Shown one piece after another: positions 1 through 38,746 of a DNA stretch of 38,746 bases. The stretch spans positions 1 to 38,746 of IMG/VR virus record IMGVR_UViG_2648501400_000020; one strand, 5' to 3'. The notes beneath the pieces were generated by a model. The model did no database searches, was not told the DNA's origin, and saw only the letters and a program-made list of their open reading frames with translations. Each line of letters starts with the position of its first letter. Within the stretch, counting starts at the first letter, position 1. This DNA is from a virus. Its lineage: Duplodnaviria; Heunggongvirae; Uroviricota; Caudoviricetes. The translations under genes were made by a program, and so were the position numbers.

Positions 1-657
1 TCAGGGGGCCAGTCTACTGAAAGATATCGGCAGGGTGATATTTACAGGTGAGCCTAATGGCCCTGATGCTGATATTCCCATTTGAATGATGGTTCCATCA
101 GGCAATTTTCTCCAGCGATTAGAACTCGGATTTCTTTTCCAGGCTGACATATCCGGTATCTGATTTTCTCCTGTACCCACATCCCTTTTCGCCGCTTCTC
201 CCAAACCAAGGTATGTGAGAATGTCAGCAATAGTCTTTTTCCCGATAATGTCACGGCCAACAGAAGTCAAATCAGTCTGCGCAGCTGTATCATTTCCAGT
301 GAAATACGGGAGTTTATTTGCACCGGTTTCCAGCCCAGCTAATGCCGTCAGCGTGGCATCAAGGGCCTGGAAATCCTTCCCAAAAGCGGTTCCCATTTTG
401 GAGATAAACCCGTTCAGGTCACCATCATCAAGCACGTCCAGCCCACTTTTGTTGGCTGTGTACTGCGCAAGCGCTGCCGCAATAAAGCTGGCCTGTCGAA
501 TAACCTTATTGACTTGCGCACTGGATGCTTTCCCTGCTGTAAATCCGGATAAAAGCGCAGGCAACGCTTCCCATTCCTCCTGCGACATAACATTAGCATT
601 TCGATCCGTTGCAAACGCTTTAAAGTCATTTTTCGCCATCAGAGTAATACTCCCCAT
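1..657 (-). CDS. Tail fibre protein, N-terminal part only (ORF runs off the window edge; likely start at the ATG at 639)
   Basis: Contains the stretch TLTALAGLETGANKLPYFTGNDTAAQTDLTSVGRDIIGK typical of P2 H / lambda Stf-type side tail fibres; no stop codon before position 1. Confidence 0.75.
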   Translation of the reverse strand: MGSITLMAKNDFKAFATDRNANVMSQEEWEALPALLSGFTAGKASSAQVNKVIRQASFIAAALAQYTANKSGLDVLDDGDLNGFISKMGTAFGKDFQALDATLTALAGLETGANKLPYFTGNDTAAQTDLTSVGRDIIGKKTIADILTYLGLGEAAKRDVGTGENQIPDMSAWKRNPSSNRWRKLPDGTIIQMGISASGPLGSPVNITLPISFSRLAP

Positions 658-1319
658 GCTCCTACATCAAAACCACTGATGAATTCGTTATCCATATCAA
701 AACCAAAAAATTTTGAGCCTTCCGATGGGGTTTCCACCGAAGGTGTTTCAATGCCACCCGCCCACACCCCGGCGGCTTTTACTGTGAGATATCCCTGTTT
801 AATTGCAGCAATTAACTCACGCGATACATCTGAAATATCAGTATCAGGAAAGACCCAGACCGATATAGTCATGTCCTGGTTATCGACTATCTGCATTCGC
901 AGCCCGGATCCTGCTGTTGCCGCGTCAAGAATTGCCGGAAGCGAATCATTCCGTCCGTCCCAGTTATTAATCGCAATCTTCGCTTTAAGAATGACACGAT
1001 AAGTTTCATCGCTGAGATACATGTATCCGGAATCAGGATCATATGGCCCCTGCCATACCCCCTGATCATATCCAAGCCCGTCGGTATCCCAGCTGAAATA
1101 GACACCTGAGATAGGCTGGCGGACAACACGGCTACGTCCGATCCACAATCCCAGAATGTCAAGTTGCACACCAACCGCAGAGTCAATATCAAATGCAGTA
1201 ATCAGCCCTCTGGTGGCAGCCGCAACATCAATAAGCGGCCGGGTCATCAGATCAACATGTGCAAGAAATTTAGGTTTGGTGGCGTGGTAGTTCGTGATTA
1301 GTTCGGTGTATTTGCTCAT
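639..1319 (-). CDS. Baseplate/tail protein (Mu gp48-like position, directly upstream of tail fibre)
   Basis: 226 aa ORF tightly packed between baseplate J-like gene and tail fibre; assignment by position and composition only. Confidence 0.45.
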   Translation of the reverse strand: MSKYTELITNYHATKPKFLAHVDLMTRPLIDVAAATRGLITAFDIDSAVGVQLDILGLWIGRSRVVRQPISGVYFSWDTDGLGYDQGVWQGPYDPDSGYMYLSDETYRVILKAKIAINNWDGRNDSLPAILDAATAGSGLRMQIVDNQDMTISVWVFPDTDISDVSRELIAAIKQGYLTVKAAGVWAGGIETPSVETPSEGSKFFGFDMDNEFISGFDVGAWGVLL

Positions 1320-2515
1320 GACTCCACCGTTATAACGATATTTTCCGGGGTACAGGACGCAGATTCGTTGTATCTGATATCAATGTTTGATGACGACAAA
1401 GCCCCCGGGGATTTCCCAATCGTCAGTTCCTGAATATCGTAATAGCGTGCATTCCCGCCACTCACCACGCCAAGATTCGCCGGTGAGTAAATGCGACTTA
1501 AAAGGACCGAATCACCGATCGTAAGACTATTGATATAGTCGGAAATAGCCTGCTGGATCTGCTGCCCTATCTGTGAGGTATAACCCGTAAAAACTTTTAA
1601 TTTAATCCGGGCATAAACAGGCACATCACTGGAACGCGAGAATTTGATTACATGGGGATTGCCGTATTTATCCGGAACCGTAACGGATGTTGTACCGTGA
1701 GTGGCTGTACCCTGGCCTTTATTCCCTCTGATAGCCTGAGCAATATCCGTCACATCACCGCCATCCACAATTACAGCAACAGAGTGTGGCGGTAACCCGT
1801 TACCGTCCTCCGAACCAGTATCGTTTTCATAGAGTTTGTGGCGGGTTACACCGGTAACATTAGAAACAGCACCATCCAGTGCTTCAAATGGGGTTATTGA
1901 TGGCAGCGCAACACTCTGCGACTGGCGGATACGTAACTCCGCGTCAGTTTCTGCCGGAGTGCCCACAGTAGCTGCAGCAGGATTGGTTACCGAAACCCAG
2001 CCACGGGTTGGCGTATTAATTTCAGTGATAGTTCCAGCCAGCGCCGCCACTGCACCACTGACGGAACATGTTGCGGTCGCCATCACTGTACCATCCACGC
2101 CGACCACCACTGAAGCAGGCAAACGCCATATCACATTATTACTGTCTTTCACGCTGCCATTAATGATGGTTGTTCCGGCAGTTCCTGTAAGAAGCAAATC
2201 AACCGTAGAATTCGTCGCGCCTTTACGTGAAATACCATTTATTTTCACGTTACTGGTCAGTGCAGCCCCATAGCCGGTTGCCGGTGAAAAACAGTTGTAG
2301 ACAGTTATCGCCATATTATTGGCATCATGAATCGCCAGCGCCATCAGAGCCACCATCTGGCCGTCTTTGCTGTCCGGTTCGAGGTAGGCATCACTGCCAT
2401 AAATCTGCTGAAAATAGCTAATCAGGGTGCTGAGTATCGTCTGATAATCAGGCGCACTGATCCCCTCCGCGGTTACCTTTGCAGATAAACCGAGAGAATC
2501 AAGGTTCAGAGCCAT
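1316..2515 (-). CDS. Baseplate J-like protein
   Basis: 399 aa, overlapping stop/start coupling with neighbours, position in baseplate cluster; resembles Mu gp47/P2 J-type baseplate proteins. Confidence 0.65.
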   Translation of the reverse strand: MALNLDSLGLSAKVTAEGISAPDYQTILSTLISYFQQIYGSDAYLEPDSKDGQMVALMALAIHDANNMAITVYNCFSPATGYGAALTSNVKINGISRKGATNSTVDLLLTGTAGTTIINGSVKDSNNVIWRLPASVVVGVDGTVMATATCSVSGAVAALAGTITEINTPTRGWVSVTNPAAATVGTPAETDAELRIRQSQSVALPSITPFEALDGAVSNVTGVTRHKLYENDTGSEDGNGLPPHSVAVIVDGGDVTDIAQAIRGNKGQGTATHGTTSVTVPDKYGNPHVIKFSRSSDVPVYARIKLKVFTGYTSQIGQQIQQAISDYINSLTIGDSVLLSRIYSPANLGVVSGGNARYYDIQELTIGKSPGALSSSNIDIRYNESASCTPENIVITVES

Positions 2516-2868
2516 TACGCCTCCGATGTAACAGTCGTTATTCCATAGAGAGTGTCGATTTCAGCGGAAAACATGACACGTCGGGTCGTGGTATCCACCG
2601 TCGTATTGAAAGAGAGGATTGATTTAACGCCCCGCGTTTCGAGGATGCGCTTACGGATCGCCAGGTTGTAGGTTTCCGGCTTCTGCTTACCGAGTACGGA
2701 CTGGATCCACGGAGTCCCTTCGGTGGTGTCTAGAAACCATTGCCCATACCACAATTCGAATCGCGTTTTTACCGCCTGCGCCACGGCCTCCGGTGAGTTA
2801 ATCAGCCAGGTGTCATCACCGCTGCCAAAGGTGTAATCGCCATCGGCGTCTTCACGTCTGTATCGCAT
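2515..2868 (-). CDS. Small baseplate protein (gp46/W-like position)
   Basis: 117 aa ORF translationally coupled between spike-like and J-like genes. Confidence 0.4.
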   Translation of the reverse strand: MRYRREDADGDYTFGSGDDTWLINSPEAVAQAVKTRFELWYGQWFLDTTEGTPWIQSVLGKQKPETYNLAIRKRILETRGVKSILSFNTTVDTTTRRVMFSAEIDTLYGITTVTSEA

Positions 2869-3620
2869 CAGTTTACCCCATCGGTATTGCTTCCACCGCG
2901 CTGAACACCGCCATGAGTGTGCGTATCATCGATTGGCTTGCCGTTAGCCTTCACGCTACCCAAAAACTCAACAGCACCAGTGATTTTTGAAGCCACACCA
3001 GAAACCACAGACCCCACCATGCCCCCCAACCAGGTTAACAGGCCATGAATGGTTACTTTCTCAGAAAAATCAACCAGAGGGGCAACCACATCAAGACCAC
3101 CCGGAGCGACAATTTTAATTTTCCTGGTATCAGGATTAAGCTCAAAATAGGTGCTACCGTCGTCACTACGCAACTGTGTGGCACTGGTATTAATACCGCT
3201 AATCTTTCTCGCCTGCGACTGGGGACCGACAATACAAAACGCATCCGATAAATCATGCATTCTGTCATCGACCGGCTCCTGTATCCCACCGCTCTGCCAC
3301 CAGAAATCAATACAACGATCGGCAAAAACGACAAGACACTCATCCCCGGCTTTAACCGGAAAAGTCAACGTACAGCCTCCGCCGCGCGGAAATACCACTG
3401 GCACATCCACCAGCAACGGGTAATTTTTGGTAATGCGGTTACCGTCGTTATCCTTTTCAACCGAACGGATAGCTGGCTGCACAACCGCCGTCACCGCGTC
3501 GGGCTCGAATGACTGAACAATGCCAGGCAAGGCGACACGGATCTGGTTCTTTGTTGTTTCCCGTTCAGATTTGAATGTTTCGGCAAGGTCGCCGCTGCGG
3601 GTCTGGTCAGATACTGCCAT
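2868..3620 (-). CDS. Baseplate spike/assembly protein (V/gp45-like)
   Basis: 250 aa, Gly/Val-rich C-terminal region, position upstream of gp46/J-like genes. Confidence 0.5.
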   Translation of the reverse strand: MAVSDQTRSGDLAETFKSERETTKNQIRVALPGIVQSFEPDAVTAVVQPAIRSVEKDNDGNRITKNYPLLVDVPVVFPRGGGCTLTFPVKAGDECLVVFADRCIDFWWQSGGIQEPVDDRMHDLSDAFCIVGPQSQARKISGINTSATQLRSDDGSTYFELNPDTRKIKIVAPGGLDVVAPLVDFSEKVTIHGLLTWLGGMVGSVVSGVASKITGAVEFLGSVKANGKPIDDTHTHGGVQRGGSNTDGVN

Positions 3621-3639
3621 TTAGTAGGCTCCAGAAAGC

Positions 3640-3663
3640 AAAAAACCCGCCGGGTGGCGGGTT
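3640..3663 (-). terminator. Rho-independent terminator downstream of moron gene 3680..3919
   Basis: Plus strand reads aaaaaa-cccgcc-gggt-ggcggg; on the minus strand this is a GC hairpin followed by a T-run. Confidence 0.6.
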
Positions 3664-3679
3664 CATTATTGAAGTTTCA

Positions 3680-3919
3680 TTACTGCTTGTTTGCTTCTAA
3701 CGCTTCAGCTATTCGGCGAAGATACTCATTGTTTTTAAATGAAACCATGATGCACTCAAAGAATATTCGGCAAGATACAGCACATAACAAAAGCACTAAA
3801 GCGCCAGCAGCCTTCCCATTAACAAACGTTATAATGGCGGCAACAACCAGAAGTAACATTGTGATGCCATACAGAACGTTGATGATTTTTGGAGTTATTA
3901 ATTTATCAAATCCGAACAT
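3680..3919 (-). CDS. Small two-helix membrane protein (moron, function unknown)
   Basis: 79 aa; two hydrophobic segments then charged tail KNNEYLRRIAEALEANKQ; ATG with AAGGA Shine-Dalgarno; own promoter and terminator. Confidence 0.5.
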   Translation of the reverse strand: MFGFDKLITPKIINVLYGITMLLLVVAAIITFVNGKAAGALVLLLCAVSCRIFFECIMVSFKNNEYLRRIAEALEANKQ

Positions 3920-3955
3920 GCGACAAATTCCTTATCGTGAAAGTAGAAGTATCAC

Positions 3956-3983
3956 ATTATAATTACGAGTGATTAATCAACAA
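3956..3983 (-). promoter_or_regulatory. Sigma70-like promoter for moron 3680..3919 (-35 TTGTTG, 16-nt spacer, -10 TATAAT)
   Basis: On the minus strand TTGTTG (3983-3978) and perfect TATAAT (3961-3956), about 35 nt upstream of the ATG at 3919; overlaps the 3-prime end of ORF 3973..4314. Confidence 0.4.
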
Positions 3984-4314
3984 TCTTTTTGCATGGAAAG
4001 GAGCCGATGATTTTCGGCGCATCCATGCTGTTCTGCAGCAGTTGCACATTCAGGAATCGCGTTTCGGTACCAGGGCGACGAATGTATTCAAAGCCGTAGT
4101 TGTTACCGTCTTTGGCTGGCATAAGCCCCATGTCTACTTTCAAACCATTGGTACCCAGTTCGGTGATTTTTTGAGAGGTAACTCTTTCACCGTTGATTGT
4201 CGATAACTCGCCCTGGTTTGCAACCATAGTGTAGCCACCGCATTTAACCGTGAAGCCATCCGCCCACGCGCTGCACGCAGAAAAGACAGCTAACCGAAAA
4301 ATAATCCCCCTCAT
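3973..4314 (-). CDS. Secreted/periplasmic protein with N-terminal signal peptide (moron, function unknown)
   Basis: 113 aa; hydrophobic N-terminus with AWA-DG cleavage-like site; two Cys; inserted between baseplate genes. Confidence 0.5.
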   Translation of the reverse strand: MRGIIFRLAVFSACSAWADGFTVKCGGYTMVANQGELSTINGERVTSQKITELGTNGLKVDMGLMPAKDGNNYGFEYIRRPGTETRFLNVQLLQNSMDAPKIIGSFPCKKIVD

Positions 4315-4317
4315 TGC

Positions 4318-5379
4318 TCATCCCCTTTGCAAAGCCGATTGCGTATACAGATCCGCCGCGCTACGCGCTTCGCACATCATATCCATGTACCACGCCTGGC
4401 CCCTTGTGTCGCCAGTGTACATAATCCCGCGCACAATATAAACGCCATCCATTGCGATGCTGGCAGGCTGCGATGTGGTGCCGCTGAGCGTAATATTTCC
4501 GTCCGTGTTCTGGTCGGTGATCTGACCACCAGCCATAGCGATATCGTTGTTCGACAACGCGGTGCGATATACAGAAGCCTGATCCAGCTGAATGAGCCCG
4601 TTAACCCGGATGTTCGGATTAATGAGCGCACGGACGTTTACGCCGTTACCGATGGTCTGCTGCGGCATGCCAATAAGCCCGGTAGCACTGTTGAGCACAA
4701 TCGCTTCGTGAACATATTCGTTATTCGCCACCATCTGGCGTTGACCATCCACGAATTGCCATGTTGCGCCACATTGCCCGGCTACGTTATCCATAAGATG
4801 CCGCGTCATGCCAAAGAGCACCCGCCCCCGGGGGAATACAGTCGCAGGCATTTCAGGCGTCAGGCCTTCGGTCGCGCCTTTGGCTTCAAAGTCTTTCATC
4901 AGCGCACGGTTTACATCAGCGACCGTGTAACCGGCAGCCAGCGTCTGTGAGGTTATACTGGTGGCAAAAGCCAGATCAGTATCGGCTGCCTGAATCAGGA
5001 CGTAGGAATCAACCGGACTGTCTTTTCCTGTGACCGAGTAGCGAATTTCACCGCTGAAAATCAGTCCGTAGTTGCGACCATCACTCTGGCCCACGTCCGC
5101 CGCGTCAACTTCCCGCACTGTCCCGACGTCGCTTGCCGACACTTCCGGCGCGATACCGTCGTAACCCGCAATCAGACGCACTTTCGAAAACTCCTGCCCG
5201 GTAATTCGGTTCACAGTATCTGCCGAGAGGTTATAAATTTTGATAGTCCCTACCCGGGACGCGCTGCTGATGTTGAACCAGTCGATCGTAAAGGTGACTT
5301 TGAAATCACTTAGCTCAATTCCCTGACCGTTCCCGTCCACAAGCTGCAGCTCGAAATGTCTCATCCAGTTCTGTGACAT
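4318..5379 (-). CDS. Baseplate hub/tail protein (gp44-like position)
   Basis: 353 aa ORF in tail cluster between tape measure-side genes and baseplate genes. Confidence 0.45.
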   Translation of the reverse strand: MSQNWMRHFELQLVDGNGQGIELSDFKVTFTIDWFNISSASRVGTIKIYNLSADTVNRITGQEFSKVRLIAGYDGIAPEVSASDVGTVREVDAADVGQSDGRNYGLIFSGEIRYSVTGKDSPVDSYVLIQAADTDLAFATSITSQTLAAGYTVADVNRALMKDFEAKGATEGLTPEMPATVFPRGRVLFGMTRHLMDNVAGQCGATWQFVDGQRQMVANNEYVHEAIVLNSATGLIGMPQQTIGNGVNVRALINPNIRVNGLIQLDQASVYRTALSNNDIAMAGGQITDQNTDGNITLSGTTSQPASIAMDGVYIVRGIMYTGDTRGQAWYMDMMCEARSAADLYTQSALQRG

Positions 5380-5381
5380 GC

Positions 5382-5687
5382 TTACTCCGTTGATACCAGT
5401 AAATGGCTGCGACTGCCCAGGTCAGTTTTCGTGGGATAATCCTGTGTGTTGTCATCGCAGACCACCAACAGCTTAAAACCAAGCCCCATACAGGCGTACT
5501 GCGCCAGCAGATCAGCGCCAGTGACGAGAGGAATACCGGAGATTACCGGCTCTCCTCTGTCGTTCTGCAGGTCCATAATCCAGTAAGGATCTCGCCATAT
5601 GATGCTAATCCGCCAGGTGACACCGCTCAGGACGATACTGAACTGCTGGTTATCCGCTGTCAGCGGAATTTCCTGAATTGTCATCAA
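5382..5687 (-). CDS. Tail-associated hypothetical protein
   Basis: 101 aa ORF, coupled to neighbours in tail operon. Confidence 0.35.
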   Translation of the reverse strand: MMTIQEIPLTADNQQFSIVLSGVTWRISIIWRDPYWIMDLQNDRGEPVISGIPLVTGADLLAQYACMGLGFKLLVVCDDNTQDYPTKTDLGSRSHLLVSTE

Positions 5688-6271
5688 CCGCCCCCCAGTA
5701 ATGACGCCACGTTACCCGTGATGCTTTTCAGCAGTGAAGTATCTGGAGGCTTTGTGGTTTTGTTGCCGCTGTTCTGTACCGCCGACGTGCTGGCCCCTTC
5801 CTTCATGTTGGTTTTATCAGCGACAGTGATCTGCTGTGTCCGGGAGATAAGGACCTCCCTCAGGGTGAGGACGGCGGACAGGACGTTTTCGGTTGTCTTG
5901 TCCGTCGTCACTTCCAGCGCCCGGATCAACATGTTGCTGTACAGCCGTTTACCGGTTACCACATCGAAGGGGATACGGCTTTCCTGCAGATCCAGTAGCT
6001 CCTGATACGTCTGCTGAGGACTCAGGCCGAGCAGGCCGGTAGCCGTCAGGTTACTGGCAAAATCCAGCAATGCGCCGCCACCGGCGAAACCAACCTCCAT
6101 CACCACTTCTGACGGTTTTTTATAGGCATGATCAGCGACAGCAGCCCCGACCTCTACCGGATGCTCTGTTATTTCAAGCATATCTGTATGCTTCTCTGAA
6201 ATAACAACACTGGGAACAATCATTCCTATTTTTCTGCTCTGCTGATGAAAAAGTGTAGAGAGAATATCCAC
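5684..6271 (-). CDS. Tail-associated hypothetical protein
   Basis: 195 aa ORF immediately downstream of tape measure gene. Confidence 0.35.
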   Translation of the reverse strand: MDILSTLFHQQSRKIGMIVPSVVISEKHTDMLEITEHPVEVGAAVADHAYKKPSEVVMEVGFAGGGALLDFASNLTATGLLGLSPQQTYQELLDLQESRIPFDVVTGKRLYSNMLIRALEVTTDKTTENVLSAVLTLREVLISRTQQITVADKTNMKEGASTSAVQNSGNKTTKPPDTSLLKSITGNVASLLGGG

Positions 6272-8280
6272 TAACCCACCCTCACCTGATTACTTCGCAT
6301 GACCTGAGCATTTGCAGACTGTTGCCGACGTGCAACCTCATTACCGACAGCGTGCGGATCTCCGCCACCGTAAATGTGGTAAGTATTTTGCTGATTAACC
6401 TCTGTCATTTTGCCACTAATTCCCGCCACGGCAGCCTTATTAATCAGCCCTCGGGAATAGATATTTCTTCCATTTTCATGCTGGATAATGCTGCTCATCA
6501 ATGCTGACATGGTTTGCGGATCGCTCATATTCAGGGCAGCCCGGGGATCCACTCCCAGTCGTTGCGATACAGCCCTGATATACGCAGTTGTGTTGTTATT
6601 ATCAGACGCAGGTGCCCAGGTAGAGATAATTTTCTCCACACTGTTTATTCCCCGTCCGGCGTACAGCATTAACTGACGAGCAAGAGCCCGTAATCCATCA
6701 AAAGCAGTTTCAAATCTGGCAAATCGCCCGCCCGGGCGTTCAAGAGAAGCCCCTGCCTGACCAGCAAAATTAAGGTTTCCCGGATTGTTATTCCGTTCTC
6801 CTCGTTTCGTAGCCTGTGCATGTTGTTCCGGCTCATCATCACCAAACCAGCCGCGTACCGTCCGGCCCACACTGCGGGGATCGAATCCCCAGTGCTCTTT
6901 AATCCAGTCGGCAGTACTGTTAGCGCTGTCTGTAACCATCGGCATCGCTGACGGATTTTCGCTGCCCTGATTAAGTATCTGTTTGCCGATGCTGACGGCA
7001 TCAGCCCAGCGGCCATCTTTGATAGCGTTGAGCAGGTCAGCGATCATGTTCAGCATTTTGCTGAATTCGCCCATCTGGTCGATGAAGTTGCTGAAATCCC
7101 ACTTCAGGGACCATGATTTGGGGTCAATATTGAGCAGTTTCGCCAGCGCTTTCACCAGGTCGTTAACGGTCGTTTTAAGGTCACGAACCATCTTCAGCGC
7201 GGCATCGACCTCCGGTTTCCACTTGCCCCAGTCAATCAGGCTGTCGCCGCCTTCCTTCCAGGTCTGATAGTCCTCCCACAGGAGGGCAATACCCGCCGCC
7301 AGCGCGGTAATGAGGCCAATCGGCGACATCCAGAACGTACTGTTCAGAATGCGCAGCGCAATCGTCAGTGCGCCAAACAGCGAGATCAACTCCCGCGTTT
7401 GCTTATCCAGCGATTGCCACCAGGTGATAAGGCCTGATGTCCCCTCAATCAGTCTGAAGAACAGCCGCCCGATAATATCCCCGAGCGCCAGAATGCCTTT
7501 TATGGCTTTCGTCAGGGTCTGCTCGATACGAGGGAAGTTGTCCAGGATATGGCGGCGCAGGGTGTCCAGCGAACCCGCAAGCCCCCCCGCAAGATTAGAG
7601 CCGATTTTGTCACGGGCCATGCCTGCCATCGCGCCAAACTCACGCAGGGAGGTCATAAATTTGTTGGAGCTTCTGGCCGCCTCGTCAGCATTGAAGCCGA
7701 TAGCTTTCGCCATTGCGCTGTACTGCCCGGAGAAGCCACCCACACCCCGGCGCATAGCCATCAGGGTATTTTCGTCAATGCCCAGCATCTGCGCATACTG
7801 GTTAGCCCGGTAATACGGCATGCTGCTGAGTTTCTGTCCAACGCCCGTAAAGATAGCGGCCATGTCACGCATGTTACCGCTGGCATCACGGGTCTGTACG
7901 CCCAGGCGATTCAGAAAGCCTTCTGCTCCGGGATTATTACGAATAAACCGGGAGAGGTTTTCCAGAGAAGATCGCGCAGCGTCCACGCTGCCGCCAACCT
8001 GCGAAACCGCATAGCCAATAGACTGAATTCCCTGGACTGTCGCGCCAGTGCGCTGTGACGCCCAGTAAAGATTATCCAGACCAGAGGCGATCTTAGCCGT
8101 GAAGGCCACCACGGACAGCGCAGCTCCTTCGACGGCCAGCCCCATTTTGATGACATTTGCAGTTGTACCGGCGAGGACAGAACCGAATTTTTTCGCTCCT
8201 GCATCATCCACACTGAAGCCAAGCGAGACGAGGAAATCTTTAATAGTCTCGGCGTTCATTATCCTCTCTCCATTTCTCAA
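6271..8280 (-). CDS. Tail tape measure protein with distinct C-terminal globular domain
   Basis: 669 aa; Ala/Gly/Leu-rich helical core with hydrophobic segment WMSPIGLITALAAGIALLW; sits after tail tube/chaperone genes. Confidence 0.75.
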   Translation of the reverse strand: MRNGERIMNAETIKDFLVSLGFSVDDAGAKKFGSVLAGTTANVIKMGLAVEGAALSVVAFTAKIASGLDNLYWASQRTGATVQGIQSIGYAVSQVGGSVDAARSSLENLSRFIRNNPGAEGFLNRLGVQTRDASGNMRDMAAIFTGVGQKLSSMPYYRANQYAQMLGIDENTLMAMRRGVGGFSGQYSAMAKAIGFNADEAARSSNKFMTSLREFGAMAGMARDKIGSNLAGGLAGSLDTLRRHILDNFPRIEQTLTKAIKGILALGDIIGRLFFRLIEGTSGLITWWQSLDKQTRELISLFGALTIALRILNSTFWMSPIGLITALAAGIALLWEDYQTWKEGGDSLIDWGKWKPEVDAALKMVRDLKTTVNDLVKALAKLLNIDPKSWSLKWDFSNFIDQMGEFSKMLNMIADLLNAIKDGRWADAVSIGKQILNQGSENPSAMPMVTDSANSTADWIKEHWGFDPRSVGRTVRGWFGDDEPEQHAQATKRGERNNNPGNLNFAGQAGASLERPGGRFARFETAFDGLRALARQLMLYAGRGINSVEKIISTWAPASDNNNTTAYIRAVSQRLGVDPRAALNMSDPQTMSALMSSIIQHENGRNIYSRGLINKAAVAGISGKMTEVNQQNTYHIYGGGDPHAVGNEVARRQQSANAQVMRSNQVRVG

Positions 8281-8436
8281 TGCGCCGCTGGTTATCCGCT
8301 TTTACCGCCAGATGGTCATTCAAGAGAGCAATGTCGTACAAATCGACAGAGCCATCTTTAAGTGCTGTATAAGGAATTAACCCGGCGTCAACCGGATTGA
8401 GAAGGTAGGACAGCCCGTCCGGCAGGCTGTTAAACG

Positions 8437-8889
8437 TCAGCCCTGTTGCAGGCTCTGCGTCGTGCTGGTAAGGGGTGTAGGCAAAAAATTTCCCAGCGAA
8501 TCGGCGACCACCCGCGCCACCAGCTGCAGCATGACCAGCAGGTCAATATCATCAAACATCAGTTCGCCCTGGGTAAATACCGGCACCCATCCGTCCATAT
8601 GACGCCGCGATACCACCGCAAGACAGGGATGAATAATCGCATCGGTGTCATCTTCGGTCAGGGAAGACAGTTCCTCAGCGATACGCGGGAGCATGGTTTC
8701 AAACACCGGTTTTAACTGCTCGAATTTCACGGTGTCGATTTTGCCGTCAGCAGGCAAACGGGAGCGAATGCTCCCGAAATCTGACATCATTCCTGCCAGC
8801 ACCGGCAGAAGTTTGCGGGTCACTTTCAGCTGGTCAAAAACGCTGAGTTTTGCCACGCGATATTTCACGCCTTTGATTTCGAATTCCAT
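8437..8889 (-). CDS. Tail assembly chaperone
   Basis: 150 aa acidic protein between tail tube and tape measure genes. Confidence 0.45.
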   Translation of the reverse strand: MEFEIKGVKYRVAKLSVFDQLKVTRKLLPVLAGMMSDFGSIRSRLPADGKIDTVKFEQLKPVFETMLPRIAEELSSLTEDDTDAIIHPCLAVVSRRHMDGWVPVFTQGELMFDDIDLLVMLQLVARVVADSLGNFLPTPLTSTTQSLQQG

Positions 8890-8892
8890 GTA

Positions 8893-9333
8893 TTAAAACT
8901 CCCCGAGAACCTGGTCAATCTTGCCGCAGTCAAACACCCACGGCATCGTATTACCGGTTTTAGCGTTGGCGTTATCCGGTTGTTTCTGGAACGCAACACT
9001 GCGTGCCGTGATGATGTCGCCACTGACCTTGTTGCGGATCACAATAACGTTATTCCCCCATGTGGCAGAAGACTGGCTCTGTGCGTTATACGCCAGCGAC
9101 AATTTTTTATTTGTCGGTGATGTCTTCAGAAGGTTAACGGTAATCGTCCCGCTTTTATCTGCATGGAGACTGTGCATCACTTCGCCATCAGAACCGATGG
9201 TCATGGTGTTTTTAGGACCGCCCATCGCAACCACAATCCCCTCTTCAGAACTTGCCGAACCGTACCCGAGGTCAATCGAACCTGTCGGCCCGGTCAGCGT
9301 CGCAGTGACATCCATAAAAGAATAGGTAGACAT
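8893..9333 (-). CDS. Tail tube protein
   Basis: 146 aa, immediately downstream of sheath gene; typical size and order for contractile tails. Confidence 0.6.
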   Translation of the reverse strand: MSTYSFMDVTATLTGPTGSIDLGYGSASSEEGIVVAMGGPKNTMTIGSDGEVMHSLHADKSGTITVNLLKTSPTNKKLSLAYNAQSQSSATWGNNVIVIRNKVSGDIITARSVAFQKQPDNANAKTGNTMPWVFDCGKIDQVLGEF

Positions 9334-9343
9334 TCACTTCCCC

Positions 9344-10489
9344 TTAGCGAACAACGTTAATCTGTACGTCAGCGTAATGAACCGCGCCTGCAAGTTTTAT
9401 TGCAGCCTGAATCACCGGAGCCTTACGGGCTTCACGCTCTGATTGTGCCTGTTCATCCAGCGGCTGGGCGTATACGTAATAACCTTTGGGCAGCGTGTCA
9501 CCTGATGACAACTGACCAAGGTCGCCCCCGTTCCATACGCCCGGAGCAATCAGTCCATTCTGAACGGCCTGATCCAGTGATTTTTCAACATTTGATAACA
9601 GTCGGGTAATACCGGCTTCAGTCTGGGGAACTTTCGTGGTGCTGGTATAAAGCAGGTTATAGAGGTTGGTCTGCACATAATTCTGTAACCAGTCCAGGCC
9701 GTGGCGTTCATCAAAGAAATCGCCGTTAGCCATCACTCCCTGCTGGAGGATAGCCGTATCATTCTGGTAGTACACGAATACATTGCATTTTTTTGCATCA
9801 AGTGCCGATGCCTGGCTGACTGTCAGTGTTTCATACCCGACCCCCGGCTCCTGCTTAAACTTGAGCGTAATCGCGGTATTACTGCCATTGAAATTAACCG
9901 TGAATGCCCGGCCAAATGCAGATAACGCAGCGTATTTATTACCCGATGAATACTGAATAAAACTGCGTGAATATCCGGCGGTTTTCAGTTTTGATGCCAA
10001 ATCATCGCTGGATGCAGTCTGCAGGCATTTCTCATCGCTTGTCGTAATCGCCAGAATACGGCTTACAGAAGAGGATTCGATCGCCGCAGCCACTTTCAGC
10101 CAGTCTGCATCCGGAATATCTTCATCGTCTGCAATCCCCAGCCCATACCATGAAGTATAATCGAGCATGGCATTCACAGCCTGTTCCAGCGTCTCAGGCG
10201 TGGCCTGTTCGCTGTCTCCCTTCGTTTTCACCCAACGACCAACAAAAACCTCCTGAGGTTTCGGTGATTGTGAGAAAAACACCTGCGCAGCCTTATATTC
10301 TGGTGATTCCACGCCAAAATCTTTTCCAATATCTTCCGCGGCAGAATAACGGCGAATGCGCTCACTTACCGGAATGATTGTGGACGGGCCGAGAATGAGT
10401 AATGCACCAAAATTTCGCCCTGATGCTGCACGCGGCGACATGATCACATCAACATTAACAACGTTTGATACAGGCAAGCCCTGTGCCAT
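9344..10489 (-). CDS. Contractile tail sheath protein
   Basis: 381 aa ORF preceding tube gene; sheath-tube-chaperone-tape measure order. Confidence 0.65.
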
Positions 10490-10492
10490 AGC

Positions 10493-11101
10493 TTAATCTC
10501 CGAAAAAGATGACTGGTGCTTCCACCAGCGATTTAATACCGTACTCGCGCACAACCTTCCGGCGCAGACGCACCGTCATATCGTAGCGGCGGACCCATTG
10601 CTGATTAATAAGTTCAGGGAAGGGCGTCAGACCTGTGTAATCGCCAAGAGACAACCCCAGCGCATTCAGTGCTGCGTTGTTCTGCGGTACAGATATACCG
10701 TCACGAAACCGGGACGCATACACCATCCCCGCCGGACCATAAAACGAAGCCATACACTCAATCGTTTCATGCCGCCAGAGCTGAGAGCCATCATCGGTCT
10801 GTCTGGTGAATGCCGGACTGTCATCACCTGACCATCCGATAACCCCAAACGCACACCAGTTCGTTTCAGCCGGTAGCAGTGGCGGTTGCTCTTTCTGCCA
10901 GCGCGGACGAACCATCCCGGCAGACAGACCGGAAACGTTACGCATCCACTGGCTTAACAGCCTGTCAAGCGCTTCGTCATAATCCGGATCGCCACTGGTT
11001 GGTATCAGCCATCCGCGCTCTGTGCTGGTGTTATTGCTCAACCGGAATTCCCCCATCAAACGGCAGCAACTCACAATGCGCCTGAACGAATCCGGCACCA
11101 T
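10493..11101 (-). CDS. Head-tail joining/neck hypothetical protein
   Basis: 202 aa ORF between capsid and sheath genes; start uncertain (overlaps upstream ORF). Confidence 0.35.
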   Translation of the reverse strand: MVPDSFRRIVSCCRLMGEFRLSNNTSTERGWLIPTSGDPDYDEALDRLLSQWMRNVSGLSAGMVRPRWQKEQPPLLPAETNWCAFGVIGWSGDDSPAFTRQTDDGSQLWRHETIECMASFYGPAGMVYASRFRDGISVPQNNAALNALGLSLGDYTGLTPFPELINQQWVRRYDMTVRLRRKVVREYGIKSLVEAPVIFFGD

Positions 11102-11420
11102 ACGCTGTATACGGGTCGACGAAAGTCACACGATAATCACGGCCCTGATACGTCACGATATCGGCATCACGGCCAGTCTGTCCCTGCGTCAGTCGCTCAG
11201 TCGTCACAATCAGAATTGCACCACTGATTACCTGCCCGGCCTGCATACGACGGTTTTCCAGAGAGCGATCAACAGTTACGACTCCGGCAAACTGCTTTTT
11301 AACTTCGCTGTCGCTGCCGATCCCGTCCTCATCCACCGTTTGCACACGGCGTGTTACCCACAAATTGAAGTCGCAAAAATCGGGGTCAAAAAGCACATCA
11401 GTTACATCAAGAGTCGGCAT
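11031..11420 (-). CDS. Head-tail joining hypothetical protein
   Basis: 129 aa ORF in structural operon. Confidence 0.35.
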   Translation of the reverse strand: MPTLDVTDVLFDPDFCDFNLWVTRRVQTVDEDGIGSDSEVKKQFAGVVTVDRSLENRRMQAGQVISGAILIVTTERLTQGQTGRDADIVTYQGRDYRVTFVDPYTAYGAGFVQAHCELLPFDGGIPVEQ

Positions 11421-11961
11421 TTTTATCCCTCACAACATGGGTAATCGCTCTGCGATATTGCCCGGTGTCAATTAATGGTTTCGCCAGATCGGTTCCGGGA
11501 GATTCGCCAGCAGCGCGCCGGGCAAGTTCCAGTGTTGCCCCCTTGCGCCCCCGACGAGCCCGGGCTTCAACAGTGCTGTCAGCAAGCGGCGTAAAGCCGG
11601 TAATAGTCATGTAACGCCTGACGCCATTAGCGGCCAGCGTTCCGGCACGGTTGAGTGCGCGTTCTGCTCCCGCAGCATTACCATCAAGAGCAGCCTGCGC
11701 CGCGGCTTTGAGCTGCGGCACCGTCTGCTCTTCTGCCGATTTAACGCCGGGGACCAGGTGAGGTCGTGGCGGGATGTTCTGCTCTGGTGAGCCGTATTCG
11801 TTGAGGTAACCGATGCCCGCATTACCAAACGGAACATCATCCCGCTCGCTGTCTTCCGAAGGGATGCCGACCAGCACATCTTTTTTGGTTAACGACCTGA
11901 GCGCATCCAGAATGGCCTTAGCGTTATCCACCCTCGTTGTTACACCGCTTTTGAAACTCAT
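11407..11961 (-). CDS. Head completion/neck hypothetical protein
   Basis: 184 aa ORF in structural operon. Confidence 0.35.
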
Positions 11962-12365
11962 AGCTGGCGACCACCTGCACCGAACATCGTGATCAACTGA
12001 TAAAATTCAGCGCCATATCGGGTGTTATTCCAGAAACCTGCATCAGGATTCAGCGTCGCGCTGGTGTCATAACTGACGCTTACCTTATCCACGGACTTTG
12101 AGGACTGAACACCATTGGTTGAACCGCCCGGCCCGCCAGCCAGCATCGCCCGGCTGTCTGCCGCCCAGAGCGTCATGTAGTGGGCAACGAACAATCCGGC
12201 AAAGTACGGAAACAACTTTTTGCCGGTGACGTTTTCGCTCAGCAGTTCATCGGCCAGATTCAGACGAAACTGGATTTGCGCTTCGGGATATTTGGCAGGG
12301 TCAGCAAACTGCGGGAAGTCGCGGCGAAAATCACTTACCGCTGGCAGACTTTGATTCTTTGGCAT
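11958..12365 (-). CDS. Head-tail adaptor-like protein
   Basis: 135 aa ORF just downstream of capsid-side genes. Confidence 0.4.
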
Positions 12366-12552
12366 TTTTTACCTCGTTACGCGCGTCTGTGACTTTGCCA
12401 ACGGATACTTCCGCGTGCGCACGAGTGAACCAGTGCGTGGCAACGTCTTCCTCCACAGCATGACGGCCTTTAACAAACTCGCGCCGCGAACCGTCGGGAA
12501 GCGTGAGCACAAACGGGGTATGTACGTGTATTACTGCATTATTTTTTGCCAT
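12331..12552 (-). CDS. Small hypothetical protein downstream of major capsid gene
   Basis: 73 aa ORF; coding status uncertain. Confidence 0.25.
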
Positions 12553-12593
12553 CGGGTCATCCTTAATGGCCCCGCCAGGGGGCCATATGGCTG

Positions 12594-13535
12594 TTAAATG
12601 CCATCAACGTACGAAATGGTTTCTTTGTACACTGGCTCGACTGCACCCAGCTTGCCGTAGTAAGTGACGATCTGATACAGACCGCGATACTGCACCGGCA
12701 CGCTCTGAAGCGGAACCAGCGGGTAGCGGACGTATTTTTTATCGTTGGTGTACGCAACCATGCGATCCTTATTCCCCACACCACGGCCTTTCAGCCATTT
12801 AACCGCGCGGATATTCAGCGGAACACCGTTCTGGTGATAGCTGATGGTGTTGGTCTGAAGGTACGTCAACAGGGACTGGTTACCCGCAGATGAAACGATG
12901 ATGCTGGACAACAGAGCAAACTGCTCAGGCGGGATCAGCAAATCACGCGGAACCACAGAGTAACCGGAAGCGGCCCACGCATCAGACAGCACCTGGTTAA
13001 TGCTTGCGCGGATTTCGTCCGGTGTTGAGGTTGCCCACGTTTTGGCAGCGTTGTTGACAGGCACACCGTCCAGGGTAACAAGACCTTTCAGGTTTAATGC
13101 GGAATCGCCAACATACACCTGTTCATCGTTATCCATCTGCCATTTCAGTTGCATCCCGTCATACTTCTGCGTATCAATCGGGCGTCCGACCCGCTGAGCA
13201 GCCTGCAATTCTATGACCGTCCAGCCAAGTTCCATCCCCCACAGGTTCAGCGGGTTACCGGATTTGCCGATATCCACGTTTACGCCAGCAATAGCGGTTG
13301 AGTCTTTGCCTACCCAGTTTTTGCCATTCGGATTTGCACCAGTACCCGCAGCGGCGAAGCTGGTATTCGTCCAGCTGGAAATGTCATCTGCGATAGAGAC
13401 ATCTTCACGCAACTGAATATCGCGGGTCCAGGTGTACCCCACCAGTGGCAGGTTCAGCGTCTGGTCGAGTCGCTCCAGCTCCCCGATGAGAAAGGCACCA
13501 GAGCTGTCAACGGTTGCCTGATCAAAAGTAATCAT
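12594..13535 (-). CDS. Major capsid protein
   Basis: 313 aa ORF after protease/scaffold and decoration-like genes; preceded by a good Shine-Dalgarno. Confidence 0.7.
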   Translation of the reverse strand: MITFDQATVDSSGAFLIGELERLDQTLNLPLVGYTWTRDIQLREDVSIADDISSWTNTSFAAAGTGANPNGKNWVGKDSTAIAGVNVDIGKSGNPLNLWGMELGWTVIELQAAQRVGRPIDTQKYDGMQLKWQMDNDEQVYVGDSALNLKGLVTLDGVPVNNAAKTWATSTPDEIRASINQVLSDAWAASGYSVVPRDLLIPPEQFALLSSIIVSSAGNQSLLTYLQTNTISYHQNGVPLNIRAVKWLKGRGVGNKDRMVAYTNDKKYVRYPLVPLQSVPVQYRGLYQIVTYYGKLGAVEPVYKETISYVDGI

Positions 13536-13546
13536 TCGTCTGTTCC

Positions 13547-14053
13547 TTAAATCTTCCAGGAAATTTCTGCATTGCCGTCAGCATCACCGGCACCTGTGAA
13601 TTCAGCGTTGGTCAGCACCACGTTTTTGCCACTGACTGACGTGGACATGAATCCACCCAGCGGCACTTTGATGGATTCATCAGTGGAGACGACAACGTAT
13701 ACCGGGTCGCCTTTTTTGATGGTGCTGGCATCAAAATCAGAACCGAGATTAACGGTCACGTAGCCACGCTTCATGGCGTCGCCCGGGAAGTTCTTGCCAG
13801 TCCCCACCTGGCGAACCATGTCCGGCTGCGATGTGGTCGGATAAGGGCGCACGTAGATCCCCTTCACCTTGTCTGCGGTATCACCATCTGCCAGAGGCAC
13901 GAAAAAACCGTCATCATCGTATTTACCAGCCAGCCCATAGGCAGCGAAGGCGTTATCGGATTTAAGGACCACCGGTTCGACGGTTAAGTCCTGCGGGCGA
14001 GAGACAGCCCCGGCAATGCCAACAGGCATCCGGTACAGAAATACATTATTCAT
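13547..14053 (-). CDS. Head structural protein (decoration/scaffold-like)
   Basis: 168 aa Gly/Asp-rich ORF immediately upstream of major capsid gene. Confidence 0.4.
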   Translation of the reverse strand: MNNVFLYRMPVGIAGAVSRPQDLTVEPVVLKSDNAFAAYGLAGKYDDDGFFVPLADGDTADKVKGIYVRPYPTTSQPDMVRQVGTGKNFPGDAMKRGYVTVNLGSDFDASTIKKGDPVYVVVSTDESIKVPLGGFMSTSVSGKNVVLTNAEFTGAGDADGNAEISWKI

Positions 14054-14056
14054 TTT

Positions 14057-15277
14057 TTACCCTTTACGGTTTGCCCAGAATTCAGCGTTTTGTTTGTTCA
14101 GGGAAGCGATACTGGTCATGCCCATGTTTGGGCGCTGTGCATCGCCGGTGGTGGCGCGGGTGTTTCGCCCTTTGGCAATCTCAGACACGGCATTAAACGC
14201 CATGTCGACCGATTGTTTCGGTAATTTGCGGATATCCGCGTCACCGACTATCTGGCGAACCAGCGTTTTGTCAGCAGAAGCCAGAACCTCGCGTTTGAAC
14301 GCGGTCGGTTTCATCTTACGGCTCAGATCGATACCCGGAACGATAACTTCGGCACGCCAGGCTGAGTCACCAGTAATCGTGGTTTCCTCTTCATCGTCCT
14401 CGCCGTCACCGGTCGGATTATCGTCAGGCTTATTGTCGTTATCGCCCGTCGCATTTCCTTCCAGCTTAGCCAGCAGGGCTTTCAGTAATGTTTTGAGGTC
14501 ATCATCACTGTCGCCGGTTGGACCTCCGCCCATCTCTGGTGCTTTGTCCGGTAGCGGTTGCTGCGGGGACAGGTTGATGTTGAGATTAACGCCCTGCGGC
14601 AAATCCCCCTCATCTCCTGTAACCGATGCGGGAGCCGACTCCACCAGTTCGTTCATGGTGTCAGCGTCACCCGTTTTGATGGCCGTGCGCATGCGGGTCC
14701 ACCAGTTTTTCTTTTGATTTGCCATTGTGTCTCTGTCTCCAATTGCACAACGATTTCCGGCTCTGCCTTTAGGGACAAGAGCCACATGGTTTCCGGTAAT
14801 ATCAACCTGCTCGGCTTTACCTGGCTCGGTCTGCTCATACTCCGCGTCATAGCCGCACGACACTTCGCGCAGGCCATCTTCGATAAGCTGAATGGCGCTT
14901 TCGTCTTTGACGATAAGGTCAGCCAGCATCAAATCAGACTGCACACCCGTCCCGCGCCGGACATTCTGAAGATGCCCGACCGCGAGCTCTTTCCAGTTCT
15001 CTGGATTCACCAGCCGCACATCCCCGTTGTCATCCTCGGGATGCAACACCGTGATACTCATTCCTTCGAATGAGGCAAGCGTGGCGGGATGGAATACCTG
15101 CTCAGGAGAACGCGTGACGACTATTTCACCGAACTTATCGGGTTTCAGTTTTGGCAGGTCATCAGCACCATAGAGCTGCTTACCTGTTCGTCCTATCGGC
15201 ACGTCTTTGCACAGCAACGAGCCGTCAGCCAGCTGATAGCGGGTTTCCCCCAGCCGGGTATTGAAAAAATATTTCAT
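14057..15277 (-). CDS. Prohead protease/scaffold-like protein
   Basis: 406 aa with highly acidic Asp/Glu-rich C-terminal half, located between head morphogenesis and capsid genes. Confidence 0.45.
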   Translation of the reverse strand: MKYFFNTRLGETRYQLADGSLLCKDVPIGRTGKQLYGADDLPKLKPDKFGEIVVTRSPEQVFHPATLASFEGMSITVLHPEDDNGDVRLVNPENWKELAVGHLQNVRRGTGVQSDLMLADLIVKDESAIQLIEDGLREVSCGYDAEYEQTEPGKAEQVDITGNHVALVPKGRAGNRCAIGDRDTMANQKKNWWTRMRTAIKTGDADTMNELVESAPASVTGDEGDLPQGVNLNINLSPQQPLPDKAPEMGGGPTGDSDDDLKTLLKALLAKLEGNATGDNDNKPDDNPTGDGEDDEEETTITGDSAWRAEVIVPGIDLSRKMKPTAFKREVLASADKTLVRQIVGDADIRKLPKQSVDMAFNAVSEIAKGRNTRATTGDAQRPNMGMTSIASLNKQNAEFWANRKG

Positions 15278-15291
15278 GTGTTACCTGCGAT

Positions 15292-16026
15292 TCAGGCGGG
15301 ATAAGAATGGGAGGAGGGAAAAACAATTTCTTTATAACAGCGACAATTCGGGAGCTCGCCAGCGTGACCTGTCATGCCGTCAAGCGTTGGAGGTTTGCCC
15401 CATTCGACAAATTTACTTTCCATTTCCCGATGAGAATGCCTGACGTCACCATCTTCGGCTGTACGCCAGATATAACCATTCGAACCAATTGACAGCGCAC
15501 GCGCCTGATCCAGCGCGCCGGTTGCACGTCCAAGTTCAGTACGGGCAATCAGGTCAGCTCTGGACTTTGCTATATCACCCGATGCGGCTATTTCTTTAGC
15601 AAAATGTTCTGCTCTCCCACCGGTCACAACAGCTTCTATCGCCCGATTCTGGATGTCGTACACCCTGTCAGCCGCCTCGAGGGGGAGCGATTTGATGTAC
15701 TTGACCTGTTCGGCGATGATGGATTGCATCACCTGGCCCACAGGAGCGCTTTCCACAAGATTGCGGAGCTCGCGACTGATGTTCTTGCTGTGTTGCCGCC
15801 AAACTTTCTCGTTCTGCCGGGTTAGGTCCGCAGTAAAGTTTTCCGCGACCTTTGTCGCCCAGGGGGTGATGATTTCACTGTAGCGTTCCAGCGCCTCAAT
15901 AATTTCCGTGATACTGTCATTTGAACCATCGTAGCGACCATTTACGATGTCTCCGACCGCCCGCGCTATCCTGCGTAGGCTGGTTCGATAGCGGATTTCC
16001 GCCTGACGGTTCCTGCGGTTCGTCAT
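15292..16026 (-). CDS. Head morphogenesis protein (Mu F / SPP1 gp7-like)
   Basis: 244 aa following portal gene; true start probably internal because ORF overlaps portal 3-prime end by 110 nt. Confidence 0.6.
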   Translation of the reverse strand: MTNRRNRQAEIRYRTSLRRIARAVGDIVNGRYDGSNDSITEIIEALERYSEIITPWATKVAENFTADLTRQNEKVWRQHSKNISRELRNLVESAPVGQVMQSIIAEQVKYIKSLPLEAADRVYDIQNRAIEAVVTGGRAEHFAKEIAASGDIAKSRADLIARTELGRATGALDQARALSIGSNGYIWRTAEDGDVRHSHREMESKFVEWGKPPTLDGMTGHAGELPNCRCYKEIVFPSSHSYPA

Positions 16027-17323
16027 CAGGTTCGCCGATGCCGGTTACGTCAGAATTTTCGCGCAAATCAGTCATAGCGGCTTTCAGTGTCATCAGACCA
16101 TCACCCAGCGCCGTACTGATTGCGTTGGTAGTGTTTAACGCCACCGTTGAGCGATCGACATCAGACATTTGCCAGAGCGGGTTAAACTCAAACGTGAAAT
16201 CGTCCGGCAGCGGCTTGCCAAGCTCCGAACGATGCATGATGTCCAGTATCCGCCGCACCGGAAGACGTAAACGCCTCTCCTGCAACGAGCTTACCCGGTC
16301 GTAATAGTTGGCAAGGTCTGCATCACCGGTAGAAAATCCTTTCGGGGACTGTCCGAACAACCTCACCAGTGGGATACCAACAGCGCCACTAATCTGTTCT
16401 GCAAACTGCGAAAGGATATCATCCAGGCCACTGAAGCTGTACTGATGGGTTTCAAACTTATCCCGCGAGTCCATGAGCGTCATGCCTTCATTACTCTGGA
16501 ACTGTCGAATCAGGTCGATATTCTTCAGCAACGCTTCATACGCAGGACCACCAAGTGCGATAAGCTCACGTAGCTTCTCCACGCTGTAGGTACGCAGATG
16601 CGCCTTGTAGACCAGCTGCGCCGCGCCGACAGTAGCGCTGTCGAACGCGGTAAGACGATCCCAGATACGCTCTACAACTGACATTCCCCATTCGTTCTCG
16701 GTCATCTTCTGCTGAAATGGCAGGGTGACGCCATCAAAGCGAATCAGGCGACTGTGATGAATGCGCCAGGCAGGAATTCCCGTTGCTGTGGTCACCACAT
16801 CGTAAAACTCAGGTTTACCCAGGTCCGGCCCCATATCTTTAATGCGGCGGGTCAGTACCGGGTCGATCATCCAGCGGTCGAGCGGGAGAATCCCCTTAAA
16901 CTTGCCCTTACCGATGGTTTCGGGTCGCAGCGGGGTCATTGGTGCCTGCCCCTCAATCATGATGAAACCCACCGCGCCGCCGTAGAGGCGCGACCATTTC
17001 AGCACGTCATTCAGCGCATCCCAGATTTGCAACTCATCCAGTTGTGATTCGAGAATGCCACGATCTTTTGCATCAATTTCCGAAGTAATGCGAATGCCTT
17101 TGCGGGTCATATCATCCGGGATAGCATCGACTGCTTCGCCGATGATCCAGGACGAACGATAGGACCATTCCACCAGCATGCGGTTACGACTGGTGAAATT
17201 AGCCCGGTAGGTGGATGCTGAGTGCTGGTTAGGTGTCTGCATCCCTACGCGGGCAATAAAATTCTCATAACCATCAGCTGTGGCCTGCGCAGTTCGCCGC
17301 AGGGCTTGTTTGTTTCGTGCCAT
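15917..17323 (-). CDS. Portal protein
   Basis: 468 aa ORF immediately downstream of large terminase, start overlaps terminase stop. Confidence 0.7.
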   Translation of the reverse strand: MARNKQALRRTAQATADGYENFIARVGMQTPNQHSASTYRANFTSRNRMLVEWSYRSSWIIGEAVDAIPDDMTRKGIRITSEIDAKDRGILESQLDELQIWDALNDVLKWSRLYGGAVGFIMIEGQAPMTPLRPETIGKGKFKGILPLDRWMIDPVLTRRIKDMGPDLGKPEFYDVVTTATGIPAWRIHHSRLIRFDGVTLPFQQKMTENEWGMSVVERIWDRLTAFDSATVGAAQLVYKAHLRTYSVEKLRELIALGGPAYEALLKNIDLIRQFQSNEGMTLMDSRDKFETHQYSFSGLDDILSQFAEQISGAVGIPLVRLFGQSPKGFSTGDADLANYYDRVSSLQERRLRLPVRRILDIMHRSELGKPLPDDFTFEFNPLWQMSDVDRSTVALNTTNAISTALGDGLMTLKAAMTDLRENSDVTGIGEPDDEPQEPSGGNPLSNQPTQDSAGGRRHRKWSLRWFK

Positions 17324-18951
17324 CAGGCCTGTCTCCCTAGCAGCTCCCAGATGTTCAGGGCTGAATTCATTGGGGCATAGTTGATCATCACCGAGTCGGC
17401 AAGGTTTGGCGACCGGGTTCCATCAGGCTGTTTATCAATAACGATTTTTCCCACACCATTAATGGAATAGGTCGGCTGCGAAAGCTCGATGATGAGTTTA
17501 TCTTTGAGTGCCATGCTACTGCTGATTGAGATGATTTCGTCCGGGTTGTAAGCCATACCGTCAACCACGGCGCGCCAGGTATTCTGAAAAAGTTTACGTA
17601 ACCGCCACCAGCTCTGGGCTTTGGCGTTAGCGAAGAAGTCCTTGTTCAGACGTGCGGCTTGCCCGTTGTCCCCGCGAACAGCTTCATCATCCGGATCAAA
17701 TACCGCACCACTACCTCGAAACGGTGTGGCGAGTATTGACGGTCGACGCGCAGCGTTACGCAGTTCGTTGATAGCGCGTGCATCGCCGCGAACGCCAGCG
17801 CCCAGCCCGTCCTCGTCAAAGCGAAACTCTTCGAGGTTGTCCTGTTCGCAAAAGCCGAAAACCTTCTCGACGGACTGATAAATGTCGCTGCCCACACCGG
17901 ACCATTCCCGCACATTTTCCAGGAGGAAGCCATGACGGGTGGAAAAGGCATTTTTGTCCCTGCCTTCGTCGGCGACATCCATCGCGCCAAGTCGTTTGCC
18001 TGTTGGCTGGATACCCAGTTTGATATGCGCATCAACGGCAGCCTGTACCCATTCGGATGGAATCAGAACGCCTTCCGCTGATGCGCTGTAGTTCAGATCA
18101 AGTTCCTGTGCCACCACCACCGGATTATCGATTTTCTCGCATTCCCTGCGATACCACTCTTCATCCTTGCGAGGATCATCCCGCCAGTGGAATGTGAATA
18201 CCGGTATCTTCCCGCCATGACGCTTCTGAGCGAACGGGTTAGCCATGCCGTTAACTGAACTCAGGTCGATACGGCAACGCGTCGTTTGTGACAACGCCGC
18301 ATCAATCAGCAGAGGACGCTGAAGGAATGCAGCCTCATCAACCAGATAAAGCGTGGTACGGTCACCACGACCAATATTATCGCCAGCCTCGCCTTTGATA
18401 ACGGCACCAGTTTCAGGAAACTCAACACGCATATATGGCGCGTGCTTCTTCTCGCTCCACGAACCGCGAAACTCTACAGGTAGCGTTTCCACGAACTTGC
18501 GCGCCTTCCAGAACAATGCTTTCGGGTCACCAGTGCTGTCGACGTATTCCTCTTTACGGGAGCCGAAACCGATAACCATTTCTTTGTTGAAGAGACAAAG
18601 CGAGCAGGCCAGTCCGATCGCGGTCCAACTGAGCCCCATTTCACGGGATTTTTCGGTAATACCATTCTCCCGATTGCCCCAGCGTTCCATAATCCAGTGG
18701 ATCCACTCCTCCTGCTTAGGGAAGAGTAAAAACGGAATGGTCACCGGCAGGCCATAATCAATATTACGCGGGTCCGTTGTCATGCCCCAGTCGATGATGA
18801 ACTGAGCCGGATTGGTTCGGTAAAACTGTTTTAGTGCAGGCAATATTTCAGGATTCTGGCGAATGCGCTGCAGGCGTTCCATCCGCCATTCAAAAACCAT
18901 CTGGTAATCAGGGTTTCTGAAATCGAATTTAAACGGAAGAGGCATGATCAC
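17323..18951 (-). CDS. Terminase large subunit
   Basis: 542 aa; acidic motif LYLVDEAAF consistent with a Walker B-like ATPase centre; followed by portal. Confidence 0.8.
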
Positions 18952-19577
18952 CCCATCATTTTGCGGTAAATCTCTGCGGCCTGATCTGCGGTGAGATTGG
19001 TTGTCTCGGTCTTGATCGGTCCACCCTCCGCGCCAGTCAGTTCGGTTTTCTTAGGTGCTTCCCACCCCTGCAATTCAGCCAACTGCTTTATTGCTGCTTT
19101 CGGGTCGTGCATCTTCAATTTGATACCATCTTTCCCTGAGGTCAGTTCTGATACTGCGCTCATCGCGTCAGTGTCCTGAAGGGAAGAATCCTTGAAGCTC
19201 CAGACGGCTTGATAGACAGGATTTCCGTCTTCATCCTCCCCCACGATGCTATTACTAAACTCAGCGATATCGGCGATTGAAGCACGGCCTATTTTAGACA
19301 AACGCTTAAGAGCTTCTTCGCGGGTCATGATGGCCTCGTCGATGATTTCATGCTGAACAGACTTAATGAACGCCTGAACGTCGCAATTTGTCGCAATTAC
19401 GTGCGCAGCTTTGCGGAGGTTGTCGCCCTTCGCTTTCCCTCCGGCTTTGCGGTAAGCCTCTGTCTGATTCTTGCCCTTGATAATGGCTAAGCTGAATCTT
19501 TTCTGAAGCGGAGTCAGCACATCGAAAAGGCGCTGCTGTTCCGCCGTTAGCTTTTTCGATGCCATGATGGTTTCCAC
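18948..19577 (-). CDS. Terminase small subunit
   Basis: 209 aa ORF overlapping start of large terminase (ATGA coupling). Confidence 0.55.
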
Positions 19578-19625
19578 AAGTTGTTAACATTATCGAAGCC
19601 CCTTATCAAAGGAGCTTCTGTAATG

Positions 19626-19838
19626 TCAGTCCCGAACGAATGTAACCTTCGTGTTTGTCGCTCGCCGTACAAGGCGCGCCGCTTCGCGTTGCATTTCATC
19701 GATAACTTTTGGCGTCATCGGCTGATGCGCATATTTACGTTCAATCTCTGCAAAAATCCCGTTCATCGTTTCGCTGTCTGGTGGGATAACTTCAACGTTT
19801 AATCGTGCCATTGGTTTGTGCTGCCCTATTTTTCTCAA
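19626..19838 (-). CDS. Small hypothetical protein between lysis cassette and terminase
   Basis: 70 aa ORF; overlaps 3-prime end of Rz1 frame. Confidence 0.25.
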   Translation of the reverse strand: MRKIGQHKPMARLNVEVIPPDSETMNGIFAEIERKYAHQPMTPKVIDEMQREAARLVRRATNTKVTFVRD

Positions 19839-20136
19839 AAGTCCTGATATCAGCCTTATCCCTGTTGCACTGTGCTAACGCTGACAACAACGCAACATTC
19901 AGGTTAAGACTGGCCCCCCACGTAAACGGGTCGGGTAAATCTGGCTGGGGTGTTTCAGCCGTCAGACTGGCTGGTAACGGAACGACCGGCACCGACACGT
20001 ATATCGTTCGCGTATTCGTGCAACCGCTTAACTGCGCCAGAAGGAACGATACGAACAGCGCAATCATCACCCGCAACAGCCACTTTGATATCTTCCTGGG
20101 TTCTCTGTGACTCCAGTGCGATCTGCTGTTTTGCAT
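19792..20136 (-). CDS. Rz1: Rz1-like outer-membrane spanin lipoprotein (start uncertain; an internal ATG at 20067 is possible)
   Basis: Lipobox LAQLSG-C after hydrophobic stretch, Pro-rich body; reading frame overlaps Rz in +1 and extends past the Rz stop. Confidence 0.5.
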   Translation of the reverse strand: MQNSRSHWSHREPRKISKWLLRVMIALFVSFLLAQLSGCTNTRTIYVSVPVVPLPASLTAETPQPDLPDPFTWGASLNLNVALLSALAQCNRDKADIRTFEKNRAAQTNGTIKR

Positions 20137-20347
20137 GCTGGTTAGCCTCTATAACTGTATTGATGATTTGCAGTGATTGCAGGACGTTACTGGTAATGGC
20201 TGTTGCAGATTTAGCATTTCGTACAGCCTCATCAGCACGCTCCTTTTCGTGTTGATATTTGCTGTAGTAATGCCCGGCAGACCAGATAAAAGAACCGATG
20301 ACGGTAACAAAGAAGGCAACAATAACCAGCTTATATCTCAGCTTCAT
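19955..20347 (-). CDS. Rz: Rz-like inner-membrane spanin
   Basis: 130 aa; N-terminal transmembrane helix then charged coiled-coil-like region; overlaps endolysin 3-prime end. Confidence 0.6.
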   Translation of the reverse strand: MKLRYKLVIVAFFVTVIGSFIWSAGHYYSKYQHEKERADEAVRNAKSATAITSNVLQSLQIINTVIEANQHAKQQIALESQRTQEDIKVAVAGDDCAVRIVPSGAVKRLHEYANDIRVGAGRSVTSQSDG

Positions 20348-20807
20348 TTACCACCCCACCAGCTTCTTTAAATCGGGAAATCAGGTCACCGATTCTATGT
20401 TCATACTGACCGTAACCTGCACCAGGTAACGACGCCCAGATATTGCTGCACCGGTCGATTGCCTGACGAATATCGCCGCGGTCAATCATCGGTAAAGCGC
20501 CACGCTCTTTAATCTGCTGCAGCGCTACAGCATCCTGGCTTTCTGGAGAAAAATCTTTCAGACCAAGTTGCTTGCGGTAGGCATCCCACCAGCGTGAAAG
20601 AAGCTGGTAACGTCCGGCGGCTGTTGATTTGAGTGTCGGATTTAGTGTGACAAGTTTGCGAGGGTGATCGGAGTAATCAGTGAACAGTTCGCCACCAACA
20701 ATAACATCATAACCGTGGTTACGTGTCGGTTGTCGCCCGTTATCCGTTCCTTCTGACCATGCCACCATATCAAGGAAAGCTTTACGCTGGGAATTAAGTG
20801 TCTGCAT
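20331..20807 (-). CDS. R: Endolysin, lambda R-type lytic transglycosylase
   Basis: 158 aa; near-colinear with lambda R as I recall it (QRKAFLDMVAWSEGTDNGRQ...DRGDIRQAIDRCSNIWASLPGAGYGQ). Confidence 0.9.
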   Translation of the reverse strand: MQTLNSQRKAFLDMVAWSEGTDNGRQPTRNHGYDVIVGGELFTDYSDHPRKLVTLNPTLKSTAAGRYQLLSRWWDAYRKQLGLKDFSPESQDAVALQQIKERGALPMIDRGDIRQAIDRCSNIWASLPGAGYGQYEHRIGDLISRFKEAGGVVNEAEI

Positions 20808-20810
20808 TAA

Positions 20811-21170
20811 TTACTCCTTATGGGCACCGAACTTGTTACCGATGACCCTCATTGCCGCACCACGAATAGCATCAACACCAATCAGCCCCACCCCACCACC
20901 AATGGCAACAGAAAGTGATTTAGGCCATCCGACATACTCAAGCGCGGATGCAAAGGTCAGCGTCAGGGCACCACAGAGCAAAATCTCAAGCGTTTTTCGT
21001 TTCCAGCCCCCACCACCGCCAAAATAGGCGATGCGCAAACCAGCCATAACGATCGACATAATCACTGCACCCAGCGGTGTGTCTCCACGCCACCAGCTCT
21101 GAAACAACTCCAGCCAGTCCGGCCAGGTATTTGGGTTATGAGGCATTTCATCATCTCTCACCTCGCACAT
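20811..21170 (-). CDS. Holin
   Basis: 119 aa with hydrophobic membrane segments and charged C-terminus, immediately upstream of endolysin. Confidence 0.55.
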   Translation of the reverse strand: MCEVRDDEMPHNPNTWPDWLELFQSWWRGDTPLGAVIMSIVMAGLRIAYFGGGGGWKRKTLEILLCGALTLTFASALEYVGWPKSLSVAIGGGVGLIGVDAIRGAAMRVIGNKFGAHKE

Positions 21171-21264
21171 ATCGCGGGTGCAAATTGAGGGAATAAAAAA
21201 TCCCCGAATATTCCAGGAGCGGAAACGGGGAAAGGCGTTGCACTAAATGGGCCTGTCTGCGGCC

Positions 21265-21294
21265 TTAAATAAAAAACCTCGGCAAATACCGAGG
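21265..21294 (-). terminator. Rho-independent terminator about 100 nt upstream of holin (tR-prime-like late leader terminator)
   Basis: cctcgg-caaata-ccgagg hairpin (21277-21294) followed on the minus strand by a T-run. Confidence 0.6.
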
Positions 21295-21515
21295 TCAGTT
21301 AATCGTTGCCGCTGTGAGTGCCGCGGCGCACTATCTCTTTATCAGGCCACTTACGCGTTAAACCGGGTGCCAACCGTAACTCAGTGATGCTTTACGCTTC
21401 CTCTCCCTCACTATGTCGCCATGGGAGCCCGACCAGATTAACGCTGTCGTCACGTTGCCAATATATGGCATCCAATACATTCTTTTTATTTAGCTATTTC
21501 ATTTTTCTATCCGTC

Positions 21516-21545
21516 AGAAACAACAAAACCCGCTCAATGGCGGGT
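21516..21545 (-). terminator. Putative terminator downstream of ORF6N-like gene
   Basis: acccgc-tcaatg-gcgggt hairpin (21528-21545) followed on the minus strand by a T-rich run. Confidence 0.45.
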
Positions 21546-21641
21546 TCTGGTAAAGTTCATGCGCTTGATTCGCCTCGCGATACAGCTTTGCGAAGCGTAC
21601 CGGAATTGAAGCAGTTTATGTGCAAAAATGCAAGAACTTTT

Positions 21642-22223
21642 TTAAAGCTGCATCAACCTTTCCACCAGTTTATCTCTGCGAACAACAAACCAACCATTGG
21701 CTCTCGCCAGTTCCAGCCATGACTCAAGGGAAATAACAATATCATCATCCCGTAACTGAATTGTGGAAACAGTGACACCGCCTCGCTGATAACAGAGAAC
21801 TCGCGTGTCGTAACTTTTCTGGCATGAAACTGGCGCTGACGGATCCTTTTGTCTGAAATAGCAGTCTTCCAGCTTTTCGAACACATCCCACGCCTGATCG
21901 GTTTCGAGCATTTTGGCATGACGGGCTGCTCCGCGTTCTGTCCAGAGGATGAGGGAGCGGGCTTTCGGGGAAATTTGTAACCCTCTTAAAGATGGTTGCA
22001 AATTTTGTGAGTAGTTTAAAGCTACCCGCAAATTTTTCAGGGCATCGCCAGCCACTTTGAAAAAATGCTTTCCTTCAATAAAGCGCTCAGCATTTCTGGC
22101 GTAGTTATTTTGAATGTTCTTAACTTCAGCACCGTACAACTGCGCCAAAAGTTCGGTGGTAATAACAGGAATCTGGTTATGGGTGATCGGGGAGAGAGTT
22201 TCAACAGAAATTTGAGTTGTCAT
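21642..22223 (-). CDS. ORF6N-domain protein (Rha/antirepressor-like regulator) inserted between Q and lysis genes
   Basis: N-terminal segment VITTELLAQLYGAEVKNIQNNYARNAERFIEGKHFFKV resembles the ORF6N/KilA-N-type DNA-binding domain of phage antirepressors. Confidence 0.5.
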   Translation of the reverse strand: MTTQISVETLSPITHNQIPVITTELLAQLYGAEVKNIQNNYARNAERFIEGKHFFKVAGDALKNLRVALNYSQNLQPSLRGLQISPKARSLILWTERGAARHAKMLETDQAWDVFEKLEDCYFRQKDPSAPVSCQKSYDTRVLCYQRGGVTVSTIQLRDDDIVISLESWLELARANGWFVVRRDKLVERLMQL

Positions 22224-22496
22224 AATGACGCCCTCTGGTGGTTTCTAAACCATCACCACCGTCAGGTTCCTAATCATCGGGTGGTGAGACGTACAGGGTT
22301 AGGAACTACCGGGAAACCAACCGGCGAGCTTTTCAGCTCCCCCATACGCCCCACCATAATTCAGATGTGCGCGTGCATACGACAATAAAAAACACGCTCG
22401 CGGCGTGTGTCTGTCGCGGTCTCTATCCGGGGTTCCTAATCCCGACGCCAGATTTTGCTGGCGCGTGAGGAATATAGCCCCGGATAACAGATTGAG

Positions 22497-23051
22497 TCAA
22501 CAGACAGTTTTTAAATACCCGGAAGAGAATGCATCACGCATCGGCAGATAGAGCATATATTCAGCAAGATTTAGCCATACATCTACCCGACTGCAGCACG
22601 TCCGAAAACACCACTCAGGGTGTGCATCATTTAGCAATTCAGCCATTTTGCGCTTACTCATCCCCCGCCCTTCATATCTTTGCCGGAGGATACAAATCAA
22701 TCCTGGGTGTTCTGCCAGCACTTCACTAATCACCCGATCAATGCATAACGCCTCTGCATCAGTACAATGCACCAGCCAGCTTTTTTGCTTGCCGTTGATC
22801 ATATCCCGCAAAAAAGCCTCAAGTTCAGGTTTGTCCAGACCTGCTTTTTTCATCCTCCGGAGCGCCTCATTAATTGCCGTTTTTGTTAGCTTTTTAGAGG
22901 TCAGCAACTGGTTAAACATATTTCCCGTCTTACCGCCGCCAATATACGACCAGCGCCCCCACATGCGCAGTTTTCCCTGAATCCAGACACTTTCCAGCGT
23001 GGTGAGACGAAGGTGTTCCCCGCTTTTGCCTGTATTCGTTGGGTAAATCAT
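22497..23051 (-). CDS. Late-gene antiterminator (Q-like); start taken at internal ATG 23051 coupled to upstream stop
   Basis: Cys/His-rich basic protein in the canonical position between nin-type genes and the lysis cassette; ATGA overlap with upstream gene. Confidence 0.55.
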   Translation of the reverse strand: MIYPTNTGKSGEHLRLTTLESVWIQGKLRMWGRWSYIGGGKTGNMFNQLLTSKKLTKTAINEALRRMKKAGLDKPELEAFLRDMINGKQKSWLVHCTDAEALCIDRVISEVLAEHPGLICILRQRYEGRGMSKRKMAELLNDAHPEWCFRTCCSRVDVWLNLAEYMLYLPMRDAFSSGYLKTVC

Positions 23052-23338
23052 AAATAACCTTCCTTTCTCCAGATTTCTTGTGTGCGAAAAACACCTTCTG
23101 CATGCATCAGGCGTAATTCTTCTTTGGTGTAATCGCTGGTTTTTACCCGCCCGTCGATTAAATCGTGGCATGAGCTACAGGCAATCGCTGCCTGCATATC
23201 GTGTGGTTTTGTCGCTGTTCCGCACGTCCCCGCCAGCCTGTAATGCGCCAGCACAGAAGTTTCGGGATTGTGATTGCAGTAGCCAGGAATTCTGACGGTG
23301 CACATCTGCCCCCGCGCCGCTTTACGTAAATCCACCAT
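23048..23338 (-). CDS. DUF1364-type putative nuclease (YbcO-like)
   Basis: 96 aa with Cys/His cluster (CTVRIPGYCNHNPETSVLAHYRL...CSSCHD), typical nin-region gene just upstream of Q. Confidence 0.6.
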   Translation of the reverse strand: MVDLRKAARGQMCTVRIPGYCNHNPETSVLAHYRLAGTCGTATKPHDMQAAIACSSCHDLIDGRVKTSDYTKEELRLMHAEGVFRTQEIWRKEGYL

Positions 23339-23937
23339 TACGCAAACTCCAGCAGCTGCACGGCCACATTTTCGACTTGTTCCGGAGAGGAAAATTTACG
23401 GAACAGAATCCAGTTCCACAGCACATTCAGTACAGATTTATAAACCTGCTGAAACTCGGTTTCGTCCATATTCGCAAACGAGATGGATTTCGCCCTGCGC
23501 CCACGGCTACCGTCCGGATAAATATGCTCGGTGTAAAATCCGGCCTGAATGGTTACCCACTCGCGGAAAGCGTCAAACGACTTTAGCAATGCCGTATCCC
23601 GGGTTCTGCGTGTTGCAACTGTATTCAGATATTGCTCTGCGGCTTGGCTCAGAGCTGGCGTATGTTCCCGACCTACTGATTCACACAGGTAATCAACGAA
23701 ACCAGACAGCAGTTCTCGTTCGCGAGGCGTGATCGCCCCACCGACCGGAGTCCAGTAATCGAATCCCAATTGCAGGAGTTTGAAAAAACGCTTGTGGAAT
23801 GCGTAGTTACGCACACGCTTAAAGTCTGCGTGTATCCACTCGCCTATTTTTATTTGATGCAAAAAATCGCAACTCTCCGGCGTCGCCGGGAGAAGTAATC
23901 CGGAAGAGGTTTGTTTGACCAGTTGTATATGCGCCAT
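23338..23937 (-). CDS. Conserved nin-region protein (DUF1367-like)
   Basis: 199 aa ORF coupled to the YbcO-like gene. Confidence 0.4.
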   Translation of the reverse strand: MAHIQLVKQTSSGLLLPATPESCDFLHQIKIGEWIHADFKRVRNYAFHKRFFKLLQLGFDYWTPVGGAITPRERELLSGFVDYLCESVGREHTPALSQAAEQYLNTVATRRTRDTALLKSFDAFREWVTIQAGFYTEHIYPDGSRGRRAKSISFANMDETEFQQVYKSVLNVLWNWILFRKFSSPEQVENVAVQLLEFA

Positions 23938-24008
23938 CGTAGTTCTCCGCTGGCGCAGTAGAATGGGTGTTCAGCCCGTTATGTAGTATACCAGAATTAA
24001 TGCCAATA

Positions 24009-24260
24009 CTAACAGGATGCTCTGACTCGCAATTCATCCAGCAGTTTATCATTTCCCATAATGTCACTTACCCTCATCGGTAAAAAAATTGCCTTTCGAC
24101 CATTACGATACATCATTGATTTTTTAGTTTCAGGGAAGTAATCCATTTCGACTATAACTGACAGGTCATCACGACGTATGACTGCATATTTGCTACTAAA
24201 TAGTTTCTTTATTTTTTCCACGATGCCTCCAGGTTTATAAGTACAAACGGTTATATCCAC
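24009..24260 (-). CDS. Hypothetical protein, possible gene remnant (GTG start, no Shine-Dalgarno)
   Basis: 83 aa ORF beginning with GTG, preceded by an AT-rich region; coding status doubtful. Confidence 0.25.
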   Translation of the reverse strand: MDITVCTYKPGGIVEKIKKLFSSKYAVIRRDDLSVIVEMDYFPETKKSMMYRNGRKAIFLPMRVSDIMGNDKLLDELRVRASC

Positions 24261-24404
24261 ATAGAGACAAAAATATTAATCTGAAAAATATTTATTTCAC
24301 GTCGTATATTTGATTATTTAATGTGCAGGTACAATGACTTTTATTTTGTGTTGTGTATATAATCAAATATATGGTTATTTTTCACCCTACGTATTCAGCA
24401 CGCA

Positions 24405-24428
24405 ACAAAAAACCCGCCGAAGCGGGTT
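24405..24428 (-). terminator. Rho-independent terminator of the hok transcript
   Basis: cccgc-cgaa-gcggg hairpin (24413-24426) with T-run on the minus strand, about 70 nt downstream of the hok stop. Confidence 0.6.
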
Positions 24429-24495
24429 TAGTGCGGGTGCGTTGAGGATGCCTGACACATGAGAGGTGGCGAGGGATTACCCCTCGCCTGGTCTC

Positions 24496-24651
24496 TTACT
24501 TCTCAGATTCGTAGGCTACGAAGACAGCGACCTCCATCTGGCCGGTTCGGATTCGTACCTCGCAGAGGTCTTTCCTCGTTACCAGTGCCGTCACTATGAC
24601 GGTTAAACAGATGGCGATCAGGGCGATTAACATCGCCTTTTGCTGCTTCAT
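24496..24651 (-). CDS. hok: Hok/Gef-family type I toxin (51 aa); below the ORF-track length cutoff
   Basis: My translation: MKQQKAMLIALIAICLTVIVTALVTRKDLCEVRIRTGQMEVAVFVAYESEK; AAGGAG Shine-Dalgarno; short upstream ORF ends overlapping the start codon. Confidence 0.85.
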   Translation of the reverse strand: MKQQKAMLIALIAICLTVIVTALVTRKDLCEVRIRTGQMEVAVFVAYESEK

Positions 24652-24909
24652 AGCCTGCTTCTCCTTGACCTTTCGGTCCGTAAGAGGCTAATCTCTATGT
24701 GTCGCATAGATATGGCCTCAGATTAATGTTAAGCGTCTTGCCGGACGCGTAATGTTAACTGGGGCTTTTCTCTATCTGCCTTTTGGTGTTCATGCCTGAG
24801 ACAGATAGCCTCAAGCACCCACAGTCATTCTACTTAACTAAGATTTCCCTGCAAACCGTTTTTGTCCGGCACAGTAAATATCCAACTAAACCAATAGCGT
24901 TCGCTGTAT

Positions 24910-25089
24910 TTACCGCCAGTATTCAATGCACGTGACCGCCATGAACACCCCTAAAAAAAGGGCATTTATATGTCCAAACATTAATATCAAAACATCAATT
25001 TTTTCCATATACCTTGCTGTGAAGATGATGGGCATACATGATGCGAACAACCAGAACGCAACAAACAAAAACTGCAATGCGTTTTTCAT
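24910..25089 (-). CDS. Small hydrophobic membrane protein (start taken at ATG 25089 with GGGGG Shine-Dalgarno)
   Basis: 59 aa, two predicted transmembrane helices (FLFVAFWLFASCMPIIF and ALFLGVFMAVTCI); AT-rich flanks. Confidence 0.35.
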   Translation of the reverse strand: MKNALQFLFVAFWLFASCMPIIFTARYMEKIDVLILMFGHINALFLGVFMAVTCIEYWR

Positions 25090-25300
25090 TATTCCCCCTA
25101 CAATCAATGTGCAATTACATTTAAACACACCTCAATTTGGCCGGACATATAAATATCTAAACCAGAAAAAATCACTTACATAGCGTTACAAACTCTTTAG
25201 TCTAAATATTCATCGTAAAACATTCCCCATACTTATCAGCCCACTCTACGCCAGGTAGCTCATTGCCTTATCTGGGAATCTGTAATCAGGTTTCCGTTTT

Positions 25301-25717
25301 TCAGTCGGCTGGTCGTTTAACCGGCATAGTTAACCCATTAATCTGGTTGCCGGATGCTGGTGGATTTTCGCGTTTTAGTTGTTCATAAAAGTGCACAGCT
25401 TTAACCAGTTCTTCTGATGTAACCGGAACTGGTGGGGCAGTGAATAAGGCCTGAATTTCATAGTTCGGCCTGTCGTTACAATCCTCTTTTTTCGGTACAT
25501 ATTTCCAGTCACCAACCCACAACTCCCCCTGAGAGTCCATAACACCTTTTTTCACGTAGCGATATCGCCACGCTATCGGCTCTGCTTCCAGCGATGCCAG
25601 TGCAATTTTGAATAACTCGCCCTCTACTCGCGCCACCCCTGAATTGGGGTGGCATTTCGTAATCGCTATTTTTAATTTGGCTTCTTCGATTAATTGTTCT
25701 TTTGTTAATTCAGTCAT
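25301..25717 (-). CDS. Hypothetical protein (nin-like region)
   Basis: 138 aa ORF with ATG start, same orientation as replication operon; no recognisable motif. Confidence 0.4.
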   Translation of the reverse strand: MTELTKEQLIEEAKLKIAITKCHPNSGVARVEGELFKIALASLEAEPIAWRYRYVKKGVMDSQGELWVGDWKYVPKKEDCNDRPNYEIQALFTAPPVPVTSEELVKAVHFYEQLKRENPPASGNQINGLTMPVKRPAD

Positions 25718-25811
25718 TTTTATTACCGCCCTTTCAGGCGGCCTCCTGATGTTCTGAGGGTGCAGAAATCCCTCCGGTTAAGGATTTAATTTTTAACAGA
25801 GCTAAATTTAA

Positions 25812-26168
25812 TTATTCAGTTCTGGATTTTGTCGCCCTGCGTATCCGCGCTTTCACGTTACGCTCAATCTGAATTAGCTTTTCTATATTTTTTCGCCTTT
25901 CCCGCTCCTCCTGACGCAAGAGCCTTACATCATCTGCCAGTCTGGTTTCTCTTTTCGCCACAGAGAGCATCCAGTCAAATGGCTCCACAACTGCACCGCA
26001 GATTTTACAGCGGACCTGACGCTCTTTTTCGTCAACCCGGACAGAGGCGTGATGACAATATGGTCTTTCCGATGGCTCATAAAGAAAATTAACCTGATTA
26101 CGAGGGTCATCCTCTTTTACCGGAAATAAAACGATATTGCTTAACTCATCCTCTGGTTTTATTTCCAT
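25812..26168 (-). CDS. Hypothetical Cys/His-containing protein (start taken at ATG 26168 with AAGGAGAGG Shine-Dalgarno)
   Basis: CHH...CKIC spacing suggests a small zinc-binding module; basic C-terminal tail. Confidence 0.4.
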   Translation of the reverse strand: MEIKPEDELSNIVLFPVKEDDPRNQVNFLYEPSERPYCHHASVRVDEKERQVRCKICGAVVEPFDWMLSVAKRETRLADDVRLLRQEERERRKNIEKLIQIERNVKARIRRATKSRTE

Positions 26169-26225
26169 GCTCCTCTCCTTTGATGCGAATGCCAGCGGTA
26201 ATTGAAGCCTGATAGCTAATTTCAC

Positions 26226-26648
26226 TCACAGTGCCGCCTCCTGAAAATTACCCTGATAGAAAGCCAGTACACGCTGCATAGCTTCACTCTTCCGGCACTC
26301 GCGACAGATTATATTCAGGCGCCTGTCGTAGCGGCGTATTTCTCCGTCTGGTAATGACCAGATTAGGTCCGGATCAACTACTGCAGGTTTCTTCACCTTT
26401 GTCCTTGAGAGTTTTTTGCGGGCATTTTGCCAGTCCTTACGAGCCTGTTCAGACGGGAATAACCCGTAACCAGAGTTGTATACATCGCCACTGGCAACCA
26501 GCTCTCTGGCAAGAACGCTCATCAGATATCTTGTCGCACCTGTCTTGGCTTCCAGTTGCCGTAACGTCTCGCGCCCACTCCGGCGTACTAGCTCAACAAC
26601 CTGCCCTTTAATTTTTTCTCGCTCTTCTTGTGTAAATACTTTTGCCAT
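26226..26648 (-). CDS. Hypothetical protein (start taken at ATG 26648 with GGAGG Shine-Dalgarno)
   Basis: 140 aa ORF in replication/nin operon; C-terminal CRECRK motif. Confidence 0.4.
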   Translation of the reverse strand: MAKVFTQEEREKIKGQVVELVRRSGRETLRQLEAKTGATRYLMSVLARELVASGDVYNSGYGLFPSEQARKDWQNARKKLSRTKVKKPAVVDPDLIWSLPDGEIRRYDRRLNIICRECRKSEAMQRVLAFYQGNFQEAAL

Positions 26649-26663
26649 AGGTGCCTCCGGCAA

Positions 26664-27425
26664 TCACTTTTCCGACACAATACGGCTGGAGGAATCGAAA
26701 ATATGTCGAACAATATCCCGGTGCTTGTTCAGCTCCCGCAGCGCGGCGCAGACTCGCTCCCACTTCTGGACATGATTTTTCGCCCGACGCAGTTCGCGGT
26801 TTGCCATATGCAGCGATGGTAAAACCAGGTCATCCGCTCGCGTTTCAGTAAACGATGGCAGCGACTGCACAATGTCCGCCACCGTTTCTGTTTTAATATC
26901 TTCCTGTGTTGCAGCCTCCTGTACTGGTAACGCAACACCTGCGGGCTGAGGAAAGGCCTTACCATCAGTTTCCGCTACCGATGCTGCTTTCGGCTCTGCT
27001 GGTAAATTATCGCCTGGTATGCAGTAACGAAATTTACCGCCCTGATTTACGCGAATCAGACGACCTTTGCTGATTGCCATTGCCAGCGTTGAAGCCACTT
27101 TGCGTGATGTGGTACCAAACAATGTAGCCAGCTCATCAGCCGTTTGTGGTCCGCGTTGTTCAATCGTCGCGGTTAAATCGCACTCTGAGATTTTCGCGAC
27201 TGTTGCCGTGGTAGTTTCTTCCGGCAGTTCTGCCTGCGCTGGCTGTTCCTGCTGAACGTTGTTATCAGCCACACGCCAGGTGTACGCGGTTTTATCAACA
27301 AAACCAGCTTTTTTCAGTTCCCACAGCTCGTTCAGCACTTCTTCACGACTGATATCAAGTCGCGCAGCAAGTTCTACCGACGTGGCTTTTCCCATTGCTT
27401 TCAGTGCGTCAAAAACAGTCTCCAT
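26664..27425 (-). CDS. DUF1627-like winged-helix protein (start taken at ATG 27425 with GGGAGGA Shine-Dalgarno)
   Basis: N-terminal segment [34 protein letters not shown] resembles a winged-helix DNA-binding domain; follows DnaC-like gene. Confidence 0.5.
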
Positions 27426-27447
27426 TAAAATTTCCTCCCGGTAAAAA

Positions 27448-28194
27448 TCACTTCGCAATTCCTGGCTGGACGACATTCGGACGCCAGCTCTCCCAGTTAA
27501 AATTCACCCATCGCCCGCCGTTCATGGTCATGCGATCCATAATCCTCTCGCCGAGCAATGTTTTCATGGCCTCATAGTTCAGGTTTGTCAGCATCCCCAC
27601 GCTGCGCATCGACGCTGTCCGGCGATCAACAATCTGGTGCAGCACCACCTGCTCGTTTTTTGTCTCGCGCTGAATGCCAATTTCATCAAGAACCAGCAGA
27701 TCCACTTCGCACAGTTCCCGCAAAAATTTTTCGCCTGACTGCCCGTCGTCATAGCTGGCGTGCAGGGCGCTCATAACATCAGCCACGGTAACCACAATCA
27801 CTGTCTGACCGTCTTTCAGCAGGCGATTCCCGATAGCTGCCGCTAAGTGATTCTTCCCGGTACCAGGTTTTCCGCTGAACGCAAAATTTGTACACCCGGT
27901 CATCAGTTCATCGGCGATGGATTTCGCCTGGCTTAACGCGTATCGCTGGCCGTCGTTCTGCACCTGGTAATTCGCAAACGAGCATTTACGGTGCAACGGC
28001 TGGATGCCTGAGCGATTCAGAATTTTTTCCACCCGCAACTGGCGATTCAGGCGGTTGATCTCCTCGCTACGTTTCTGGCCTTCAGCAAGTTGCCACTCGC
28101 GCCACTCCGCTACCGTTCTGAATGGGGCGGTTACATGTGGTGGGGTCAGTCTGCGGATACGCTCCAGAACGCCGCCTGTCGCAATATTTTTCAT
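27448..28194 (-). CDS. DnaC-like replicative helicase loader (IstB-type AAA+ ATPase)
   Basis: Walker [16 protein letters not shown] and Walker B-like LLVLDEIG; 248 aa, directly downstream of O-like initiator. Confidence 0.8.
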
Positions 28195-28200
28195 GGTCTG

Positions 28201-28989
28201 TTACCCCCTGAAGCCTGGCGGGATCGCACTATCCGGCAACGAGACGGTGTTAACCTGTCGGAGCAACGTCTCAGGCCGAACACCTTTCGGTGCGAACAAG
28301 CCCTGGTATTCATTGGCGATGCTGTGTCGAATCACCTGCTCAGGTGTAAAACCCTGCTGACGGAATTTTTCCAGTTCCCGTATCGCCCCGTTAGCGCCCT
28401 GCTCCGTTCGAATCGGTTTTCGCAATGCCTGTCTGAACCGGACCCACTCATGCCAGAGTGTTTCCGGCAACCAATCGGGCAGCTCAATAGCCTCCGGCTC
28501 GAATTTTTTAGACGCTCGTTTTTGGCGAGGGGGATTTAGGGGGAGATCAGTATTTATATCTTCCTCTTCCTCTTCCTCTGGTAACGCTTTTTGATCCGTT
28601 TGTGTAACGCTGCCAGCGTTATCTTTTCGTTTCAGTTCGCGTATTTTTGTAACTCGCTCGTTTGTAACCGCCCGTTTTTTAGAGCTTTTTCCGTTATGAC
28701 GTTCAAAGTTAGGTAGAGAAAGCCCACCGTCATTTTCGACCAGCCATCCAACCTGAATTAACGCATCAGCAAAACCAGCCATAAAAGTGATGCGGTCTAT
28801 TGCACTTTTTGTAACGCCGCGAGCGTTACAATCTGCATTACCGTCTATCATTTGTTGATCCGCCCATGCCCAGAAGCGAATAACCTTCCCTAATGCGGCA
28901 TCTGGATCAATATTCAGAATCTCAGCAAGCCTGAATATTTCCGGCTTATCCGGCGTAATAACCTCGAGCTTTATCCAGTTTGAAGCCAT
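28201..28989 (-). CDS. Replication initiator / replisome organiser (lambda O-like position)
   Basis: 262 aa with acidic EEEEEED linker; three palindromic iteron-like repeats lie in and just upstream of the gene. Confidence 0.6.
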   Translation of the reverse strand: MASNWIKLEVITPDKPEIFRLAEILNIDPDAALGKVIRFWAWADQQMIDGNADCNARGVTKSAIDRITFMAGFADALIQVGWLVENDGGLSLPNFERHNGKSSKKRAVTNERVTKIRELKRKDNAGSVTQTDQKALPEEEEEEDINTDLPLNPPRQKRASKKFEPEAIELPDWLPETLWHEWVRFRQALRKPIRTEQGANGAIRELEKFRQQGFTPEQVIRHSIANEYQGLFAPKGVRPETLLRQVNTVSLPDSAIPPGFRG

Positions 28990-29022
28990 TTGTTTTCACC
29001 TTGTAACGCTCGCAGCGTTACA
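28603..29022. repeat. Three copies of a 19-bp palindrome GTAACGC-N5-GCGTTAC (28604-28622 imperfect, 28811-28829, 29003-29021), candidate origin iterons
   Basis: Read directly from sequence; spacing about 200 bp; extra GTAAC half-sites at 28581-28668. Confidence 0.55.
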
Positions 29023-29066
29023 TTTAACTGATACCGAACAAAACAATCCGGCACGATTAATTTCAA

Positions 29067-29489
29067 TCAATGCACTACGACAGAATCGCCGGGCGACCCA
29101 CCACCGCTGAAATGTGCTTTCCGGTAAACGGCCTGGACTGCATCATCATGCGCATCAATTGCCGTACTCAACGCTTCCTGCGCCGCCAGTAATGCACGGC
29201 GTTCCAGGGTATCGAAGATGCAGAGTCGGTGACGCAGCTCGCGCGGAAGAATTGCCAGAACCGCAGGGATCAGTTTCTGAATTTTTTCCCTTTGCGCTTT
29301 CGTTTCACCTTTCAACCAACGGTGATAGATATTCTGCTGATTGTTCCAGTCCTTGCCTAGTACAAGGGGCAATTCGCCGCCCCCCTGGCGCAGATATTCT
29401 TCAGTAATTGCGTTAGCGACCCACGCCTGCCCTTTTTCGGCTGCCAGGGCTAACAACACTGATTCGATGTGCTCATGCCTGATTTTCAT
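29067..29489 (-). CDS. cII-position protein, YdaT-like (Rac prophage type)
   Basis: 140 aa, translationally coupled (ATGA) to the cro-like gene, upstream of replication genes. Confidence 0.55.
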   Translation of the reverse strand: MKIRHEHIESVLLALAAEKGQAWVANAITEEYLRQGGGELPLVLGKDWNNQQNIYHRWLKGETKAQREKIQKLIPAVLAILPRELRHRLCIFDTLERRALLAAQEALSTAIDAHDDAVQAVYRKAHFSGGGSPGDSVVVH

Positions 29490-29728
29490 GAATCAACCGC
29501 TCCTATGCTGTTTTCGCTATGCTTACCGTCTGGGGGGAATACATCGTCAAGTCCACAATGAGCGCCAAGCCGATTAAGGGTAGAAACAATTTTTCTGCAC
29601 TCCTCTAGTCCAGGGGTACGAAAATTTGCTTCGTAATTTGCCAGTCGGCTTTGTATCCACCCTAACTGAACAGCAAGTTGTCTTTGAGACAGCCCAAGCT
29701 GTTTTCGATATGTTGAAATTTTGTTCAT
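29486..29728 (-). CDS. Cro-like HTH transcriptional regulator (YdaS-like)
   Basis: 80 aa with HTH motif LGLSQRQLAVQLGWIQSRLANYE; divergent from repressor gene; GGAGG Shine-Dalgarno. Confidence 0.65.
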   Translation of the reverse strand: MNKISTYRKQLGLSQRQLAVQLGWIQSRLANYEANFRTPGLEECRKIVSTLNRLGAHCGLDDVFPPDGKHSENSIGAVDS

Positions 29729-29824
29729 TGAAAACCTCCAATGACAATTTTAAACACATCTTGTGTTATATGGTCAAGCTGTTTTGTGTTTTATGTAAAT
29801 CACGATTCGTGATACAAGGATGCA
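29729..29824. promoter_or_regulatory. Divergent promoter/operator region between cro-like and repressor genes
   Basis: Perfect 15-bp palindrome ATCACGATTCGTGAT (29799-29813); TTGTGTT motifs at 29761 and 29785; candidate rightward promoter -35 TTGACC / -10 TTTAAA on the minus strand. Confidence 0.55.
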
Positions 29825-30244
29825 ATGGAAAAAGAAAACGAAAAAATTGCCGCTAGTAGGCTCAATGACAAAATTGCAATGCGTCTTAAAGAGCGCAGGC
29901 AGAAGCTTGGTTTATCTCAAGGAAAACTTGCTGAAATCTGCGGATGGACGCAATCGCGTATAGGTAACTATGAGGCGGGCAGCAGAAATGTTGGAGTGCA
30001 TGACGCTGTCGTATTGGGAAAGGCACTTGGCATATCTCCTCCTGAGCTCCTCTTTGGAGAACAGGAATCTTCTGAATTGTGGTTAAATGAATCCCAACGA
30101 AAACTTCTTGAGTTGTTTAACCAGCTACCGGGCTCAGAACAACAACGAATGATTGAGCTATTTGAAGTCCGGCTAAAAGAAATCGATGAGTATGTAGAAA
30201 AATATTTGAGAGGCAGGCTTAAAGATAATCCCCCACCGGAGTAA
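29825..30244 (+). CDS. Prophage repressor, HTH XRE-type without peptidase domain (RacR-like)
   Basis: 139 aa with HTH LGLSQGKLAEICGWTQSRIGNYE; divergent from cro-like gene; followed by a strong terminator. Confidence 0.75.
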   Translation: MEKENEKIAASRLNDKIAMRLKERRQKLGLSQGKLAEICGWTQSRIGNYEAGSRNVGVHDAVVLGKALGISPPELLFGEQESSELWLNESQRKLLELFNQLPGSEQQRMIELFEVRLKEIDEYVEKYLRGRLKDNPPPE

Positions 30245-30274
30245 TGATCTTGCTATCACAGTAATATGCCAATC

Positions 30275-30299
30275 AGCCCGCTATCAGCGGGCTTTTTTT
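30275..30299 (+). terminator. Rho-independent terminator after repressor gene
   Basis: agcccgc-tatca-gcgggct hairpin followed by TTTTTTT. Confidence 0.7.
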
Positions 30300-30328
30300 G
30301 TACCATCATCATATGACACCCACCACAA

Positions 30329-30370
30329 AACACATTTCGTGTTGACACAAGAAAACGCATTGTGTTTAAT
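30329..30370 (+). promoter_or_regulatory. Early-left promoter (pL-like): -35 TTGACA (30342-30347), 17-bp spacer, -10 TTTAAT (30365-30370), overlapped by two inverted repeats
   Basis: Consensus -35 with canonical spacing; palindromes AACAC-N5-GTGTT (30329-30343) and ACACAA-N9-TTGTGT (30345-30365) look like operators. Confidence 0.55.
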
Positions 30371-30550
30371 AAGCATATCCAAACAACGCCCTACCAGAGA
30401 ACGGCAGGACAATACCTCGAGTTATCCAGCCACTGAACAGGGCTAAGTAGCCAGCCTGAGGCATACGAACATGACGGCAGTTGTTGATTGATACAAAGCG
30501 CAGTAGATAAAACGTTCCGCCACCCGGCGTTAAGGGGAAATGAGGTCAAC

Positions 30551-30703
30551 ATGGATACTATCGATCTTGGCAACAACGAATCTCTGGTATGTGGCGTGTT
30601 TCCCAATCAGGACGGCACATTCACCGCCATGACGTATACCAAAAGCAAATCGTTTAAAACCGAAGCTGGCGCACGTCGCTGGCTTGCCAAAAATACCAGC
30701 TAA
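30551..30703 (+). CDS. Small protein (YdaF/YdaG-like early gene), 50 aa from ATG 30551
   Basis: GAGG Shine-Dalgarno 7 nt upstream of ATG; first gene of early-left operon. Confidence 0.4.
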   Translation: MDTIDLGNNESLVCGVFPNQDGTFTAMTYTKSKSFKTEAGARRWLAKNTS

Positions 30704-31111
30704 ACCATTTATTGGATTAATTCAATATTCTTGCTGTAGGGGTATAGCCGAGGCCACCAAAGCCCGGAGGTGGTGAAATAAAACCGGGCACAACACGAAG
30801 GCGCATTTCCGGTATCCATAAAGAGTCGGTCTTGTCTGTTAAATTTAAATGGTGGGAGTGCGCCTCCGGTTGTAAATAACGACATTGCTATGTGTAGTCT
30901 TTGGCGGCATCAGTTCTACTCCGTGGCTGCCCTGCCGCCCCTTTTTAAAGTGAATTTTGTGATGCGGTGAATGCGGCTAAGCGCACGCGGCACAGTTAAA
31001 AGCATCAGTGTTATGGGTGGATTATCCGGCGTTAATTGTTAACTGGTTAACGTCACCTGGAGGCACCAGGCACCGCATCGACAAAATTCATTTGTAAAAA
31101 TGGAGATAATT

Positions 31112-31333
31112 ATGATTGCTCATCACTTCGGAACTGATGAAATACCACGTCAGTGTGTGACCCCTGGCGATTATGTTCTTCATGAAGGTCGGACATATAT
31201 CGCCTCGGCAAACAATATTAAAAAGCGAAAACTTTATATTCGTAGCCTGACTACAAAAACATGCATTTCTGACTGCATGATTAGAGTCTTCCTCGGTCGT
31301 GATGGTTTACCTGTAAAGGCGGAGTCATGGTAA
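31112..31333 (+). CDS. KilR-like small protein (candidate host cell-division inhibitor)
   Basis: 73 aa from ATG 31112 with GGAG Shine-Dalgarno; position and size match the kil gene of Rac-type prophages. Confidence 0.5.
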
Positions 31334-31503
31334 TGACTAAGAAAATAAAATGTGCTTATCACCTTTGCAATAAAGAAATTGAAGAAAGCAAAATCATTAC
31401 AAGACCACTTCATTTCATGCGTGGAGTTATACCAACGACGGAAATGAAAAAATATTGTAGTGAAATCTGTGCCGAAAAAGACCAGATGGCACACGAACTT
31501 TAA
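31333..31503 (+). CDS. Small four-Cys zinc-ribbon protein (YdaE-like), 56 aa; below ORF-track cutoff
   Basis: My translation: [56 protein letters not shown]; ATG overlaps stop of previous gene. Confidence 0.4.
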   Translation: MTKKIKCAYHLCNKEIEESKIITRPLHFMRGVIPTTEMKKYCSEICAEKDQMAHEL

Positions 31504-31577
31504 TTAACTGACTATCCGAAACTGAATTTATGCCAGCAATGGCAGGGATTCGCTCAACCTTAATTAAGGAGAAAAAC

Positions 31578-31823
31578 ATGATTACCAGTTATGAAGCCAC
31601 TGTTGTTACTACTGATAACATTGTTCACGAAGTTACCCTGGAAGGAAAGCGTATTGGCTACGTGATTAAGACAGAAAATAAAGAAACCCCATTCACTGTG
31701 GTTGATATCGACGGTCCATCAGGCAACGTTAAAACACTTAACGATGGTGTTAAAAAAATGTGTCTGGTGCACACAGGAAAGAATCTGCCCGCAGAAAAAA
31801 AGCCGAATTTCTGGCAACTCTGA
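31578..31823 (+). CDS. RacC-like small protein (start at ATG 31578 with AAGGAG Shine-Dalgarno)
   Basis: 81 aa ORF immediately upstream of RecE-like gene. Confidence 0.4.
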   Translation: MITSYEATVVTTDNIVHEVTLEGKRIGYVIKTENKETPFTVVDIDGPSGNVKTLNDGVKKMCLVHTGKNLPAEKKPNFWQL

Positions 31824-31951
31824 TTGCAATGAAATTAAAAGGTGAAATCTGAAAAAAAGAAAGCCTGCACACTGTGCAGGCCTGAGTGAAGAACCTGGGA
31901 CATTTATTCATCACTCGCATTAATTTTAATCTGAGTTGAGGTTAAAAAACA

Positions 31952-34900
31952 ATGAGCACCGATAAACAAGTTTACCCACTGTATTACGAAGCAAAAAATG
32001 ACAAAGTAAGAAAACGTCTCGGTATTAAAGGCGGTTTCTACTGGGCTGAAGCGAAAAAATTATCCATTGCCATCTCCCGTGGTGCTGTTGCGATTGACGA
32101 TGCTGGCTACGATGAAGATGACTTTAAAAAACCTGTTCGCGTCAACTTGCCCGTTGTTGATGACCTTCCACCAGAAGGCGTATTTGATACGGAATTCTGC
32201 AACCGTTACGAAAAAGGCGGGGAAGATGGCATCACAATGGTATTTATCGCGCCCTCATCCTCTGCGCAGGACAAACCAGCCAGCACTGACAATACCAATG
32301 TTAATGGCGAAGACATGACGGAGATTGAGGAGAATATGCTACTCCCGATTTCCGGTCAGGAGCTGCCCATTCGCTGGCTTGCTCAACACGGCAGCGAAAA
32401 ACCGGTAACGCACGTTTCACGCGACGGACTACAGGCATTACACATTGCACGAGCTGAAGAACTACCAGCTGTTACTGCCCTGGCTGTTTCCCACAAAACC
32501 AGCCTGCTCGACCCGTTGGAAATTCGCGATCTCCACAAACTGGTGCGTGATACTGACAGAGTTTTCCCTAATCCAGGCAATTCAAGCCTGGGGCTGATGA
32601 CTGCTTTTTTCGAAGCATACCTGGACGCAGACTACACCGATCGCGGTCTGCTGACAAAAGAGTGGATGAAAGGAAATCGTGTTTCACGCATCACGCGCAC
32701 GGCTTCCGGCGCTAATGCTGGCGGCGGGAACCTCACCGATCGCGGCGAAGGTTTCGTTCACGATCTGACGTCACTGGCGCGCGACGTAGCCACTGGCGTA
32801 CTGGCTCGTTCAATGGACGTGGACATTTATAACCTTCATCCGGCACACGCTAAACGTGTCGAGGAAATTATCGCTGAAAATAAACCGCCCTTTTCTGTTT
32901 TCCGCGACAAATTCATCACCATGCCTGGCGGGCTGGATTATTCCCGCGCCATCGTGGTTGCGTCCGTAAAAGAAGCACCAATTGGGATCGAGGTTATCCC
33001 CGCACACGTCACTGAATATCTTAACAAAGTACTGACTGAAACTGATCATGCCACCCCTGATCCAGAAATCGTGGATATTGCCTGCGGTCGTTCCTCTGCC
33101 CCGATGCCGCAGCGTGTAACAGAAGAAGAAAAACAGGATGATGAAGAAAAACTGCAACCATCTTGCGCAATGGCAGATGAACAGGCAACGGCTGAAACAG
33201 TGGAACCGGATGCAACTGAACATCATCAGGACACGCAGCCGCTGGATGCTCAGTCACAGGTAAATTCTGTTGATGCGAAATATCAGAAACTGCGGGCAGA
33301 ACTCTATGAAGCCCGGAAAAACATTCCGCCCAAAAATCCTGTCGATGCAGACAAATTACTGGCTGCCTCTCGCGGAGAATTTGTTGAAGGGATTAGCGAC
33401 CCGAATGATCCGAAATGGGTTAAGGGGATCCAGACCCGCGATTCTGTGTACCAGAATCAGCCAGAAACGGAACAGAACGACCCAAATACGCAACAAAACG
33501 AGCCAGAAACGAAACAGCCTGAGCCAGTAGTGCAACAACAGGAAACGGAGAAAGTTTGCACCGCCTGCGGTAAGGCTGGCGGCGGCAACTGTCCTGACTG
33601 TGGCGCGGTGATGGGCGACGCAACGTATCAGAAAACCTTTAATGAAGAAAATCAGAATGAATATCAGGAAAAAGGTCTGGAGGAAATGGAAGGTGCTGAA
33701 CATCCGCACAAGGAGAACGCTGGCAGCAATCCGCATTGCGATTGCAGTGATGAAGCTGGTGAAACGACAGCACCTGTAGTAACTGAAATCATGTGGCCGT
33801 CATATTTCGAGCCTGGCCGCTATGAAAACCTCCCGAACGAGGTTTATCACTCCGCCAACGGAATAAGCAGCACAATGCTGAAGGATGCCCGCATCAGCCT
33901 GATGTATTACCACGGACGGCACATTGCCGGAACTATTCCGGGCGAGGAAAGTGATGCATTGCTGCGTGGGCGGATTATTCACAGCTATGTTCTGGAAACG
34001 GATAAATTCGCTGATGAGTATGCCATCCCGGTACCGGTTCCTGAATATGTGGTTACTACTTCTAACGAACTGATCGCCATCATTAAAAAACACAATGCCA
34101 GTCTGCCAGCACTGATGACACCAGAGCAGATGAAAGAGTGGATCGAAAGCTACAACAGCACTCTTATACAGCCACTGTCGGTAAGTGCCGGGGCCGAAGA
34201 AACAGGCATCCTTTACGGTTCGCTTCCGGAGGAATTCCGGCGTATTCCTGAGGGGGAAAAACACACAGCATCAGCAATGAAAGCCTGTATTAAAGAATAC
34301 AACGCAAGCCTCCCTCCTCTGCTGAAAGCCAGTGGAACACGAGAGCAGCTCCTGGAGCAAATTGAAACTGTAGATCCAGAACTGGCAAAAAAAGAACGTG
34401 CTAAATCTTTGCCTTACAACATCAGAGGCACAAAAGAGCAATTAACCGAAATCGCCCGGAAAATTCGCCCGGAACTGGTAACACTGGAGGACTGGCAAAA
34501 ACGCCAGCAAGAAGAAAACGCCGGGAAAACGTTTATCAGTCCGGATATGTATGAACAGGCAAAAAATATTCACGCAGCACTGCAAAACAATACTGATGCA
34601 GCAAGGCTACTCAACCACCCGGATCGCAAATCTGAAATCAGCTATTTCGGGTTTGATGAAGAAACCGGGCTGGAAATCAGGGTCCGTCCTGATATCGAAA
34701 TCCGGCTGCCATACGAAAGCATTTGCGCCGACGTGAAGTCAGTCAGCCTCGGTTATGTGCGACAGGAACGACTGAAAGATCGCCTGCACCGTGAAATTAT
34801 TGAACGTGATTATCACCTCAGCGCAGCAATGTATTGCGATGTGGCAAACCTGGACAAATTTTTCTGGATCTTCGTCAACAAAGATGCTGGCTATCACTGG

Positions 34901-35080
34901 GTGGCCGTCGTGGAAGCCTCGCAGGAACTCCTGGAACTTGGTCGACAGGAATATCGCCGGACACTACGACAGATAAACGAAGCTCTGGAGACAAACAACT
35001 GGCCAGCACCGATTACCGAAAGTTATACCGACGAATTAAACGACTTTGATCTTCGTCGTCTTGAAGCACTGAGCATCTGA
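31952..35080 (+). CDS. recE: RecE-like exonuclease VIII (PD-(D/E)XK nuclease C-terminal domain)
   Basis: 1042 aa; C-terminal RVRPD...CADVKSV...YHLSAAMY motif set (D at 34691); position upstream of annealing protein and int; internal CxxC-N9-CxxC at 33557-33601. Confidence 0.7.
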
Positions 35081-35091
35081 GGAAGGACACA

Positions 35092-36144
35092 ATGAACGAA
35101 TTAACTCAACAAGAAAATATTAACTCTAATGTTGCGGTTTTCAGCCCTCAGTCCCTGGCTGCAATTCAGACATTTTCCCAGGTAATGGCTTCCGGCATGG
35201 CTACTGTACCGGAACACCTCCGGGGAAATCCATCAGACTGCATGGCCATCACCATGCAGGCGATGCAGTGGCAAATGAACCCTTACGCAGTAGCTCAGAA
35301 AACTTTCGTTGTGAATGGTATGCTCGGATATGAAGCGCAACTGGTTAATGCCGTAATCAGTACTCGTGGGCCGCTAACCGGGCGTATTGAATATGACTGG
35401 TTCGGGCCGTGGGAAAAAATTATCGGGAAATTTGAAATCAGGAAGAACGACAAGGGGAAAGAATATCGTGTACCTAGCTGGAAGCTGGCCGATGAAAACG
35501 GGATCGGAGTTCGCGTCCAGGCAACACTACGCGGAGAGAGCAAGCCACGCGTACTGGAGTTACTTCTGGCACAGGCCAGAACACGTAACTCAACGTTATG
35601 GGCCGATGATCCTCGCCAGCAGCTTGCCTATCTGGCACTGAAACGCTGGGCGCGCCTTTATTGCCCTGAAGTGATTCTTGGAGTGTACACCCGGGACGAA
35701 CTGGACGAACCACAGGAAAAAATCATTAATCCGGTTCAGGAACATAAAAATACATCCGCCTGCCGTGCGGAACGTGAAACAACAATTATTGAGCAGGATG
35801 CCGGGGAAAACTGGATCAGTGCTTTCCGTGAACGTATTGAGCAGGCACAAAGCACCGGAGAAACAACATCACTTCGCCAGGAAGTGGAAGATCATAAAAA
35901 TACACTTGGCGCTCTCTACACAGAACTTAAAGGAAAAGTGGTTCAGCGTCATCACCGTCTCAATGCTATTGCCCGTATTGAGACGATGATAAATGACCTG
36001 CCTTCATCAGGTGATCCAGAAGCAGAACAAAAATTTATTGCTCTGGAAAATACGCTGAATGCTGCACGACCACATCTGGGAGAATTATATGAGGCGTATA
36101 AAACGACACTGACAGATATGAAACCAGAATATATCGGCTCCTGA
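35092..36144 (+). CDS. Putative single-strand annealing/recombination protein (RecT/Bet position), family not recognised
   Basis: 350 aa, GAGG Shine-Dalgarno, 11 nt downstream of RecE-like stop; assignment by synteny. Confidence 0.4.
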   Translation: MNELTQQENINSNVAVFSPQSLAAIQTFSQVMASGMATVPEHLRGNPSDCMAITMQAMQWQMNPYAVAQKTFVVNGMLGYEAQLVNAVISTRGPLTGRIEYDWFGPWEKIIGKFEIRKNDKGKEYRVPSWKLADENGIGVRVQATLRGESKPRVLELLLAQARTRNSTLWADDPRQQLAYLALKRWARLYCPEVILGVYTRDELDEPQEKIINPVQEHKNTSACRAERETTIIEQDAGENWISAFRERIEQAQSTGETTSLRQEVEDHKNTLGALYTELKGKVVQRHHRLNAIARIETMINDLPSSGDPEAEQKFIALENTLNAARPHLGELYEAYKTTLTDMKPEYIGS

Positions 36145-36207
36145 TATTTACTATGGCGGTGTAGCCTCACCGCCATAACAAAACTTTATTTTATGAGAGA
36201 AAAGACA

Positions 36208-36402
36208 ATGCGGTATGAAAAAGTCAAACCATGTCCGTTTTGTGGTTGTCCATCAGTAACGGTGAAAGCCATTTCAGGATATTACCGCGCAAAGTGTAAC
36301 GGATGCGAATCCCGAACCGGCTATAGTGGAAGTGAAAAAGAAGCACTCGAAAGATGGAATAAACGAACTACTGGAAATAATAATGGAGGTGTTCATGTAT
36401 AA
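36208..36402 (+). CDS. Lar-like restriction alleviation protein (zinc finger)
   Basis: 64 aa from ATG 36208; CPFCGC...CNGC motif typical of the Lar family. Confidence 0.5.
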   Translation: MRYEKVKPCPFCGCPSVTVKAISGYYRAKCNGCESRTGYSGSEKEALERWNKRTTGNNNGGVHV

Positions 36403-36583
36403 AATTACTGCCACTATTGAAAAGGAAGGTGGCACTCCTACTAACTGGACAAGATATTCAAAATCTAAATTAACGAAATCAGAATGCGAAAAAATGCTCT
36501 CAGGGAAAAAAGAAGCAGGCGTTTCCAGAGAGCAGAAAGTAAAGCTGATAAATTTTAATTGCGAGAAACTTCTGTCCTCGTGA
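36395..36583 (+). CDS. Small hypothetical protein (YdaC-like position)
   Basis: 62 aa from ATG 36395 with GGAGG Shine-Dalgarno; overlaps end of Lar-like gene. Confidence 0.3.
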   Translation: MYKITATIEKEGGTPTNWTRYSKSKLTKSECEKMLSGKKEAGVSREQKVKLINFNCEKLLSS

Positions 36584-36689
36584 GTTGCATTATATACAAA
36601 TTAGAACTTCATAGCTGATTATTAAAAATCAACCACATCCGCCAGTATTCTGTATATTTACTGGCGGTCATATCGTAAGAGGTATGGCA

Positions 36690-36971
36690 ATGAATCTTGT
36701 GACACTCAAAACGTGGGGAAAACTCAGATATCCGGATAACCCACCATCAATATCAACGCTGAGACGATGGGCAAGGAATGGAAACATTTATCCTGCACCT
36801 GAACTACACGGGAGGAGTTACAGGGTGGTTCCGGAGGCTTTCTATATCAACCCAAATAAGGTTGATACCGATATAACACACCATCAGCCTAATGGGCGAC
36901 AAGGGAGAGACAGTCCGTTACTGGAGAAGTTAAAACATGCAGCGGAAAAAATACGATCCCAATTTGCCTAA
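36690..36971 (+). CDS. xis: Excisionase (lambda Xis-like)
   Basis: TLRRWARNGNIYPAPELHGRSYRV resembles the lambda Xis winged-helix core; overlaps int start as in lambda. Confidence 0.6.
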   Translation: MNLVTLKTWGKLRYPDNPPSISTLRRWARNGNIYPAPELHGRSYRVVPEAFYINPNKVDTDITHHQPNGRQGRDSPLLEKLKHAAEKIRSQFA

Positions 36972-38013
36972 AAACTTAACATATCGAAGGAGGGACAAAG
37001 CATATTACTGGCGCAACCCTCTGACGAAAGAAGAATTTACACTAGGTAAAATTTCAAGAAGAGATGCAGTAGCGCAGGCAATTGAAGCAAATCATTATAT
37101 ATACAAAAACTACTCTCCTGCTGCCTTAATTGAAAAGCTTAAAGGGTTCGACTCATTTACTATGGCAGACTGGATTGAACGTTACAAAACGATTCTTATA
37201 AGGAGAAAAGTGTCCAGAAATACTTATAAAATTCGGGTAAATCAACTGGAGACAATAAAAGAAAAATTGGGGGAAATTTTACTGACAGAAATAACCACTC
37301 GCCATATTGCCGAGTTTCTTGATTTGTGGATTGAAGGAGGGAAAAACACAATGGCAGGATCAATGCGTTCTGTGTTGTCTGATATGTTTCGTGAGGCCAT
37401 TGTTGAAGGACGTATATCTCAAAATCCAGTAACGCCAACAAGAGCACCGAAAATAGTAGTTACAAGAGAACGACTGAAACTAAAGACATACAACTGCATC
37501 AGGGAGGCAGCAGATCAACTTCCGGCATGGTTCCCATTAGCTATGGATTTAGCCCTTGTAACAGGACAACGTCGCGAAGACATAACGAATATACGGTTTA
37601 GTGATATTTATGATGATCGTCTCCACATCAGGCAAATTAAGACAGGAATGATGATTGCTATCCCCCTGTCACTCAGCCTTCCTGTCGCTGGTCTACGGCT
37701 TGGTACAGTAGTTGAACAGTGCCGCCTGGTAAGCCGGGGAGATTATCTAATCAGTGCCGGGATTAGAAAAAACAGCCCTGACGGCAGCATTCACCCGGAT
37801 GGCCTGACAAAAAAATTTGTCGCAGCCAGAAAATTAACAGGTATCCAGTTCAGTGAAAACCCACCAACTTTTCACGAGATCAGAAGTCTGGCTGGACGAT
37901 TGTACAAAGAAACATGTGGAGAAGAATTTGCTCAGCGTCTACTTGGCCACACATCGGAGAAGACAACAAAAATGTATCTTGATGAGAGAGAAAAAACGTA
38001 CTTACTGCTCTGA
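36937..38013 (+). CDS. int: Tyrosine integrase, lambda Int family
   Basis: 358 aa; N-terminal arm-binding region ([29 protein letters not shown]) and C-terminal catalytic region ([13 protein letters not shown]...[13 protein letters not shown]) parallel lambda Int. Confidence 0.9.
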
Positions 38014-38060
38014 TTTTAACGTAAATGGATTGTTAAATGTATTTTGGTTGTGATATAACC

Positions 38061-38078
38061 AAAAAAGACCGGAATACA
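38061..38078. repeat. att-like core repeat AAAAAAGACCGGAATACA, degenerate copy of the sRNA 3-prime end at 38145-38163
   Basis: Direct imperfect repeat read from sequence, 84 bp apart, just downstream of int. Confidence 0.3.
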
Positions 38079-38144
38079 GAAATTCGAGTAAATTTCGGGG
38101 AATTTCGGGAAGACGTTTGCAACTGATTGATTTTAAATACAATT

Positions 38145-38247
38145 AAAAAAAGACCGAATACGATTCCTGTATTCGGTCCAGGGAAATGGCTCTTGGGAGA
38201 GAGCCGTGCGCTAAAAGTTGGCATTAATGCAGGCTTAGTTGCCTTGC
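38145..38247 (-). ncRNA. sdsR: SdsR (RyeB)-like small RNA with intrinsic terminator
   Basis: Minus-strand transcript beginning GCAAGGCAACUAAGCCUGCAUUAAUGCC and ending in hairpin GACCGAAUACAGGAAUCGUAUUCGGUC plus U-run; lies between a yebY-like gene and the prophage as in the enterobacterial ryeA/ryeB locus. Confidence 0.5.
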
Positions 38248-38334
38248 TCTTTAAGAATAGATGACGACGCCAGGTTTTCCAGTTTGCGTGCAAAATGGTC
38301 AATAAAAAGCGTGGGGGTCATCAGCTTAAATGTT

Positions 38335-38378
38335 AAAAACCGCCCGTTCTGGTGAAAGAACTGAGGCGGTTTTTTATT
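38335..38378. terminator. Bidirectional rho-independent terminator between sRNA region and yebY-like gene
   Basis: accgcc...ggcggt extended hairpin with A-run upstream and T-run downstream on the plus strand. Confidence 0.6.
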
Positions 38379-38404
38379 GGAAATCAAAAGGCTATTTTAG
38401 GTAA

Positions 38405-38746
38405 TTAACAGAGTTTTTCAGCTCGCTCTATAAACGGTGCCAGACTCATTTTTTCGCCGGGATTGTTAGGATCATCAATCTGAATCACCGAAATGAGTTG
38501 GGCTTTAGTCTTCCCACTGGCAACTTCCTTTTGTGCGATATCGTTTAAAGGATACTGCACGAGGGTACTTGGGTTGATGACATACAAAGCATTACCTGGT
38601 CGGCAAGCCAGCATCACCTCTTCGCGATTAAACGCCCATTTGTCTTTACCCACTTCAAAACGGCTGACGGTAATCACCTGCGGTGCCGCCAGCGCAGCTG
38701 CAGAACTGGTGAGTAACAGAAACGCCAGAATACTTTTTTTCATCAT
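38405..38746 (-). CDS. Host-type secreted protein with signal peptide (YebY-like)
   Basis: 113 aa, N-terminal [20 protein letters not shown] signal peptide; lies outside the prophage beyond the sRNA locus. Confidence 0.5.

Follow-up and report, generated by a model that had tools for sequence, protein, structure and literature searches.

Why should two small genes that resemble no part of the virion lie in the middle of a baseplate operon, and do they belong together? The window, which is the whole 38,746-nucleotide stretch of DNA analysed here, comes from a SEN34-like (Brunovirus-type) temperate myovirus prophage of E. coli, and the two genes sit between its baseplate hub and spike genes (Table 1). 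An earlier note on this DNA regarded them as a two-gene moron cassette with its own promoter and terminator, laid out for expression in the lysogen. Both genes were found at the positions given there, and profile matches support the identity of their neighbours: the upstream gene matches phrog_196 'baseplate hub' (6e-89) and PF22759, E217_GP41 (5e-5), and the downstream gene matches PF18352 (7e-44) and carries an Apex motif. The comparisons described below indicate that the moron label holds for the membrane protein gene (ORF2), but that the exported protein gene (ORF1) is a fixed gene with a distribution of its own and not part of a cassette. A scan of the region with Rfam found no relevant RNA.

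Table 1. Features of the hub-spike region and the late antiterminator gene, in window coordinates.
Feature	Positions	Strand	Remarks
Baseplate hub gene, 353 aa	4318..5379	-	upstream boundary of the region
ORF1, 113-aa exported protein gene	3973..4314	-	phrog_3443; predicted signal peptide
Predicted Sec-type signal peptide of ORF1, residues 1-18 (A-W-A then D)	4261..4314	-	alignments
Block of 419 bp, 98% identity in E. coli CFS3292 prophage	3629..4047	-	sequence comparison
Exchangeable cargo segment (here the DUF4282 moron, 38% GC)	3665..3984	-	cargo comparison
Candidate sigma-70-like promoter	3956..3983	-	TTGTTG 3983-3978, 16 nt, TATAAT 3961-3956; sequence
Shine-Dalgarno AAGGAA for ORF2	3928..3933	-	precedes ORF2 ATG; read from sequence
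ORF2, 79-aa DUF4282 predicted inner-membrane helical hairpin	3680..3919	-	PF14110, phrog_12129
Intrinsic terminator: 9-bp GC-rich stem, 4-nt loop, T6	3637..3664	-	stem 3643-3664 plus T-run
gpV-type baseplate spike gene, 250 aa	2868..3620	-	downstream boundary of the region
Q-type late antiterminator gene	22497..23171	-	PF06576 2e-106, PF06530 6e-6

ORF2 is a member of the DUF4282 family, with a match to PF14110 at 2.7e-10 and 41.1 bits (gathering cut-off 27) that covers residues 2-71 and a further match to phrog_12129, and PF14110 is present in all 87 homologues found bar one fragment. Membership of this family says nothing on mechanism. The earlier description of a two-helix membrane protein is borne out by hydropathy, which gives two hydrophobic helices, and by an AlphaFold model of a helical hairpin (pLDDT 85; helices H10-33 and H37-78), for which an N-in/C-in topology is predicted, the periplasmic loop being short. 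A Foldseek search of the PDB with this hairpin returned no match below E = 4.9.

A moron, as defined by Juhala and Hendrix and restated by Cumby, Davidson and Maxwell (PMC3594210), can be recognised as extra DNA between genes that are adjacent in relatives, with a base composition unlike that of its neighbours, a promoter of its own, a terminator downstream and expression from the repressed prophage. The ORF2 cassette has 38% GC (GC3 0.39) compared to 54% for the hub gene and 51% for the spike gene. In two siblings, L089 and L094, ORF1 is followed by only 61-63 bp, which hold the terminator and nothing else, and then by the spike gene, so ORF2 is extra DNA between genes that adjoin each other in relatives. 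The same can be said of the whole interval of ORF1 plus cargo, as the hub directly adjoins the spike in phages birk and A785.1. A terminator also lies downstream of ORF2, although it is an element of the phage backbone. DUF4282 genes also occur without ORF1: Klebsiella siphoprophages and Edwardsiella phage GF-2 have one directly behind the tape-measure gene, a Pantoea prophage has one after the lysis genes (a holin-lysozyme-spanin cassette), and there are chromosomal ones as well. Furthermore, the 419-bp block that is shared with the E. coli CFS3292 prophage spans the promoter-like site, DUF4282 and the terminator, preceded by the final 25 codons of the window-type ORF1, which in that prophage survive only as a non-coding remnant; an intact ORF1 homologue, just ~25% identical to that of the window, lies upstream of the block there. 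Being AT-rich, missing from empty-slot siblings, present elsewhere in unrelated prophages and moved as a 419-bp unit, ORF2 is best classed on these sequence grounds as a true, mobile moron. The comparison with prophages lacking the insert, which the earlier note had proposed as a check, thus shows ORF2 to be absent from empty slots, but ORF1 is retained there.

Across 88 loci the contents of this slot fall into 29 clusters, representing at least 28 cargo types and an empty state (two loci), and its length ranges from 61 to 1844 bp. The cargo junctions lie within codons 111-113 of ORF1, the last two or three codons of which change with the cargo type, and in the window the exchangeable segment starts at about codon 111 and stops just short of the terminator. 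The architecture of the locus and the mobility of its cargo are shown by the sequence comparisons. Among the sibling cargo are PD-Lambda-1 (9e-85), the YafO toxin (4e-17) and a PD-T4-9_C-like gene (1.4e-7), and the proposal that this is a location for accessory cargo is supported by such known defence and toxin genes. The prophage family is present in ~6% of complete E. coli genomes (333/5426), including EHEC O26, O111 and O55, and also in Klebsiella and Salmonella; ORF1 is carried by roughly 700 loci in all, and E. coli O26:H11 97-3250 has exactly the cassette of the window (NZ_CP027599, 1,407,066-1,407,305). A limited literature search found no description of the site, and the SEN34 paper contains no proteomics and no moron analysis; a paper on Tai tail-assembly interference concerns a different locus.

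ORF1 behaves as a fixed gene. It begins 3 nt past the hub stop codon, with GTG or TTG starts in many alleles, and in 80/80 IMG/VR loci the hub gene lies upstream of it with a gap of 20 nt or less. A homologue stands right after the hub in phages SEN34, 606R2, GZ7 and YP3 and in Klebsiella, Pectobacterium and E. coli CFS3292 prophages, and among enterobacterial SEN34-like relatives that have the ORF1 family it is directly 3' of the hub in every one. The GC content of ORF1 (48%; GC3 0.54) is close to that of the backbone, and dN/dS is 0.09 in the N-terminal half and 0.05 in the C-terminal half of the mature protein and 0.27 in the signal peptide. These low values for the mature part indicate strong purifying selection and hence a real gene. 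ORF1 is absent from phages birk and A785.1, which are distant and yet have the same baseplate gene order, and in the plaque-forming Hafnia phage yong1 it is reduced to a 3' remnant behind a different exported-protein gene. Considering its conservation after the hub, the purifying selection, the absence from distant phages and the yong1 remnant, ORF1 is best described as an old, fixed, lineage-specific and non-structural addition that has been kept by the enterobacterial temperate lineage.

The protein itself has the features of an exported protein. As previously noted from the sequence, it starts with a signal peptide, whose n-region carries a positive charge and whose h-region is hydrophobic, and cleavage is predicted after A18, at an A-x-A site; in homologue alignments the N-terminus is variable but hydrophobic, with small residues at -3 and -1. 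The mature part of ~95 aa contains two invariant cysteines, C25 and C108, and is predicted to fold as an 8-stranded, all-beta barrel, a small fold of a generic kind. In some records the gene is named 'STY1065/STY2022 family' or 'secreted protein'. An exhaustive HMM search with the ORF1 profile recovered just 39 cluster representatives; Ig or repeat proteins make up the large multi-domain matches to this profile, which are probably spurious. There was no Pfam match at E <= 1, a profile search of solved structures in the PDB gave nothing but a chance SH2 match (E = 1.4), and a BFVD viral fold search was uninformative. For ORF1 and ORF2 alike, no PADLOC defence model matched, no solved structure was matched by sequence and NCBIfam gave nothing useful.

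A structural part of the baseplate would be expected in all hub-plug-spike phages and would remain in the cytoplasm. ORF1 has a homologue in only 21/161 phage records with a hub homologue, and its signal peptide, its two invariant cysteines and the hub-spike adjacency seen elsewhere likewise point to a non-structural protein. ORF2 is sporadic, and the earlier view that neither protein is a virion component therefore appears sound. Two other assignments were rejected. A Cor/Llp-type lipoprotein does not fit, as most homologues have F, S or G in place of Cys14 and the conserved A-x-A is a signal peptidase I site; an outer-membrane beta-barrel does not fit on inspection, with ~95 mature residues being too few and highly charged, without a C-terminal aromatic residue and with a conserved Cys pair. 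Similarly, a 121-aa secreted protein among the sibling cargo was tried as an ORF1 paralogue and dismissed (hhalign probability 21%, in the signal peptide region only).

The regulatory signals clarify how such a locus might be expressed. Among the terminator-like sites in 12 kb the terminator ranks first; it folds at -16.4 kcal/mol (z = -3.8, with 0/200 shuffles folding as well) and lies immediately upstream of the spike ribosome-binding site. It was correctly described as strong and as preceding the spike gene, but it is not the cassette's own: it is kept in 84/88 loci whatever the cargo, empty slots included, and so belongs to the backbone and was not brought in with ORF2. Across loci the stem is kept and the loop varies, and yong1 has a compensatory C-G to U-A change. 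Late read-through of this terminator is plausible, as the prophage has a Q antiterminator gene on the same strand as its holin, lysis and terminase genes and upstream of them.

The TTGTTG-16-TATAAT site is present where it was reported, 37 nt upstream of the ORF2 ATG and overlapping the last codons and stop of ORF1, but 'near-consensus' was an overstatement: a perfect -10 is paired with a -35 that agrees at only 3/6 positions, for which reason a consensus scan did not list the site. The pattern TTGnnn-16..18-TATAAT occurs once in the window, with 0.8 occurrences expected by chance, and support for this candidate promoter is positional, not statistical. Promoter-like hexamers are found at the same distance, -59 to -64, from the DUF4282 starts in Klebsiella and Pantoea prophages. 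With a candidate promoter, a ribosome-binding site and a downstream terminator, ORF2 does have the layout of an autonomous moron that had been proposed. For ORF1, a scan of the hub gene gave no convincing own promoter; the best internal candidate matches at only 8/12 positions, and a conserved peptide motif confounds any reading of its conservation. As such, ORF1 may not be expressed in the lysogen.

From these signals we infer an expression logic that forms part of a three-layered model. The first layer would be ORF1, a small exported, disulfide-bonded beta-barrel protein encoded right after the hub gene and not part of the virion. The second would be a recombination-exchangeable slot, whose left edge is formed by the conserved last codons of ORF1 and whose right edge is the conserved terminator, occupied here by a one-gene, AT-rich DUF4282 moron that has both a sigma-70-like promoter and a ribosome-binding site of its own. 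The third layer would be the backbone terminator itself. In the lysogen, the late operon would be silent, the promoter would drive ORF2 alone and the terminator would stop the transcript before the spike gene; in lytic growth, Q-modified RNA polymerase would pass the terminator and ORF1 would be made with the tail genes. In the weakest step of the model, ORF2 would sit in the inner membrane with both ends cytoplasmic and alter a membrane step needed by incoming phages, most likely DNA entry, giving superinfection exclusion like that of HK97 gp15, T4 Imm and P22 SieA. The place of action of ORF1 would be the periplasm of a cell that is infected or lysogenic, where it might, for instance, shield the cell or progeny from tail-tip attack. 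Our guess is that the prophage most likely expresses a protection against phages that works at the inner membrane. Taken as a whole, with the fixed ORF1, the swappable slot, the backbone terminator and their proposed operation and function, we consider this model moderately probable. Points that weigh against it are the poor -35 and statistically unremarkable motif of the candidate promoter, the lack of a convincing ORF1 promoter, the generic nature of the ORF1 barrel, and the failure of either protein to match PADLOC models, solved structures by sequence, or T4 Imm, T4 Sp and HK97 gp15.

The closest precedent for ORF2 is gp15 of HK97, a superinfection-exclusion protein (Cumby, Davidson and Maxwell, PMC3594210). 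Both are encoded by a single small gene for an inner-membrane protein in the tail cluster of a temperate coliphage, and in the HK97 annotation gp15, too, is preceded by a putative promoter and followed by a terminator. The gp15 gene lies next to the tape-measure gene, as do the DUF4282 genes of the Klebsiella siphoprophages and GF-2. However, gp15 has one TM helix and 62 aa as opposed to the 79-aa, two-TM hairpin of ORF2, and, unlike in HK97, the terminator after ORF2 is that of the backbone. ORF2 could not be aligned with gp15 or T4 Imm by BLASTP, and the hhalign probability was 0.1%. T4 Imm (83 aa, inner membrane) and Sp (97 aa, periplasmic) are similar to ORF2 and ORF1, respectively, in size and location. 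The likeness ends there: no similarity was found in sequence or profile, with BLASTP of ORF1 against Sp giving E = 9 over 5 residues, the predicted all-beta barrel of ORF1 is unlike Spackle, ORF1 is inherited independently of ORF2, and T4, a virulent phage, produces its two proteins early.

A possible, though less likely, explanation is that ORF2 is a captured small membrane protein of the host, with a role in stress tolerance, transport or envelope signalling that contributes to fitness by lysogenic conversion, or a neutral passenger. Homologues that are 59-65% identical lie in non-phage chromosomal contexts beside LysR regulators, acetyltransferases and iraP, and the conserved motifs of the alignment (FDKLITPKI, R51/F54-E55 and FKNNEYLRRI) are predicted to face the cytoplasm, the periplasmic loop being short and variable. 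Against this, DUF4282 genes are found time and again beside a tape-measure or tail-tip gene, in three tail modules unrelated to one another, and the slot that holds DUF4282 here elsewhere holds PD-Lambda-1 and toxin genes. The lack of a PADLOC match fits a host protein, as does the fact that DUF4282 is not mentioned in the literature searched. Because the conserved residues are cytoplasmic and close homologues occur in ordinary chromosomal contexts, a general membrane or physiological role for DUF4282 is as plausible as phage exclusion.

For ORF1, one more specific suggestion is that it is a periplasmic inhibitor of cell-wall hydrolases, similar to PliC/MliC or T4 Spackle, directed at the muralytic domain of the tape measure or at the spike of superinfecting phages with the same tail. 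If so, lysogens or infected cells would be protected and lysis from without prevented. We regard this as unlikely. ORF1 has no sequence or profile match to PliC/MliC, their signature motifs were not seen by eye, and other, unrelated barrels score higher than PliC/MliC against the predicted ORF1 barrel. ORF1 alleles show no linkage to the alleles of the tape-measure C-terminus, the spike C-terminus or the hub, and the dN/dS analysis found no diversifying selection, both of which speak against ORF1 inhibiting the phage's own tail tip in an allele-specific way. A bolder, combined claim is that ORF1 represents an undescribed exported beta-barrel family, which temperate enterobacterial myoviruses retain fused to the hub gene and which serves as a periplasmic tail-tip guard, and that the conserved ORF1 3' end and the terminator form a docking site for defence cargo; this combination is similarly doubtful. 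It would make ORF1 functionally analogous to T4 Spackle but unrelated to it in fold, and the cargo, including DUF4282 as a new blocker of DNA entry, would be swapped from phage to phage by homologous recombination.

Rather more improbable is the idea that ORF2 is a holin-like or abortive-infection effector, which depolarises the membrane or lyses the cell early when triggered. Its two-TM, N-in/C-in layout does resemble that of class II holins, it has 79 aa and a charged cytoplasmic C-terminus, the conserved R51 and E55 lie inside TM2, and the Pantoea gene follows lysis genes; but ORF2 matches no Pfam holin family, the prophage already has a lambda-family holin (PF05106), a holin made from a constitutive-type promoter would kill, and chromosomal homologues of ORF2 exist. 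Finally, the suggestion that ORF1 and ORF2 are a single cassette, acquired and expressed together as a toxin/immunity or T4 Sp and Imm-like pair, is highly improbable and appears largely refuted by distribution, since the adjacency of the two genes in the window, 16 IMG/VR loci and one Pectobacterium prophage, and locations that mirror those of Sp and Imm, are outweighed by the at least 28 other cargo types and the empty slot that occur with ORF1, the DUF4282 genes without ORF1 (Klebsiella, Pantoea, GF-2 and chromosomal contexts), the dead ORF1 3' remnant in the transferred block, the different GC of the two genes and the lack of sequence likeness to Sp or Imm.

The preferred model, with its fixed exported-protein gene and exchangeable slot, places the locus among the normal kinds of prophage cargo site. 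In its fixed position, conserved flanks and varied sibling cargo it resembles the antiviral hotspots of prophages and satellites, to the extent that these are outlined in PMC13043305 (citing Rousset et al. 2022), and it shares with them a validated defence system, PD-Lambda-1, and toxin genes as cargo. It differs from the hotspots outlined there in lying inside a SEN34-like baseplate operon and in its edges, one being an intrinsic terminator and the other the 3' end of a gene for an exported protein. Morons and tail-region hot spots are well known, and no new principle is involved; what is added is a newly mapped cargo hot spot within a prophage baseplate operon, together with the correction of several public annotations. 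The ever-present ORF1 and the mid-operon terminator raise the question of why a periplasmic protein should be encoded in a tail module. Since the slot already holds validated defence genes, its other occupants are cheap and well-defined candidates for anti-phage or lysogenic-conversion functions, among them DUF4282 and a pair of genes of ~250 aa and ~130 aa. This gene pair is a very common and highly diversified occupant of the slot.

ORF2, the gene for the 79-aa DUF4282 membrane protein, is a genuine moron carried as mobile cargo, and four lines of evidence bear this out. Comparison with related prophages lacking the insert, as the earlier note had proposed, yielded two sibling loci (L089 and L094) with an empty slot, in which ORF1 is followed by 61-63 bp holding the terminator alone and then by the spike gene. 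The GC content of the ORF2 cassette is 38%, against 51% for the spike gene and 54% for the hub gene. Furthermore, a 419-bp block of the window (3629-4047) is present at 98% identity in E. coli CFS3292, 3' of an intact ORF1 homologue just ~25% identical to the window's ORF1, and comprises a dead remnant (25 codons from the 3' end of an ORF1 of the window type), the promoter motif, the DUF4282 gene and the terminator. Homologues of 45-66% identity also occur in other contexts: in Klebsiella siphovirus prophages immediately 3' of the tape-measure gene, in Edwardsiella myophage GF-2 beginning at the very next base past the tape-measure stop codon, 3' of the lysis cassette in a Pantoea prophage, in the same slot as in the window in a Pectobacterium prophage, and in ordinary chromosomal neighbourhoods in Franconibacter and the AP025685 genome. 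The protein matches PF14110 at 41 bits (cut-off 27), and its AlphaFold model is a helical hairpin (pLDDT 85; helices 10-33 and 37-78, three-residue loop). In GF-2 (L118, 3501-5816), a block resembling P22 immI, with Arc-like regulators and Ant, lies 3' of the DUF4282 gene and interrupts the tail module ahead of the Dit, plug and hub genes.

Every gene of the region lies on the minus strand of the window, from the tape-measure gene first to the wedge gene last. The nearest named phages are the Salmonella phage SEN34 (Brunovirus) group; SEN34 is a temperate myovirus with lambda-like regulation (PMC5261728). A matching arrangement is found as a prophage, at 98-99% identity, in chromosomes of E. 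coli, for instance that of O26:H11 strain 97-3250, where ORF1 and ORF2 are annotated as 'hypothetical protein' and 'DUF4282 domain-containing protein'.

Positions of tail-tip, lysis and regulatory genes in the window
Feature	Coordinates	Strand	Remark
Tape-measure protein	6271-8280	-	
Dit-like protein	5684-6271	-	
Pam3_gp18-type plug	5382-5687	-	
Baseplate hub	4318-5379	-	
ORF1, 113 aa	3973-4314	-	
ORF2, 79 aa	3680-3919	-	
gpV-type spike with Apex motif	2868-3620	-	
Sheath-initiator-like gene, then baseplate J, then DUF2612 wedge		-	after spike
Q-type antiterminator gene	22497-23171	same strand	upstream of lysis, head and tail genes
ORF6N-domain (antirepressor/KilA-N-like) gene	21642-22223	-	between Q antiterminator and holin genes
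Holin gene	20811-21170		

ORF1 ends in two or three codons that vary with the cargo (...CKKIVD with DUF4282; ...CKKVAG, ...CKKVDG and others elsewhere), and the stretch that is swapped therefore extends from around codon 111 of ORF1 as far as the terminator; homologous exchange would most obviously use the two conserved flanks as its arms. In the 88 loci, 29 clusters of slot contents can be told apart, the empty state being one. They include DUF4282, PD-Lambda-1 (9e-85, T5orf172/MUG113 domain), a YafO toxin and its 192-aa partner, a set of three genes ending in one for a PD-T4-9_C-like protein, a P22-antirepressor-like gene, DUF2335, DUF4236 and several small membrane or secreted proteins; sibling loci with defence- or toxin-type cargo are L113 (408-aa ORF), L023 (3264-4254), L006 (4447-5627) and L104. 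The commonest cargo (31 of 88 loci, seven sequence clusters) is a highly diversified pair of ~250 aa and ~130 aa genes, which lies after the ORF1 homologue (~3501-3839) and ahead of the spike gene. The first member has ~243-266 aa and the second ~123-142 aa (for example in loci L051, L050, L059, L066, L103, L064 and L074), and the small partners have in common 'ISRAYYxMYH ... R-x4-DY'. The pair gave no Pfam match or family assignment and a weak PADLOC HEPN_IX match (E ~0.009); it may represent a rapidly diversifying defence or toxin-antitoxin pair not described before. Locus L085 carries a second secreted protein of 121 aa with an ORF1-like layout and Cys near both ends (MKKTVFLLLALLSSNAFA...FKCGD...KTCTKI), without significant homology to ORF1 (hhalign probability 21%). 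A cargo hot spot and a moron inside a tail operon are a known kind of site, and the value here is a clean, testable candidate set of DUF4282, ORF1 and the ~250 aa + ~130 aa pair.

The ORFs, promoter motif and terminator of the earlier note all exist in the window, and its two-gene cassette stands as far as ORF2 is concerned; ORF1 is a fixed lineage-specific gene, and the terminator is a backbone element rather than the cassette's own. The terminator is indeed strong (stem 3643-3664 followed by T6; -16.4 kcal/mol, z = -3.8), the best such site within 12 kb. ACCCGCC-loop-GGCGGGTTTTTT, then GCTTTCTGGAGCC, stands directly 5' of the spike start in 84 of 88 loci, with every cargo type and in empty slots, its stem preserved and its loop variable. 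Hafnia phage yong1 shows a compensatory C-G to U-A stem change (CCCGTC...GACGGG).

A 110-113-aa ORF1 homologue begins within 20 nt past the end of the hub gene in all 80 IMG/VR loci retrieved, and a homologue also comes after the hub gene in SEN34, vB_EcoM-606R2, Klebsiella phage GZ7, Yersinia phage YP3, Klebsiella prophages, one Pectobacterium prophage and CFS3292. Some copies are miscalled: SEN34_20 (L003, 3201-3542) is called from an internal ATG as 77 aa, its true TTG start giving 113 aa, and the GTG-started homologue of Klebsiella phage GZ7 (L004, 2635-2967) is unannotated, as across GZ7-type Klebsiella phages. The 'putative exported protein' of ST340-VIM1phi10.1 (L114, ~3520-3864) is also a truncated call, and in the vB_EcoM-606R2 group (L001, 3626-4690) the hub gene is split in two ORFs by a frameshift/stop or sequencing error. 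The family has few members, all of them from Enterobacterales (701 proteins in a 5.8-billion-sequence collection; 39 representatives in an exhaustive search). All members have a variable Sec signal peptide, an A-x-A site and invariant C25 and C108; a lipoprotein reading is out, as Cys14, present in the window allele, is not a conserved residue. Since dN/dS falls from 0.27 in the signal peptide to 0.09 and 0.05 in the N- and C-terminal halves of the mature part, ORF1 is a real, strongly constrained protein.

As the earlier note suggested, neither product is a virion component. ORF1 is not a baseplate part, because it is predicted to be exported, is patchy among hub-bearing phages (21 of 161 records) and is missing from some. 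In virulent Salmonella phage birk and Acinetobacter phage A785.1 the hub gene has the spike gene as its immediate neighbour, and plaque-forming yong1 (L119, 1600-2740) has a different exported-protein gene, gp67, 3' of the hub, with just a 3' remnant of ORF1 behind it (SSMDAPKLIGSFPCKKVPG*). The true start of gp67 is probably a GTG 5' of the annotated ATG, giving the signal peptide VNKRTVFLILSLFVPIAVMA|APG. The most fitting description of ORF1 is an old insertion, now fixed in the enterobacterial temperate lineage. The differing distributions of ORF1 and ORF2 also dispose of a toxin/immunity pair and, likewise, of an Sp + Imm-like pair.

The promoter described as near-consensus, TTGTTG-16-TATAAT, is present at 3983-3956, but its -35 agrees at just 3/6 positions and it is absent from the output of a consensus promoter scan. 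The window has a single TTGnnn-16..18-TATAAT, at this site, with 0.8 expected by chance, so the motif is plausible through position rather than rarity. Promoter-like hexamers of differing sequence lie 59-64 nt 5' of the DUF4282 start in the window, Klebsiella and Pantoea contexts. TATAAT itself is depleted in the window (9 on both strands, ~20 expected from composition). ORF1 has no evident promoter of its own. A weak TTTATA-17-TACACT (8/12) inside the hub gene (~4415-4443, minus strand, ~127 nt 5' of the ORF1 start) is kept across alleles; as it overlaps GVYIVRGIMYTGD, a conserved peptide of the hub, this conservation may reflect coding constraint. If active, it would make ORF1 and the terminator a prophage transcription unit.

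The architecture, ORF2 mobility, conservation of ORF1 and terminator, and presence of a Q-type antiterminator gene are observed directly, whereas the mode of expression is inferred from what is established for late-gene regulation in lambdoid phages and from the moron model (PMC3594210). The lysogen would use the ORF2 promoter alone, with the terminator insulating the spike gene and the tail genes downstream of it. In the lytic cycle, Q-modified polymerase would pass the terminator, and ORF1 would be produced with the tail genes, because it starts 3 nt past the hub stop and many alleles have GTG or TTG starts. Why a terminator and an exported protein persist mid-operon is the question this raises.

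Our guess for ORF2 is an inner-membrane anti-phage role, most likely a DNA-entry block modelled on HK97 gp15, T4 Imm and P22 SieA, favoured by its slot company, repeated siting beside tape-measure genes and inner-membrane location. Against this, its invariant FDKLITPKI, R51/F54-E55 and FKNNEYLRRI are cytoplasmic or within the membrane, and close homologues are ordinary chromosomal genes. For ORF1, periplasmic protection, whether it acts like Spackle or PliC or masks a receptor/tail-tip target, is an attractive but weakly supported guess. Neither protein has a sequence relationship to T4 Imm, T4 Sp or HK97 gp15, and ORF1 alleles assort independently of tape-measure and spike C-terminal alleles.

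Mosaicism is high in the tail-tip module. In a comparison with L034-L113, the C-terminal half of the spike (2868-3317) has two deeply divergent alleles (~97% versus ~35% identity) and the tape-measure C-terminus (6271-7020) several; the two regions recombine freely relative to one another and also relative to the hub and the ORF1 allele. The position of the ORF6N-domain gene is another classical accessory-gene site in this prophage.

Follow-up and report, generated by a model that had tools for sequence, protein, structure and literature searches.

A probable hok/sok-family type I toxin–antitoxin cassette with a 19-codon mok reading frame in the nin region of a lambdoid Escherichia coli prophage

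The hok/mok/sok system (parB) of plasmid R1, used for plasmid stabilisation, has a mok reading frame of 70 codons, 19 of them upstream of hok (PMC9841398), which overlaps nearly all of hok. In R1, toxicity is abolished when the mok start codon is mutated or a premature stop is placed ahead of hok, and stops after the hok start are harmless, mok translation being needed up to the hok initiation region (PMC9841398). Trimming of the R1 mRNA is described as switching it to tac/ucb and Shine–Dalgarno (SD)/dcb pairings (PMC9841398, PMC1635323), and a YUNR U-turn motif is decisive for fast binding of Sok (PMC6562991). A prophage relative, hokW/mokW/sokW of the Stx2 phage 933W and the Sakai prophage Sp5 (AF125520; Takada et al. 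2021, PMC8621323), was established in Sp5 as a type I toxin–antitoxin pair, where HokW appears after RecA-dependent prophage induction as the sokW RNA vanishes, with a two-fold gain in phage release (PMC8621323). Its toxin is 44% identical to the R1 Hok (PMC8621323), to which the toxin described below is likewise only distantly similar.

Here we analyse a locus within a 38,746-nt stretch of viral DNA (IMGVR_UViG_2648501400_000020:1-38746), referred to throughout as the window. The sequence, the predicted RNA folds and the analogy with the systems above give us high confidence that the locus is a complete and probably functional hok/sok-family type I toxin–antitoxin cassette of the HokD/HokW subtype, situated in the nin region of a lambdoid E. 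coli prophage. It is an ordinary copy of a known system, whose toxin already bears the name hokD in the related RefSeq records inspected, and its discovery value is accordingly small: this is a textbook type I cassette, a prophage relative of which has already been tested experimentally. Only the upstream mok reading frame, with just 19 codons, is out of the ordinary. Table 1 gives the coordinates of all parts of the cassette and of its neighbours.

Table 1. Features of the cassette and neighbouring genes, in coordinates of the window
Feature	Coordinates	Strand	Basis and remarks
hok promoter TTTGCA - 17 nt - TAGAAT	24827..24855	-	Consensus scan; -10 region GTTAAGTAGAAT conserved in relatives
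Predicted full-length hok mRNA, ~416 nt	24405..24820	-	5' end GGGUGCUUGAGG = RF01794 position 1; 3' end = terminator T run
tac element, mRNA 5' end GGGUGCUUGAGG	24809..24820	-	Predicted to pair with fbi (full-length fold) or ucb (trimmed fold)
ucb / anti-SD box AAGCCCC	24761..24767	-	Predicted to pair with mok SD (full-length) or tac (trimmed)
Predicted Sok RNA, ~69 nt: ~13-nt 5' tail, long hairpin, GGGGCUUUU tail	24701..24769	+	Ends from annotated sokW misc_RNA of 933W
Sok promoter TTGACC (24665-24670) - 18 nt - TAATCT (24689-24694)	24665..24694	+	Read from sequence
Sok-target hairpin	24684..24719	-	RF01794 conserved helix; forms in predicted fold of mRNA trimmed to 24458; contains palindrome
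Leader (mok) SD GAGG	24716..24719	-	8 nt upstream of ATG 24707; aligns with R1 mok SD (PMC9841398)
Leader ORF, 19 sense codons, MRHIEISLLRTERSRRSRL	24648..24707	-	ATG 24707-24705, TGA 24650-24648
hok SD AAGGAG	24661..24666	-	Inside leader ORF; invariant in relatives and R1
hok toxin gene, 51 aa	24496..24651	-	Pfam HOK_GEF; protein MKQQKAMLIALIAICLTVIVTALVTRKDLCEVRIRTGQMEVAVFVAYESEK
3' UTR hairpin GGCGAGGG-GUAAU-CCCUCGCC, presumed road-block for 3' trimming	24468..24488	-	Every predicted fold
fbi element CCUCAACGCACCC	24435..24447	-	Predicted to pair with tac, 12 bp, one bulge
Intrinsic terminator	24405..24429	-	Stem 24429..24410, 8 bp (5 GC), loop TTCG, T run to ~24405
DnaC-like loader	27448-28194	-	
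Ren-like gene	26226-26663	-	
NinB/DUF1367 gene	23338-23937	-	
DUF1364/HNH gene	23048-23338	-	
Q-like antiterminator	22497-23171	-	

The original prediction, made from the sequence alone, had proposed a Hok-family type I locus with a 51-aa Hok/Gef toxin, and both proposals stand: all canonical RNA elements are present in the sequence, and the toxin matches Pfam PF01848 (HOK_GEF) at E=3.5e-21 (75 bits against a cut-off of 22, with 42/42 profile positions covered). It shares 48/51 residues with HokW of 933W and 46/51 with HokD WP_000813254. The NCBIfam Hok and HokA models scored under their curated cut-offs (52.1 against 73), and hence no equivalog name was taken. We also note that the Tyr47 codon of the toxin is the UAC of a UACGAA at 24508–24513 (-), which is the context reported for TadA A-to-I editing, giving Tyr to Cys, in the hokB, hokC, hokD and hokE mRNAs (bioRxiv 10.1101/2025.08.07.668861); editing at this site would yield Y47C, a second Cys able to pair with Cys30.

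Compared with the 933W system, the hok mRNA region is 94% identical (364/387), and tac, ucb, the mok SD, dcb, the hok SD and fbi are common to both. The differences lie in the initial ~16 nt of Sok, which comprise its 5' tail and the base of its hairpin, and in the target loop, in the spacing of the leader, whose ATG in 933W lies 57 nt upstream of hok and in the window 56 nt, where the frame stops at the hok ATG, and in position: the 933W copy sits near the right genome end and is without the GC-hairpin terminator. Since leader and hok share a reading frame in 933W, the annotated product is a 70-aa MokW (leader plus Hok). With R1 the window shares 19 leader codons upstream of hok, the SDs GAGG and AAGGAG, pairing of the mRNA ends through tac and fbi, the ucb and dcb elements, an antisense RNA across the leader start and a road-block hairpin in the 3' UTR; the R1 system is on a plasmid, whereas the window cassette belongs to a prophage, and the R1 mok continues for its full 70 codons whereas the window leader ends after 19.

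Two further relatives place the cassette within its own lineage. hokD (relF) of the K-12 Qin prophage has the same toxin subtype, 3' UTR, fbi, terminator and downstream rem-like gene as the window, but its homology runs from the hok SD onward only, the leader, mok start, Sok promoter and Sok gene having been replaced by relBE; the window cassette is therefore this gene in its complete form. In the MG1655 record (L087, 1644500-1648000; 620-960), tac, ucb, the mok start and sok are lost to the relBE insertion and the hok SD and coding sequence are kept, and because the insertion removed tac, the K-12 fbi is left without a partner. The second relative, 'Escherichia phage Rac' strain 442/2 (MN652886), and mEp460-like phages carry the cassette at the same nin position, between early genes and rem/DUF1367/Q. 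Rac 442/2 has the same GGTCAAGG form of the hok SD hairpin as the window, and its leader ATG is at -58 from the hok ATG, opening a 68-aa overlapping mok; removing 2 nt from the target loop of that type gives the window allele.

The genomic setting agrees with the nin-like region originally proposed, given the same-strand neighbours: the DnaC-like loader and the Ren-like gene lie on one side of the cassette, and a rem-like ORF, the NinB/DUF1367 gene, the DUF1364/HNH gene and the Q-like antiterminator on the other. The rem-like ORF is named by position only and belongs to a PHROG family of unknown function. Conservation among relatives starts at ~24836, at the hok -10, and ends at ~24407, and because the flanks beyond these limits are unrelated, the cassette can be regarded as a portable block of ~430–450 bp. 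The locus had been delimited as 24405–24910; this holds for the cassette part, but 24860–24910 falls outside it, since conservation starts at ~24836 and the predicted hok promoter goes no further than 24855. Just upstream of that promoter, at 24910–25089 (-), there is a very hydrophobic 59-aa ORF (MKNALQFLFVAFWLFASCMPIIF...) with a good SD, which matches none of Pfam, PHROG and NCBIfam. The proposal that the cassette has a terminator of its own was also correct, the terminator scan finding the stem at 24429..24410 followed by a T run. An Rfam rsmX match at 24407–24492 was rejected, with 26 bits against 56 and nothing underlying it beyond the terminator hairpin.

The mRNA itself is predicted to be highly structured. 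The 416-nt transcript has a minimum free energy (MFE) of -183.4 kcal/mol, against -122.5 ± 6.3 for shuffled sequences (z=-9.64). In both the MFE and the centroid fold of the full-length molecule, nt 1–12 (tac) are predicted to pair with nt 374–386 (fbi); in the same fold the leader SD GAGG (24719–24716) would be bound by the GCCCC of ucb, and the leader AUG and the next ~12 nt would be paired with the 3' UTR. When the 3' end is set at 24462 or 24458, the model instead forms tac/ucb and leader SD/dcb (GCCUC) pairings, with a stem-loop of the leader start at the tip, and such a refolding would be the switch described for R1. The outcome varies with the assumed 3' end, the closed form being kept in predictions ending at 24455 or 24450. 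The 3' UTR hairpin (24468–24488) lies in the same place as the R1 3' stem-loop (PMC1635323).

The complementarity of tac and fbi is lineage-specific, with GGGUGC/GCACCC here and GGCGC/GCGCC in R1, and both elements are conserved among relatives, which form a set of 58 very similar unique sequences with R1 as the sole distant one. Calculated duplex energies were -19.8 (here) and -15.8 (R1) kcal/mol for the cognate pairs and -13.9 and -13.4 for the swapped ones, cognate duplexes thus being ~2–6 kcal/mol stabler than R1-swapped duplexes.

A covariance-model search, suggested as a check in the original prediction, matched the hok leader to Rfam RF01794 ('sok antitoxin') at 24649–24820 (-), with 106.7 bits against a gathering threshold of 59 (E=1.9e-23 for the whole window). 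The match spans model positions 1–157 of 157, from GGGUGCUUGAGG to the hok AUG, and confirms four leader helices. Together with the fold statistics of the transcript, it puts the locus well outside what chance would give. As the match is on the hok-sense strand and stops at the hok AUG, RF01794 models the hok mRNA leader and provides no direct test of Sok; we therefore rejected this match as evidence for the Sok RNA itself, so that the search bears out the leader but not the antisense RNA.

For Sok, two features found in the sequence, promoter hexamers on the opposite strand and an overlap with the leader start, point to a cis-antisense RNA. The promoter was not called by the generic sigma-70 consensus scan, because its -10 matches only 3/6 positions, and was placed by homology, its positional homologues being TTGCCT-17-TAACCT for sokW and TTGCGC-17-TATCCT for R1. 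Antisense transcription had been anticipated around 24690–24790, which overlaps the predicted Sok, although the homology with sokW suggests a slightly narrower region, 24701–24769. The predicted RNA aligns with sokW at 67/69 positions, hairpin and 3' tail being identical, and the segment 24699–24772 that contains it has a folding energy of -31.6 kcal/mol (z=-5.4). Its 5' ~13 nt are complementary to AUAUCUAUGCGAC, the leader AUG region; in the MFE fold these nucleotides form a weak 5-bp hairpin and no free tail.

On the mRNA side, the palindrome previously noted at 24691–24712 is a real hairpin corresponding to a conserved RF01794 helix, and appears in the predicted fold of the 3'-trimmed mRNA. 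The target hairpin of which it is part has an outer stem of mok SD/dcb (24719–24715 with 24688–24684), an inner stem UCUAUG/CAUAGA (24710–24705 with 24699–24694) and the loop CGACA (24704–24700). The R1 target loop has a YUNR motif (CUAG), whereas no such motif occurs in or beside the loop CGACA. YUNR is also absent in several sister alleles (e.g. ATGAACGGCAAATC), others having CUGA, CUAG or UUUG. We considered the missing YUNR and the 2-nt loop deletion as signs of disabling decay and rejected this, given that the leader is found in 777 genome records and that other alleles lack YUNR.

The most variable transcribed stretch among the 58 unique relatives is 24716–24697 (mean column entropy 0.66–0.75, against 0.0–0.6 in the other transcribed bins up to the terminator). 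This stretch comprises the 5' tail of Sok together with the target of that tail; the hairpin and tail of Sok are invariant. We offer the idea that the variability of the stretch may set antitoxin specificity and spare the 1–9 copies per genome from cross-talk.

Taken together with what is described for sokW and R1, these features suggest the following course of events, which agrees with the accepted mechanism. A constitutive promoter would give the 416-nt hok mRNA, running from 24820 to 24405 (-), in which tac and fbi are predicted to close the molecule, ucb to hold the leader SD and the 3' UTR to pair with the leader start, so that full-length mRNA should be neither translatable nor Sok-sensitive. 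Slow trimming of the 3' end up to the hairpin at 24488–24468 would then remove fbi, as modelled with 3' ends at 24462 and 24458. By homology with sokW and R1 Sok, the unstable ~69-nt Sok would bind across the leader AUG via its 5' tail, block leader translation and trigger cleavage by RNase III. Once Sok is lost, whether because the prophage is induced, transcription is shut off or the element itself disappears, the 19-codon leader would be translated, and ribosomes crossing the hok SD and stopping at the UGA would open or re-use the hok AUG, a step supported by the R1 mutagenesis. Hok would finally enter the inner membrane, where, as a property of the family, it would collapse the membrane potential.

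As to what such a cassette does for its carrier, the likeliest role is an aid to lysis and phage release after induction, by analogy with Sp5 hokW-sokW, which belongs to another phage and another genome position; prophage retention and exclusion of other phages are possible roles. That the same system serves chiefly prophage retention through post-segregational killing, or abortive infection, and does not help lysis, is a reading we regard as tentative and rather less probable: the sequence holds nothing that discriminates between the roles, and the only direct test of a prophage copy, that of Sp5, found Hok on induction and the two-fold phage release cited above (PMC8621323).

The distribution of the cassette bears on whether it is active at all. 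A 601-nt query (24350–24950) was found by megablast in 4937/5426 complete E. coli genomes, with ~12,000 hits overall and, per genome, a median of 2 and a maximum of 9 copies; the records listed name the toxin hokD. Among the best phage matches are 933W and VT2-Sakai, the records of which annotate mokW, hokW and the SokW antisense RNA. Moreover, 777 complete E. coli genome records contain the exact 87-nt leader (24640–24726) at >=99% identity, in differing prophage backgrounds and with an intact hokD annotated in those listed; on this sequence comparison, the 19-codon allele is no private lesion. In RefSeq records L001 and L086, PGAP marks the hokD coding sequence alone, and mok and Sok features are absent though the elements are intact. 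Automated annotation covers only the toxin coding sequence, to which the present analysis adds the coordinates of all parts.

Against this background we consider it unlikely that the cassette, though intact in sequence, is a silent passenger that makes too little Hok to matter, a state reported for several chromosomal hok loci; according to the summary in bioRxiv 10.1101/2025.08.07.668861, chromosomal hokA, hokB and hokC brought about no post-segregational killing when tested earlier. In its short leader, its target loop devoid of YUNR and its weak Sok promoter (-10 TAATCT and an 18-nt spacer, compared with TTGCCT-17-TAACCT in 933W), the window cassette does depart from the R1 paradigm, and these departures speak for a silent passenger. 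Yet none of the regulatory elements is missing and in the predicted folds all of them form the expected pairs, hok has an intact ORF, the identical 87-nt leader persists across the varied prophage backgrounds of those 777 records, and the 94%-identical hokW-sokW is active (PMC8621323), all of which favours a functional cassette.

The leader ORF of this probably functional cassette had been described in the original prediction as a 19-codon upstream ORF, in an arrangement suggestive of mok-like coupling to hok, with a TGA overlapping the hok ATG. This description proved accurate: the TGA (24650–24648) and the hok ATG (24651–24649) share TG in the context cTATGAag, and the leader ATG aligns with, and is homologous to, the start codons of mokW of 933W and mok of R1. 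An SD of its own, an ORF spanning the hok SD and an end at AUGA together mark it, as far as sequence can, as a mok-type leader. Loss of 2 nt from the hairpin loop makes the frame end at the hok ATG, the alignment of relatives identifying the window leader as the -58 type minus these 2 nt, and coupling would therefore go through reading across the hok SD and termination at AUGA and not through a long overlap. In light of the R1 mutagenesis (PMC9841398), a 19-codon leader that crosses the hok SD and stops at AUGA fits the R1 requirement, and by analogy the stop at AUGA adds termination/re-initiation as a possible coupling route.

Leader frames were compared in 85 related loci and the window, a sample biased to proteins resembling the query. 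In 64 loci the leader ATG lies at -57 from the hok ATG, in frame, as a 70-aa leader–Hok fusion of the 933W type; in 14 it lies at -58, with a classical overlapping mok of 68–70 aa (R1 and Rac 442/2 type); and in 4 (the window, L001, L067 and L077) it lies at -56, with 19 codons to AUGA. Four more loci fall outside these classes. In the -57 relatives (L002, which is 933W, 1653–1865, and 63 other loci), a start at the leader would give a 70-aa N-terminally extended Hok. Among unique leader-plus-Hok sequences (n=47), the ATG is at -57 in 36, at -58 in 8 and at -56 in 2; since the leader frame is not conserved, the leader peptide carries no information. The position of the leader ATG and SD is nevertheless kept in 46/47, and in all three frames ribosomes starting at the leader ATG would, from the sequence, cross the hok SD.

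That the 19-codon ORF is no working coupler, hok being read from its own AAGGAG after refolding or having been uncoupled or weakened by the 2-nt deletion, we judge the most doubtful of the alternatives, for although the leader frame varies and hok has a strong SD of its own, the leader start is kept and the hok SD is traversed in all three frames as just described, R1 mok start mutations or stops before hok abolish toxicity when later stops do not (PMC9841398), and it is the leader AUG, not that of hok, which the Sok 5' tail covers, an arrangement sensible only if leader translation matters.

Retaining the coupled leader, we put at about even the chances of a broader view, in which the HokD/HokW prophage clade presents a natural allelic series (-58/-57/-56) where only passage over the hok SD is selected, the window couples by re-initiation at AUGA, and the variable Sok tail and target form a specificity code against cross-talk of up to 9 copies. 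We found no description of the leader-frame polymorphism, including the 19-codon AUGA allele, in the literature searched; a 2026 Hok survey explicitly left mok unanalysed, and searching for mokA to mokE returned Monascus papers only. This polymorphism is the only, and a modestly, new point of the locus, and the three leader-frame alleles offer a ready natural test of mok–hok coupling.

Finally, several other RNA genes were observed in the window. Directly downstream of the Q-like antiterminator gene (22497–23171), at 22277–22477 (-), Rfam gives matches to isrK (69 bits), C4 antisense RNA (67 bits) and the a1/b1 targets (48 bits), and a DicF sRNA (61 bits) lies at 30889–30940 (+), near the immunity region. 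The RalA antitoxin sRNA at 36401–36579 (-), with 224 bits, adjoins ralR, a second type I toxin–antitoxin system in the same prophage. Additionally, the integrase/excisionase end of the prophage adjoins yebY and the overlapping SraC/RyeA and SdsR/RyeB sRNA genes (38141–38285); the region 35500–38746 is 99.4% identical to E. coli chromosomes, and the whole arrangement is found in 57/5426 genomes.

Follow-up and report, generated by a model that had tools for sequence, protein, structure and literature searches.

The window analysed here, the whole 38,746-nt stretch of IMG/VR record IMGVR_UViG_2648501400_000020, carries a Rac/Qin-type lambdoid prophage of E. coli, in which three consecutive genes, here called ORFs A, B, and C, lie between the replication genes and a hok/sok locus. 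The replication module (27448-28989, minus strand; phrog_2509, E 1.3e-89; phrog_50, E 2.3e-83; PF01695, E 1.3e-19) comprises an O-like initiator gene (28201-28989) and a DnaC/IstB-like helicase loader gene (27448-28194). A DUF1627 gene (26664-27476, minus strand; PF07789, E 4.7e-99) is placed between the loader gene and ORF A, and its product contains an N-terminal winged-helix domain (HTH_20, E 7.4e-6) and also gave weak Ren-like PHROG matches (phrog_142, E 1.9e-4). ORF A (26226-26648, 140 aa), ORF B (25812-26168, 118 aa), and ORF C (25301-25717, 138 aa) follow on the minus strand, co-oriented with the O-like, DnaC-like, and DUF1627 genes, so the coordinates and orientation given in the preliminary description were confirmed. 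Downstream, the slot is bounded by the hok/sok type I toxin-antitoxin locus (24410-24820, minus strand), with hok at 24496-24651 (NCBIfam Hok, E 4.3e-14), the sok/hok-leader RNA at 24649-24820 (Rfam RF01794 sok, 106.7 bits, E 2e-24), and a terminator-like site downstream of hok at 24429-24410. The NinB-like DUF1367 gene (23338-23937) and YbcO (23048-23338) are genes separate from A, B, and C. An Rfam scan of 23500-27500 returned nothing besides sok, and repeats in 24300-27600 were limited to short matches at chance level. The boundary motif CTGAATAATTAAAT was considered as a recurring module linker and rejected, having a single occurrence in the window.

The gaps across the DUF1627-A-B-C run measured 15, 57, and 94 nt, and the terminator scan found no terminator-like site on the minus strand between A, B, and C. 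Orientation, short gaps, and the lack of predicted terminators point to membership in one operon, and the three would be delayed-early genes, most likely expressed by read-through from the pR-type operon that expresses the replication genes. In phage lambda, both ren and the nin genes belong to the delayed-early pR genes and are non-essential (PMC10695390).

All three are genuine genes, far beyond chance ORFs. Their reading frames are intact, we found 887 homologues for A, 124 for B, and 620 for C, and identical E. coli proteins are present in RefSeq (A, WP_052906005.1; B, WP_052906004.1; C, WP_052906003.1). Good ribosome-binding sites had been ascribed to all three, which held for A (GGAGG 6 nt before the ATG at 26648) and B (AGGAGAGGAG before the ATG) but not for C, where the AGGAGG lies 24 nt from the ATG. 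The interval had also been drawn out to 26663. That position corresponds to an upstream TTG, and the ATG at 26648 is the likely start of A because its homologues are 140 to 141 aa long.

While no motif had been recognised in these proteins beyond Cys/His pairs in two of them, HMM searches clearly identified ORF A as a DUF977/Ren-like winged-helix protein of the DUF977/YdaW/LygF family. It matched Pfam PF06163 (DUF977) over profile positions 1-134 of 134 (E 1.4e-29; 103.3 bits against a curated cutoff of 22.1), which places it with YdaW of the E. coli Rac prophage and LygF of Salmonella, and phrog_142 ("Ren-like exclusion protein") over positions 1-115 of 116 (E 5.5e-48). Lambda Ren matched phrog_142 too (E 1.6e-41, positions 11-110 of 116). 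The layout of A comprises a winged-helix N-terminus, a basic linker, and a C-terminal ECRxSxAMxRVLAxY motif common to lambda Ren. In BLASTP, pairwise similarity between A and Ren was limited to 20 residues of this C-terminal motif, of which 12 were identical (E 4e-7). Lambda Ren itself gave no match to Pfam DUF977 at E < 1, and the link between A and Ren is thus based on the PHROG profile together with the C-terminal motif.

The likeness extends to gene order, in that both genes come after the replication genes (O-like, DnaC-like, DUF1627, A here; O-P-ren in lambda). However, ren follows P directly, whereas A is parted from the loader gene by the DUF1627 gene; in ATCC 43886, a DUF977 gene comes directly after the loader gene. 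The two proteins also differ in size (140 aa for A, 96 aa for Ren), and the basic linker of A, about 45 residues long, is absent from Ren. The one CxxC in A (CREC) is unlikely to be a metal site, since lambda Ren has a Lys in place of the first Cys. Judged by profile, motif, and position, lambda Ren appears to have its counterpart in A, a small winged-helix protein whose gene comes after the replication genes.

The genetic phenotype of lambda ren is reportedly resistance to exclusion by Rex (RexAB), as described by Toothman and Herskowitz in 1980. To our knowledge, resistance to Rex exclusion is known for lambda ren only. A search of the literature on ren and Rex returned nothing on the mechanism of Ren, and "works like Ren" therefore denotes a phenotype and not a mechanism. 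By analogy, the most likely role of A would be Ren-type protection of early development: it would keep early development and replication of the phage from setting off an abortive-infection or exclusion system, or from being blocked by one, and would bind DNA or a partner protein via its winged helix and conserved C-terminal helix. YdaW of Rac was among the prophage genes that blocked the retron-Sen2 toxin RcaT when overexpressed (bioRxiv 10.1101/2020.06.22.160242); this was an overexpression screen, with an allele other than A. For DUF977, YdaW, LygF, DUF1627, DUF7167, the WP accessions, and the PHROG ids, the literature searches turned up that screen and no further functional study.

ORF B matched phrog_1621 (E 7.3e-56, profile positions 1-120 of 134) and is a full-length member of the phrog_1621/8538/4865 group, nin-region zinc-ribbon coiled-coil proteins of enterobacterial lambdoid phages. 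The N-terminus of B is disordered and bears a conserved E-x-ELSNVVxFP motif; it is followed by a zinc ribbon, C38-x-H40...C54-x-x-C57, and then by a coiled-coil helix (residues 63-117) that is long and conserved. All four metal ligands of the phrog_1621 family are retained in B, and so are the motif at the N-terminus and the C-terminal helix. Two alignments showed that the ligands were conserved family-wide; among 85 sequences with a mean column identity of 14%, C38, C54, and C57 were invariant and H40 was conserved in at least 90%. The preliminary description had noted Cys/His pairs in two of the proteins; those of B are the conserved ligands, and A has the one CxxC discussed above. The AlphaFold2 model of B had a mean pLDDT of 72.9, with the helix above 90, and strands at 43-46 and 51-54. 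With four conserved ligands, two knuckles, and a beta-hairpin pair, this part of the model is a generic zinc ribbon, and metal binding is predicted. The long coiled coil probably allows B to dimerise.

The family is large and constrained. It is contained in 978 clusters at 50% identity, and all 85 distant relatives of B also matched phrog_1621, while there is no Pfam family for B, the same 85 relatives giving only sub-threshold zinc-ribbon or coiled-coil matches. Compared with a close allele, the dN/dS of B was 0.10; compared with other genera, synonymous sites were saturated, with protein identity still at 41 to 71%. B is thus under purifying selection.

HMM searches placed each of the three proteins in a family; structure searches gave no informative fold match for B. 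Foldseek of B against PDB and BFVD returned nothing at E ≤ 1e-3, only a generic TFIIB-like ribbon, and a PDB profile search with B retrieved coiled-coil proteins only. Residues 36-62 superposed on the N-terminal ribbon of TFIIB at 1.8 Å over 27 residues, at a Foldseek E of 0.16, and B scored 21.6 bits against PF08271 (TFIIB-type zinc ribbon), below the curated cutoff of 29. Similarly weak PF08271 matches were seen in 11 of the 85 family members, every score below the curated cutoff. The likeness to the ribbons of TFIIB and of ribosomal protein S27e is one of generic fold and constitutes no evidence of homology or of a role in transcription. In PDB searches with the single sequences of A, B, and C, and in the profile search with C, only noise or generic coiled-coil proteins were obtained.

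The genomic position of B differed between host groups. In prophages of E. coli and Shigella, as here, B follows DUF977, whereas in other Enterobacterales it occupies the interval between a junction nuclease gene and Q. Of 16 non-Escherichia loci, 15 had B directly after NinG (7 loci), NinG-NinH (1), YbcO (4), RusA (2), or a DUF968/HNH-like gene (1), and Q downstream of B, with or without YlcG, was confirmed in 9 of those 15. Most of these loci had a 4-nt overlap, the upstream ORF ending at position 4004 and B starting at 4001, and the upstream genes belonged to five non-homologous families. This near-constant placement would fit an accessory factor of phage recombination or junction processing, its gene translationally chained to the resident branched-DNA nuclease, that binds DNA through the zinc ribbon and a basic helix; the C-terminal helix of B is indeed rich in Arg and Lys. 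However, the nin region always has its nuclease slot at the 3' end, and position alone may explain the adjacency. B of E. coli and Shigella follows DUF977, far from YbcO in this window, and in the Stx phage ArgO145 it is located in the pL operon beside Ea22-like genes. Nor did B show structural similarity to DNA-binding proteins beyond the generic zinc ribbon. We regard a role in junction processing as unlikely.

We prefer to see B as an adaptor or regulator, which, early in development, would bind nucleic acid or a factor of host or phage origin. Its N-terminal peptide looks like a docking motif, as does a C-terminal PLPLWQNE tail that is present in B of other genera and absent from the E. 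coli alleles.

ORF C matched phrog_660 (E 8e-46), and the alignment revealed a variable helical N-terminus and an invariant core, AWRYRYVKKG..GDWKYVP.KEDCNDRP.YEIQALF..PP. A Pfam scan of C gave no match at E ≤ 0.1. In BLASTP, residues 1-103 of C aligned with residues 1-94 of EaA from Shigella phage POCJ13 (37% identity, E 1e-12), and C and this EaA, one of the EaA-type proteins of P22-like and Stx phages, both match phrog_660, 5117, 60, and 3323. POCJ13 EaA carries DUF551 (PF04448) at its C-terminus (residues 230-304), a domain that is absent from C. From these alignments C appears to be a truncated EaA-type member of the "ea" family, consisting of the N-terminal module only, located in a pR-side slot whereas EaA-type genes belong to the pL "ea" region. 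An assignment of C to the Ead/Ea22-like proteins was rejected, since comparison with gp13 and gp18 of ArgO145 yielded no alignment better than E 8.

The 94-nt leader of C (25718-25811, minus strand) is predicted to fold into two hairpins (MFE -22.8 kcal/mol, z -1.75). C lacks a Shine-Dalgarno at normal distance, and between the AGGAGG (25747-25742) and the ATG lies a 7-bp hairpin with a GAAA loop (25742-25725), making a structured-spacer ribosome-binding site possible. Two other E. coli prophages, in which C is preceded by a DUF4752 or Ead/Ea22-like gene, have a leader 95% identical to this one, so that it appears to travel with ORF C.

Between two NPP repeats, about 30 aa that most homologues possess are missing from the C allele, which ends in a short divergent tail, while the 201-aa forms run approximately 45 residues further. 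It therefore looks internally deleted and C-terminally shortened, and it may be partly degenerate; its AlphaFold2 model was poor (mean pLDDT 54.7). Together with the non-canonical Shine-Dalgarno spacing and a C-like pseudogene (frameshift and internal stop) at the same position in E. coli F5505-C1, these features could be taken to mean that the three genes, and C especially, are decaying remnants of a cryptic prophage without present function. Against this, all three frames are intact, and the C allele is recurrent, with identical or near-identical copies among 192 sequences of the databases and in 20 complete genomes of E. coli, as well as in Shigella. The conservation of the C leader, the purifying selection on B, and the 94 to 99% identity of A and B to thousands of copies likewise argue against decay, which we consider highly improbable.

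We mapped the presence and absence of the genes in 5426 complete E. coli genomes. A was present in 4075 (75%) and B in 1679 (31%), full-length C was found in 20, and parts of C were found in 43%. Each of the three was also found in the absence of the other two and at different places in operons, C for instance following DUF4752 or Ead/Ea22-like genes elsewhere. On this distribution, the three as a co-inherited unit were rejected; rather than a single system, they are accessory modules that are unrelated and move independently. The preliminary description had regarded the interval from the replication genes to the hok island as a variable slot, which was borne out: in other E. coli prophages the same slot holds DUF7167, DUF4406, DUF4752, DUF4014, Ead/Ea22-like genes, and small hypotheticals in varied combinations. 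Its further suggestion of undescribed cargo did not survive, since all three proteins are common and belong to families already catalogued in RefSeq, Pfam, and PHROGs.

A defence function, named in the preliminary description among those known from nin-like regions, found no support, as none of the three matched the PADLOC-DB v2 defence models at E ≤ 0.01, and NCBIfam gave no match for A, B, or C. Nor did any of them map to a well-characterised nin-region family with a housekeeping role, Pfam and PHROG searches giving no match to the lambda Nin families (NinB, C, D, E, F, G, H, and I). A dedicated anti-defence or superinfection-exclusion cassette made up of all three genes, or of A with B, could be imagined from the Ren-like nature of A, from the block of a retron toxin by YdaW, and from the presence of Lar, Dam, and other counter-defence-type genes in this slot elsewhere. 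A few database proteins are even fusions of DUF977 and B (P0040, P0041, and P0058), but these are single-member clusters and probably represent deletions or frameshifts. The missing PADLOC matches, the very unequal prevalences, and the occurrence of the genes apart from one another speak against a cassette, as does the absence of DUF977 from all non-Escherichia B loci examined. A cassette of this kind is quite doubtful.

Taken together, we favour with reasonable confidence the explanation that A, B, and C are genuine delayed-early genes encoding a Ren-like protein, a zinc-ribbon protein that would be an adaptor or regulator, and a truncated EaA-type protein, respectively, and that they are mutually unrelated modules. 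As it stands, nothing changes: the genes are ordinary, and RefSeq, Pfam, and PHROGs already contain near-identical proteins. There is a small chance that the three include at least one undescribed factor of counter-defence or host takeover. If so, DUF977/Ren-like proteins might be general inhibitors of abortive-infection toxins (Rex, retron RcaT); alternatively, B would be an unrecognised, widely conserved regulator with about 1000 clusters at 50% identity, and its conserved terminal peptides might dock it to a hub protein of the host. The locus also holds, in DUF977/Ren and B, two uncharacterised families that rank among the most abundant prophage genes of E. coli. One useful lead is the position of B, as its family provides a constant gene between five non-homologous types of junction nuclease and three non-homologous types of Q antiterminator across the Enterobacterales, making it a well-defined and cheap target for functional study.

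The prophage in the window is of the Rac/Qin lambdoid type, and its early-right operon lies on the minus strand. In order of transcription, it comprises a YdaS/Cro-like HTH gene (29486-29728), a YdaT/CII-like gene (29067-29489; phrog_163), an O-like initiator gene (28201-28989; phrog_2509), a DnaC/IstB-like loader gene (27448-28194), a DUF1627 gene (26664-27476), and then ORF A (26226-26648), ORF B (25812-26168), and ORF C (25301-25717). These are followed, on the same strand, by a small unannotated putative membrane ORF within 650 bp after ORF C, a hok/sok locus (24407-24820; Rfam sok, hok, and a terminator), a phrog_1813 gene (24009-24260), a NinB-like DUF1367 gene (23338-23937), YbcO (23048-23338), and finally a Q-like antiterminator (22497-23171). 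The spacing was 15 nt between the DUF1627 gene and ORF A, 57 nt between ORFs A and B, and 94 nt between ORFs B and C, with no terminator-like sites on the minus strand in the gaps between the three ORFs.

A preliminary description had listed ORFs A, B, and C as three consecutive unknown proteins, and their coordinates agreed exactly with ours. The upper limit that it gave, 26663, is an upstream TTG; since ORF A homologues are 140 to 141 aa long, translation probably begins at the ATG at 26648. Given the strong family matches and hundreds of homologues, all three are real genes. Exact RefSeq matches came from a 146-kb E. coli contig and have consecutive accessions (WP_052906005.1, WP_052906004.1, and WP_052906003.1), and ORF B had a dN/dS of 0.10 against a close allele, while synonymous sites were saturated against other genera. 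The good ribosome-binding sites ascribed to all three were seen for ORFs A and B (strong Shine-Dalgarno, normal spacing), but not for ORF C, which has no Shine-Dalgarno at normal spacing and an AGGAGG 24 nt upstream of its ATG.

ORF A (140 aa) matched Pfam DUF977 (103 bits; cutoff 22) and the whole phrog_142 "Ren-like exclusion protein" profile (5.5e-48). Lambda Ren itself matches phrog_142 (1.6e-41) and gave no match to Pfam DUF977. The two proteins have a C-terminal motif in common (NIICRECRKSEAMQRVLAFY in ORF A versus NLVFKECRQSAAMKRVLAVY in Ren; 12/20 identical, E 4e-7). Furthermore, Ren matched a MarR-type PHROG and ORF A a "DNA binding protein" PHROG, which fits a winged-helix N-terminus in the two proteins. 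ORF A is, however, about 45 residues longer than Ren and has a basic linker that Ren lacks; its single CxxC is not conserved in Ren and was therefore set aside as a metal site. The gene order in lambda is O-P-ren, and ORF A holds the position of ren in the window; in E. coli ATCC 43886, a DUF977 gene directly follows the loader gene. Lambda can dispense with ren and the nin genes, which are delayed-early pR genes (PMC10695390). The DUF977 family includes Rac YdaW and Salmonella LygF, and overexpression of ydaW, like that of certain other prophage genes, blocked the retron-Sen2 toxin RcaT (bioRxiv 10.1101/2020.06.22.160242), the only functional hint on this family that we found in the literature. 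From family, position, and this one screen, we assign ORF A a Ren-like role as a predicted winged-helix protein, which would shield early phage development from an exclusion or abortive-infection system. The neighboring DUF1627 protein has an N-terminal winged-helix domain with weak matches to Ren-like PHROGs (phrog_142, 1.9e-4; phrog_16568, 6.7e-3), and the prophage may therefore carry a tandem pair of Ren-related winged-helix genes. The Stx phage ArgO145, by contrast, has a DUF1627 gene in its pL operon.

ORF B (118 aa) had no Pfam or NCBIfam family and is a full-length member of phrog_1621, which is annotated without function. Its relatives formed 978 clusters at 50% identity in an exhaustive profile search, and 110 of these clusters had E values no higher than 1e-10. 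Alignments revealed a conserved N-terminal motif (E-x-ELSNVVxFP), a zinc-ribbon signature (C38-x-H40...C54-x-x-C57) whose three cysteines are invariant in 85 sequences with a mean column identity of 14%, and a strikingly conserved helix (LRxEExxRRxNIEKLIQIERNAKARIR); outside E. coli, most family members additionally have PLPLWQNE, a conserved peptide at the C-terminus. In the AlphaFold model (mean pLDDT 72.9), a disordered N-terminus is followed by a small ribbon and a single helix of 55 residues with pLDDT >90, and fold and profile searches returned nothing beyond generic TFIIB-like ribbon and coiled-coil proteins. We read ORF B as a putative adaptor or regulator that would dimerize, with a zinc ribbon, a coiled coil, and docking peptides at its termini.

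The most informative evidence on ORF B is its genomic context. DUF977 precedes the gene in E. coli and Shigella. In ArgO145, the gene belongs to the pL operon, where its neighbors are Ead/Ea22-like genes together with the small DUF7167 and 58-aa genes also found after ORF B in other E. coli prophages. At 16 loci from Yersinia, Erwinia, Pantoea, Photorhabdus, Phytobacter, Leclercia, Enterobacter, Kluyvera, and others, the nin region carries this gene at its 3' end, where it is preceded in 15 of them by NinG (7), NinG-NinH (1), YbcO (4), RusA (2), or DUF968/HNH-like (1) genes, mostly with a 4-nt overlap. This adjacency to junction-nuclease genes in other genera suggests the main rival to an adaptor or regulator, namely, that ORF B acts alongside these nucleases. 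In the nine loci with an identifiable downstream neighbor, YlcG, a Q antiterminator (of one of three non-homologous types), or both came next. Across loci L005-L009 and L017-L033 from other Enterobacterales, the ORF B family was a constant gene at the end of the nin region, between five non-homologous nuclease-type genes upstream (NinG, YbcO, RusA, DUF968, and HNH-like) and three non-homologous Q families downstream (PF03589, PF06530, and PF06323), often with YlcG in between. These varied neighborhoods therefore point to a mobile, consistently early-expressed gene without an obligatory partner. Two copies 97% identical to the E. coli gene, in L016 (Collinsella sp. MAG, 3-kb scaffold) and in L021 (Ursidibacter maritimus, 233-bp contig), almost certainly stem from E. 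coli DNA contaminating these assemblies rather than from genuine carriage. Separately, the two Klebsiella variicola prophages with an ORF B homologue (L008 and L009) carry, just past the lysis genes, an Acb2/Tad1-hairpin family gene (PF24729), an anti-CBASS/anti-Thoeris sponge fold.

ORF C (138 aa) had no match in Pfam, NCBIfam, or PADLOC, and matched phrog_660 and related PHROGs, all of unknown function. In alignments, an invariant core (AWRYRYVKKG..DSQG..W.GDWKYVP.KEDCNDRP.YEIQALF..PP...FYEQ.K.ENPP) separates the hypervariable helical N-terminus of the family from its alternative C-terminal tails. The N-terminus of EaA from Shigella phage POCJ13 aligns with ORF C residues 1-103 (E 1e-12), but EaA runs on into a DUF551 domain that ORF C lacks. 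Stx phages carry distant relatives in the pL "ea" region, phiV10 also has distant relatives, and HK022 gave a distant match; an Ead/Ea22-like identity was rejected, with no similarity to the Ead/Ea22-like proteins of ArgO145. The structure model (pLDDT 54.7) was too poor for use. We can only say that ORF C is the N-terminal module of the EaA-type family. In the window allele, about 30 residues are missing between two NPP repeats, and the protein ends earlier than the 201-aa forms; the allele is possibly degenerate. Of 5426 complete E. coli genomes, 2332 contain parts of the gene, but only 20 have the full-length window allele.

In the 94-nt leader of ORF C (25718-25811, minus strand), a 7-bp hairpin with a GAAA loop (25742-25725) fills most of the spacer between AGGAGG and ATG. 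T4 gene 38 has a structured-spacer ribosome-binding site, and the similar arrangement here is a candidate for another; the shape of the hairpin also resembles boxB. The same allele was present in two other E. coli prophages, after a DUF4752 gene or an Ead/Ea22-like gene, and was again the last gene before hokD. Because the leader and the final bases of the preceding gene (CTGAATAATTAAAT) were 95% conserved in both despite different upstream genes, the module junction lies inside the 3' end of the gene upstream of ORF C.

Directly past the ORF C stop codon, a plus-strand terminator-like hairpin with a T-run (25273-25296) would stop antisense transcription from the hok/sok side into the early operon. 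The low-GC (42-43%) 650-bp gap from ORF C to hok holds the small ORF (24910-25128, minus strand; 59-72 aa, likely ATG at 25089), with GGGGG as Shine-Dalgarno and apparently two hydrophobic helices (MKNALQFLFVAFWLF...FLGVFMAVTCIEYWR). It had no Pfam or PHROG match, and no RefSeq gene is annotated between ORF C and hokD in two E. coli genomes, where the gap was likened to this one by size (650 bp) only. The sok match (RF01794, 106.7 bits) is directly upstream of and overlaps the start of hok (24496-24651), and an intrinsic terminator lies at 24429-24410, so the hok/sok module looks intact.

ORFs A, B, and C as one unit were rejected: their prevalence in the 5426 genomes was unequal (4075, 1679, and, for full-length ORF C, 20), the best match to the whole 1.5-kb arrangement was split into three or four pieces that covered 87% of it, and each gene was found among other neighbors. 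DUF977-ORF B fusion proteins in the database were rare, single-member clusters, most simply explained as products of deletions. The observation in the preliminary description is confirmed, and its interpretation partly supported. The region is clearly a variable slot, whose genes come from the same common stock of small early genes as those of the pL "ea" region, and the families are indeed catalogued without known function. The description recognized no motif apart from Cys/His pairs in two of the proteins, but the genes are recognizable, as members of DUF977/phrog_142, phrog_1621, and phrog_660; the proposed undescribed cargo proved to be already known, with identical proteins in RefSeq, and none of the three, going by PADLOC, is a known defense. 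ORFs A, B, and C are known members of catalogued families of unknown function, best supported as three independent delayed-early accessory genes and not as one system.

Follow-up and report, generated by a model that had tools for sequence, protein, structure and literature searches.

Which protein reads the three copies of a 19-bp palindrome that lie in and just in front of the replication initiator gene of a Rac-like E. coli prophage, and what are these sites for? The palindrome, GTAACGC-N5-GCGTTAC, had been noticed in a first-pass annotation of the 38,746-base stretch of DNA analyzed here (the window), with perfect copies at 28811-28829 and 29003-29021, one copy with a mismatch at 28604-28622, and extra GTAAC half-sites around 28581-28668. 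A pattern search with GTAACGCNNNNNGCGTTAC (up to two mismatches) returns exactly these three copies, and the half-sites are present at 28581, 28649 and 28664. Two copies indeed lie in the coding sequence (codons 54-60 and 123-129), and the third is intergenic, before the start codon. The annotation had left the strand implicit; all genes in the region are on the minus strand. The features that matter for the argument are the following:

27448-28194, minus strand: ydaV, a DnaC/IstB-type AAA+ helicase-loader gene directly downstream of the initiator gene
28201-28989, minus strand: initiator gene, containing sites A and B
28204-28481, minus strand: C-terminal domain of the initiator (aa 170-262), DnaT-like by phmmer
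28544-28580, minus strand: polypurine (GAGGAA)n on the gene strand plus an AT-rich stretch with GATC, encoding PEEEEEEDINTD
28581-28587: last half-site, GTAACGC on the plus strand (GCGTTAC on the gene strand), directly adjoining the polypurine tract
28604-28622: site B, palindrome GTAACGC-TGCCA-GCGTTAT in the basic linker (codons 123-129), the proposed core initiator site
28649-28653 and 28664-28668: two GTAAC half-sites, upstream of site B on the gene strand
28615-28989, minus strand: N-terminal domain of the initiator (aa 1-125), predicted as four helices and a beta-hairpin, winged-helix-like
28809-28831 (19-bp core 28811-28829): site A, perfect palindrome TTGTAACGC-CGCGA-GCGTTACAA, codons 54-60
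28835-28841: degenerate half-site GCATTAC on the plus strand (GTAATGC on the gene strand), 12 bp before site A
29002-29022 (19-bp core 29003-29021): site U, perfect palindrome TGTAACGCT-CGC-AGCGTTACA, in the spacer between ydaT and the initiator gene
29067-29489, minus strand: ydaT (cII-equivalent), upstream gene of the same operon (Pfam YdaT_toxin, 5.4e-11)

By the genome-wide count that the first-pass annotation had suggested, the palindrome is not common: three copies are found where shuffled sequences give 0.13 on average, none of 100 shuffles reaches three, and no copy occurs away from the initiator locus. Taken singly, the half-site GTAACGC is by no means rare, with 12 occurrences in the window, six of them at the initiator locus; what is confined to this locus is the full 19-bp palindrome. 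Neighbouring palindromes are 192 and 207 bp apart from centre to centre. Site U is intergenic, since the initiator gene spans 28201-28989 and ydaT ends at 29067; it lies 14-32 nt 5' of the initiator ATG and adjoins the Shine-Dalgarno sequence AAGGTGA. Site A falls within the part of the gene coding for the N-domain, where it is read as C-N-A-R-G-V-T, and the single mismatch of site B is its last base, a T. The degenerate half-site next to site A sits inside a 12-nt (four-codon) insertion specific to the Rac-like group, and L004 has a perfect GTAACGC at the same place; the positions of the two half-sites upstream of site B are likewise preserved within this group.

Concerning the initiator itself, its product matches phrog_2509 at 1.3e-89 over residues 1-262, all PHROG families that match it bear the names 'replication initiation protein' or 'O-like', and alignments reveal the phrog_2509-type motifs W5, K7, W40 and FxRHNG. 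A Pfam search gave no family at E<=0.01, and an NCBIfam scan no informative one. The label 'O-like' of the first-pass annotation does not hold in the sense of a lambda O homologue, as Pfam gives no Phage_rep_O match and the protein combines a different N-domain with a DnaT-like C-domain (phmmer matches to DnaT, PDB 2ru8 and 9zbt, E 1e-4). We propose that the N-domain, with its predicted winged-helix-like fold, would be a site-specific DNA binder. The adjacent ydaV product matches Pfam IstB_IS21 (1.3e-19) and also Bac_DnaA, and the gene is annotated ydaV in relatives; the window thus displays the operon ydaS-ydaT-ydaU-ydaV with a DnaC-like ydaV. The genes upstream encode regulators, namely YdaT, a Cro-like protein and a cI-like protein.

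We followed the palindromes across 57 lineages of the N-domain (clusters at 85%, with gene GC contents of 39-63%), in a sample of viral contigs and, for bacterial genomes, those of E. coli only; these lineages include phages of E. coli, Klebsiella, Salmonella, Vibrio, Pseudomonas, Xanthomonas and Ralstonia. A same-class palindrome is found at +148 to +160 from the ATG (site A) in 50/57 lineages and at +338 to +385 (site B) in as many, with both present in 48, while site U is restricted to six lineages, all Rac-like. Five half-site classes (GTAAC, GTCAC, GTCCGC, GTTGC and GTAGAC) share the same geometry and positions; the sites of one phage belong to one class, with rare exceptions, and the class tracks the N-domain lineage. 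Around site B, lone half-sites at -12/-11 and +25 complete an arrangement of two half-sites in one orientation followed by two in the other (-> -> <- <-). Within 80 close relatives the 7-bp arms are near-invariant and the 5-nt spacer is variable, the intergenic site included: site U is kept in 79 of them, with at least eight different central spacers. Of the 80, 73 have site B without any mismatch and six have it with one; the mismatch of site B in the window, being rare among relatives, suggests that the origin of this prophage may be slightly decayed. At palindrome positions 7/13, none of 25 departures is compensated, which argues for selection on sequence rather than on base pairing. At the level of sequence comparison, the palindromes are thereby shown to be under selection as DNA and to co-vary with the initiator N-domain. 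The sites are symmetric, as would be expected for the dimeric binder that the first-pass annotation had suggested.

Immediately after the half-site cluster on the gene strand comes the tract at 28544-28580, which we propose as the DNA-unwinding element. It holds the sole purine or pyrimidine run of at least 16 nt in the window (28559-28579); no 40-mer in the replication genes is less stable, and window-wide it ranks in the top 2.7%. The same is seen elsewhere: over 46 lineages, the 30-60 nt following site B are 61-71% AT and 84-92% purine, the tract of Xanthomonas phage MET23-P3 likewise holds the only long purine/pyrimidine run, and that of epsilon15 the longest of two. A junction of the form half-site-CC/CT-(AGAGA)n is present in every half-site class. 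Searching by DNA alone for a half-site followed by the purine tract retrieved at least 120 viral contigs, and in 110 of the 111 that could be evaluated the N-domain is encoded just upstream of the match. The suggestion of an origin-like region at the initiator gene is supported, in that a half-site array adjoins a conserved polypurine/AT-rich tract, as in ori-lambda.

The resemblance to ori-lambda extends further. The palindromes had been contrasted with lambda as symmetric and widely spaced rather than tandem, a contrast that has to be withdrawn: lambda iterons are themselves inverted repeats (TCCCTC-N6-GAGGGA), dyad-symmetric like the sites described here, and the cluster around 28604 is compact and occupies the same position in the gene (half-sites at +321 to +408, i.e. 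28581-28668, against +348 to +433 for the iterons of lambda O). In both systems the repeats lie in the inter-domain linker, between the N-domain, which binds DNA in lambda and putatively here, and the C-domain, which recruits the helicase-loading partner in lambda and would do so here, a purine-rich and AT-rich tract follows them on the coding strand, and the downstream gene encodes that partner, P in lambda and a DnaC-like protein here. However, lambda has four tandem iterons whereas the putative core here consists of one full palindrome and one to three half-sites, and the window has no tandem array of three to six full iterons at ~20-bp spacing. Other differences from lambda are the additional palindromes, a family-wide one ~207 bp upstream and one at ~400 bp that is confined to the Rac-like group, the purine tract with its (AGAGA)n or (GAGGAA)n repeat, which hardly varies, and the DnaT-like C-domain.

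Another close system is the Rac replicon of E. coli K-12 (oriJ; ydaU-ydaV), which shares with the window the operon order cI-like / cro-like-ydaT-initiator-ydaV-DUF1627 and ~93% DNA identity over the flanks that match, among them the C-terminal half of ydaU; megablast alignments to K-12-type loci cover these flanks only (52%). By contrast, the N-terminal half of K-12 ydaU is unrelated (it is annotated DUF1376, a domain that our Pfam scan did not detect) and has no N-domain PHROG in common with the window initiator. Where the domain and sites of the window are of GTAAC type, K-12 ydaU carries TGTTCAAACA repeats before an A-rich tract, and both loci present a repeat cluster, an A-rich tract and then a CCCCCTAAATCCCCC motif at the same position. 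According to work cited in PMC11014345 and PMC3945230, studies of oriJ of Rac have been genetic or plasmid-based only, and the MG1655 RefSeq record has no origin annotation within Rac. Gp42 of Salmonella phage epsilon15, a 'DNA replication protein', belongs with its relatives (phrog_2509 / phrog_9474) to the family of the window initiator; it has 32% identity in the N-domain and a DnaT-like C-domain. Its gene contains two palindromes, a -> -> <- <- array that spans +333 to +375, and an (AGAGA)n tract identical to that of the family. It differs by its half-site (GTCCGC), by the position of the first site (+65 instead of +150) and by having no upstream site; the GenBank record of this phage, although richly annotated, marks no origin. 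The Rep initiators of iteron plasmids (pSC101 RepA, F RepE, R6K pi), with iterons in the ori and an inverted-repeat operator at the rep gene, offer a further parallel: the initiators are winged-helix-like, by prediction here; half-sites are arranged in inverted pairs and also side by side in one orientation; and in the Rac-like group an inverted repeat directly precedes the initiator gene. Our literature search on this initiator family found no report of binding, melting or origin activity and no description of the origin proposed here.

Taken as a whole, these observations make it probable that the palindromes are the recognition sites of the initiator itself and form part of a lambda-type origin inside its own gene. 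A dimer of the winged-helix-like N-domain would bind each 19-bp palindrome, whose half-sites GTAAC(GC) start 14 bp apart, and the extra half-sites, about one helical turn apart, would allow a higher-order complex to form at 28581-28668. This cluster and the purine tract would constitute the origin core, the complex destabilizing the neighbouring (GAGGAA)n/AT-rich tract at 28544-28580, after which the DnaT-like C-domain and the DnaC-like YdaV would recruit and load the host DnaB. Site A (28811) may be a family-wide auxiliary site, either stabilizing the complex by looping or serving as a second loading point. The distances from A to B are 207-216 bp in named phages and those from U to A 192-247 bp, spacings without a fixed helical phase, which weakens the looping model. 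At site U (29003) the initiator may limit read-through into its own gene; this autoregulatory role, proposed from position alone, is the weakest step of the scheme.

That last step could be turned into the main one, with the initiator binding the palindromes mainly as operators, for example for autorepression by roadblock or looping or for copy-number control, and the origin lying elsewhere or consisting of the purine tract alone, recognised in some other way. In favour of this, sites U and A are inverted repeats in full, like the operators through which the Rep proteins of iteron plasmids regulate their own genes, and site U lies directly in front of the initiator gene. Moreover, MET23-P3 has two further perfect sites far from its initiator gene, so that the palindromes may serve roles besides that of an origin. 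However, the site B array is locked to the polypurine/AT-rich tract in every class, which is the layout of a known origin, and most family members are without any upstream site. Nor does the window show an inverted repeat overlapping an initiator promoter, in the style of iteron plasmids: a scan of 28450-29250 gave no sigma-70-like promoter and thus none overlapping the sites, the initiator gene lying inside the early operon. We consider a mainly regulatory function rather unlikely. Still less likely is that the palindromes act as hairpins in the early-operon mRNA, in translation control, processing or stability, without DNA binding. Each of them can fold into a hairpin of 7-10 bp (z-scores -2.3 to -2.9), site U is next to a Shine-Dalgarno sequence, and the symmetric switches between classes preserve pairing, as would equally be expected of hairpins. 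On the other hand, what is conserved across 40-99% protein identity is the sequence of the arms, beyond their pairing, 15/17 sites of the GTCCGC class have A:A or T:T at positions 7/13, and the isolated half-sites at one-turn spacing are unable to pair. The palindromes gave no Rfam match, and a terminator scan found no U-run or terminator on the gene strand, site B giving only a chance-level terminator-like match in antisense.

The sites might also be read by a different protein, such as a prophage regulator (YdaT/cII, Cro or the repressor), some factor of the host, or a DNA methylase whose gene is close by. The immediate neighbourhood offers such candidates: the genes for YdaT, the Cro-like and the cI-like protein lie just upstream, and genes for C5-methylases border that of the initiator in epsilon15 and a Vibrio phage. 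Yet the neighbours differ wholly between Rac-like prophages, epsilon15-like podoviruses and the phages of Xanthomonas, Pseudomonas, Vibrio and Ralstonia; the initiator gene is the only one common to every locus examined, in hosts spanning several orders, and the half-site class follows the lineage of its N-domain. YdaT in particular can be rejected because its operator, TTGATT-N6-AATCAA, is unlike the palindromes (PMC9986795), and a host-factor site is rejected on host range. DnaA boxes and IHF consensus sites were looked for, and none is present. We regard recognition by another protein as improbable to about the same degree as an RNA hairpin. Finally, sites A and B of the window both read N-A-x-x-V-T, and in principle the palindromes could have arisen incidentally, through the need to encode a recurring peptide xNAxxVT, or be due to chance. 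Against this stand the excess over shuffles (0/100), the conserved arms of the non-coding copy, and the reading of site B in all three frames (33/12/7), its DNA being translated in TL-2011b and a Klebsiella phage to VTPTALQ rather than xNAxxVT. As to codon choice, the Ala residue encoded within site A has GCT in 13/15 high-GC lineages against 21% elsewhere in the same genes. A peptide-repeat by-product is contradicted by the frame and intergenic evidence and was rejected; the likelihood that we leave to this reading, chance included, is close to nil.

If the sites are indeed part of an origin, a bolder and more doubtful version of the proposal can be formulated, which we advance tentatively and as a whole. 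The family might represent an unrecognised and very widespread class of phage origins, made of a short initiator array and a near-invariant (AGAGA)n tract, to which, as a single strand, the DnaT-like domain would bind specifically. Seated on the origin, the initiator would function as a primosome directed by sequence and independent of PriA, delivering DnaB to the purine strand once this is opened. The distal palindrome inside the gene, and in Rac-like prophages also the one before the ATG, would close a loop of ~200 bp storing the torsional stress that melting requires, and the half-site classes would be incompatibility or specificity groups that can be freely swapped.

Were the initiator-site reading true, it would define, at the level of sequence, the origin used by a large and uncharacterised family of phage and prophage initiators, which comprises at least several hundred viral contigs and includes epsilon15-like phages of Salmonella and E. 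coli, Rac-like E. coli prophages, and phages of Xanthomonas, Ralstonia, Pseudomonas and Vibrio. A half-site followed by (AGAGA)n would be a simple DNA signature for annotating such origins and would predict which cryptic Rac-like prophages still replicate after induction. The half-site classes, at least five on one conserved scaffold, would amount to a natural specificity-swap series, useful for understanding how initiators read DNA and how a site and its protein co-evolve when the site lies inside the coding sequence. It would also point to a possible role for DnaT-like domains in origin-specific helicase loading.

A pattern search allowing up to two mismatches found exactly three matches to GTAACGC-N5-GCGTTAC in the 38,746-base window, the number of copies claimed in the first-pass annotation, and all three lie at the initiator locus. 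Dinucleotide-preserving shuffles gave a mean of 0.13 matches and never reached three. The bare 7-mer GTAACGC is not rare (12 copies in the window, six of them at the initiator locus); it is the 19-bp palindrome that is confined to this locus, and in two of the three copies its arms extend to 9 bp. The elements are as follows:

29003-29021: site U, palindrome, pattern match
28811-28829: site A, palindrome, pattern match
28604-28622: site B, palindrome with one mismatch (final base T, not C)
28581, 28649 and 28664: extra GTAAC half-sites
28835-28841: degenerate half-site GCATTAC
28544-28580: polypurine/AT-rich tract, (GAGGAA)n on the gene strand, with a 21-nt core at 28559-28579

Site U is located in the 77-bp spacer between ydaT and the initiator gene, 14-32 nt ahead of the ATG and adjoining the Shine-Dalgarno sequence; site A corresponds to codons 54-60, read CNARGVT, and site B to codons 123-129, read DNAGSVT. 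In the Rac-like group, a 12-nt insertion (four codons, 'DCNA' or 'ECNA') supplies a second copy of site A's left half-site (window 28830-28841 compared with the relatives L005-L012), and in another relative, L004, both copies are perfect GTAACGC. The region coding for the N-domain (residues 1-125) also harbours a perfect 9-nt inverted repeat, AATATTCAG-N13-CTGAATATT, at 28909-28939 (codons about 17-27). At a second place, 1680-2250, GTAAC/GTTAC pentamers are also locally in excess (7 per 500 nt vs a mean of 1.3); they include GGTAACCCGTTACC at 1791-1804, are spaced unlike the 19-bp palindrome, and are probably unrelated coding repeats.

Using tblastn with the N-domain, we identified 59 phages of Escherichia, Salmonella, Klebsiella, Vibrio, Pseudomonas, Xanthomonas, Xylella, Ralstonia and other hosts. 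The palindrome (0-2 mismatches) occurs at +148 to +160 from the initiator ATG and again at +355 to +367 in relatives with 42-65% protein identity and a locus GC content from 47 to 66%. Two further scans brought the set to 234 genes, which form 57 lineages when clustered at 85% N-domain identity: 50 of these have the site A palindrome, 50 that of site B, 48 have both, and six have the upstream one. Among 80 close IMG/VR relatives, 78 keep all three sites, one lacking the third and one the upstream site; the 7-bp arms hardly change and the five central bases are variable, with at least eight spacer variants for the intergenic palindrome alone. The Xanthomonas phage MET23-P3 carries two further perfect GTAACGC-N5-GCGTTAC palindromes outside the initiator gene and far from it (23373-23391 and 38699-38717); by chance, about 1e-4 would be expected per genome.

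Across lineages the geometry is constant (5-bp outer half-sites, 9-bp gap) while the half-site sequence differs. Most sites are of the GTAAC(GC) class; GTCAC is found in nine N-domain clusters (85% identity level), GTCCGC in the epsilon15 group (first site at +65), GTTGC in one lineage, and GTAGAC/GTCTAC, with a 20-bp span, in three. Each phage uses one class for both in-gene palindromes and the lone half-sites, with the sole exception of L159, a mixed-class array in which the palindrome is of the GTAAC class and the last half-site, beside the purine tract, is GTGAC. The 39.7 kb of epsilon15 contain its class palindrome just twice, both times inside the initiator gene. The sites co-vary with the N-domain and are linked to that domain.

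Several other explanations of the palindromes were weighed. They might be a by-product of coding. However, site B is read in frames 1, 2 and 0 in 33, 12 and 7 cases, and the second in-gene site of TL-2011b and of a Klebsiella phage lies in another frame (VTPTALQ vs xNAxxVT). Moreover, the Ala codon within site A is GCT in 13 of 15 high-GC lineages, compared with 21% GCT elsewhere in the same genes (a test that counts Ala only, the Asn and Val codons being fixed by the search pattern). The sites are under selection at the DNA level. They might also act as RNA hairpins, and symmetric class switching would fit a hairpin or a dimeric protein equally. Nevertheless, at palindrome position 7/13 none of the 25 departures from C:G among 74 unique GTAAC-class sites is compensated, and in the GTCCGC class the same position is A:A or T:T in 15 of 17 sites; what is selected is therefore the half-site sequence itself and not the pairing.

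The sites might also be bound by another protein. The YdaT operator is TTGATT-N6-AATCAA (PMC9986795), neither a DnaA nor an IHF consensus is present, and family members differ completely in gene neighbourhoods and hosts. A purely regulatory role was weighed as well; site U exists only where there is an intergenic spacer, i.e. in Rac-like lineages (at -32/-33, -44 or -99), and a promoter scan found none overlapping it. Sequence comparison shows the palindromes to be DNA-level sites tied to the initiator N-domain.

Site B forms the centre of a larger array. When genes are aligned on it, half-sites recur at -12/-11 in left-arm orientation and at +25, 11 bp past the right arm, in right-arm orientation, giving -> -> <- <- with a spacing of about one helical turn. 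In every class the last half-site adjoins CC/CT, followed by a 20-25-nt polypurine repeat, (AGAGA)n or, in the Rac-like group, (GAGGAA)n, which continues into an AT-rich stretch. In distant relatives the tract is almost invariant, (AGAGA)4-5, and any frame gives a cyclic permutation of REEKR. Over 46 lineages, the mean AT content 30-60 nt past the site B centre is 61-71%, against a baseline of about 44%, and purines make up 84-92% of the coding strand there. The array of the window departs slightly from the family norm: two GTTAC half-sites (+321 and +336) precede the palindrome (+367), and the last half-site (+402) comes two turns past the right arm. Here, the core at 28559-28579 is the only purine/pyrimidine run of at least 16 nt, and 28544-28580 is the least stable 40-mer within the replication genes. 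The sites stand at a fixed position beside a unique purine/AT-rich tract of low stability. A DNA-only search with GTTACC[AT]AGAGAAGAGAAGAG hit at least 120 viral contigs, once each, and the N-domain HMM matched the translation immediately upstream in 110 of 111 evaluable cases. Directly past the tract lies a C-run motif, CCCCCTAAATCCCCC on the gene strand, encoding PLNPP (window about 28523-28545; about 1922-1947 in the K-12 Rac locus). It is common to K-12 ydaU and many distant family members, signals where the shared DnaT-like module starts, and may be a point at which modules are exchanged.

Gene O of lambda carries four 18-bp iterons between +348 and +433; each is an inverted repeat, TCCCTC-N6-GAGGGA, and after them the coding strand continues with ACAAAAGAAAAAAGAAAAGATTATT. 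The cluster around site B, with its purine tract, has an equal gene position and order of elements, a lambda-like layout. The sites had been described as palindromic and widely spaced rather than tandem, by contrast with lambda; since the lambda iterons are themselves inverted repeats in equal place and order, this is valid for sites A and U only, and not for the site B cluster.

K-12 Rac matches the window only at the flanks, with about 93% identity in ydaT and in the part of the initiator gene that encodes the C-terminal half, whereas the N-terminal half of K-12 ydaU is different. Its origin, oriJ, is known genetically (as cited in PMC11014345 and PMC3945230). At +390 to +470 of K-12 ydaU (gene strand; locus positions 1985-2070) we found distinct repeats, TGTTCAAACA twice direct and TGTTTGAACA inverted, along with TTSAACATC variants, which precede an A-rich, GATC-containing tract and CCCCCTAAATCCCCC, as in the window. 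These repeats and the tract are probably oriJ at the sequence level. The N-domain and its repeats have been exchanged jointly, as expected of an initiator/origin cassette.

The initiator-region genes are on the minus strand, next to a divergent repressor gene:

29825-30244, plus strand: cI/RacR-like repressor
29486-29728, minus strand: Cro-like HTH protein
29067-29489, minus strand: YdaT (Pfam YdaT_toxin)
28201-28989, minus strand: initiator, 262 aa
27448-28194, minus strand: YdaV, DnaC/IstB-type ATPase
after YdaV in gene order: DUF1627 and DUF977 proteins

By megablast, 1,635 of 5,426 complete E. coli genomes have the segment, in Rac-like prophages. The window also encodes a RecE-like exonuclease and, among other prophage RNAs, DicF and RalA; gathering-level Rfam matches (22277-22477, 24649-24820, 30889-30940, 36401-36579 and 38141-38285) comprise C4 antisense RNA and its target, isrK, sok, DicF, RalA, and SraC/RyeA with SdsR/RyeB, which fits a lambdoid prophage of the Rac/Qin type next to the ryeA locus. 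In epsilon15 (L010, 342-1511) and Vibrio phage 1.211.B (L011, 504-1508 and 2889 onward), the initiator gene is immediately preceded, and overlapped, by genes for C5-cytosine methylases.

Pfam and NCBIfam scans gave no informative family for the initiator. In PHROGs, the whole protein matches phrog_2509 'replication initiation protein' (1.3e-89), and the N-terminal 130 residues also phrog_9474. Residues 170-262 are similar to the C-terminal ssDNA-binding domain of E. coli DnaT (PDB 2ru8, E 1e-4), and a DnaC-like gene lies downstream. AlphaFold2 models are confident for the N-domain core (pLDDT 80-95), with helices 16-25, 29-48, 61-68 and 73-80 and a beta-hairpin at 84-91, and disordered for the linker 124-161; because of these helices and hairpin, a winged-helix-like DNA-binding domain is plausible.

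We propose that N-domain dimers would bind the palindromes, that the half-site array at 28581-28668, once cooperatively occupied, would distort the DNA and open 28544-28580, and that the DnaT-like domain and YdaV would then deliver DnaB. Site A would be an auxiliary site throughout the family. In the named phages it lies 207-216 bp from site B, with a wider range across all lineages; coding length sets this distance without phase-locking, and looping between them is therefore possible but not indicated. Site U could serve as a transcriptional roadblock or, equally, as an mRNA hairpin beside the Shine-Dalgarno sequence. All these functional roles of sites and initiator are deduced from sequence.

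An origin inside the initiator gene is already known as a concept. Searching the literature, with incomplete coverage, and databases, we found no paper or annotation describing an origin for this initiator family. What is new is the initiator family itself with its dispersed layout of two or three palindromes, the nearly invariant polypurine repeat, how far the DNA sequence is conserved among phages of distant hosts, and a set of co-varying, putative specificity classes.

Follow-up and report, generated by a model that had tools for sequence, protein, structure and literature searches.

The cro-ydaT pair and its immunity region

The window analyzed here is a stretch of 38,746 nt, positions 1 to 38,746 of IMG/VR virus record IMGVR_UViG_2648501400_000020 (Duplodnaviria; Heunggongvirae; Uroviricota; Caudoviricetes), and holds what looks like an intact E. 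coli prophage of Rac-like content (RecET/RalR/KilR), inserted beside yebY. Two genes fill positions 29067 to 29728 exactly (Table 1), and an earlier note on this DNA was correct in placing a cro-like HTH gene and a coupled 140-aa gene there. The genes overlap by 4 nt (ATGA), with the cro stop codon TGA at 29488-29486 and the ydaT ATG at 29489-29487, and translation of ydaT is probably coupled to that of cro. The same note had likened the pair to ydaS/ydaT of the Rac prophage, a resemblance that holds for the second gene and fails for the first.

The 140-aa protein matches PF06254 (YdaT_toxin) with an E value of 5.4e-11 and 43.2 bits, against a curated cutoff of 21, and also matches phrog_163, "CII-like transcriptional activator" (E 5e-36). 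PGAP names the product "toxin YdaT family protein". The alignment to 3C4R spans residues 1-140 (E 4.8e-07) and that to 8BT1 residues 2-140 (E 3.3e-06), and in these sequence alignments the full-length match takes in both the POU-like HTH domain and the long C-terminal helix alpha-6 of the solved members. The protein is 94% identical to YdaT from the Rac prophage of E. coli K-12, and the recognition helices are the same. Work on Rac YdaT has shown that H56 and R57 contact DNA, that W58 serves the fold and that L107 and A110 mediate tetramerization; the H56A/R57A mutant loses DNA binding (PMC11879457). R57, W58 and L107 are invariant in a four-sequence alignment, and H56 and A110 are identical to Rac. 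Judged by its sequence, the protein is a true YdaT, orthologous to that of Rac.

The 80-aa product of the cro-position gene matches Pfam HTH_3 (E 6.7e-10) and otherwise only the generic HTH_19 and HTH_31 families. It has no match to PF15943 (YdaS) in a Pfam library against which Rac YdaS itself scores 2.6e-31, and BLASTP returned no alignment with either Rac YdaS or Qin DicC. The protein thus falls outside the YdaS family (PF15943/COG4197). It does match a "lambda repressor-like protein" in the PDB (28tn_A, E 8e-15). The same type of cro gene adjoins ydaT in 23 loci, with 8 synonymous and 2 non-synonymous differences.

The divergent repressor gene encodes a protein with an HTH_3 domain (E 4.7e-13) and no peptidase (S24-type) domain among its Pfam matches, and RecA-mediated autocleavage is therefore unlikely. 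It matches the NCBIfam DicA subfamily NF007257 over residues 15-133 (E 1.4e-15), with 57.2 bits against a curated cutoff of 101, and is 29% identical to K-12 DicA over 129 aa (E 2e-15). By sequence, the repressor is therefore a distant DicA relative that lies below the NCBI threshold for a family member. No similarity to RacR was found. A motif search for the 15-bp palindrome AWCACR-N3-YGTGWT found copies without mismatch at 29753, 29799 and 30329 only, and a copy with 1 mismatch at 30352. This recurrence near cro and at the leftward promoter speaks for the part of the earlier note's proposal that placed the pair under repressor control, and the palindromes are putative operators on grounds of symmetry. 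Downstream of the P_L candidate, from which they would be transcribed, lie a DUF1391 gene, DicF, a KilR-like gene, RecE/T and RalR.

Table 1. Genes and candidate regulatory features of the prophage region, in window coordinates.
Feature	Position	Strand	Description
DnaC/IstB-like loader	27448-28194	-	96% identical to Rac YdaV
O-like replication initiator	28201-28989	-	C-terminal 124 aa 81% identical to Rac YdaU
Second, weaker box-like site	29053-29070		minus strand TTGATT-GAAATT-AATCGT; spans ydaT stop codon; 2 mismatches
ydaT	29067-29489	-	140 aa; predicted CII-like transcriptional activator (PF06254)
YdaT box	29479-29496		minus strand TTGATT-CATGAA-AATCAG; spans cro stop and ydaT start
cro-position gene	29486-29728	-	80-aa XRE/HTH_3 protein; neither YdaS nor DicC homolog
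Predicted -10 hexamer	29518-29523	+	TATGCT; P_RE-like, putatively YdaT-dependent
O_R-like operator set	29753-29813		cro-repressor intergenic; centers 23 bp apart; assigned from sequence symmetry; also direct repeat D4
O1	29753-29767		AACACATCTTGTGTT
P_R candidate	29777-29772 (TTGACC)	-	17-nt spacer, TTTAAA; overlapped by O_R-like set
O2, weak	29776-29790		AAGCTGTTTTGTGTT
O3	29799-29813		ATCACGATTCGTGAT
Prophage repressor, DicA family	29825-30244	+	139 aa; N-terminal HTH_3, helical C-terminal part
Intrinsic terminator 3' of repressor gene	30275-30300	+	8-bp stem, 6 GC pairs, then T run
O_L-like operator pair	30329-30370	+	AACACATTTCGTGTT (30329-30343), AAAACGCATTGTGTT (30352-30366)
P_L candidate	30342-30347 (TTGACA)	+	17-nt spacer, TTTAAT; overlaps O_L-like pair
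RalA	36401-36579	-	Rfam RF02694, 223.8 bits
RalA sRNA promoter	36594-36589 (TATAAT)	-	one side of distal box
Distal YdaT box	36615-36632		CTGATTATTAAAAATCAA; between RalA sRNA and predicted xis-int promoters; 1 mismatch
Predicted xis-int promoter	36653-36658 (TATATT)	+	offset 21 from distal box

Spread and modularity of ydaT

The best-matching E. coli genomes carry a 1.4-kb region around the pair at 99.6-99.9% identity. Of 5426 E. coli genomes, 152 have at least 80% of this region and 1510 have part of it. For comparison we used 172 related loci (92 Rac-type and 80 CP-933P-type). IMG/VR gave useful diversity, and a scan of GTDB representative genomes gave only 10 loci. The related loci carry 55 alleles of ydaT, 54 of them intact, with 685 synonymous and 317 non-synonymous codon differences. 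Because the region recurs in E. coli genomes, and because ydaT alleles are nearly all intact and differ mostly at synonymous positions, the pair does not represent chance open reading frames. The YdaT of the window is also found in phage-deposited records such as Rac-SA53 and vB_EcoS-673R7, and most of the closest phage records annotate its gene as "activator protein cII".

Near-identical ydaT genes are joined to at least five unrelated cro genes and at least six downstream modules in the related loci, and ydaT is therefore unlike one half of a co-adapted pair of toxin and partner. The window itself illustrates such an exchange. Its homology to Rac starts exactly at the YdaT box that spans the ydaT start codon, and the locus is, by sequence, a mosaic of a Rac-type ydaT cassette and a different immunity pair, whose junction is the published YdaT-binding box. 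Window and K-12 Rac share the contents of the leftward arm (KilR, RecE, RecT and RalR/RalA) as well as YdaV and the C-terminal part of YdaU. In contrast, YdaS and RacR are unrelated to the window's cro product and repressor, the operators are different, and Rac has a 22-nt gap between ydaS and ydaT where the window has an overlap. Further differences concern xis/int, the N-terminal region of the O-like protein and the site of attachment (ttcA in Rac, the yebY side in the window), and Rac is a 23-kb remnant, whereas the window prophage appears complete. The replication genes (27448-28989) match phrog_2509 (E 1.3e-89), and the replication region of the rightward operon contains palindromic iteron-like repeats.

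YdaT boxes and predicted promoters

The box across the ydaT start codon is common to Rac (ATGATTCATGAAAATCAA) and the window (TTGATTCATGAAAATCAG), where it departs by 1 mismatch from TTGATT-N6-AATCAA. It is found at -7 of the ydaT ATG in all 92 Rac-type loci and in 72 of the 80 CP-933P-type loci (at most 1 mismatch). Experiments have established this YdaT-binding site in Rac (PMC11879457) and in CP-933P (PMC9986795): the box was footprinted, and a reverse promoter was activated up to 29-fold (PMC11879457, PMC9986795, PMC8630535). On the antisense side, a TAnnnT hexamer follows the box at an offset of 21 or 22 in 7/7 unrelated families of cro-3' sequence and in 8/8 of the commonest CP-933P-type flank variants, which mostly represent further unrelated families; the background frequency of TAnnnT is 0.0092 per position. 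The box center falls at about -42 of the start predicted from the hexamer. Box and hexamer have the geometry expected of a CII/P_RE-type activator site, and the predicted transcript would cross cro in antisense and continue into the repressor gene.

A consensus sigma-70 scan called no promoter on the plus strand in the 29518 region, nor did it call the P_L candidate at 30342. It was likewise negative at the distal box. Null results of this kind are expected for promoters that are activator-dependent or have non-consensus -10 elements; the promoter assignments therefore rest on comparative spacing. In Rac, the YdaT-activated promoter PracR4 was placed about 190 bp from the box rather than next to it (Wons et al.). 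The window has no PracR4 equivalent, because its cro gene is unrelated.

A further box lies about 58 nt upstream of xis, between the RalA promoter and a predicted, divergent xis-int promoter (Table 1). The same box is present in K-12 Rac, upstream of xisR and adjoining ralA, and the homology between window and Rac stops 2 nt after it. This distal box is kept in 58 of 64 Rac-type loci with sufficient upstream DNA; it occurs with two xis/int families and also in a Serratia locus. In 3/3 unrelated sequences, Serratia included, TAnnnT stands at an offset of 21 or 22 toward xis. A search of 1.41 Mb of related loci for boxes with at most 1 mismatch turned up 83 at the ydaT start, 58 upstream of xis-int and none elsewhere. 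CP-933P-type loci, only 17 of which had at least 7 kb of upstream DNA, yielded no distal box within that mismatch limit. Since the distal box sits inside a block homologous between window and Rac, independent support comes from the position of the junction, the Serratia locus and the spacing.

These observations raise the tentative idea, which we consider somewhat less than an even bet, that YdaT of the Rac type controls a small set of phage promoters other than P_RE, a regulon not reported before, with one box at about -42 of the divergent, -35-less xis-int and RalA promoters, in K-12 Rac as well. It would follow that in Rac the start activated by YdaT is adjacent to the box, with class-II geometry, and not at PracR4, 190 bp away. 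If the idea is true, a regulator of lysogeny establishment turns on the repressor, the integrase and an antitoxin RNA together, and the distal box could help to account for the roughly 100-fold rise of xisR and intR upon RacR depletion. The papers on YdaT that we consulted make no mention of a box between the xis-int and RalA promoters, and overexpressing Rac YdaT failed to trigger excision of Rac. Unlike lambda P_I, the predicted promoter on the side of xis would give a transcript that includes xis along with int.

Other box-like sequences fared less well. The weaker site at the ydaT stop codon occurs only with one type of replication module (41 loci), is absent with at least six other downstream modules and has a -10 hexamer at offset 21 or 22 on neither side. 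Lying 426 bp from the first box, it might let a YdaT tetramer loop out its own gene. A perfect palindrome, CTGATT-N6-AATCAG at 27042-27059 in the DUF1627 gene, was considered as a P_aQ-like third target and rejected, because neither of its flanks has a -10 hexamer at the conserved distance; it recurs in Rac ydaW because of coding homology. The YdaT-like site at 29787-29802 (inverted repeat I3, between cro and the repressor gene) has 3 mismatches and was dropped. Phi80-type CII phages (mEp237, HK639, HK225 and 4A7) were unsuitable as an independent test set, for they have no TTGATT-N6-AATCAA box at the cII start; their CII (~180 aa) is only ~35% identical to the N-terminal domain of YdaT.

A lysis-lysogeny switch or an addiction module

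Besides Rac, three known systems bear on what the pair does. The paaR2-ydaS-ydaT locus of CP-933P/Sp12 in E. coli O157:H7 has the same order of repressor, cro analogue and YdaT. Its YdaT recognizes the same TTGATT-N6-AATCAA box at the ydaS/ydaT junction and turns on the otherwise silent promoter P_RE933P (PMC9986795, PMC8630535), and its crystal structure (8BT1) aligns with window YdaT over the full length. The two proteins are only ~33% identical, however, and CP-933P YdaT is reported to be non-toxic (PMC8630535) and to have no action on rcsA. The CP-933P repressor operon also carries the paaA2-parE2 toxin-antitoxin pair, whereas the repressor gene of the window is monocistronic, with a terminator after it. 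For the window, DNA binding, promoter activity, activation and toxicity are argued from orthology with Rac and CP-933P.

With cI-cro-cII of lambda, the window shares gene order and logic, three operators ~23 bp apart, an activator site overlapping the start of the activator's own gene, a predicted -35-less activated promoter directed antisense through cro into the repressor gene, and a second, candidate site at the int region. The systems differ in that CII reads a direct repeat, whereas the YdaT site is an inverted repeat for a 222-symmetric tetramer (PMC9986795). In addition, the predicted int-side promoter of the window lies upstream of xis and not inside it, and the lack of a peptidase domain among the Pfam matches of the window repressor is a further departure from lambda. 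The third system, dicA-dicC-ydfX/dicF-dicB of Qin in K-12, has the full-length repressor homolog DicA, a DUF1391 gene and DicF RNA downstream of the repressor gene, and a YdfX that keeps a remnant of the YdaT recognition helix; dicA is listed among essential prophage-repressor genes (PMC5917428). Qin differs from the window in being a decayed remnant with a truncated ydaT-like gene, in its DicC, to which the window's cro product bears no likeness, in the low identity of the repressors, and in carrying the division inhibitor DicB where the window has a KilR-like gene.

Based on these comparisons, we favor the view that the two genes are rightward early regulators, one Cro-like and one CII-like (YdaT), in the immunity region of a Rac-like prophage, rather than a dedicated addiction module, and give this a probability of about 0.8. 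The DicA-family repressor would bind the 15-bp palindromic operators, 23 bp apart, between cro and its own gene and at the leftward promoter, thereby silencing two operons, cro-ydaT-O-P and DicF/KilR/RecET. In this scheme, the 80-aa protein would act as the Cro analogue and YdaT as the CII analogue. A YdaT tetramer on TTGATT-N6-AATCAA across its own start codon, centered ~42 bp upstream of a -35-less promoter, would activate a transcript that crosses cro in antisense and continues into the repressor gene, equivalent to that from lambda P_RE. YdaT probably also works at the second box between RalA and xis-int, in the manner of lambda P_I. High levels of YdaT are expected to be toxic through host targets such as rcsA, as a side effect and not as the purpose of the module. 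The locus is ordinary and for the most part already explained, a switch of a familiar type whose parts are newly combined.

The earlier note had proposed instead that repressor, cro and ydaT form an addiction-like or growth-arrest system, in which killing or arresting de-repressed cells is the selected role and lysis-lysogeny control is secondary. Toxicity upon derepression is plausible by orthology to Rac YdaT. Experiments describe filamentation and a drop in viability of about 10^4-fold upon Rac YdaT overexpression, in part via rcsA (PMC11879457, PMC11014345), with killing or filamentation of E. coli even in cells that lack Rac. Two groups ascribe the lethality of racR silencing to ydaS/ydaT, and ydaT has stayed intact even in cryptic prophages (54/55 alleles). 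The reported toxicity of YdaS does not carry over, however, because the window partner is not YdaS. Moreover, ydaT recombines freely with unrelated cro, repressor and replication modules, its box and promoter geometry suit a CII-type activator, and YdaT has no match in PADLOC, which returned generic HTH matches only. The CP-933P homolog, which reads the same box, is not toxic (PMC8630535), and lambda CII is toxic on overproduction, as Rac YdaT is, yet is not deemed a toxin (Jobling, PMC5917428). Essentiality of the repressor calls for no special module in an apparently complete prophage, since lysis genes, DicF and the KilR-like gene stand under the same operators, and several genes besides ydaT would also cause toxicity on derepression. 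Because those operators guard the leftward DicF/KilR-like operon and the prophage looks intact, the repressor would be "essential" whatever cro and ydaT do. An addiction function thus appears improbable, on the modularity of ydaT, the CII/P_RE-type geometry and the apparent integrity of the prophage. The case for a regulator over addiction has been made before, by Jobling (PMC5917428) and Jurenas et al. (PMC8630535).

Somewhat less probable still is that YdaT is kept mainly as a host-reprogramming factor, acting through rcsA on capsule, motility, biofilm and division genes (lysogenic conversion), with phage targets secondary. Rac YdaT is reported to bind the promoter of the host gene rcsA, to activate it, and to alter motility and biofilm formation; the recognition helix of window YdaT is identical, and ydaT is conserved in cryptic prophages. 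Against this, YdaT, which the prophage repressor keeps repressed, is undetectable in normal growth, phage sites alone supply conserved boxes of high quality in 2.4 Mb of related loci (the rcsA site of the host is not part of the window), and rcsA is not a target of the CP-933P homolog. That the genes form a classical type II toxin-antitoxin pair, in which the HTH protein would be the antitoxin and YdaT the toxin, is suggested by the Pfam and PGAP names, by the small overlapping operon that begins with an HTH gene and by weak sub-threshold NCBIfam matches of the 80-aa protein to HipB/MqsA-type antitoxins, but is highly improbable, as those matches are generic HTH hits far under their cutoffs, YdaT is neither enzyme nor pore but a tetramer that binds a defined operator through POU-like HTH domains (PDB 8BT1, PMC9986795), the upstream partner comes from at least five unrelated families where a cognate co-inherited pair with a non-regulatory toxin target would be expected, and experiments found no toxin-antitoxin behavior (Christensen-Dalsgaard 2010, as relayed in PMC5917428; Jurenas 2021, PMC8630535).

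The main value of this analysis is corrective. The protein still goes by "toxin YdaT" in Pfam and PGAP, and publications are divided over whether it is a toxin or a regulator. In the window and about 170 relatives, ydaT is a self-contained cassette, made up of the gene and its own operator at the start codon; it recombines freely with unrelated immunity and replication modules and keeps the CII/P_RE-type promoter geometry throughout the relatives examined. Together, these properties favor the reading of YdaT as a regulator. A secondary lead is the YdaT box that is conserved between the promoters of xis-int and RalA. For pairs of this kind, the locus is a warning that annotation alone is insufficient to name them addiction modules.

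Gene content and kinship of the two-gene unit

The interval 29067-29728 holds exactly two ORFs, both on the minus strand, which confirms the two-gene observation of an earlier note: the ORFs (80 and 140 aa) occupy the interval exactly and overlap by ATGA, a type of overlap that commonly accompanies translational coupling. Farther downstream on the same strand, Pfam identified genes for an O-like replication initiator, a DnaC/IstB-like ATPase, a DUF1627 protein and a DUF977 protein. The region is 99.6-99.9% identical to its best-matching E. coli chromosomes, in which PGAP annotates the same three genes. At least 80% of the 1.4-kb query was present in 152 of 5426 complete genomes, and part of it in 1510. 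PHROGs classes the 140-aa protein as a CII-like activator, and YdaT is also found in records deposited as phages, most of the closest of which annotate its gene as cII. YdaT is not represented among the PADLOC models.

Features of the immunity region and leftward arm
Feature	Position	Strand	Description
cro-like gene	29486-29728	-	80 aa; Pfam HTH_3, E 6.7e-10
ydaT	29067-29489	-	140 aa; PF06254 'YdaT_toxin', E 5.4e-11, exceeds curated cutoff
Repressor gene	29825-30244	+ (divergent to cro/ydaT)	139 aa; HTH_3
Candidate -10 hexamer	29518-29523	antisense to cro	TATGCT
Intergenic (pseudo)palindromes	29753-67, 29776-90, 29799-813		15 bp each
Repressor terminator	30275-30300
Outlying operator-motif copies	30329-43, 30352-66		0 and 1 mismatch, respectively
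DicF antisense RNA	30889-30940	+	Rfam, 60.9 bits; leftward operon
KilR-like ORF	31100-31333	+	77 aa; position annotated kilR in close relatives; no Pfam match
RalA sRNA	36401-36579	-	Rfam, 223.8 bits
RalA-side hexamer	36589-36594		TATAAT
Distal YdaT box	36615-36632		CTGATTATTAAAAATCAA; one mismatch
xis-side hexamer, window type	36653-36658		TATATT

The earlier note had likened these genes to the ydaS/ydaT pair of Rac, and alignment upheld the YdaT half of that resemblance. Identity to the K-12 Rac counterpart is 94% for the 140-aa protein (YdaT), 96% for the DnaC-like protein (YdaV) and 81% for the C-terminal 124 aa of the O-like protein (YdaU). However, the cro-like protein did not align with Rac YdaS and does not match PF15943, a model that Rac YdaS, run as a control against that Pfam library, matches at 2.6e-31. 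Nor did the repressor align meaningfully with RacR. Therefore, the "pair" is a true YdaT attached to an immunity pair of other specificity. Judged by alignment to DicA of the Qin prophage (29% identity over 129 aa, E 2e-15), the repressor is a distant full-length relative of that protein, scoring 57 bits on the NCBIfam DicA model, below the cutoff of 101. Comparison with Qin DicC ruled out DicC as the identity of the cro-like protein.

In K-12 Qin (L097), ydfX (1847-2137) encodes a 96-aa protein that aligns to the recognition-helix region of YdaT (38% identity over 29 aa, E 9e-07). Qin dicA-dicC-ydfX therefore has the same repressor/cro/YdaT-type layout, with a decayed YdaT.

A recombining ydaT cassette and its predicted promoter

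DNA homology between the window and Rac starts exactly at TGATTCATGAAAATCA and stops just past the ydaT stop codon. TGATTCATGAAAATCA is the experimentally footprinted YdaT box, which reads ATGATTCATGAAAATCAA in Rac (PMC11879457) and has the consensus TTGATT-N6-AATCAA in the O157:H7 prophage CP-933P (PMC9986795). The window copy, TTGATT-CATGAA-AATCAG, carries one mismatch to this consensus. We compared loci encoding a Rac-type or related YdaT (92 loci) or a CP-933P-type YdaT (80 loci). The box starts 7 nt ahead of the ydaT ATG in all 92 of the former and, allowing one mismatch, in 72 of the latter. Near-identical ydaT genes (94-99%) have one of at least five unrelated cro types on their upstream side. 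The CP-933P-YdaS-like type accounts for 30 loci and the window type for 23; about 18 loci have a second PF15943-type cro, 11-12 have Rac YdaS and about 7 have a DicC-like gene. At least six different modules follow downstream. The gene is under purifying selection, with 54 of 55 alleles intact and codon differences that are synonymous in 685 cases versus 317 non-synonymous. A lone gene such as ydaT, equipped with an operator of its own and freely recombined at both flanks, behaves like a regulatory cassette rather than half of a co-adapted toxin pair.

Two side observations concern this cassette. A second box-like site, TTGATT-GAAATT-AATCGT (29053-29070), lies across the ydaT stop codon, at a distance of 426 bp from the box at the start codon; it was found only with this replication-module type and lacks promoter geometry. 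With its two DNA-binding faces, the YdaT tetramer could conceivably loop the DNA between the two sites, and chance may also account for the second one. E. coli-type ydaT also occurs on contigs labeled 'Candidatus Nanosynbacter' (L011, a MAG), 'Collinsella' (L015, a MAG) and Actinobacillus phage vB_Apl-pPE4 (PP818812.1, where a window-type cro of 95% DNA identity accompanies it); these labels probably reflect mis-binning or a wrongly assigned host.

A TAnnnT hexamer starts 21 or 22 nt past the start-codon box, on the antisense strand toward the repressor gene, in seven of seven unrelated cro-3' families. The same spacing holds in all eight of the commonest flank variants of CP-933P-type loci, which for the most part represent additional unrelated families. 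With a TAnnnT background of 0.0092 per position in the window, chance does not explain this conservation. If the hexamer spans -12 to -7, the box would be centered at about -41.5 or -42.5, which is class-II activator geometry for a predicted promoter lacking a -35 element. A promoter scan found no sigma-70 consensus promoter at this putative analogue of lambda P_RE, consistent with the absent -35. The predicted geometry agrees with the promoter between ydaS and ydaT of CP-933P, which is silent without YdaT (PMC8630535), and with the 29-fold box-dependent activation in Rac. It disagrees with the assignment by the Rac authors of YdaT-dependent activity to PracR4, 190 bp from the box; their reporter construct held both PracR4 and the box-adjacent position. 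PracR4 has no equivalent in the window, because its cro is unrelated. Sequence comparison suggests that the YdaT-dependent start in Rac adjoins the box rather than lying at PracR4, about 190 bp off. The K-12 ydaS-ydaT spacer (L002 9640-9695) has TATGAT 21 nt past the box on the antisense strand. In the window, the predicted transcript would run antisense to cro and extend to the repressor gene, which carries a Shine-Dalgarno sequence of its own and has a terminator after it.

Putative repressor operators and the predicted toxicity of derepression

The cro-repressor intergenic region contains three (pseudo)palindromes with centers 23 bp apart. The consensus from the two good copies, AWCACR-N3-YGTGWT, recurs elsewhere without mismatch at only one site and with one mismatch at another, again 23 bp apart. 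These two copies overlap TTGACA-17-TTTAAT directly past the repressor terminator, and 30329-30370 is the predicted P_L/O_L analogue, facing the DUF1391 gene, DicF and the KilR-like gene, then YdaE-like, RecE/RecT, RalR, xis and int genes. DicF and the KilR-like ORF would add to derepression toxicity independently of cro/ydaT. The other arm has uninterrupted ORFs for portal, major capsid, sheath-like, tape measure, baseplate J, holin and Q-like proteins, and int is flanked by the host sRNAs RyeA/SdsR and yebY. Loss of the repressor would thus release several division inhibitors and probably the full lytic program, so its essentiality is over-determined and not diagnostic of a cro/ydaT addiction function.

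The earlier note had proposed such an addiction or growth-arrest module, a reading that the evidence supports only in part. The toxicity of overexpressed Rac YdaT is well documented (PMC11879457, PMC11014345), and the window protein is probably toxic as well, because its recognition helix is identical. However, free recombination of ydaT, the CII-type geometry and the over-determined repressor argue against that function, as do the PHROGs class, the cII annotations in phage records and the absence from PADLOC. The CP-933P homolog is not toxic (PMC8630535), and lambda CII is also toxic on overexpression (PMC5917428). We therefore favor, at a probability of roughly 0.8, a Cro/CII-type decision module of a heteroimmune Rac-like prophage. 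Of the closest known systems, Rac racR-ydaS-ydaT shares its ydaT cassette and boxes but differs in immunity genes; CP-933P paaR2-ydaS-ydaT shares the box and P_RE logic, with a YdaT of solved structure that is 33% identical; lambda cI-cro-cII shares the logic, with no sequence similarity reported; and Qin dicA-dicC-ydfX has DicF and a repressor related to this one, with part of the YdaT recognition helix surviving in YdfX.

Several other elements were observed. The host sRNA pair SraC/RyeA and SdsR/RyeB, then yebY (38141-38285 and 38405-38746), directly past int, places the prophage end and attachment site at about 38.0-38.1 kb. Palindromes TGTAACGC-N-GCGTTACA of 19-22 nt (28603-28621, 28810-28831, 29001-29022; also 28647-28679), inside and just upstream of the O-like gene, are probably origin iterons or initiator autoregulatory sites. 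C4 antisense RNA, a1/b1 targets and isrK (Rfam; 22277-22477 and 21642-22223, minus strand) lie upstream of an ORF6N-domain gene, a set that resembles the P1-type immI/antirepressor module and might provide an induction route; the Pfam matches of the DicA-like repressor include no peptidase domain. A sok antisense RNA (24649-24820, minus strand; Rfam, 106.7 bits) points to a type I toxin-antitoxin locus of the hok/sok kind within the prophage. The RecE homolog (31952-35080, plus strand) has 1042 aa versus 866 in K-12 Rac, with Exonuc_VIII and PDDEXK-like domains at its two ends and a long, acidic, low-complexity middle.

A distal YdaT box between RalA and xis-int

Only one other YdaT box with at most one mismatch occurs in the window, CTGATTATTAAAAATCAA, which is shared by K-12 Rac, where it lies upstream of xisR (L002 2504-2521). 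Window/Rac homology through the ralR-DUF1187 block stops 2 nt past the box, even though the xis/int genes and attachment sites differ. Across 1.41 Mb of Rac-type loci, boxes of this quality are confined to the ydaT start (83) and this distal position (58), the latter in 58 of 64 loci with enough upstream DNA. On its xis side, TAnnnT recurs at offset 21-22 in three unrelated sequences: the window type, Rac (TAACAT) and a Serratia aquatilis prophage (TAAGAT), whose box has two mismatches. The RalA-side hexamer, at offset 21 (TACAAT in Rac), belongs to the RalA antitoxin sRNA, whose 5' end was mapped in Rac by primer extension, 36 nt from the box. In the window, the -10-like hexamers of both sides are thus 21 nt from the box.

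The distal box is thus a candidate analogue of lambda P_I, the CII-activated integrase promoter. RacR depletion raises xisR and intR roughly 100-fold (PMC11014345). Against a P_I analogue, the predicted transcript would take in xis, overexpressed YdaT did not induce excision of Rac, and CP-933P-type loci lack the site. The box also sits in a block shared by descent. The YdaT papers that we consulted mention neither this box nor integrase or xisR in relation to YdaT binding. The conserved box between xis-int and RalA is the one new lead.

Follow-up and report, generated by a model that had tools for sequence, protein, structure and literature searches.

The window (the whole 38,746-nt stretch of IMG/VR virus record IMGVR_UViG_2648501400_000020 that was analyzed) carries a long recE gene with a co-directional recT 12 nt downstream (Table 1). 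The recE frame opens with an ATG downstream of a GAGG Shine-Dalgarno sequence, and its product scores 1576 bits against NCBIfam NF007259 (equivalog cut-off 1269), with residues 1-1041 spanning profile positions 1-874 of 877, so that membership of the RecE family extends over the full length of the protein. PHROG 607 likewise matches end to end, and Pfam recognizes both DUF3799 and Exonuc_VIII (PF06630; residues 52-189, E 4.3e-38), the latter assigning the N-terminal region to its family. At the DNA level the gene is 99.5% identical to an annotated recE (WP_089590446.1, E. coli PEC41, RefSeq); at least 80% of the allele is present in 128 of 5426 complete E. coli genomes, and its host element is a Rac-like lambdoid prophage of E. 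coli, inserted beside yebY. A fusion or miscalled ORF was considered and rejected because RefSeq calls the same CDS. Judged by sequence, this ORF encodes RecE (exonuclease VIII), the predicted 5'->3' dsDNA exonuclease of a RecET recombination module. The gene is already annotated and is ordinary as genome annotation; what is undescribed is one structural variant, a repeat array within the nuclease domain, and the literature searched yielded no description of a RecE in which such an array takes the place of the K-12 loop.

Table 1. Features of the recE-recT locus (window coordinates; residues are those of the encoded protein).
Feature	Position	Strand	Residues	Remarks
recE CDS	31952..35080	+	1042 aa	Exodeoxyribonuclease VIII; listed ORF
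Small alpha/beta N-terminal domain	31952..32221	+	1-90	AF2 block-mean pLDDT 65-86 (model of aa 1-500)
Conserved helical core, N-terminal region	32309..33106	+	120-385	
Gly-rich loop (13 residues)	32705-32743	+	252-264	Within helical core
Conserved linear motif (20 residues)	33359..33418	+	470-489	In acidic, predicted-disordered linker
21-nt (7-aa) tandem repeat	33452..33517	+		~3 copies (21 residues); contains 17-nt pair
Zn-knuckle-like module	33557..33628	+	536-559	C-x2-CG-x2-GGG-x-C-x2-CG-x3-GDATY
Cys motif (15 residues)	33557-33601	+	536-550	CxxC-N7-CxxC
PD-(D/E)XK nuclease domain	33770..35077	+	607-1042	Gifsy/Rac-SA53 type
Catalytic H677	33980-33982	+	677	Aligns with K-12 H652
Helical repeat array (174 aa)	34019..34540	+	690-863	Inside nuclease domain
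Catalytic D914	34691-34693	+	914	In RPD (34685-34693); aligns with K-12 D748
Catalytic D927-V-K929	34730-34738	+	927-929	Align with K-12 D759/K761
YHLSAAMY	34811-34834	+		Read in sequence
recT	35092..36144	+	350 aa	Cognate single-strand annealing protein, long Gifsy-type lineage

The neighboring product matches Pfam RecT (E 2.1e-42) and is 48% identical to Gifsy-1 RecT, with no BLASTP similarity to K-12 RecT. Where a surveyed species locus has a readable recE ORF, a gene for a 345-382-aa homologue of this protein follows in most cases; at two Serratia loci (L033 and L035) the annealing protein encoded downstream resembles K-12 RecT more closely.

The C-terminal domain is predicted to adopt a PD-(D/E)XK nuclease fold like that of the K-12 Rac RecE nuclease domain (PDB 3H4R). 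In alignment to the K-12 protein, H677, D914, D927 and K929 all match their counterparts, of which D748, D759 and K761 are residues that we take to be catalytic (Zhang et al. 2009 is reportedly the source of that assignment). For H652, the K-12 counterpart of H677, a 2023 review (PMC11611040) gives the role. A RecE-type PD-(D/E)XK exonuclease was what the preliminary description had proposed, and that proposal stands: the catalytic residues are intact, activity is predicted, and the protein family matched end to end is a nuclease family. It had also located the RPD motif correctly; the DVK motif is present but had been placed at 34731-34739, one base out of frame. The AF2 model of this domain derives from a shallow alignment of 14 sequences, because two of three homologue searches brought back little beyond near-identical proteins, and no reliance can be placed on its first 60 residues (pLDDT ~30). 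The domain additionally contains a 24-nt tandem repeat (34559-34603, 1.9 copies), which we judge to be a chance or weak feature.

Breakpoints in blastn comparisons with K-12 Rac, Rac-SA53 and the locus of a DnaQ-fusion prophage exonuclease divide RecE into three segments. Residues 1-112 are of the DnaQ-fusion type (within them the variable segment 1-90 is, by breakpoints and alignment, that of WP_000102181 and not that of K-12); residues 113-604, which carry the zinc-knuckle-like motif and the heptad repeat, are near-identical in protein to K-12 RecE (90% in DNA); and residues 605-1042 are of the Gifsy/Rac-SA53 lineage, as is the recT that follows. Relative to K-12, the nuclease domain and recT have, on this alignment evidence, been exchanged as one unit.

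In comparison with the 866-aa K-12 protein, the N-terminal part (residues 1-606 versus 1-587) is only 19 aa longer, whereas the nuclease domain (607-1042 versus 588-866) is 157 aa longer; the window RecE exceeds the K-12 version because a 34-aa loop has been replaced by the 174-aa array, contrary to the earlier view of an N-terminal enlargement. By alignment the array maps onto K-12 residues 665-698, a disordered loop at the channel rim, and this K-12 segment has been described as the DNA-capture loop (PMC11611040). The array is built of three "A" units (s-x2-E-h-K-x2-I-x3-N-A-s-L-P) and two "B" units (K-x-SG-[ST]-[RK]-x2-L, in longer form K-x-SG-[ST]-[RK]-x2-L-h-x2-h), and the AF2 model places here eight helices of 8-14 residues each (block-mean pLDDT 73-93), in register with the sequence units.

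Related loci were sought with the whole nuclease-domain alignment, and one scan gave 118 genomic stretches, from many Enterobacterales genera, that encode a relative of the domain (usually with a long RecT). The array is conserved at 36-45% identity in phages of Salmonella, Klebsiella and Aeromonas as well as in many Enterobacterales genera, and is found in only 57 representative clusters among 1.84 billion proteins. Its unit number varies between species from one to about eight, and the length of the surrounding nuclease domain is almost fixed at 423-428 aa across Enterobacterales genera and phages, with extremes of 326 aa (one A and one B unit) and 476 aa (extra units).

Profile comparisons link the array, at low scores, to DNA-binding motifs of SAP/LEM type. 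Pfam SAP matches 13 of 23 orthologous arrays (best E 5.5e-6), only one of the 23 rising above the gathering score (26.3 versus 23.9 bits) and the matches spanning only about half of the SAP profile; SAP_new25, Thymopoietin/LEM and Ish1 are matched as well. The B units correspond to the second half of the SAP profile (PF02037), and the A units to the LEM-like/Ish1 profiles (Thymopoietin PF08198, Ish1 PF10281). The window's own array has no SAP match and falls below every Pfam SAP/HeH threshold, the SAP-clan gathering scores included; its best profile match is Ish1 (E 0.011-0.028, about 15-16.5 bits against a cut-off of 26.6). A profile of the array found nothing significant among PDB sequences (the sole SAP-domain chain, 2kvu, at E 0.68), and a fold search with the C-terminal model gave no separate match for it. 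In the model, the likeness to SAP, LEM and HeH domains would lie in short helical modules, here set in tandem; the array departs from SAP/HeH domains in that the window copy is sub-threshold and the SAP profile only partly covered, and DNA binding by it is putative.

From its homology to the K-12 enzyme, the nuclease domain would be expected to form a toroidal oligomer whose channel admits dsDNA, degrades the 5' strand and passes the 3' tail to RecT for annealing. An SAP/HeH-like array standing where K-12 has its loop might then be an elaborated DNA-capture loop, one that would surround the channel entrance with several small dsDNA-binding modules able to trap DNA ends and keep hold of them; that the array would bind dsDNA is suggested solely by its position in place of the K-12 loop. 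The array could instead be a docking platform for the long RecT, which has a C-terminal helical extension of ~100 aa missing in K-12 RecT. We regard this as unlikely. The array nuclease domain and a long RecT (345-382 aa) do occur together at nearly all loci examined, their joint exchange relative to K-12 would fit a docking function, and coupling of partner exonucleases to the C-terminal helical bundles of RecT has been put forward in a 2026 paper. The co-occurrence, however, comes from one lineage throughout and therefore offers no independent contrast; moreover, the long RecT is kept at two loci where the array is cut to a single A+B (L085 and L086), the same RecT type accompanies extra array units at another (L083), and the K-12-like annealing proteins of the two Serratia loci run against the pairing. 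The account of the K-12 segment as a DNA-capture loop, together with weak profile signals that point to DNA-binding SAP/LEM-type motifs, also favors capture over docking.

The N-terminal region presents a separate question. That it has no recognized function, as the preliminary description stated, agrees with the 2023 review for K-12 RecE (PMC11611040), and the AF2 model of residues 1-500 has no fold relative in PDB or BFVD. Its conserved motifs are the 13-residue glycine-rich loop, GISDPxDPKW and the zinc knuckle; the linear motif of residues 470-489 varies hardly at all across the six proteins aligned, among them the RecE proteins of Gifsy-1 and Klebsiella and the DnaQ-fusion exonuclease, and is present in 10 of 63 species loci. 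The four cysteines are invariant in K-12 RecE, Rac-SA53 RecE, the DnaQ-fusion exonuclease and eight loci of other genera with unrelated flanks, a conserved CxxC-Xn-CxxC pattern consistent with a zinc knuckle and putative metal binding; in alignment the knuckle is absent from Gifsy-1 RecE and a Klebsiella phage RecE. All matches to curated zinc-ribbon profiles were below threshold (NF049953, E 0.0093, 15.9 bits versus 130; Zn_Ribbon_TF, E 0.012; DZR on the L004 homologue, E 0.068). The cysteine pair lies where it was first noted, but its spacer is of seven residues rather than nine. Similarly, the 17-nt imperfect repeat (33459-33475 and 33501-33517) is real, matching at 16 of 17 positions (~0.01 such pairs expected by chance; none of 100 shuffles reached 2), yet it is part of the longer 21-nt repeat, whose heptad copy number differs by allele (K-12 has one unit fewer, L004 one more).

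The region accommodates both insertions and deletions, tolerance of insertions having been suggested as possible in the preliminary description: RecE proteins are anywhere between 462 and 1243 aa long with the nuclease domain almost constant, in-frame deletion variants exist, and the heptad number varies. Natural RecE proteins of 462-577 aa carry the same nuclease domain, and we infer that the N-terminal ~600 aa would be an optional accessory module, dispensable for catalysis. Could the size gain nevertheless represent an expanded N-terminal region with a regulatory or anti-defense function, marked by the zinc ribbon and low-complexity repeat? The lack of a known function or recognizable fold relative leaves room for such a role, as do the strongly conserved motifs (GISDPxDPKW and the knuckle among them) and the portability of the region, which occurs as well in a fusion to a DnaQ/Rv2179c-like 3'-5' exonuclease without a RecT neighbor. 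We nonetheless consider this quite improbable, given the mere 19-aa difference from K-12 and the presence in K-12 RecE of both supposed distinguishing marks (a Zn-ribbon-like motif and an acidic low-complexity linker). PADLOC, which covers defense and not anti-defense proteins, gave no match for RecE, its N-terminal 400 aa or RecT, and no supporting literature was found; the sole reported phenotype of the region, enhanced linear-linear recombination, is a recombination role, and in many relatives that share the nuclease domain the N-terminal module is missing altogether. A "miniRecE E121-T222" (NAR 2026) was set aside as evidence on N-terminal function, the accessible part of that paper stating neither the RecE numbering nor the construct.

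That recE is simply a decaying prophage remnant, its long ORF intact by chance and its extra segments neutral repeat-expansion junk, is very improbable: Rac-type prophages are often cryptic, the linker repeat is variable and deleted or IS-disrupted recE genes occur elsewhere, but this ORF is unbroken over 3.1 kb with conserved catalytic residues, the array is conserved across phages and genera in a domain of near-fixed length, and the same gene type is found in phages whose genomes were deposited as complete (Rac-SA53, mEp237, HK225, Gifsy-1/2).

Taken as a whole, the explanation we favor, namely a RecE of three-part mosaic structure with an array in place of the K-12 loop and an optional N-terminal module, has in our estimate a probability of roughly 85%. 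A more ambitious joint proposal, to which we would give somewhat worse than even odds, is that the array is an expandable SAP/HeH-like tandem replacing the capture loop in Gifsy/Rac-SA53 RecE, and that the N-terminal module, which three unrelated nuclease heads have in common and whose fold resembles none known, is no passive extension and acts autonomously in targeting or in binding a partner. Recombineering relies mainly on two systems, of which RecE/RecT is one, and, to our knowledge, almost all mechanistic work on RecE/RecT uses the K-12 allele; the K-12 form of RecE is not the sole common type. If the array reading is true, a ring of arrays round the channel mouth would alter how DNA ends are found and held, and an array-type RecE could serve recombineering better or with a different specificity; should the array bind DNA, natural alleles would be ready variants with which to test end capture and processivity in recombination, and useful for improving direct cloning. 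The fusion of the N-terminal module to a DnaQ-like exonuclease, in turn, offers a handle on the long-standing question of the first ~600 RecE residues.

Besides K-12 RecE, the closest known systems include proteins that share the array nuclease domain and overall architecture: the RecE proteins of Rac-SA53, Gifsy-1/Gifsy-2, mEp237, HK225 and Klebsiella prophages (961-1048 aa), whose arrays are 97% (Rac-SA53) or 36-42% (the others) identical to that of the window, and which, where checked (Rac-SA53, Gifsy-1 and a Klebsiella phage), sit beside a RecT of ~367-369 aa. Within this group Rac-SA53 RecE differs from the window protein at residues ~113-230, the Gifsy-1 and Klebsiella phage proteins have different linkers, and some Klebsiella alleles have extra A and B units. 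The contrasting case is WP_000102181.1, an 814-aa "exonuclease" of DicB/Qin-type E. coli prophages, whose N-terminal 592 aa are 86% DNA-identical to the window gene and share with it the first 112 aa, the helical core, a ten-residue motif, the heptad repeats and the zinc knuckle; in place of the PD-(D/E)XK domain it ends in an Rv2179c/DnaQ-like 3'-5' exonuclease (PF16473, E 2e-67), and its locus, with no recT downstream, continues into excisionase and integrase.

Several independent results of sequence comparison identify the window protein as RecE, a nuclease identity that the preliminary description had correctly recognised: it matches the exodeoxyribonuclease VIII equivalog (NCBIfam NF007259) end to end, scoring 1576 bits where the cut-off is 1269, is likewise spanned end to end by PHROG 607, carries the Pfam domains Exonuc_VIII (aa 52–189) and DUF3799 (a PD-(D/E)XK family), and is 99.5% identical in DNA to the recE-annotated gene of E. 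coli PEC41 (WP_089590446.1). Loss of the catalytic residues had been proposed as the test that would overturn this assignment; that challenge fails because K-12 RecE H652, D748, D759 and K761 all have counterparts (H677, D914, D927 and K929). A recE gene of this type is common and already annotated: among 5426 complete E. coli genomes, at least 80% of the window allele is present in 128 and some part of it in 4706. The reading frame is unbroken, and the RPD and YHLSAAMY motifs were correctly reported; DVK is real but had been placed one base out of frame, and the CxxC pair is present but with a spacing of seven residues rather than nine. The two 17-nt imperfect direct repeats agree at 16/17 positions (~0.01 such matches expected in shuffled sequence) and both belong to a tandem array of 7-aa units.

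Features of the window recE gene, its product and the adjoining genes
Feature	Position	Strand	Description
recE ORF	31952-35080	+	uninterrupted, 1042 aa; ATG start, GAGG ribosome-binding site upstream
Small alpha/beta domain	aa 1-90		predicted model
Disordered stretch	aa 91-116		predicted model
Helical domain	aa 120-385		predicted model; flexible Gly-rich loop
Acidic linker	after helical domain		predicted model; disordered
Tandem array	33452-33517		21-nt unit, ~3 copies
CxxC pair	33557-33601		CxxC-N7-CxxC
24-nt repeat	34559-34603		1.9 copies, 81% matches (Tandem Repeats Finder); within nuclease domain; probably chance or a weak feature
RPD	34685-34693
DVK	34730-34738
YHLSAAMY	34811-34834		downstream of DVK
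RecT-family gene	35092-36144		Pfam RecT, E 2.1e-42
ralR counterpart	36193-36402	+	69-aa ORF; two CxxC pairs (CPFCGC...CNGC)
Excisionase and integrase	36684-38013		type other than Rac's
yebY	38405-38746	minus	adjoins the prophage element

The prophage is lambdoid and Rac-like, and the gene lies in its early-left recombination module, with kilR, ydaE and racC upstream and the RecT-family gene, then ralR, downstream; in the matching PEC41 locus, ralR (type I toxin/restriction-alleviation protein) is also annotated downstream of recT. Homology of the Rac type (K-12, PEC41, Rac-SA53) ends at 36633, the excisionase and integrase are of another type and the element adjoins yebY, so the prophage joins a Rac-like early-left region to a different integration module and site; this junction is common to 228 E. 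coli genomes.

Alignment to K-12 RecE (866 aa), together with blastn against K-12 Rac, Rac-SA53 and a DicB-type prophage, resolves the protein into a mosaic. Residues 1–112 resemble the prophage "exonuclease" WP_000102181 (814 aa) and not K-12, residues 113–604 are near-identical in protein sequence to K-12 RecE (90% in DNA), and from residue 605 through recT the K-12 type is replaced by the Rac-SA53/Gifsy type, K-12 homology returning at ralR. BLASTP finds no similarity between the RecT proteins of the window and K-12 (E 0.36), and the window RecT is 48% identical to that of Gifsy-1, which indicates that nuclease domain and annealing protein were exchanged as one unit. RecE/RecT-type pairs are known for partner specificity, and the joint exchange is consistent with it. 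At two Serratia loci (L033, S. fonticola; L035, Serratia sp. H1w), the ORF that follows an array-bearing RecE nuclease domain is 372 aa long and matches K-12 RecT best (30% identity) rather than the window-type RecT, possibly a natural partner swap.

The enlargement had been assigned to the N-terminal region; it sits mostly elsewhere, as, relative to K-12, the N-terminal part is extended by only 19 aa and the nuclease domain by 157 aa. Nor do the zinc ribbon and low-complexity repeat set the protein apart from an enzyme in use for decades, because K-12 RecE has a Zn-knuckle-like motif and an acidic low-complexity linker too, in the part that the window shares with it. Window residues 690–863 stand in for K-12 RecE 665–698, the DNA-capture loop in the 2023 review by Bell, Tolun and colleagues (PMC11611040), and are modelled with confidence as an array of eight short helices (block-mean pLDDT 73–93). 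The array comprises three copies of a ~20-aa A unit (s-x2-E-h-K-x2-I-x3-N-A-s-L-P) and two of a ~31-aa B unit (K-x-S-G-[ST]-[RK]-x2-L-L...P...K-P-x-P).

In nature, arrays differ in their number of units, with the remainder of the nuclease domain constant: Leclercia and Escherichia sp. ESNIH1 loci carry a single A and a single B unit (domain of 326–327 aa), a Rahnella locus an intermediate array (373 aa), most species the standard one (423–428 aa), and a Silvania locus (476 aa) and some Klebsiella alleles extra units. The array is uncommon and found in a single context. It is matched by only 57 of 1.84 billion representative proteins, most of them long with the array near the C-terminus; 35 of 36 scanned bearers, the window protein included, have the DUF3799 nuclease domain, and the only phage genes that contain it are those annotated RecE or exonuclease, in genomes that include Rac-SA53, Gifsy-1/2, SPN3UB, mEp237, HK225, Klebsiella phages and an Aeromonas phage. 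Three records may have contaminated or mis-assigned host labels or assemblies: the "Actinobacillus phage" record PP818812.1 (phage matches H32/H62; RecE 80% identical to the window protein overall, 96.6% over the array), and contigs labelled Sphingomonas sp. NPDC019816 (L030) and Streptomyces sp. NPDC002677 (L079), whose enterobacterial-type RecE is ~51% identical.

By itself the window array gives only a sub-threshold Ish1 match. Across 23 orthologous arrays, Pfam SAP matches 13 (best E 5.5e-6, one above gathering score), SAP_new25 seven, Ish1 four, Thymopoietin (LEM-like) three and FANC_SAP two, with SAP falling on B units and Thymopoietin on A units. All five of these families describe small helix–extended–helix DNA-binding motifs, and the profile signal for such a fold is convergent yet weak; we therefore term the array SAP/HeH-like rather than a SAP domain. 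We suggest that, at the mouth of the channel, it would serve as a more elaborate form of the DNA-capture element, with a putative role in DNA binding. The alternative that it docks the long RecT is weakened, as array size ranges from one unit pair to many while RecT type stays the same, and the two Serratia loci combine an array-bearing nuclease with a different annealing protein. Within the library of papers searched, none links RecE with a SAP domain, and replacement of the capture loop by an expandable SAP/HeH-like array in the Gifsy/Rac-SA53 lineage appears to be undescribed.

The N-terminal region, of which aa 1–500 were modelled from a 93-sequence MSA at mean pLDDT 71, is both optional and mosaic. 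Lengths of 462 to 1243 aa occur among RecE proteins that share the nuclease domain, in-frame deletion variants of recE exist, copies of the heptad repeat differ in number, and the N-terminal core occurs in only 5 of 36 compared proteins (the window protein and 35 relatives that the array search found) and in 19 of 63 species loci. Its helical core is conserved among 285 proteins by profile search (nearly all source names enterobacterial among the 120 listed), and the region carries the conserved motif LAAxRGExVxGISDPxDPKW. A Zn-knuckle-like motif (C-x2-CG-x2-GGG-x-C-x2-CG-x3-GD-x-TY) recurs in Kluyvera, Enterobacter, Klebsiella and Pseudocitrobacter loci, its four cysteines invariant despite otherwise unrelated flanks, whereas Gifsy-1 and Klebsiella phage RecE are without it. 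A suggested anti-defence role drew no evidence from a scan with PADLOC, which catalogues defence rather than anti-defence proteins.

The N-terminal module also occurs on other heads. WP_000102181.1 (locus L004, 5001-7445, E. coli strain 150) fuses 592 N-terminal residues of RecE type with an Rv2179c/DnaQ-like 3'-5' exonuclease domain, and the DicB-type prophages that carry this fusion have no recT nearby; at another locus (L003) the same gene is interrupted by an IS3 element. Two protein matches (P0398 and P0343) have the N-terminal core with other precomputed Pfam partners, RecT (PF03837; protein of 435 aa, contig of 811 kb) in one and DUF1482 (PF07358) in the other, and may represent additional fusions or N-terminal modules that stand alone. 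Independently, a 2025 Genome Research paper lists among the components of lambdoid Rec modules both DnaQ-like nucleases and "RecE-2" proteins devoid of a nuclease.

The K-12 capture loop TNAGKEEEKAFLMEC (RecE residues ~675–690) resembles one B unit, such as LTGKKEELQAAIRAV in the compared locus L085, and may be a vestige or a minimal form of the array.

Follow-up and report, generated by a model that had tools for sequence, protein, structure and literature searches.

The region at 38014-38380 of the window (the whole 38,746-nt stretch of viral DNA that was analyzed) is best read as the attR site of a temperate myovirus that carries a lambda-type integrase and an excisionase and is inserted into the Rho-independent terminator of sdsR (ryeB), an sRNA gene of the host chromosome. 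We put the probability of this reading at about 0.88. The principle of such an insertion has been known since 2008 in Salmonella, and the gain is incremental; what is added here is an E. coli/Shigella member with its frequency, the crossover interval, the architecture of attP, and the recognition of a second core-like copy in the phage arm as a conserved phage element.

Attachment junction at the sdsR terminator

The features at the right end of the window that define the junction are as follows.

36684-36971, plus strand: xis, the excisionase gene, overlapping the start of int (Pfam PF07825 Exc, E 6.5e-14)
36937-38013, plus strand: int, a lambda-type tyrosine integrase of 358 aa with an arm-binding N-domain (Pfam PF00589, PF22022, and PF09003)
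38014-38143, no strand assigned: P′ arm of attP, derived from the phage and forming the phage side of attR (absent from empty sites; contiguous with the core in free phage attP)
38144-38378, plus strand: RyeA/SraC body, its own promoter and first ~56-62 nt missing (Rfam, K-12 comparison)
38145-38161, no strand assigned: phage C half-site and A-tract, supplying the SdsR 3′ stem arm and U7 tail
38145-38247, minus strand: SdsR/RyeB sRNA gene, with ~80 chromosomal nt at the 5′ end and ~23 nt from the phage at the 3′ end (Rfam, fold, terminator, K-12 annotation)
38160-38170, no strand assigned: crossover interval ACGATTCCTGT at the center of the terminator dyad (comparison of four att forms)
38335-38374 with a T-tract to 38378, plus strand: RyeA terminator hairpin (inverted repeat)
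38405-38746, minus strand: yebY, the chromosomal flank gene (Pfam DUF2511, E 1.9e-44)

SdsR is a conserved, sigmaS-dependent, Hfq-binding sRNA that targets porins, tolC, and mutS and, with RyeA, forms a toxin-antitoxin-like pair. In the window, the minus-strand unit matches the Rfam family SdsR_RyeB (RF00111) with 118.1 bits at 38244..38145, covering the full model (positions 1-100), for which the gathering score is 38 bits, and transfer of the K-12 annotation places sdsR at 38145-38248. On the plus strand, SraC_RyeA (RF00101) matches 38141..38285 with 180 bits. The minus-strand RNA has a fold z-score of -4.1 and ends in a terminator with an 11-bp stem, a 7-nt loop, and U7. An extended -10 element of the sigmaS type, TCTATTCTTAA (minus strand; 38251-38261 in plus-strand numbering), stands 7 nt upstream of the start, and this -10 region is identical to that of K-12, where the sdsR promoter and start have been mapped and are sigmaS-dependent (PMC6610125; PMC3333887). 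The promoter in the window is predicted to be of the same sigmaS type. Moreover, the location is conserved, with the adjoining gene annotated as yebY in all matching genomes, RyeA on the opposite strand, and pphA beyond the prophage in the complete lysogen.

To place the junction, a probe running from the end of int through yebY was compared with 5426 complete E. coli genomes. Chromosomal homology was found in all 5426, from 38144 rightwards, and the int side was also matched in just 228 of them; the segment 38014-38143 is missing from empty chromosomal sites. With the empty-site probe, the locus was intact in 5189 genomes and split in the other 237, so that ~4% of the complete genomes are occupied at this site, 228 of them by the junction seen in the window. 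The attL probe matched exactly 228 genomes, equal to the count for the attR form. Since attL is outside the window, which ends ~2.4 kb short of the attL position in the closest complete lysogen, the attL evidence comes from relatives that are 97-99% identical.

The four attachment forms were then aligned. attB, as found in clone D i2 and K-12, reads AAAAAGAGACCGAACACGATTCCTGTATTCGGTCC, in the empty-site stretch ...ACAGATAAAAAGAGACCGAACACGATTCCTGTATTCGGTCCAGGG. attL consists of the bacterial left half followed by GTTTTCGTCAAC, and in FDAARGOS_1287, the closest complete lysogen, it reads ...AAAAAGAGACCGAACACGATTCCTGTtTTCG-TCAACAAAC. The attR of the window consists of the phage left half followed by GTATTCGGTCC, its full stretch being CAATTAAAAAAAGACCGAATACGATTCCTGTATTCGGTCCAGGG. 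attP, as present in the free or circular phage records pPE4, L037, L076, and Salmonella ZC-S1_prp, consists of the phage left half followed by GTTTTCG..; in the free phage PP818812.1 (pPE4; Int 97.5% identical) it reads ...CAATTAAAAAAAGACCGAATACGATTCCTGTTTTCGTCAACAAAC. The sole stretch identical in attB, attP, attL, and attR is ACGATTCCTGT (38160-38170, 11 bp), with diagnostic mismatches on both sides. The mismatches to its left are phage-type in attR and bacterial-type in attL, while those to its right show the reverse. Because the mismatch types swap on either side, the crossover falls within this 11-bp interval.

The interval coincides with the loop region of the SdsR terminator and forms the center of the inverted repeat GACCGAATAC / GTATTCGGTC, whose 10-bp inverted arms flank a 7-bp loop. 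The stem arms GACCGAAYAC and GTATTCGGTC probably represent the inverted core-type half-sites B and B′, and the hairpin loop GATTCCT (38162-38168) is the putative 7-bp overlap, the sequence itself limiting the exchange to the 11-bp interval. Integration is a site-specific recombination, with strand exchange probably in or beside the 7-nt loop GATTCCT. The phage C half-site and its A-tract (38145-38161) take the place of the last ~23 nt of SdsR and restore the hairpin. This element differs from attB at two positions (A for G and T for C), both phage-type in attR and bacterial-type in attL, and the exchanged segment, 38146-38168, lies inside the last ~23 bp of ryeB. The rebuilt hairpin has equal predicted stability and an unbroken U7 tail: the predicted energy is -15.3 kcal/mol in the lysogen and in the empty site alike, and the tail is U7 versus UCU5. 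We also considered that the phage copy strengthens the terminator stem by placing U-A for U.G, and rejected this since the energy stays at the same -15.3 kcal/mol and only the U-tract differs. At attL, fold prediction indicates that the hairpin does not re-form.

Variant rebuilt terminators were seen in the attR cores of four further loci (L004, L005, L009, and L060), which carry GAACCGAACACG, GACCGAGTACG, and GTTTTCGGTCC; the Shigella flexneri variant among them has GACC-AACATG with GTATTGGGTCC. As judged from their sequences, several of these variant cores would weaken the SdsR terminator stem.

Part of what the sequence-only reading had proposed for this locus is borne out by these comparisons. 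It had described an SdsR-like unit on the minus strand at 38145..38247 with a sigmaS-style -10 element and a terminator, a prophage in the 3′ end of that gene whose att core reconstitutes the terminator, and a matching core to be sought at the other prophage end; each of these is what we found. Its description of the ryeA/ryeB locus as a hotspot for acquired DNA agrees with the published record, in which the locus is an integration hotspot (Balbontin 2008, as cited in PMC7380047 and PMC3333887). Its interpretation of the repeat nearer to int is treated below.

Organization of the P′ arm and the second core-like copy

The window Int scores 60.7 bits for PF00589, 41.2 for PF22022, and 28.1 for PF09003 (cut-off 22). 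Residues 8-353 match the lambda Int structures 1Z1B, 1Z1G, and 5J0N (E 7.6e-72), and identity with HK022 Int is ~40-41%. A search with Int yielded 3 loci in genome contigs, and 80 viral contigs were kept from the viral collection; the P′ arm alignment comprises 24 int-downstream regions, including lineages whose Int is 69-74% identical. The P′ arm of the window contains the following features.

38030-38059, plus strand: conserved blocks TTGTTAAAT and TTGTGATATAAC, candidate promoter or protein-binding sites (87% and 91% conserved versus 50-55% in the flanks)
38061-38079, plus strand: second copy AAAAAAGACCGGAATACAG, resembling the phage C half-site and its A-tract
38080-38109, plus strand: three tandem arm-type repeats (putative) AAATTCGAG, AAATTTCGGG, and AATTTCGGG, ~11 bp each and spaced 10-11 bp
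38116-38143, plus strand: sigma70-like pair TTTGCA-16-TACAAT, adjacent to the junction and directed into the RyeA body (9/12 matches)
38120-38132, minus strand: IHF-like site (putative) CAACTGATTGATT, minus-strand WATCAANNNNTTR, between the arm repeats and the core (sequence reading)

Outward from the core, the arm holds the IHF-like match, the three repeats, the block AAAAAGACCG(G)AATACAG, and then the blocks TTGTGATATAAC and TTGTTAAAT, within an attP that spans ~270 bp. In four attP sequences, arm-type repeats occur as a set of three at -79, -69, and -59 and, on the P-arm side, as a pair at +146 and +157. Within a given phage, the three units of the triple set have the same variable 3′ portion, which differs from phage to phage (GAGG x3, GGAC x3, GGAA x3), and the TAAC-N4-TTGATT pattern of the IHF-like site is partly conserved in the P′ arm alignment. 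The triple repeat appears analogous to lambda P′1-P′3 and would provide Int arm sites; both this assignment and that of the IHF-like site are putative and draw on sequence pattern, spacing, and analogy with lambda. By the same analogy, the arrangement of P′ arm, core, and P arm corresponds to the lambda plan P1-P2 / core / H′ / P′1-P′3. The core 11-mer ATTCCTGTATT recurs in the P arm of some relatives (L002 ~8835-8850; L037, ~+187 from the core). It was rejected as a P-arm element and is probably incidental, being missing from pPE4, L076, and ZC-S1_prp.

The sequence-only reading had reported an imperfect repeat of the core 84 bp closer to int. The repeat is real (38061-38079), and the offset is 85 bp rather than 84: AAAAAAGACCG occurs exactly at 38061-38071 and 38146-38156, and beyond it the match carries on with two indels (GACCGGAATACAG versus GACCGAATACG). 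A 17-mer search with up to 3 mismatches found no second core within the window; such a mismatch-only search misses the second copy because the copy differs by indels. Of 1000 dinucleotide-shuffled sequences, 1 had an exact recurrence of at least 11 nt within 150 nt, and the repeat is not a chance match because it is also conserved across diverged phages. Among 69 distinct segments downstream of int, nearly all keep the copy at an unchanged spacing, even where the adjoining Int is ~70% identical, and its position and spacing are constant in the E. coli, Shigella, Salmonella, and Entomohabitans loci. Measured against divergent lineages, conservation amounts to 87% for the second copy and 87-91% for the other two blocks, compared with 43-55% for the spacers and 69% for the end of int. 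Since the copy reaches 87% against 43-55% for the spacers, it is under constraint.

In the intact attP sites of pPE4, L037, L076, and the circular Salmonella record ZC-S1_prp, the core directly adjoins the entire segment 38014-38143, which contains the second copy. Because the interval is in free phage attP and missing from empty sites, it is phage DNA. The second copy (AAAAAGACCGGAATACAG) is therefore a conserved attP element that the phage carries, and not a junction or a scar in the chromosome. It is located beyond the outermost arm repeat, and the role that we prefer for it, from its resemblance to the C half-site, is that of a putative accessory binding site. To our knowledge, lambda attP has no core-like half-site outside P′3, and hence there is no direct precedent for this role.

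The copy has been explained differently. The sequence-only reading suggested that it marks the real phage/chromosome junction, the ~65-bp interval then being the leftover of an earlier insertion at the same hotspot. A tandem or decayed insertion would be expected to produce a direct repeat of the att core, and repeated use of the site with remnants has been reported in Salmonella (PMC3333887; PMC7380047). However, such a leftover should be chromosomal, and homology in all 5426 genomes begins at 38144, to the right of the interval. The presence of interval and copy together in the attP of free and circular phage records speaks equally against it, as do the arm-type repeats and the IHF-like site, which give the interval the lambda-like P′ organization expected for such an Int. 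In addition, AGAAATT, which stands beside the copy at the position of the overlap, is unlike GATTCCT. On these grounds, the proposed junction and remnant are refuted for this chromosome, and we consider a decayed insertion extremely improbable.

A relic of another kind would be a non-functional old duplication or capture of the sdsR 3′ end, arising for example by aberrant excision or by recombination in a tandem lysogen. The A-tract has been copied along with the half-site, which gives the copy the appearance of a duplicated SdsR 3′ end rather than of motif convergence alone. Moreover, one contig has lost the interval via recombination between the copies, which indicates that a prophage can survive without it. 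In this contig (IMGVR_UViG_2728369554_000022, represented by loci L029 and L088; junction at L088 8539-8571), an 86-bp deletion runs exactly between both AAAAAAGACCG repeats and eliminates the IHF-like site along with the complete set of three P′ arm-type repeats, so that this prophage is probably excision-defective. Yet the deletion form occurs just once in the 80 viral contigs retained after searching with Int, with no other exact match in the whole viral collection, and as a common route of prophage fixation it was rejected on account of this one contig. A decaying relic is also at odds with a copy that has held at 87% beside spacers at 43-55% and an Int at ~70%, and with its constant placement in the loci named above. 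We accordingly regard a relic as improbable, although less so than a decayed insertion, and retain the accessory binding site as the preferred reading of the second copy.

Consequences for the antisense pair and candidate promoters

In K-12, ryeA is 272 nt long and starts 38 nt beyond the sdsR 3′ end (L087 1067), with TGtTATGGT upstream; the RyeA start has been mapped (PMC6610125). The counterpart of this start region in the window (38107-38143) is phage DNA, and RyeA is not intact here. The native ryeA promoter is found at attL in lysogens. Because the overlap corresponds to RyeA +56 to +62, attL, beside pphA, retains the sigma70 ryeA promoter together with nt 1 to ~60 of RyeA. With the RyeA promoter and 5′ end displaced, the antisense pair is physically rewired, and at attR phage DNA precedes the RyeA body.

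The prophage also places ~44-45 kb between sdsR and pphA, as measured in the closest complete lysogen. In K-12, pphA is transcribed mainly via read-through from the sdsR promoter (PMC6610125). In the lysogen, pphA would be severed from that promoter, and read-through from sdsR would instead enter the P′ arm antisense to int. From this arrangement of the sequence, the RNA levels of SdsR, RyeA, and pphA may change in the lysogen, and results obtained in K-12 on the regulation of these three genes may not transfer to lysogens. At the attL of one lysogen (NZ_CP070071.1; L002 8168-9843), the phage invertase gene pinE was observed upstream of and co-directional with pphA. As no terminator hairpin re-forms between pinE and pphA, pphA might receive read-through from phage transcription in lysogens.

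The phage DNA that now heads the RyeA body contains promoter-like sequences. The conserved blocks at 38030-38059 read TTGTTA (-35-like), 18 nt, and TGaTATAAC (extended -10-like), and a promoter-like pair is present at the same aligned position in 22/22 P′ arms; on the minus strand of these 22 arms, no recurring promoter-like pair was found. It has to be weighed whether the second copy is the start of a transcript rather than a binding site. The blocks would then drive a plus-strand RNA with its 5′ end at the second copy and its 3′ end at the RyeA terminator, that is, a substitute, 5′-modified RyeA of ~310 nt that runs through the P′ arm and the core and is antisense to all of SdsR. The uniform occurrence of the pair on one strand is in favor of this, as are the 87-91% conservation of the blocks, their constant spacing, and the lack of a plus-strand terminator between int and the RyeA body; a start ~7 nt downstream of the hexamer would land on the second copy. 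Against it, the last base of the -10 hexamer is C, G, or A where the consensus has a highly conserved T, the -35 element is weak (ATGTTA in most lineages), and the 38030-38059 pair was uncalled by a standard promoter scan. Conserved blocks at fixed spacing fit protein-binding sites equally well. Activity of this candidate promoter is thus a prediction from sequence that we consider doubtful, although it is the least improbable of the alternatives to an accessory binding site.

A more far-reaching version, which we hold to be unlikely and to a greater degree than the promoter itself, is that the P′ arm promoter at 38030-38059 starts a chimeric, phage-headed RyeA at the second copy, whereby the phage would set the level of the SdsR antagonist, cut pphA off from sigmaS read-through, and send that read-through antisense into int. 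If this were true, the chimeric RyeA would hold two stretches complementary to the SdsR 3′ arm and U-tail, one from the second copy and one from the core, and lysogeny would couple the stationary-phase sRNA circuit of the host to the stability of the prophage. The accessory binding site remains our preferred reading of the second copy.

Two further candidates in the P′ arm were set aside. The pair TTTGCA-16-TACAAT was rejected as a conserved substitute promoter, since it is present in the close lineage only and sites of this type are no more numerous in the region than in shuffles. Similarly, the minus strand of the P′ arm is unsupported as a back-up sdsR terminator, with a weak fold z-score of -1.0 and no terminator called by the scan.

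Phage relatives and comparison with known systems

Several observations concern the phage and its relatives. A contractile-tail body is encoded in the window (sheath 9344-10489, tape measure 6271-8280). Just upstream of xis, the RalA antitoxin sRNA (Rfam 223.8 bits) is found at 36401-36579 on the minus strand, opposite a ralR-like ORF at 36326-36583 on the plus strand, and a recE-like gene (31952-35080) and recT (35092-36144) adjoin this locus, giving a Rac-like early region. Matches to C4 antisense RNA and an IsrK-like RNA lie at 22277-22477 on the minus strand with a1/b1 target sites, directly upstream of an anti-repressor gene (21642-22223); by its sequence, this region appears to be a P1/P7-type immI-like module. 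A sok antitoxin RNA of a hok/sok-type locus (106.7 bits) was detected at 24649-24820 on the minus strand, and a prophage-borne DicF sRNA (60.9 bits) at 30889-30940 on the plus strand.

The record PP818812.1 (L003, 44000-47508) is named 'Actinobacillus phage vB_Apl-pPE4', and its attP core is the enterobacterial sdsR terminator. Judging from this sequence, the stated host Actinobacillus pleuropneumoniae looks doubtful; a literature search on phage pPE4 returned nothing relevant. In another locus, L046, an Int that is 98% identical stands beside an SdsR gene with a non-E. coli downstream flank, beginning at +70 after the core, and by sequence the same phage lineage seems to use the site in another enterobacterial genus. 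The family represents a well-sampled natural series of lambda-type attP sites with concerted repeat evolution and an extra core-like element outside the canonical arm, and the series could inform on how Int families are retargeted and how intasomes are assembled.

The closest known case is the Salmonella phage PhiW104, whose integration into the last 23 bp of ryeB is reported to decrease ryeA and increase ryeB (Balbontin 2008, J Bacteriol 190:4075, as cited in PMC7380047). In the window phage, the displaced RyeA promoter and the lengthened U-tract would offer a structural basis for such a shift. As far as that account describes it, PhiW104 and the window phage share an att site in the last ~23 bp of ryeB/sdsR that is internal to ryeA, and in both, phage DNA provides a new 3′ end for the sRNA and takes the place of the 5′ portion of ryeA. 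Unlike PhiW104, the phage studied here has E. coli/Shigella as host and is a myovirus with a Rac-like early region. The Salmonella record ZC-S1_prp, with an Int that is 73% identical, has the same attP layout as the window phage; the window Int is ~70-74% identical to the divergent lineages found, this record included.

In Yersinia enterocolitica, the prophage vB_Yen_24-YE00064 is reported to have a 27-bp att and to be integrated with an integrase gene on one side and a YebY-family gene on the other (PMC12653942). The neighborhood is the same and the core length similar, as compared by description only, and the authors of that study draw no link to an sRNA. This prophage may be a further case of integration at the sdsR site.

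With lambda and HK022, the window phage shares an Int with arm-binding, core-binding, and catalytic domains (~40% identical), a xis gene upstream of int, an int that reads towards attP, and, by the putative assignments above, three P′ repeats, two P-arm repeats, and an IHF-like site between the core and the P′ repeats. In contrast to lambda, whose attB is the gal-bio intergenic site, attB here is an sRNA terminator hairpin, and the putative core half-sites form a 10-bp perfect inverted repeat. The P′ arm is, moreover, ~50 bp longer than that of lambda and holds three extra conserved blocks, one of which is the core-like half-site copy.

Finally, the window phage resembles phages that integrate at the 3′ ends of tRNA and tmRNA genes, in that both have a core extending over the 3′ stem-loop of a gene for a structured RNA, and in both the gene is made whole again by the copy that the phage brings. 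Unlike those cases, the target here is a sigmaS-dependent, Hfq-binding sRNA with an overlapping antisense partner. Integration restores the sense RNA, but it deprives RyeA of its promoter and would deprive pphA of read-through transcription.
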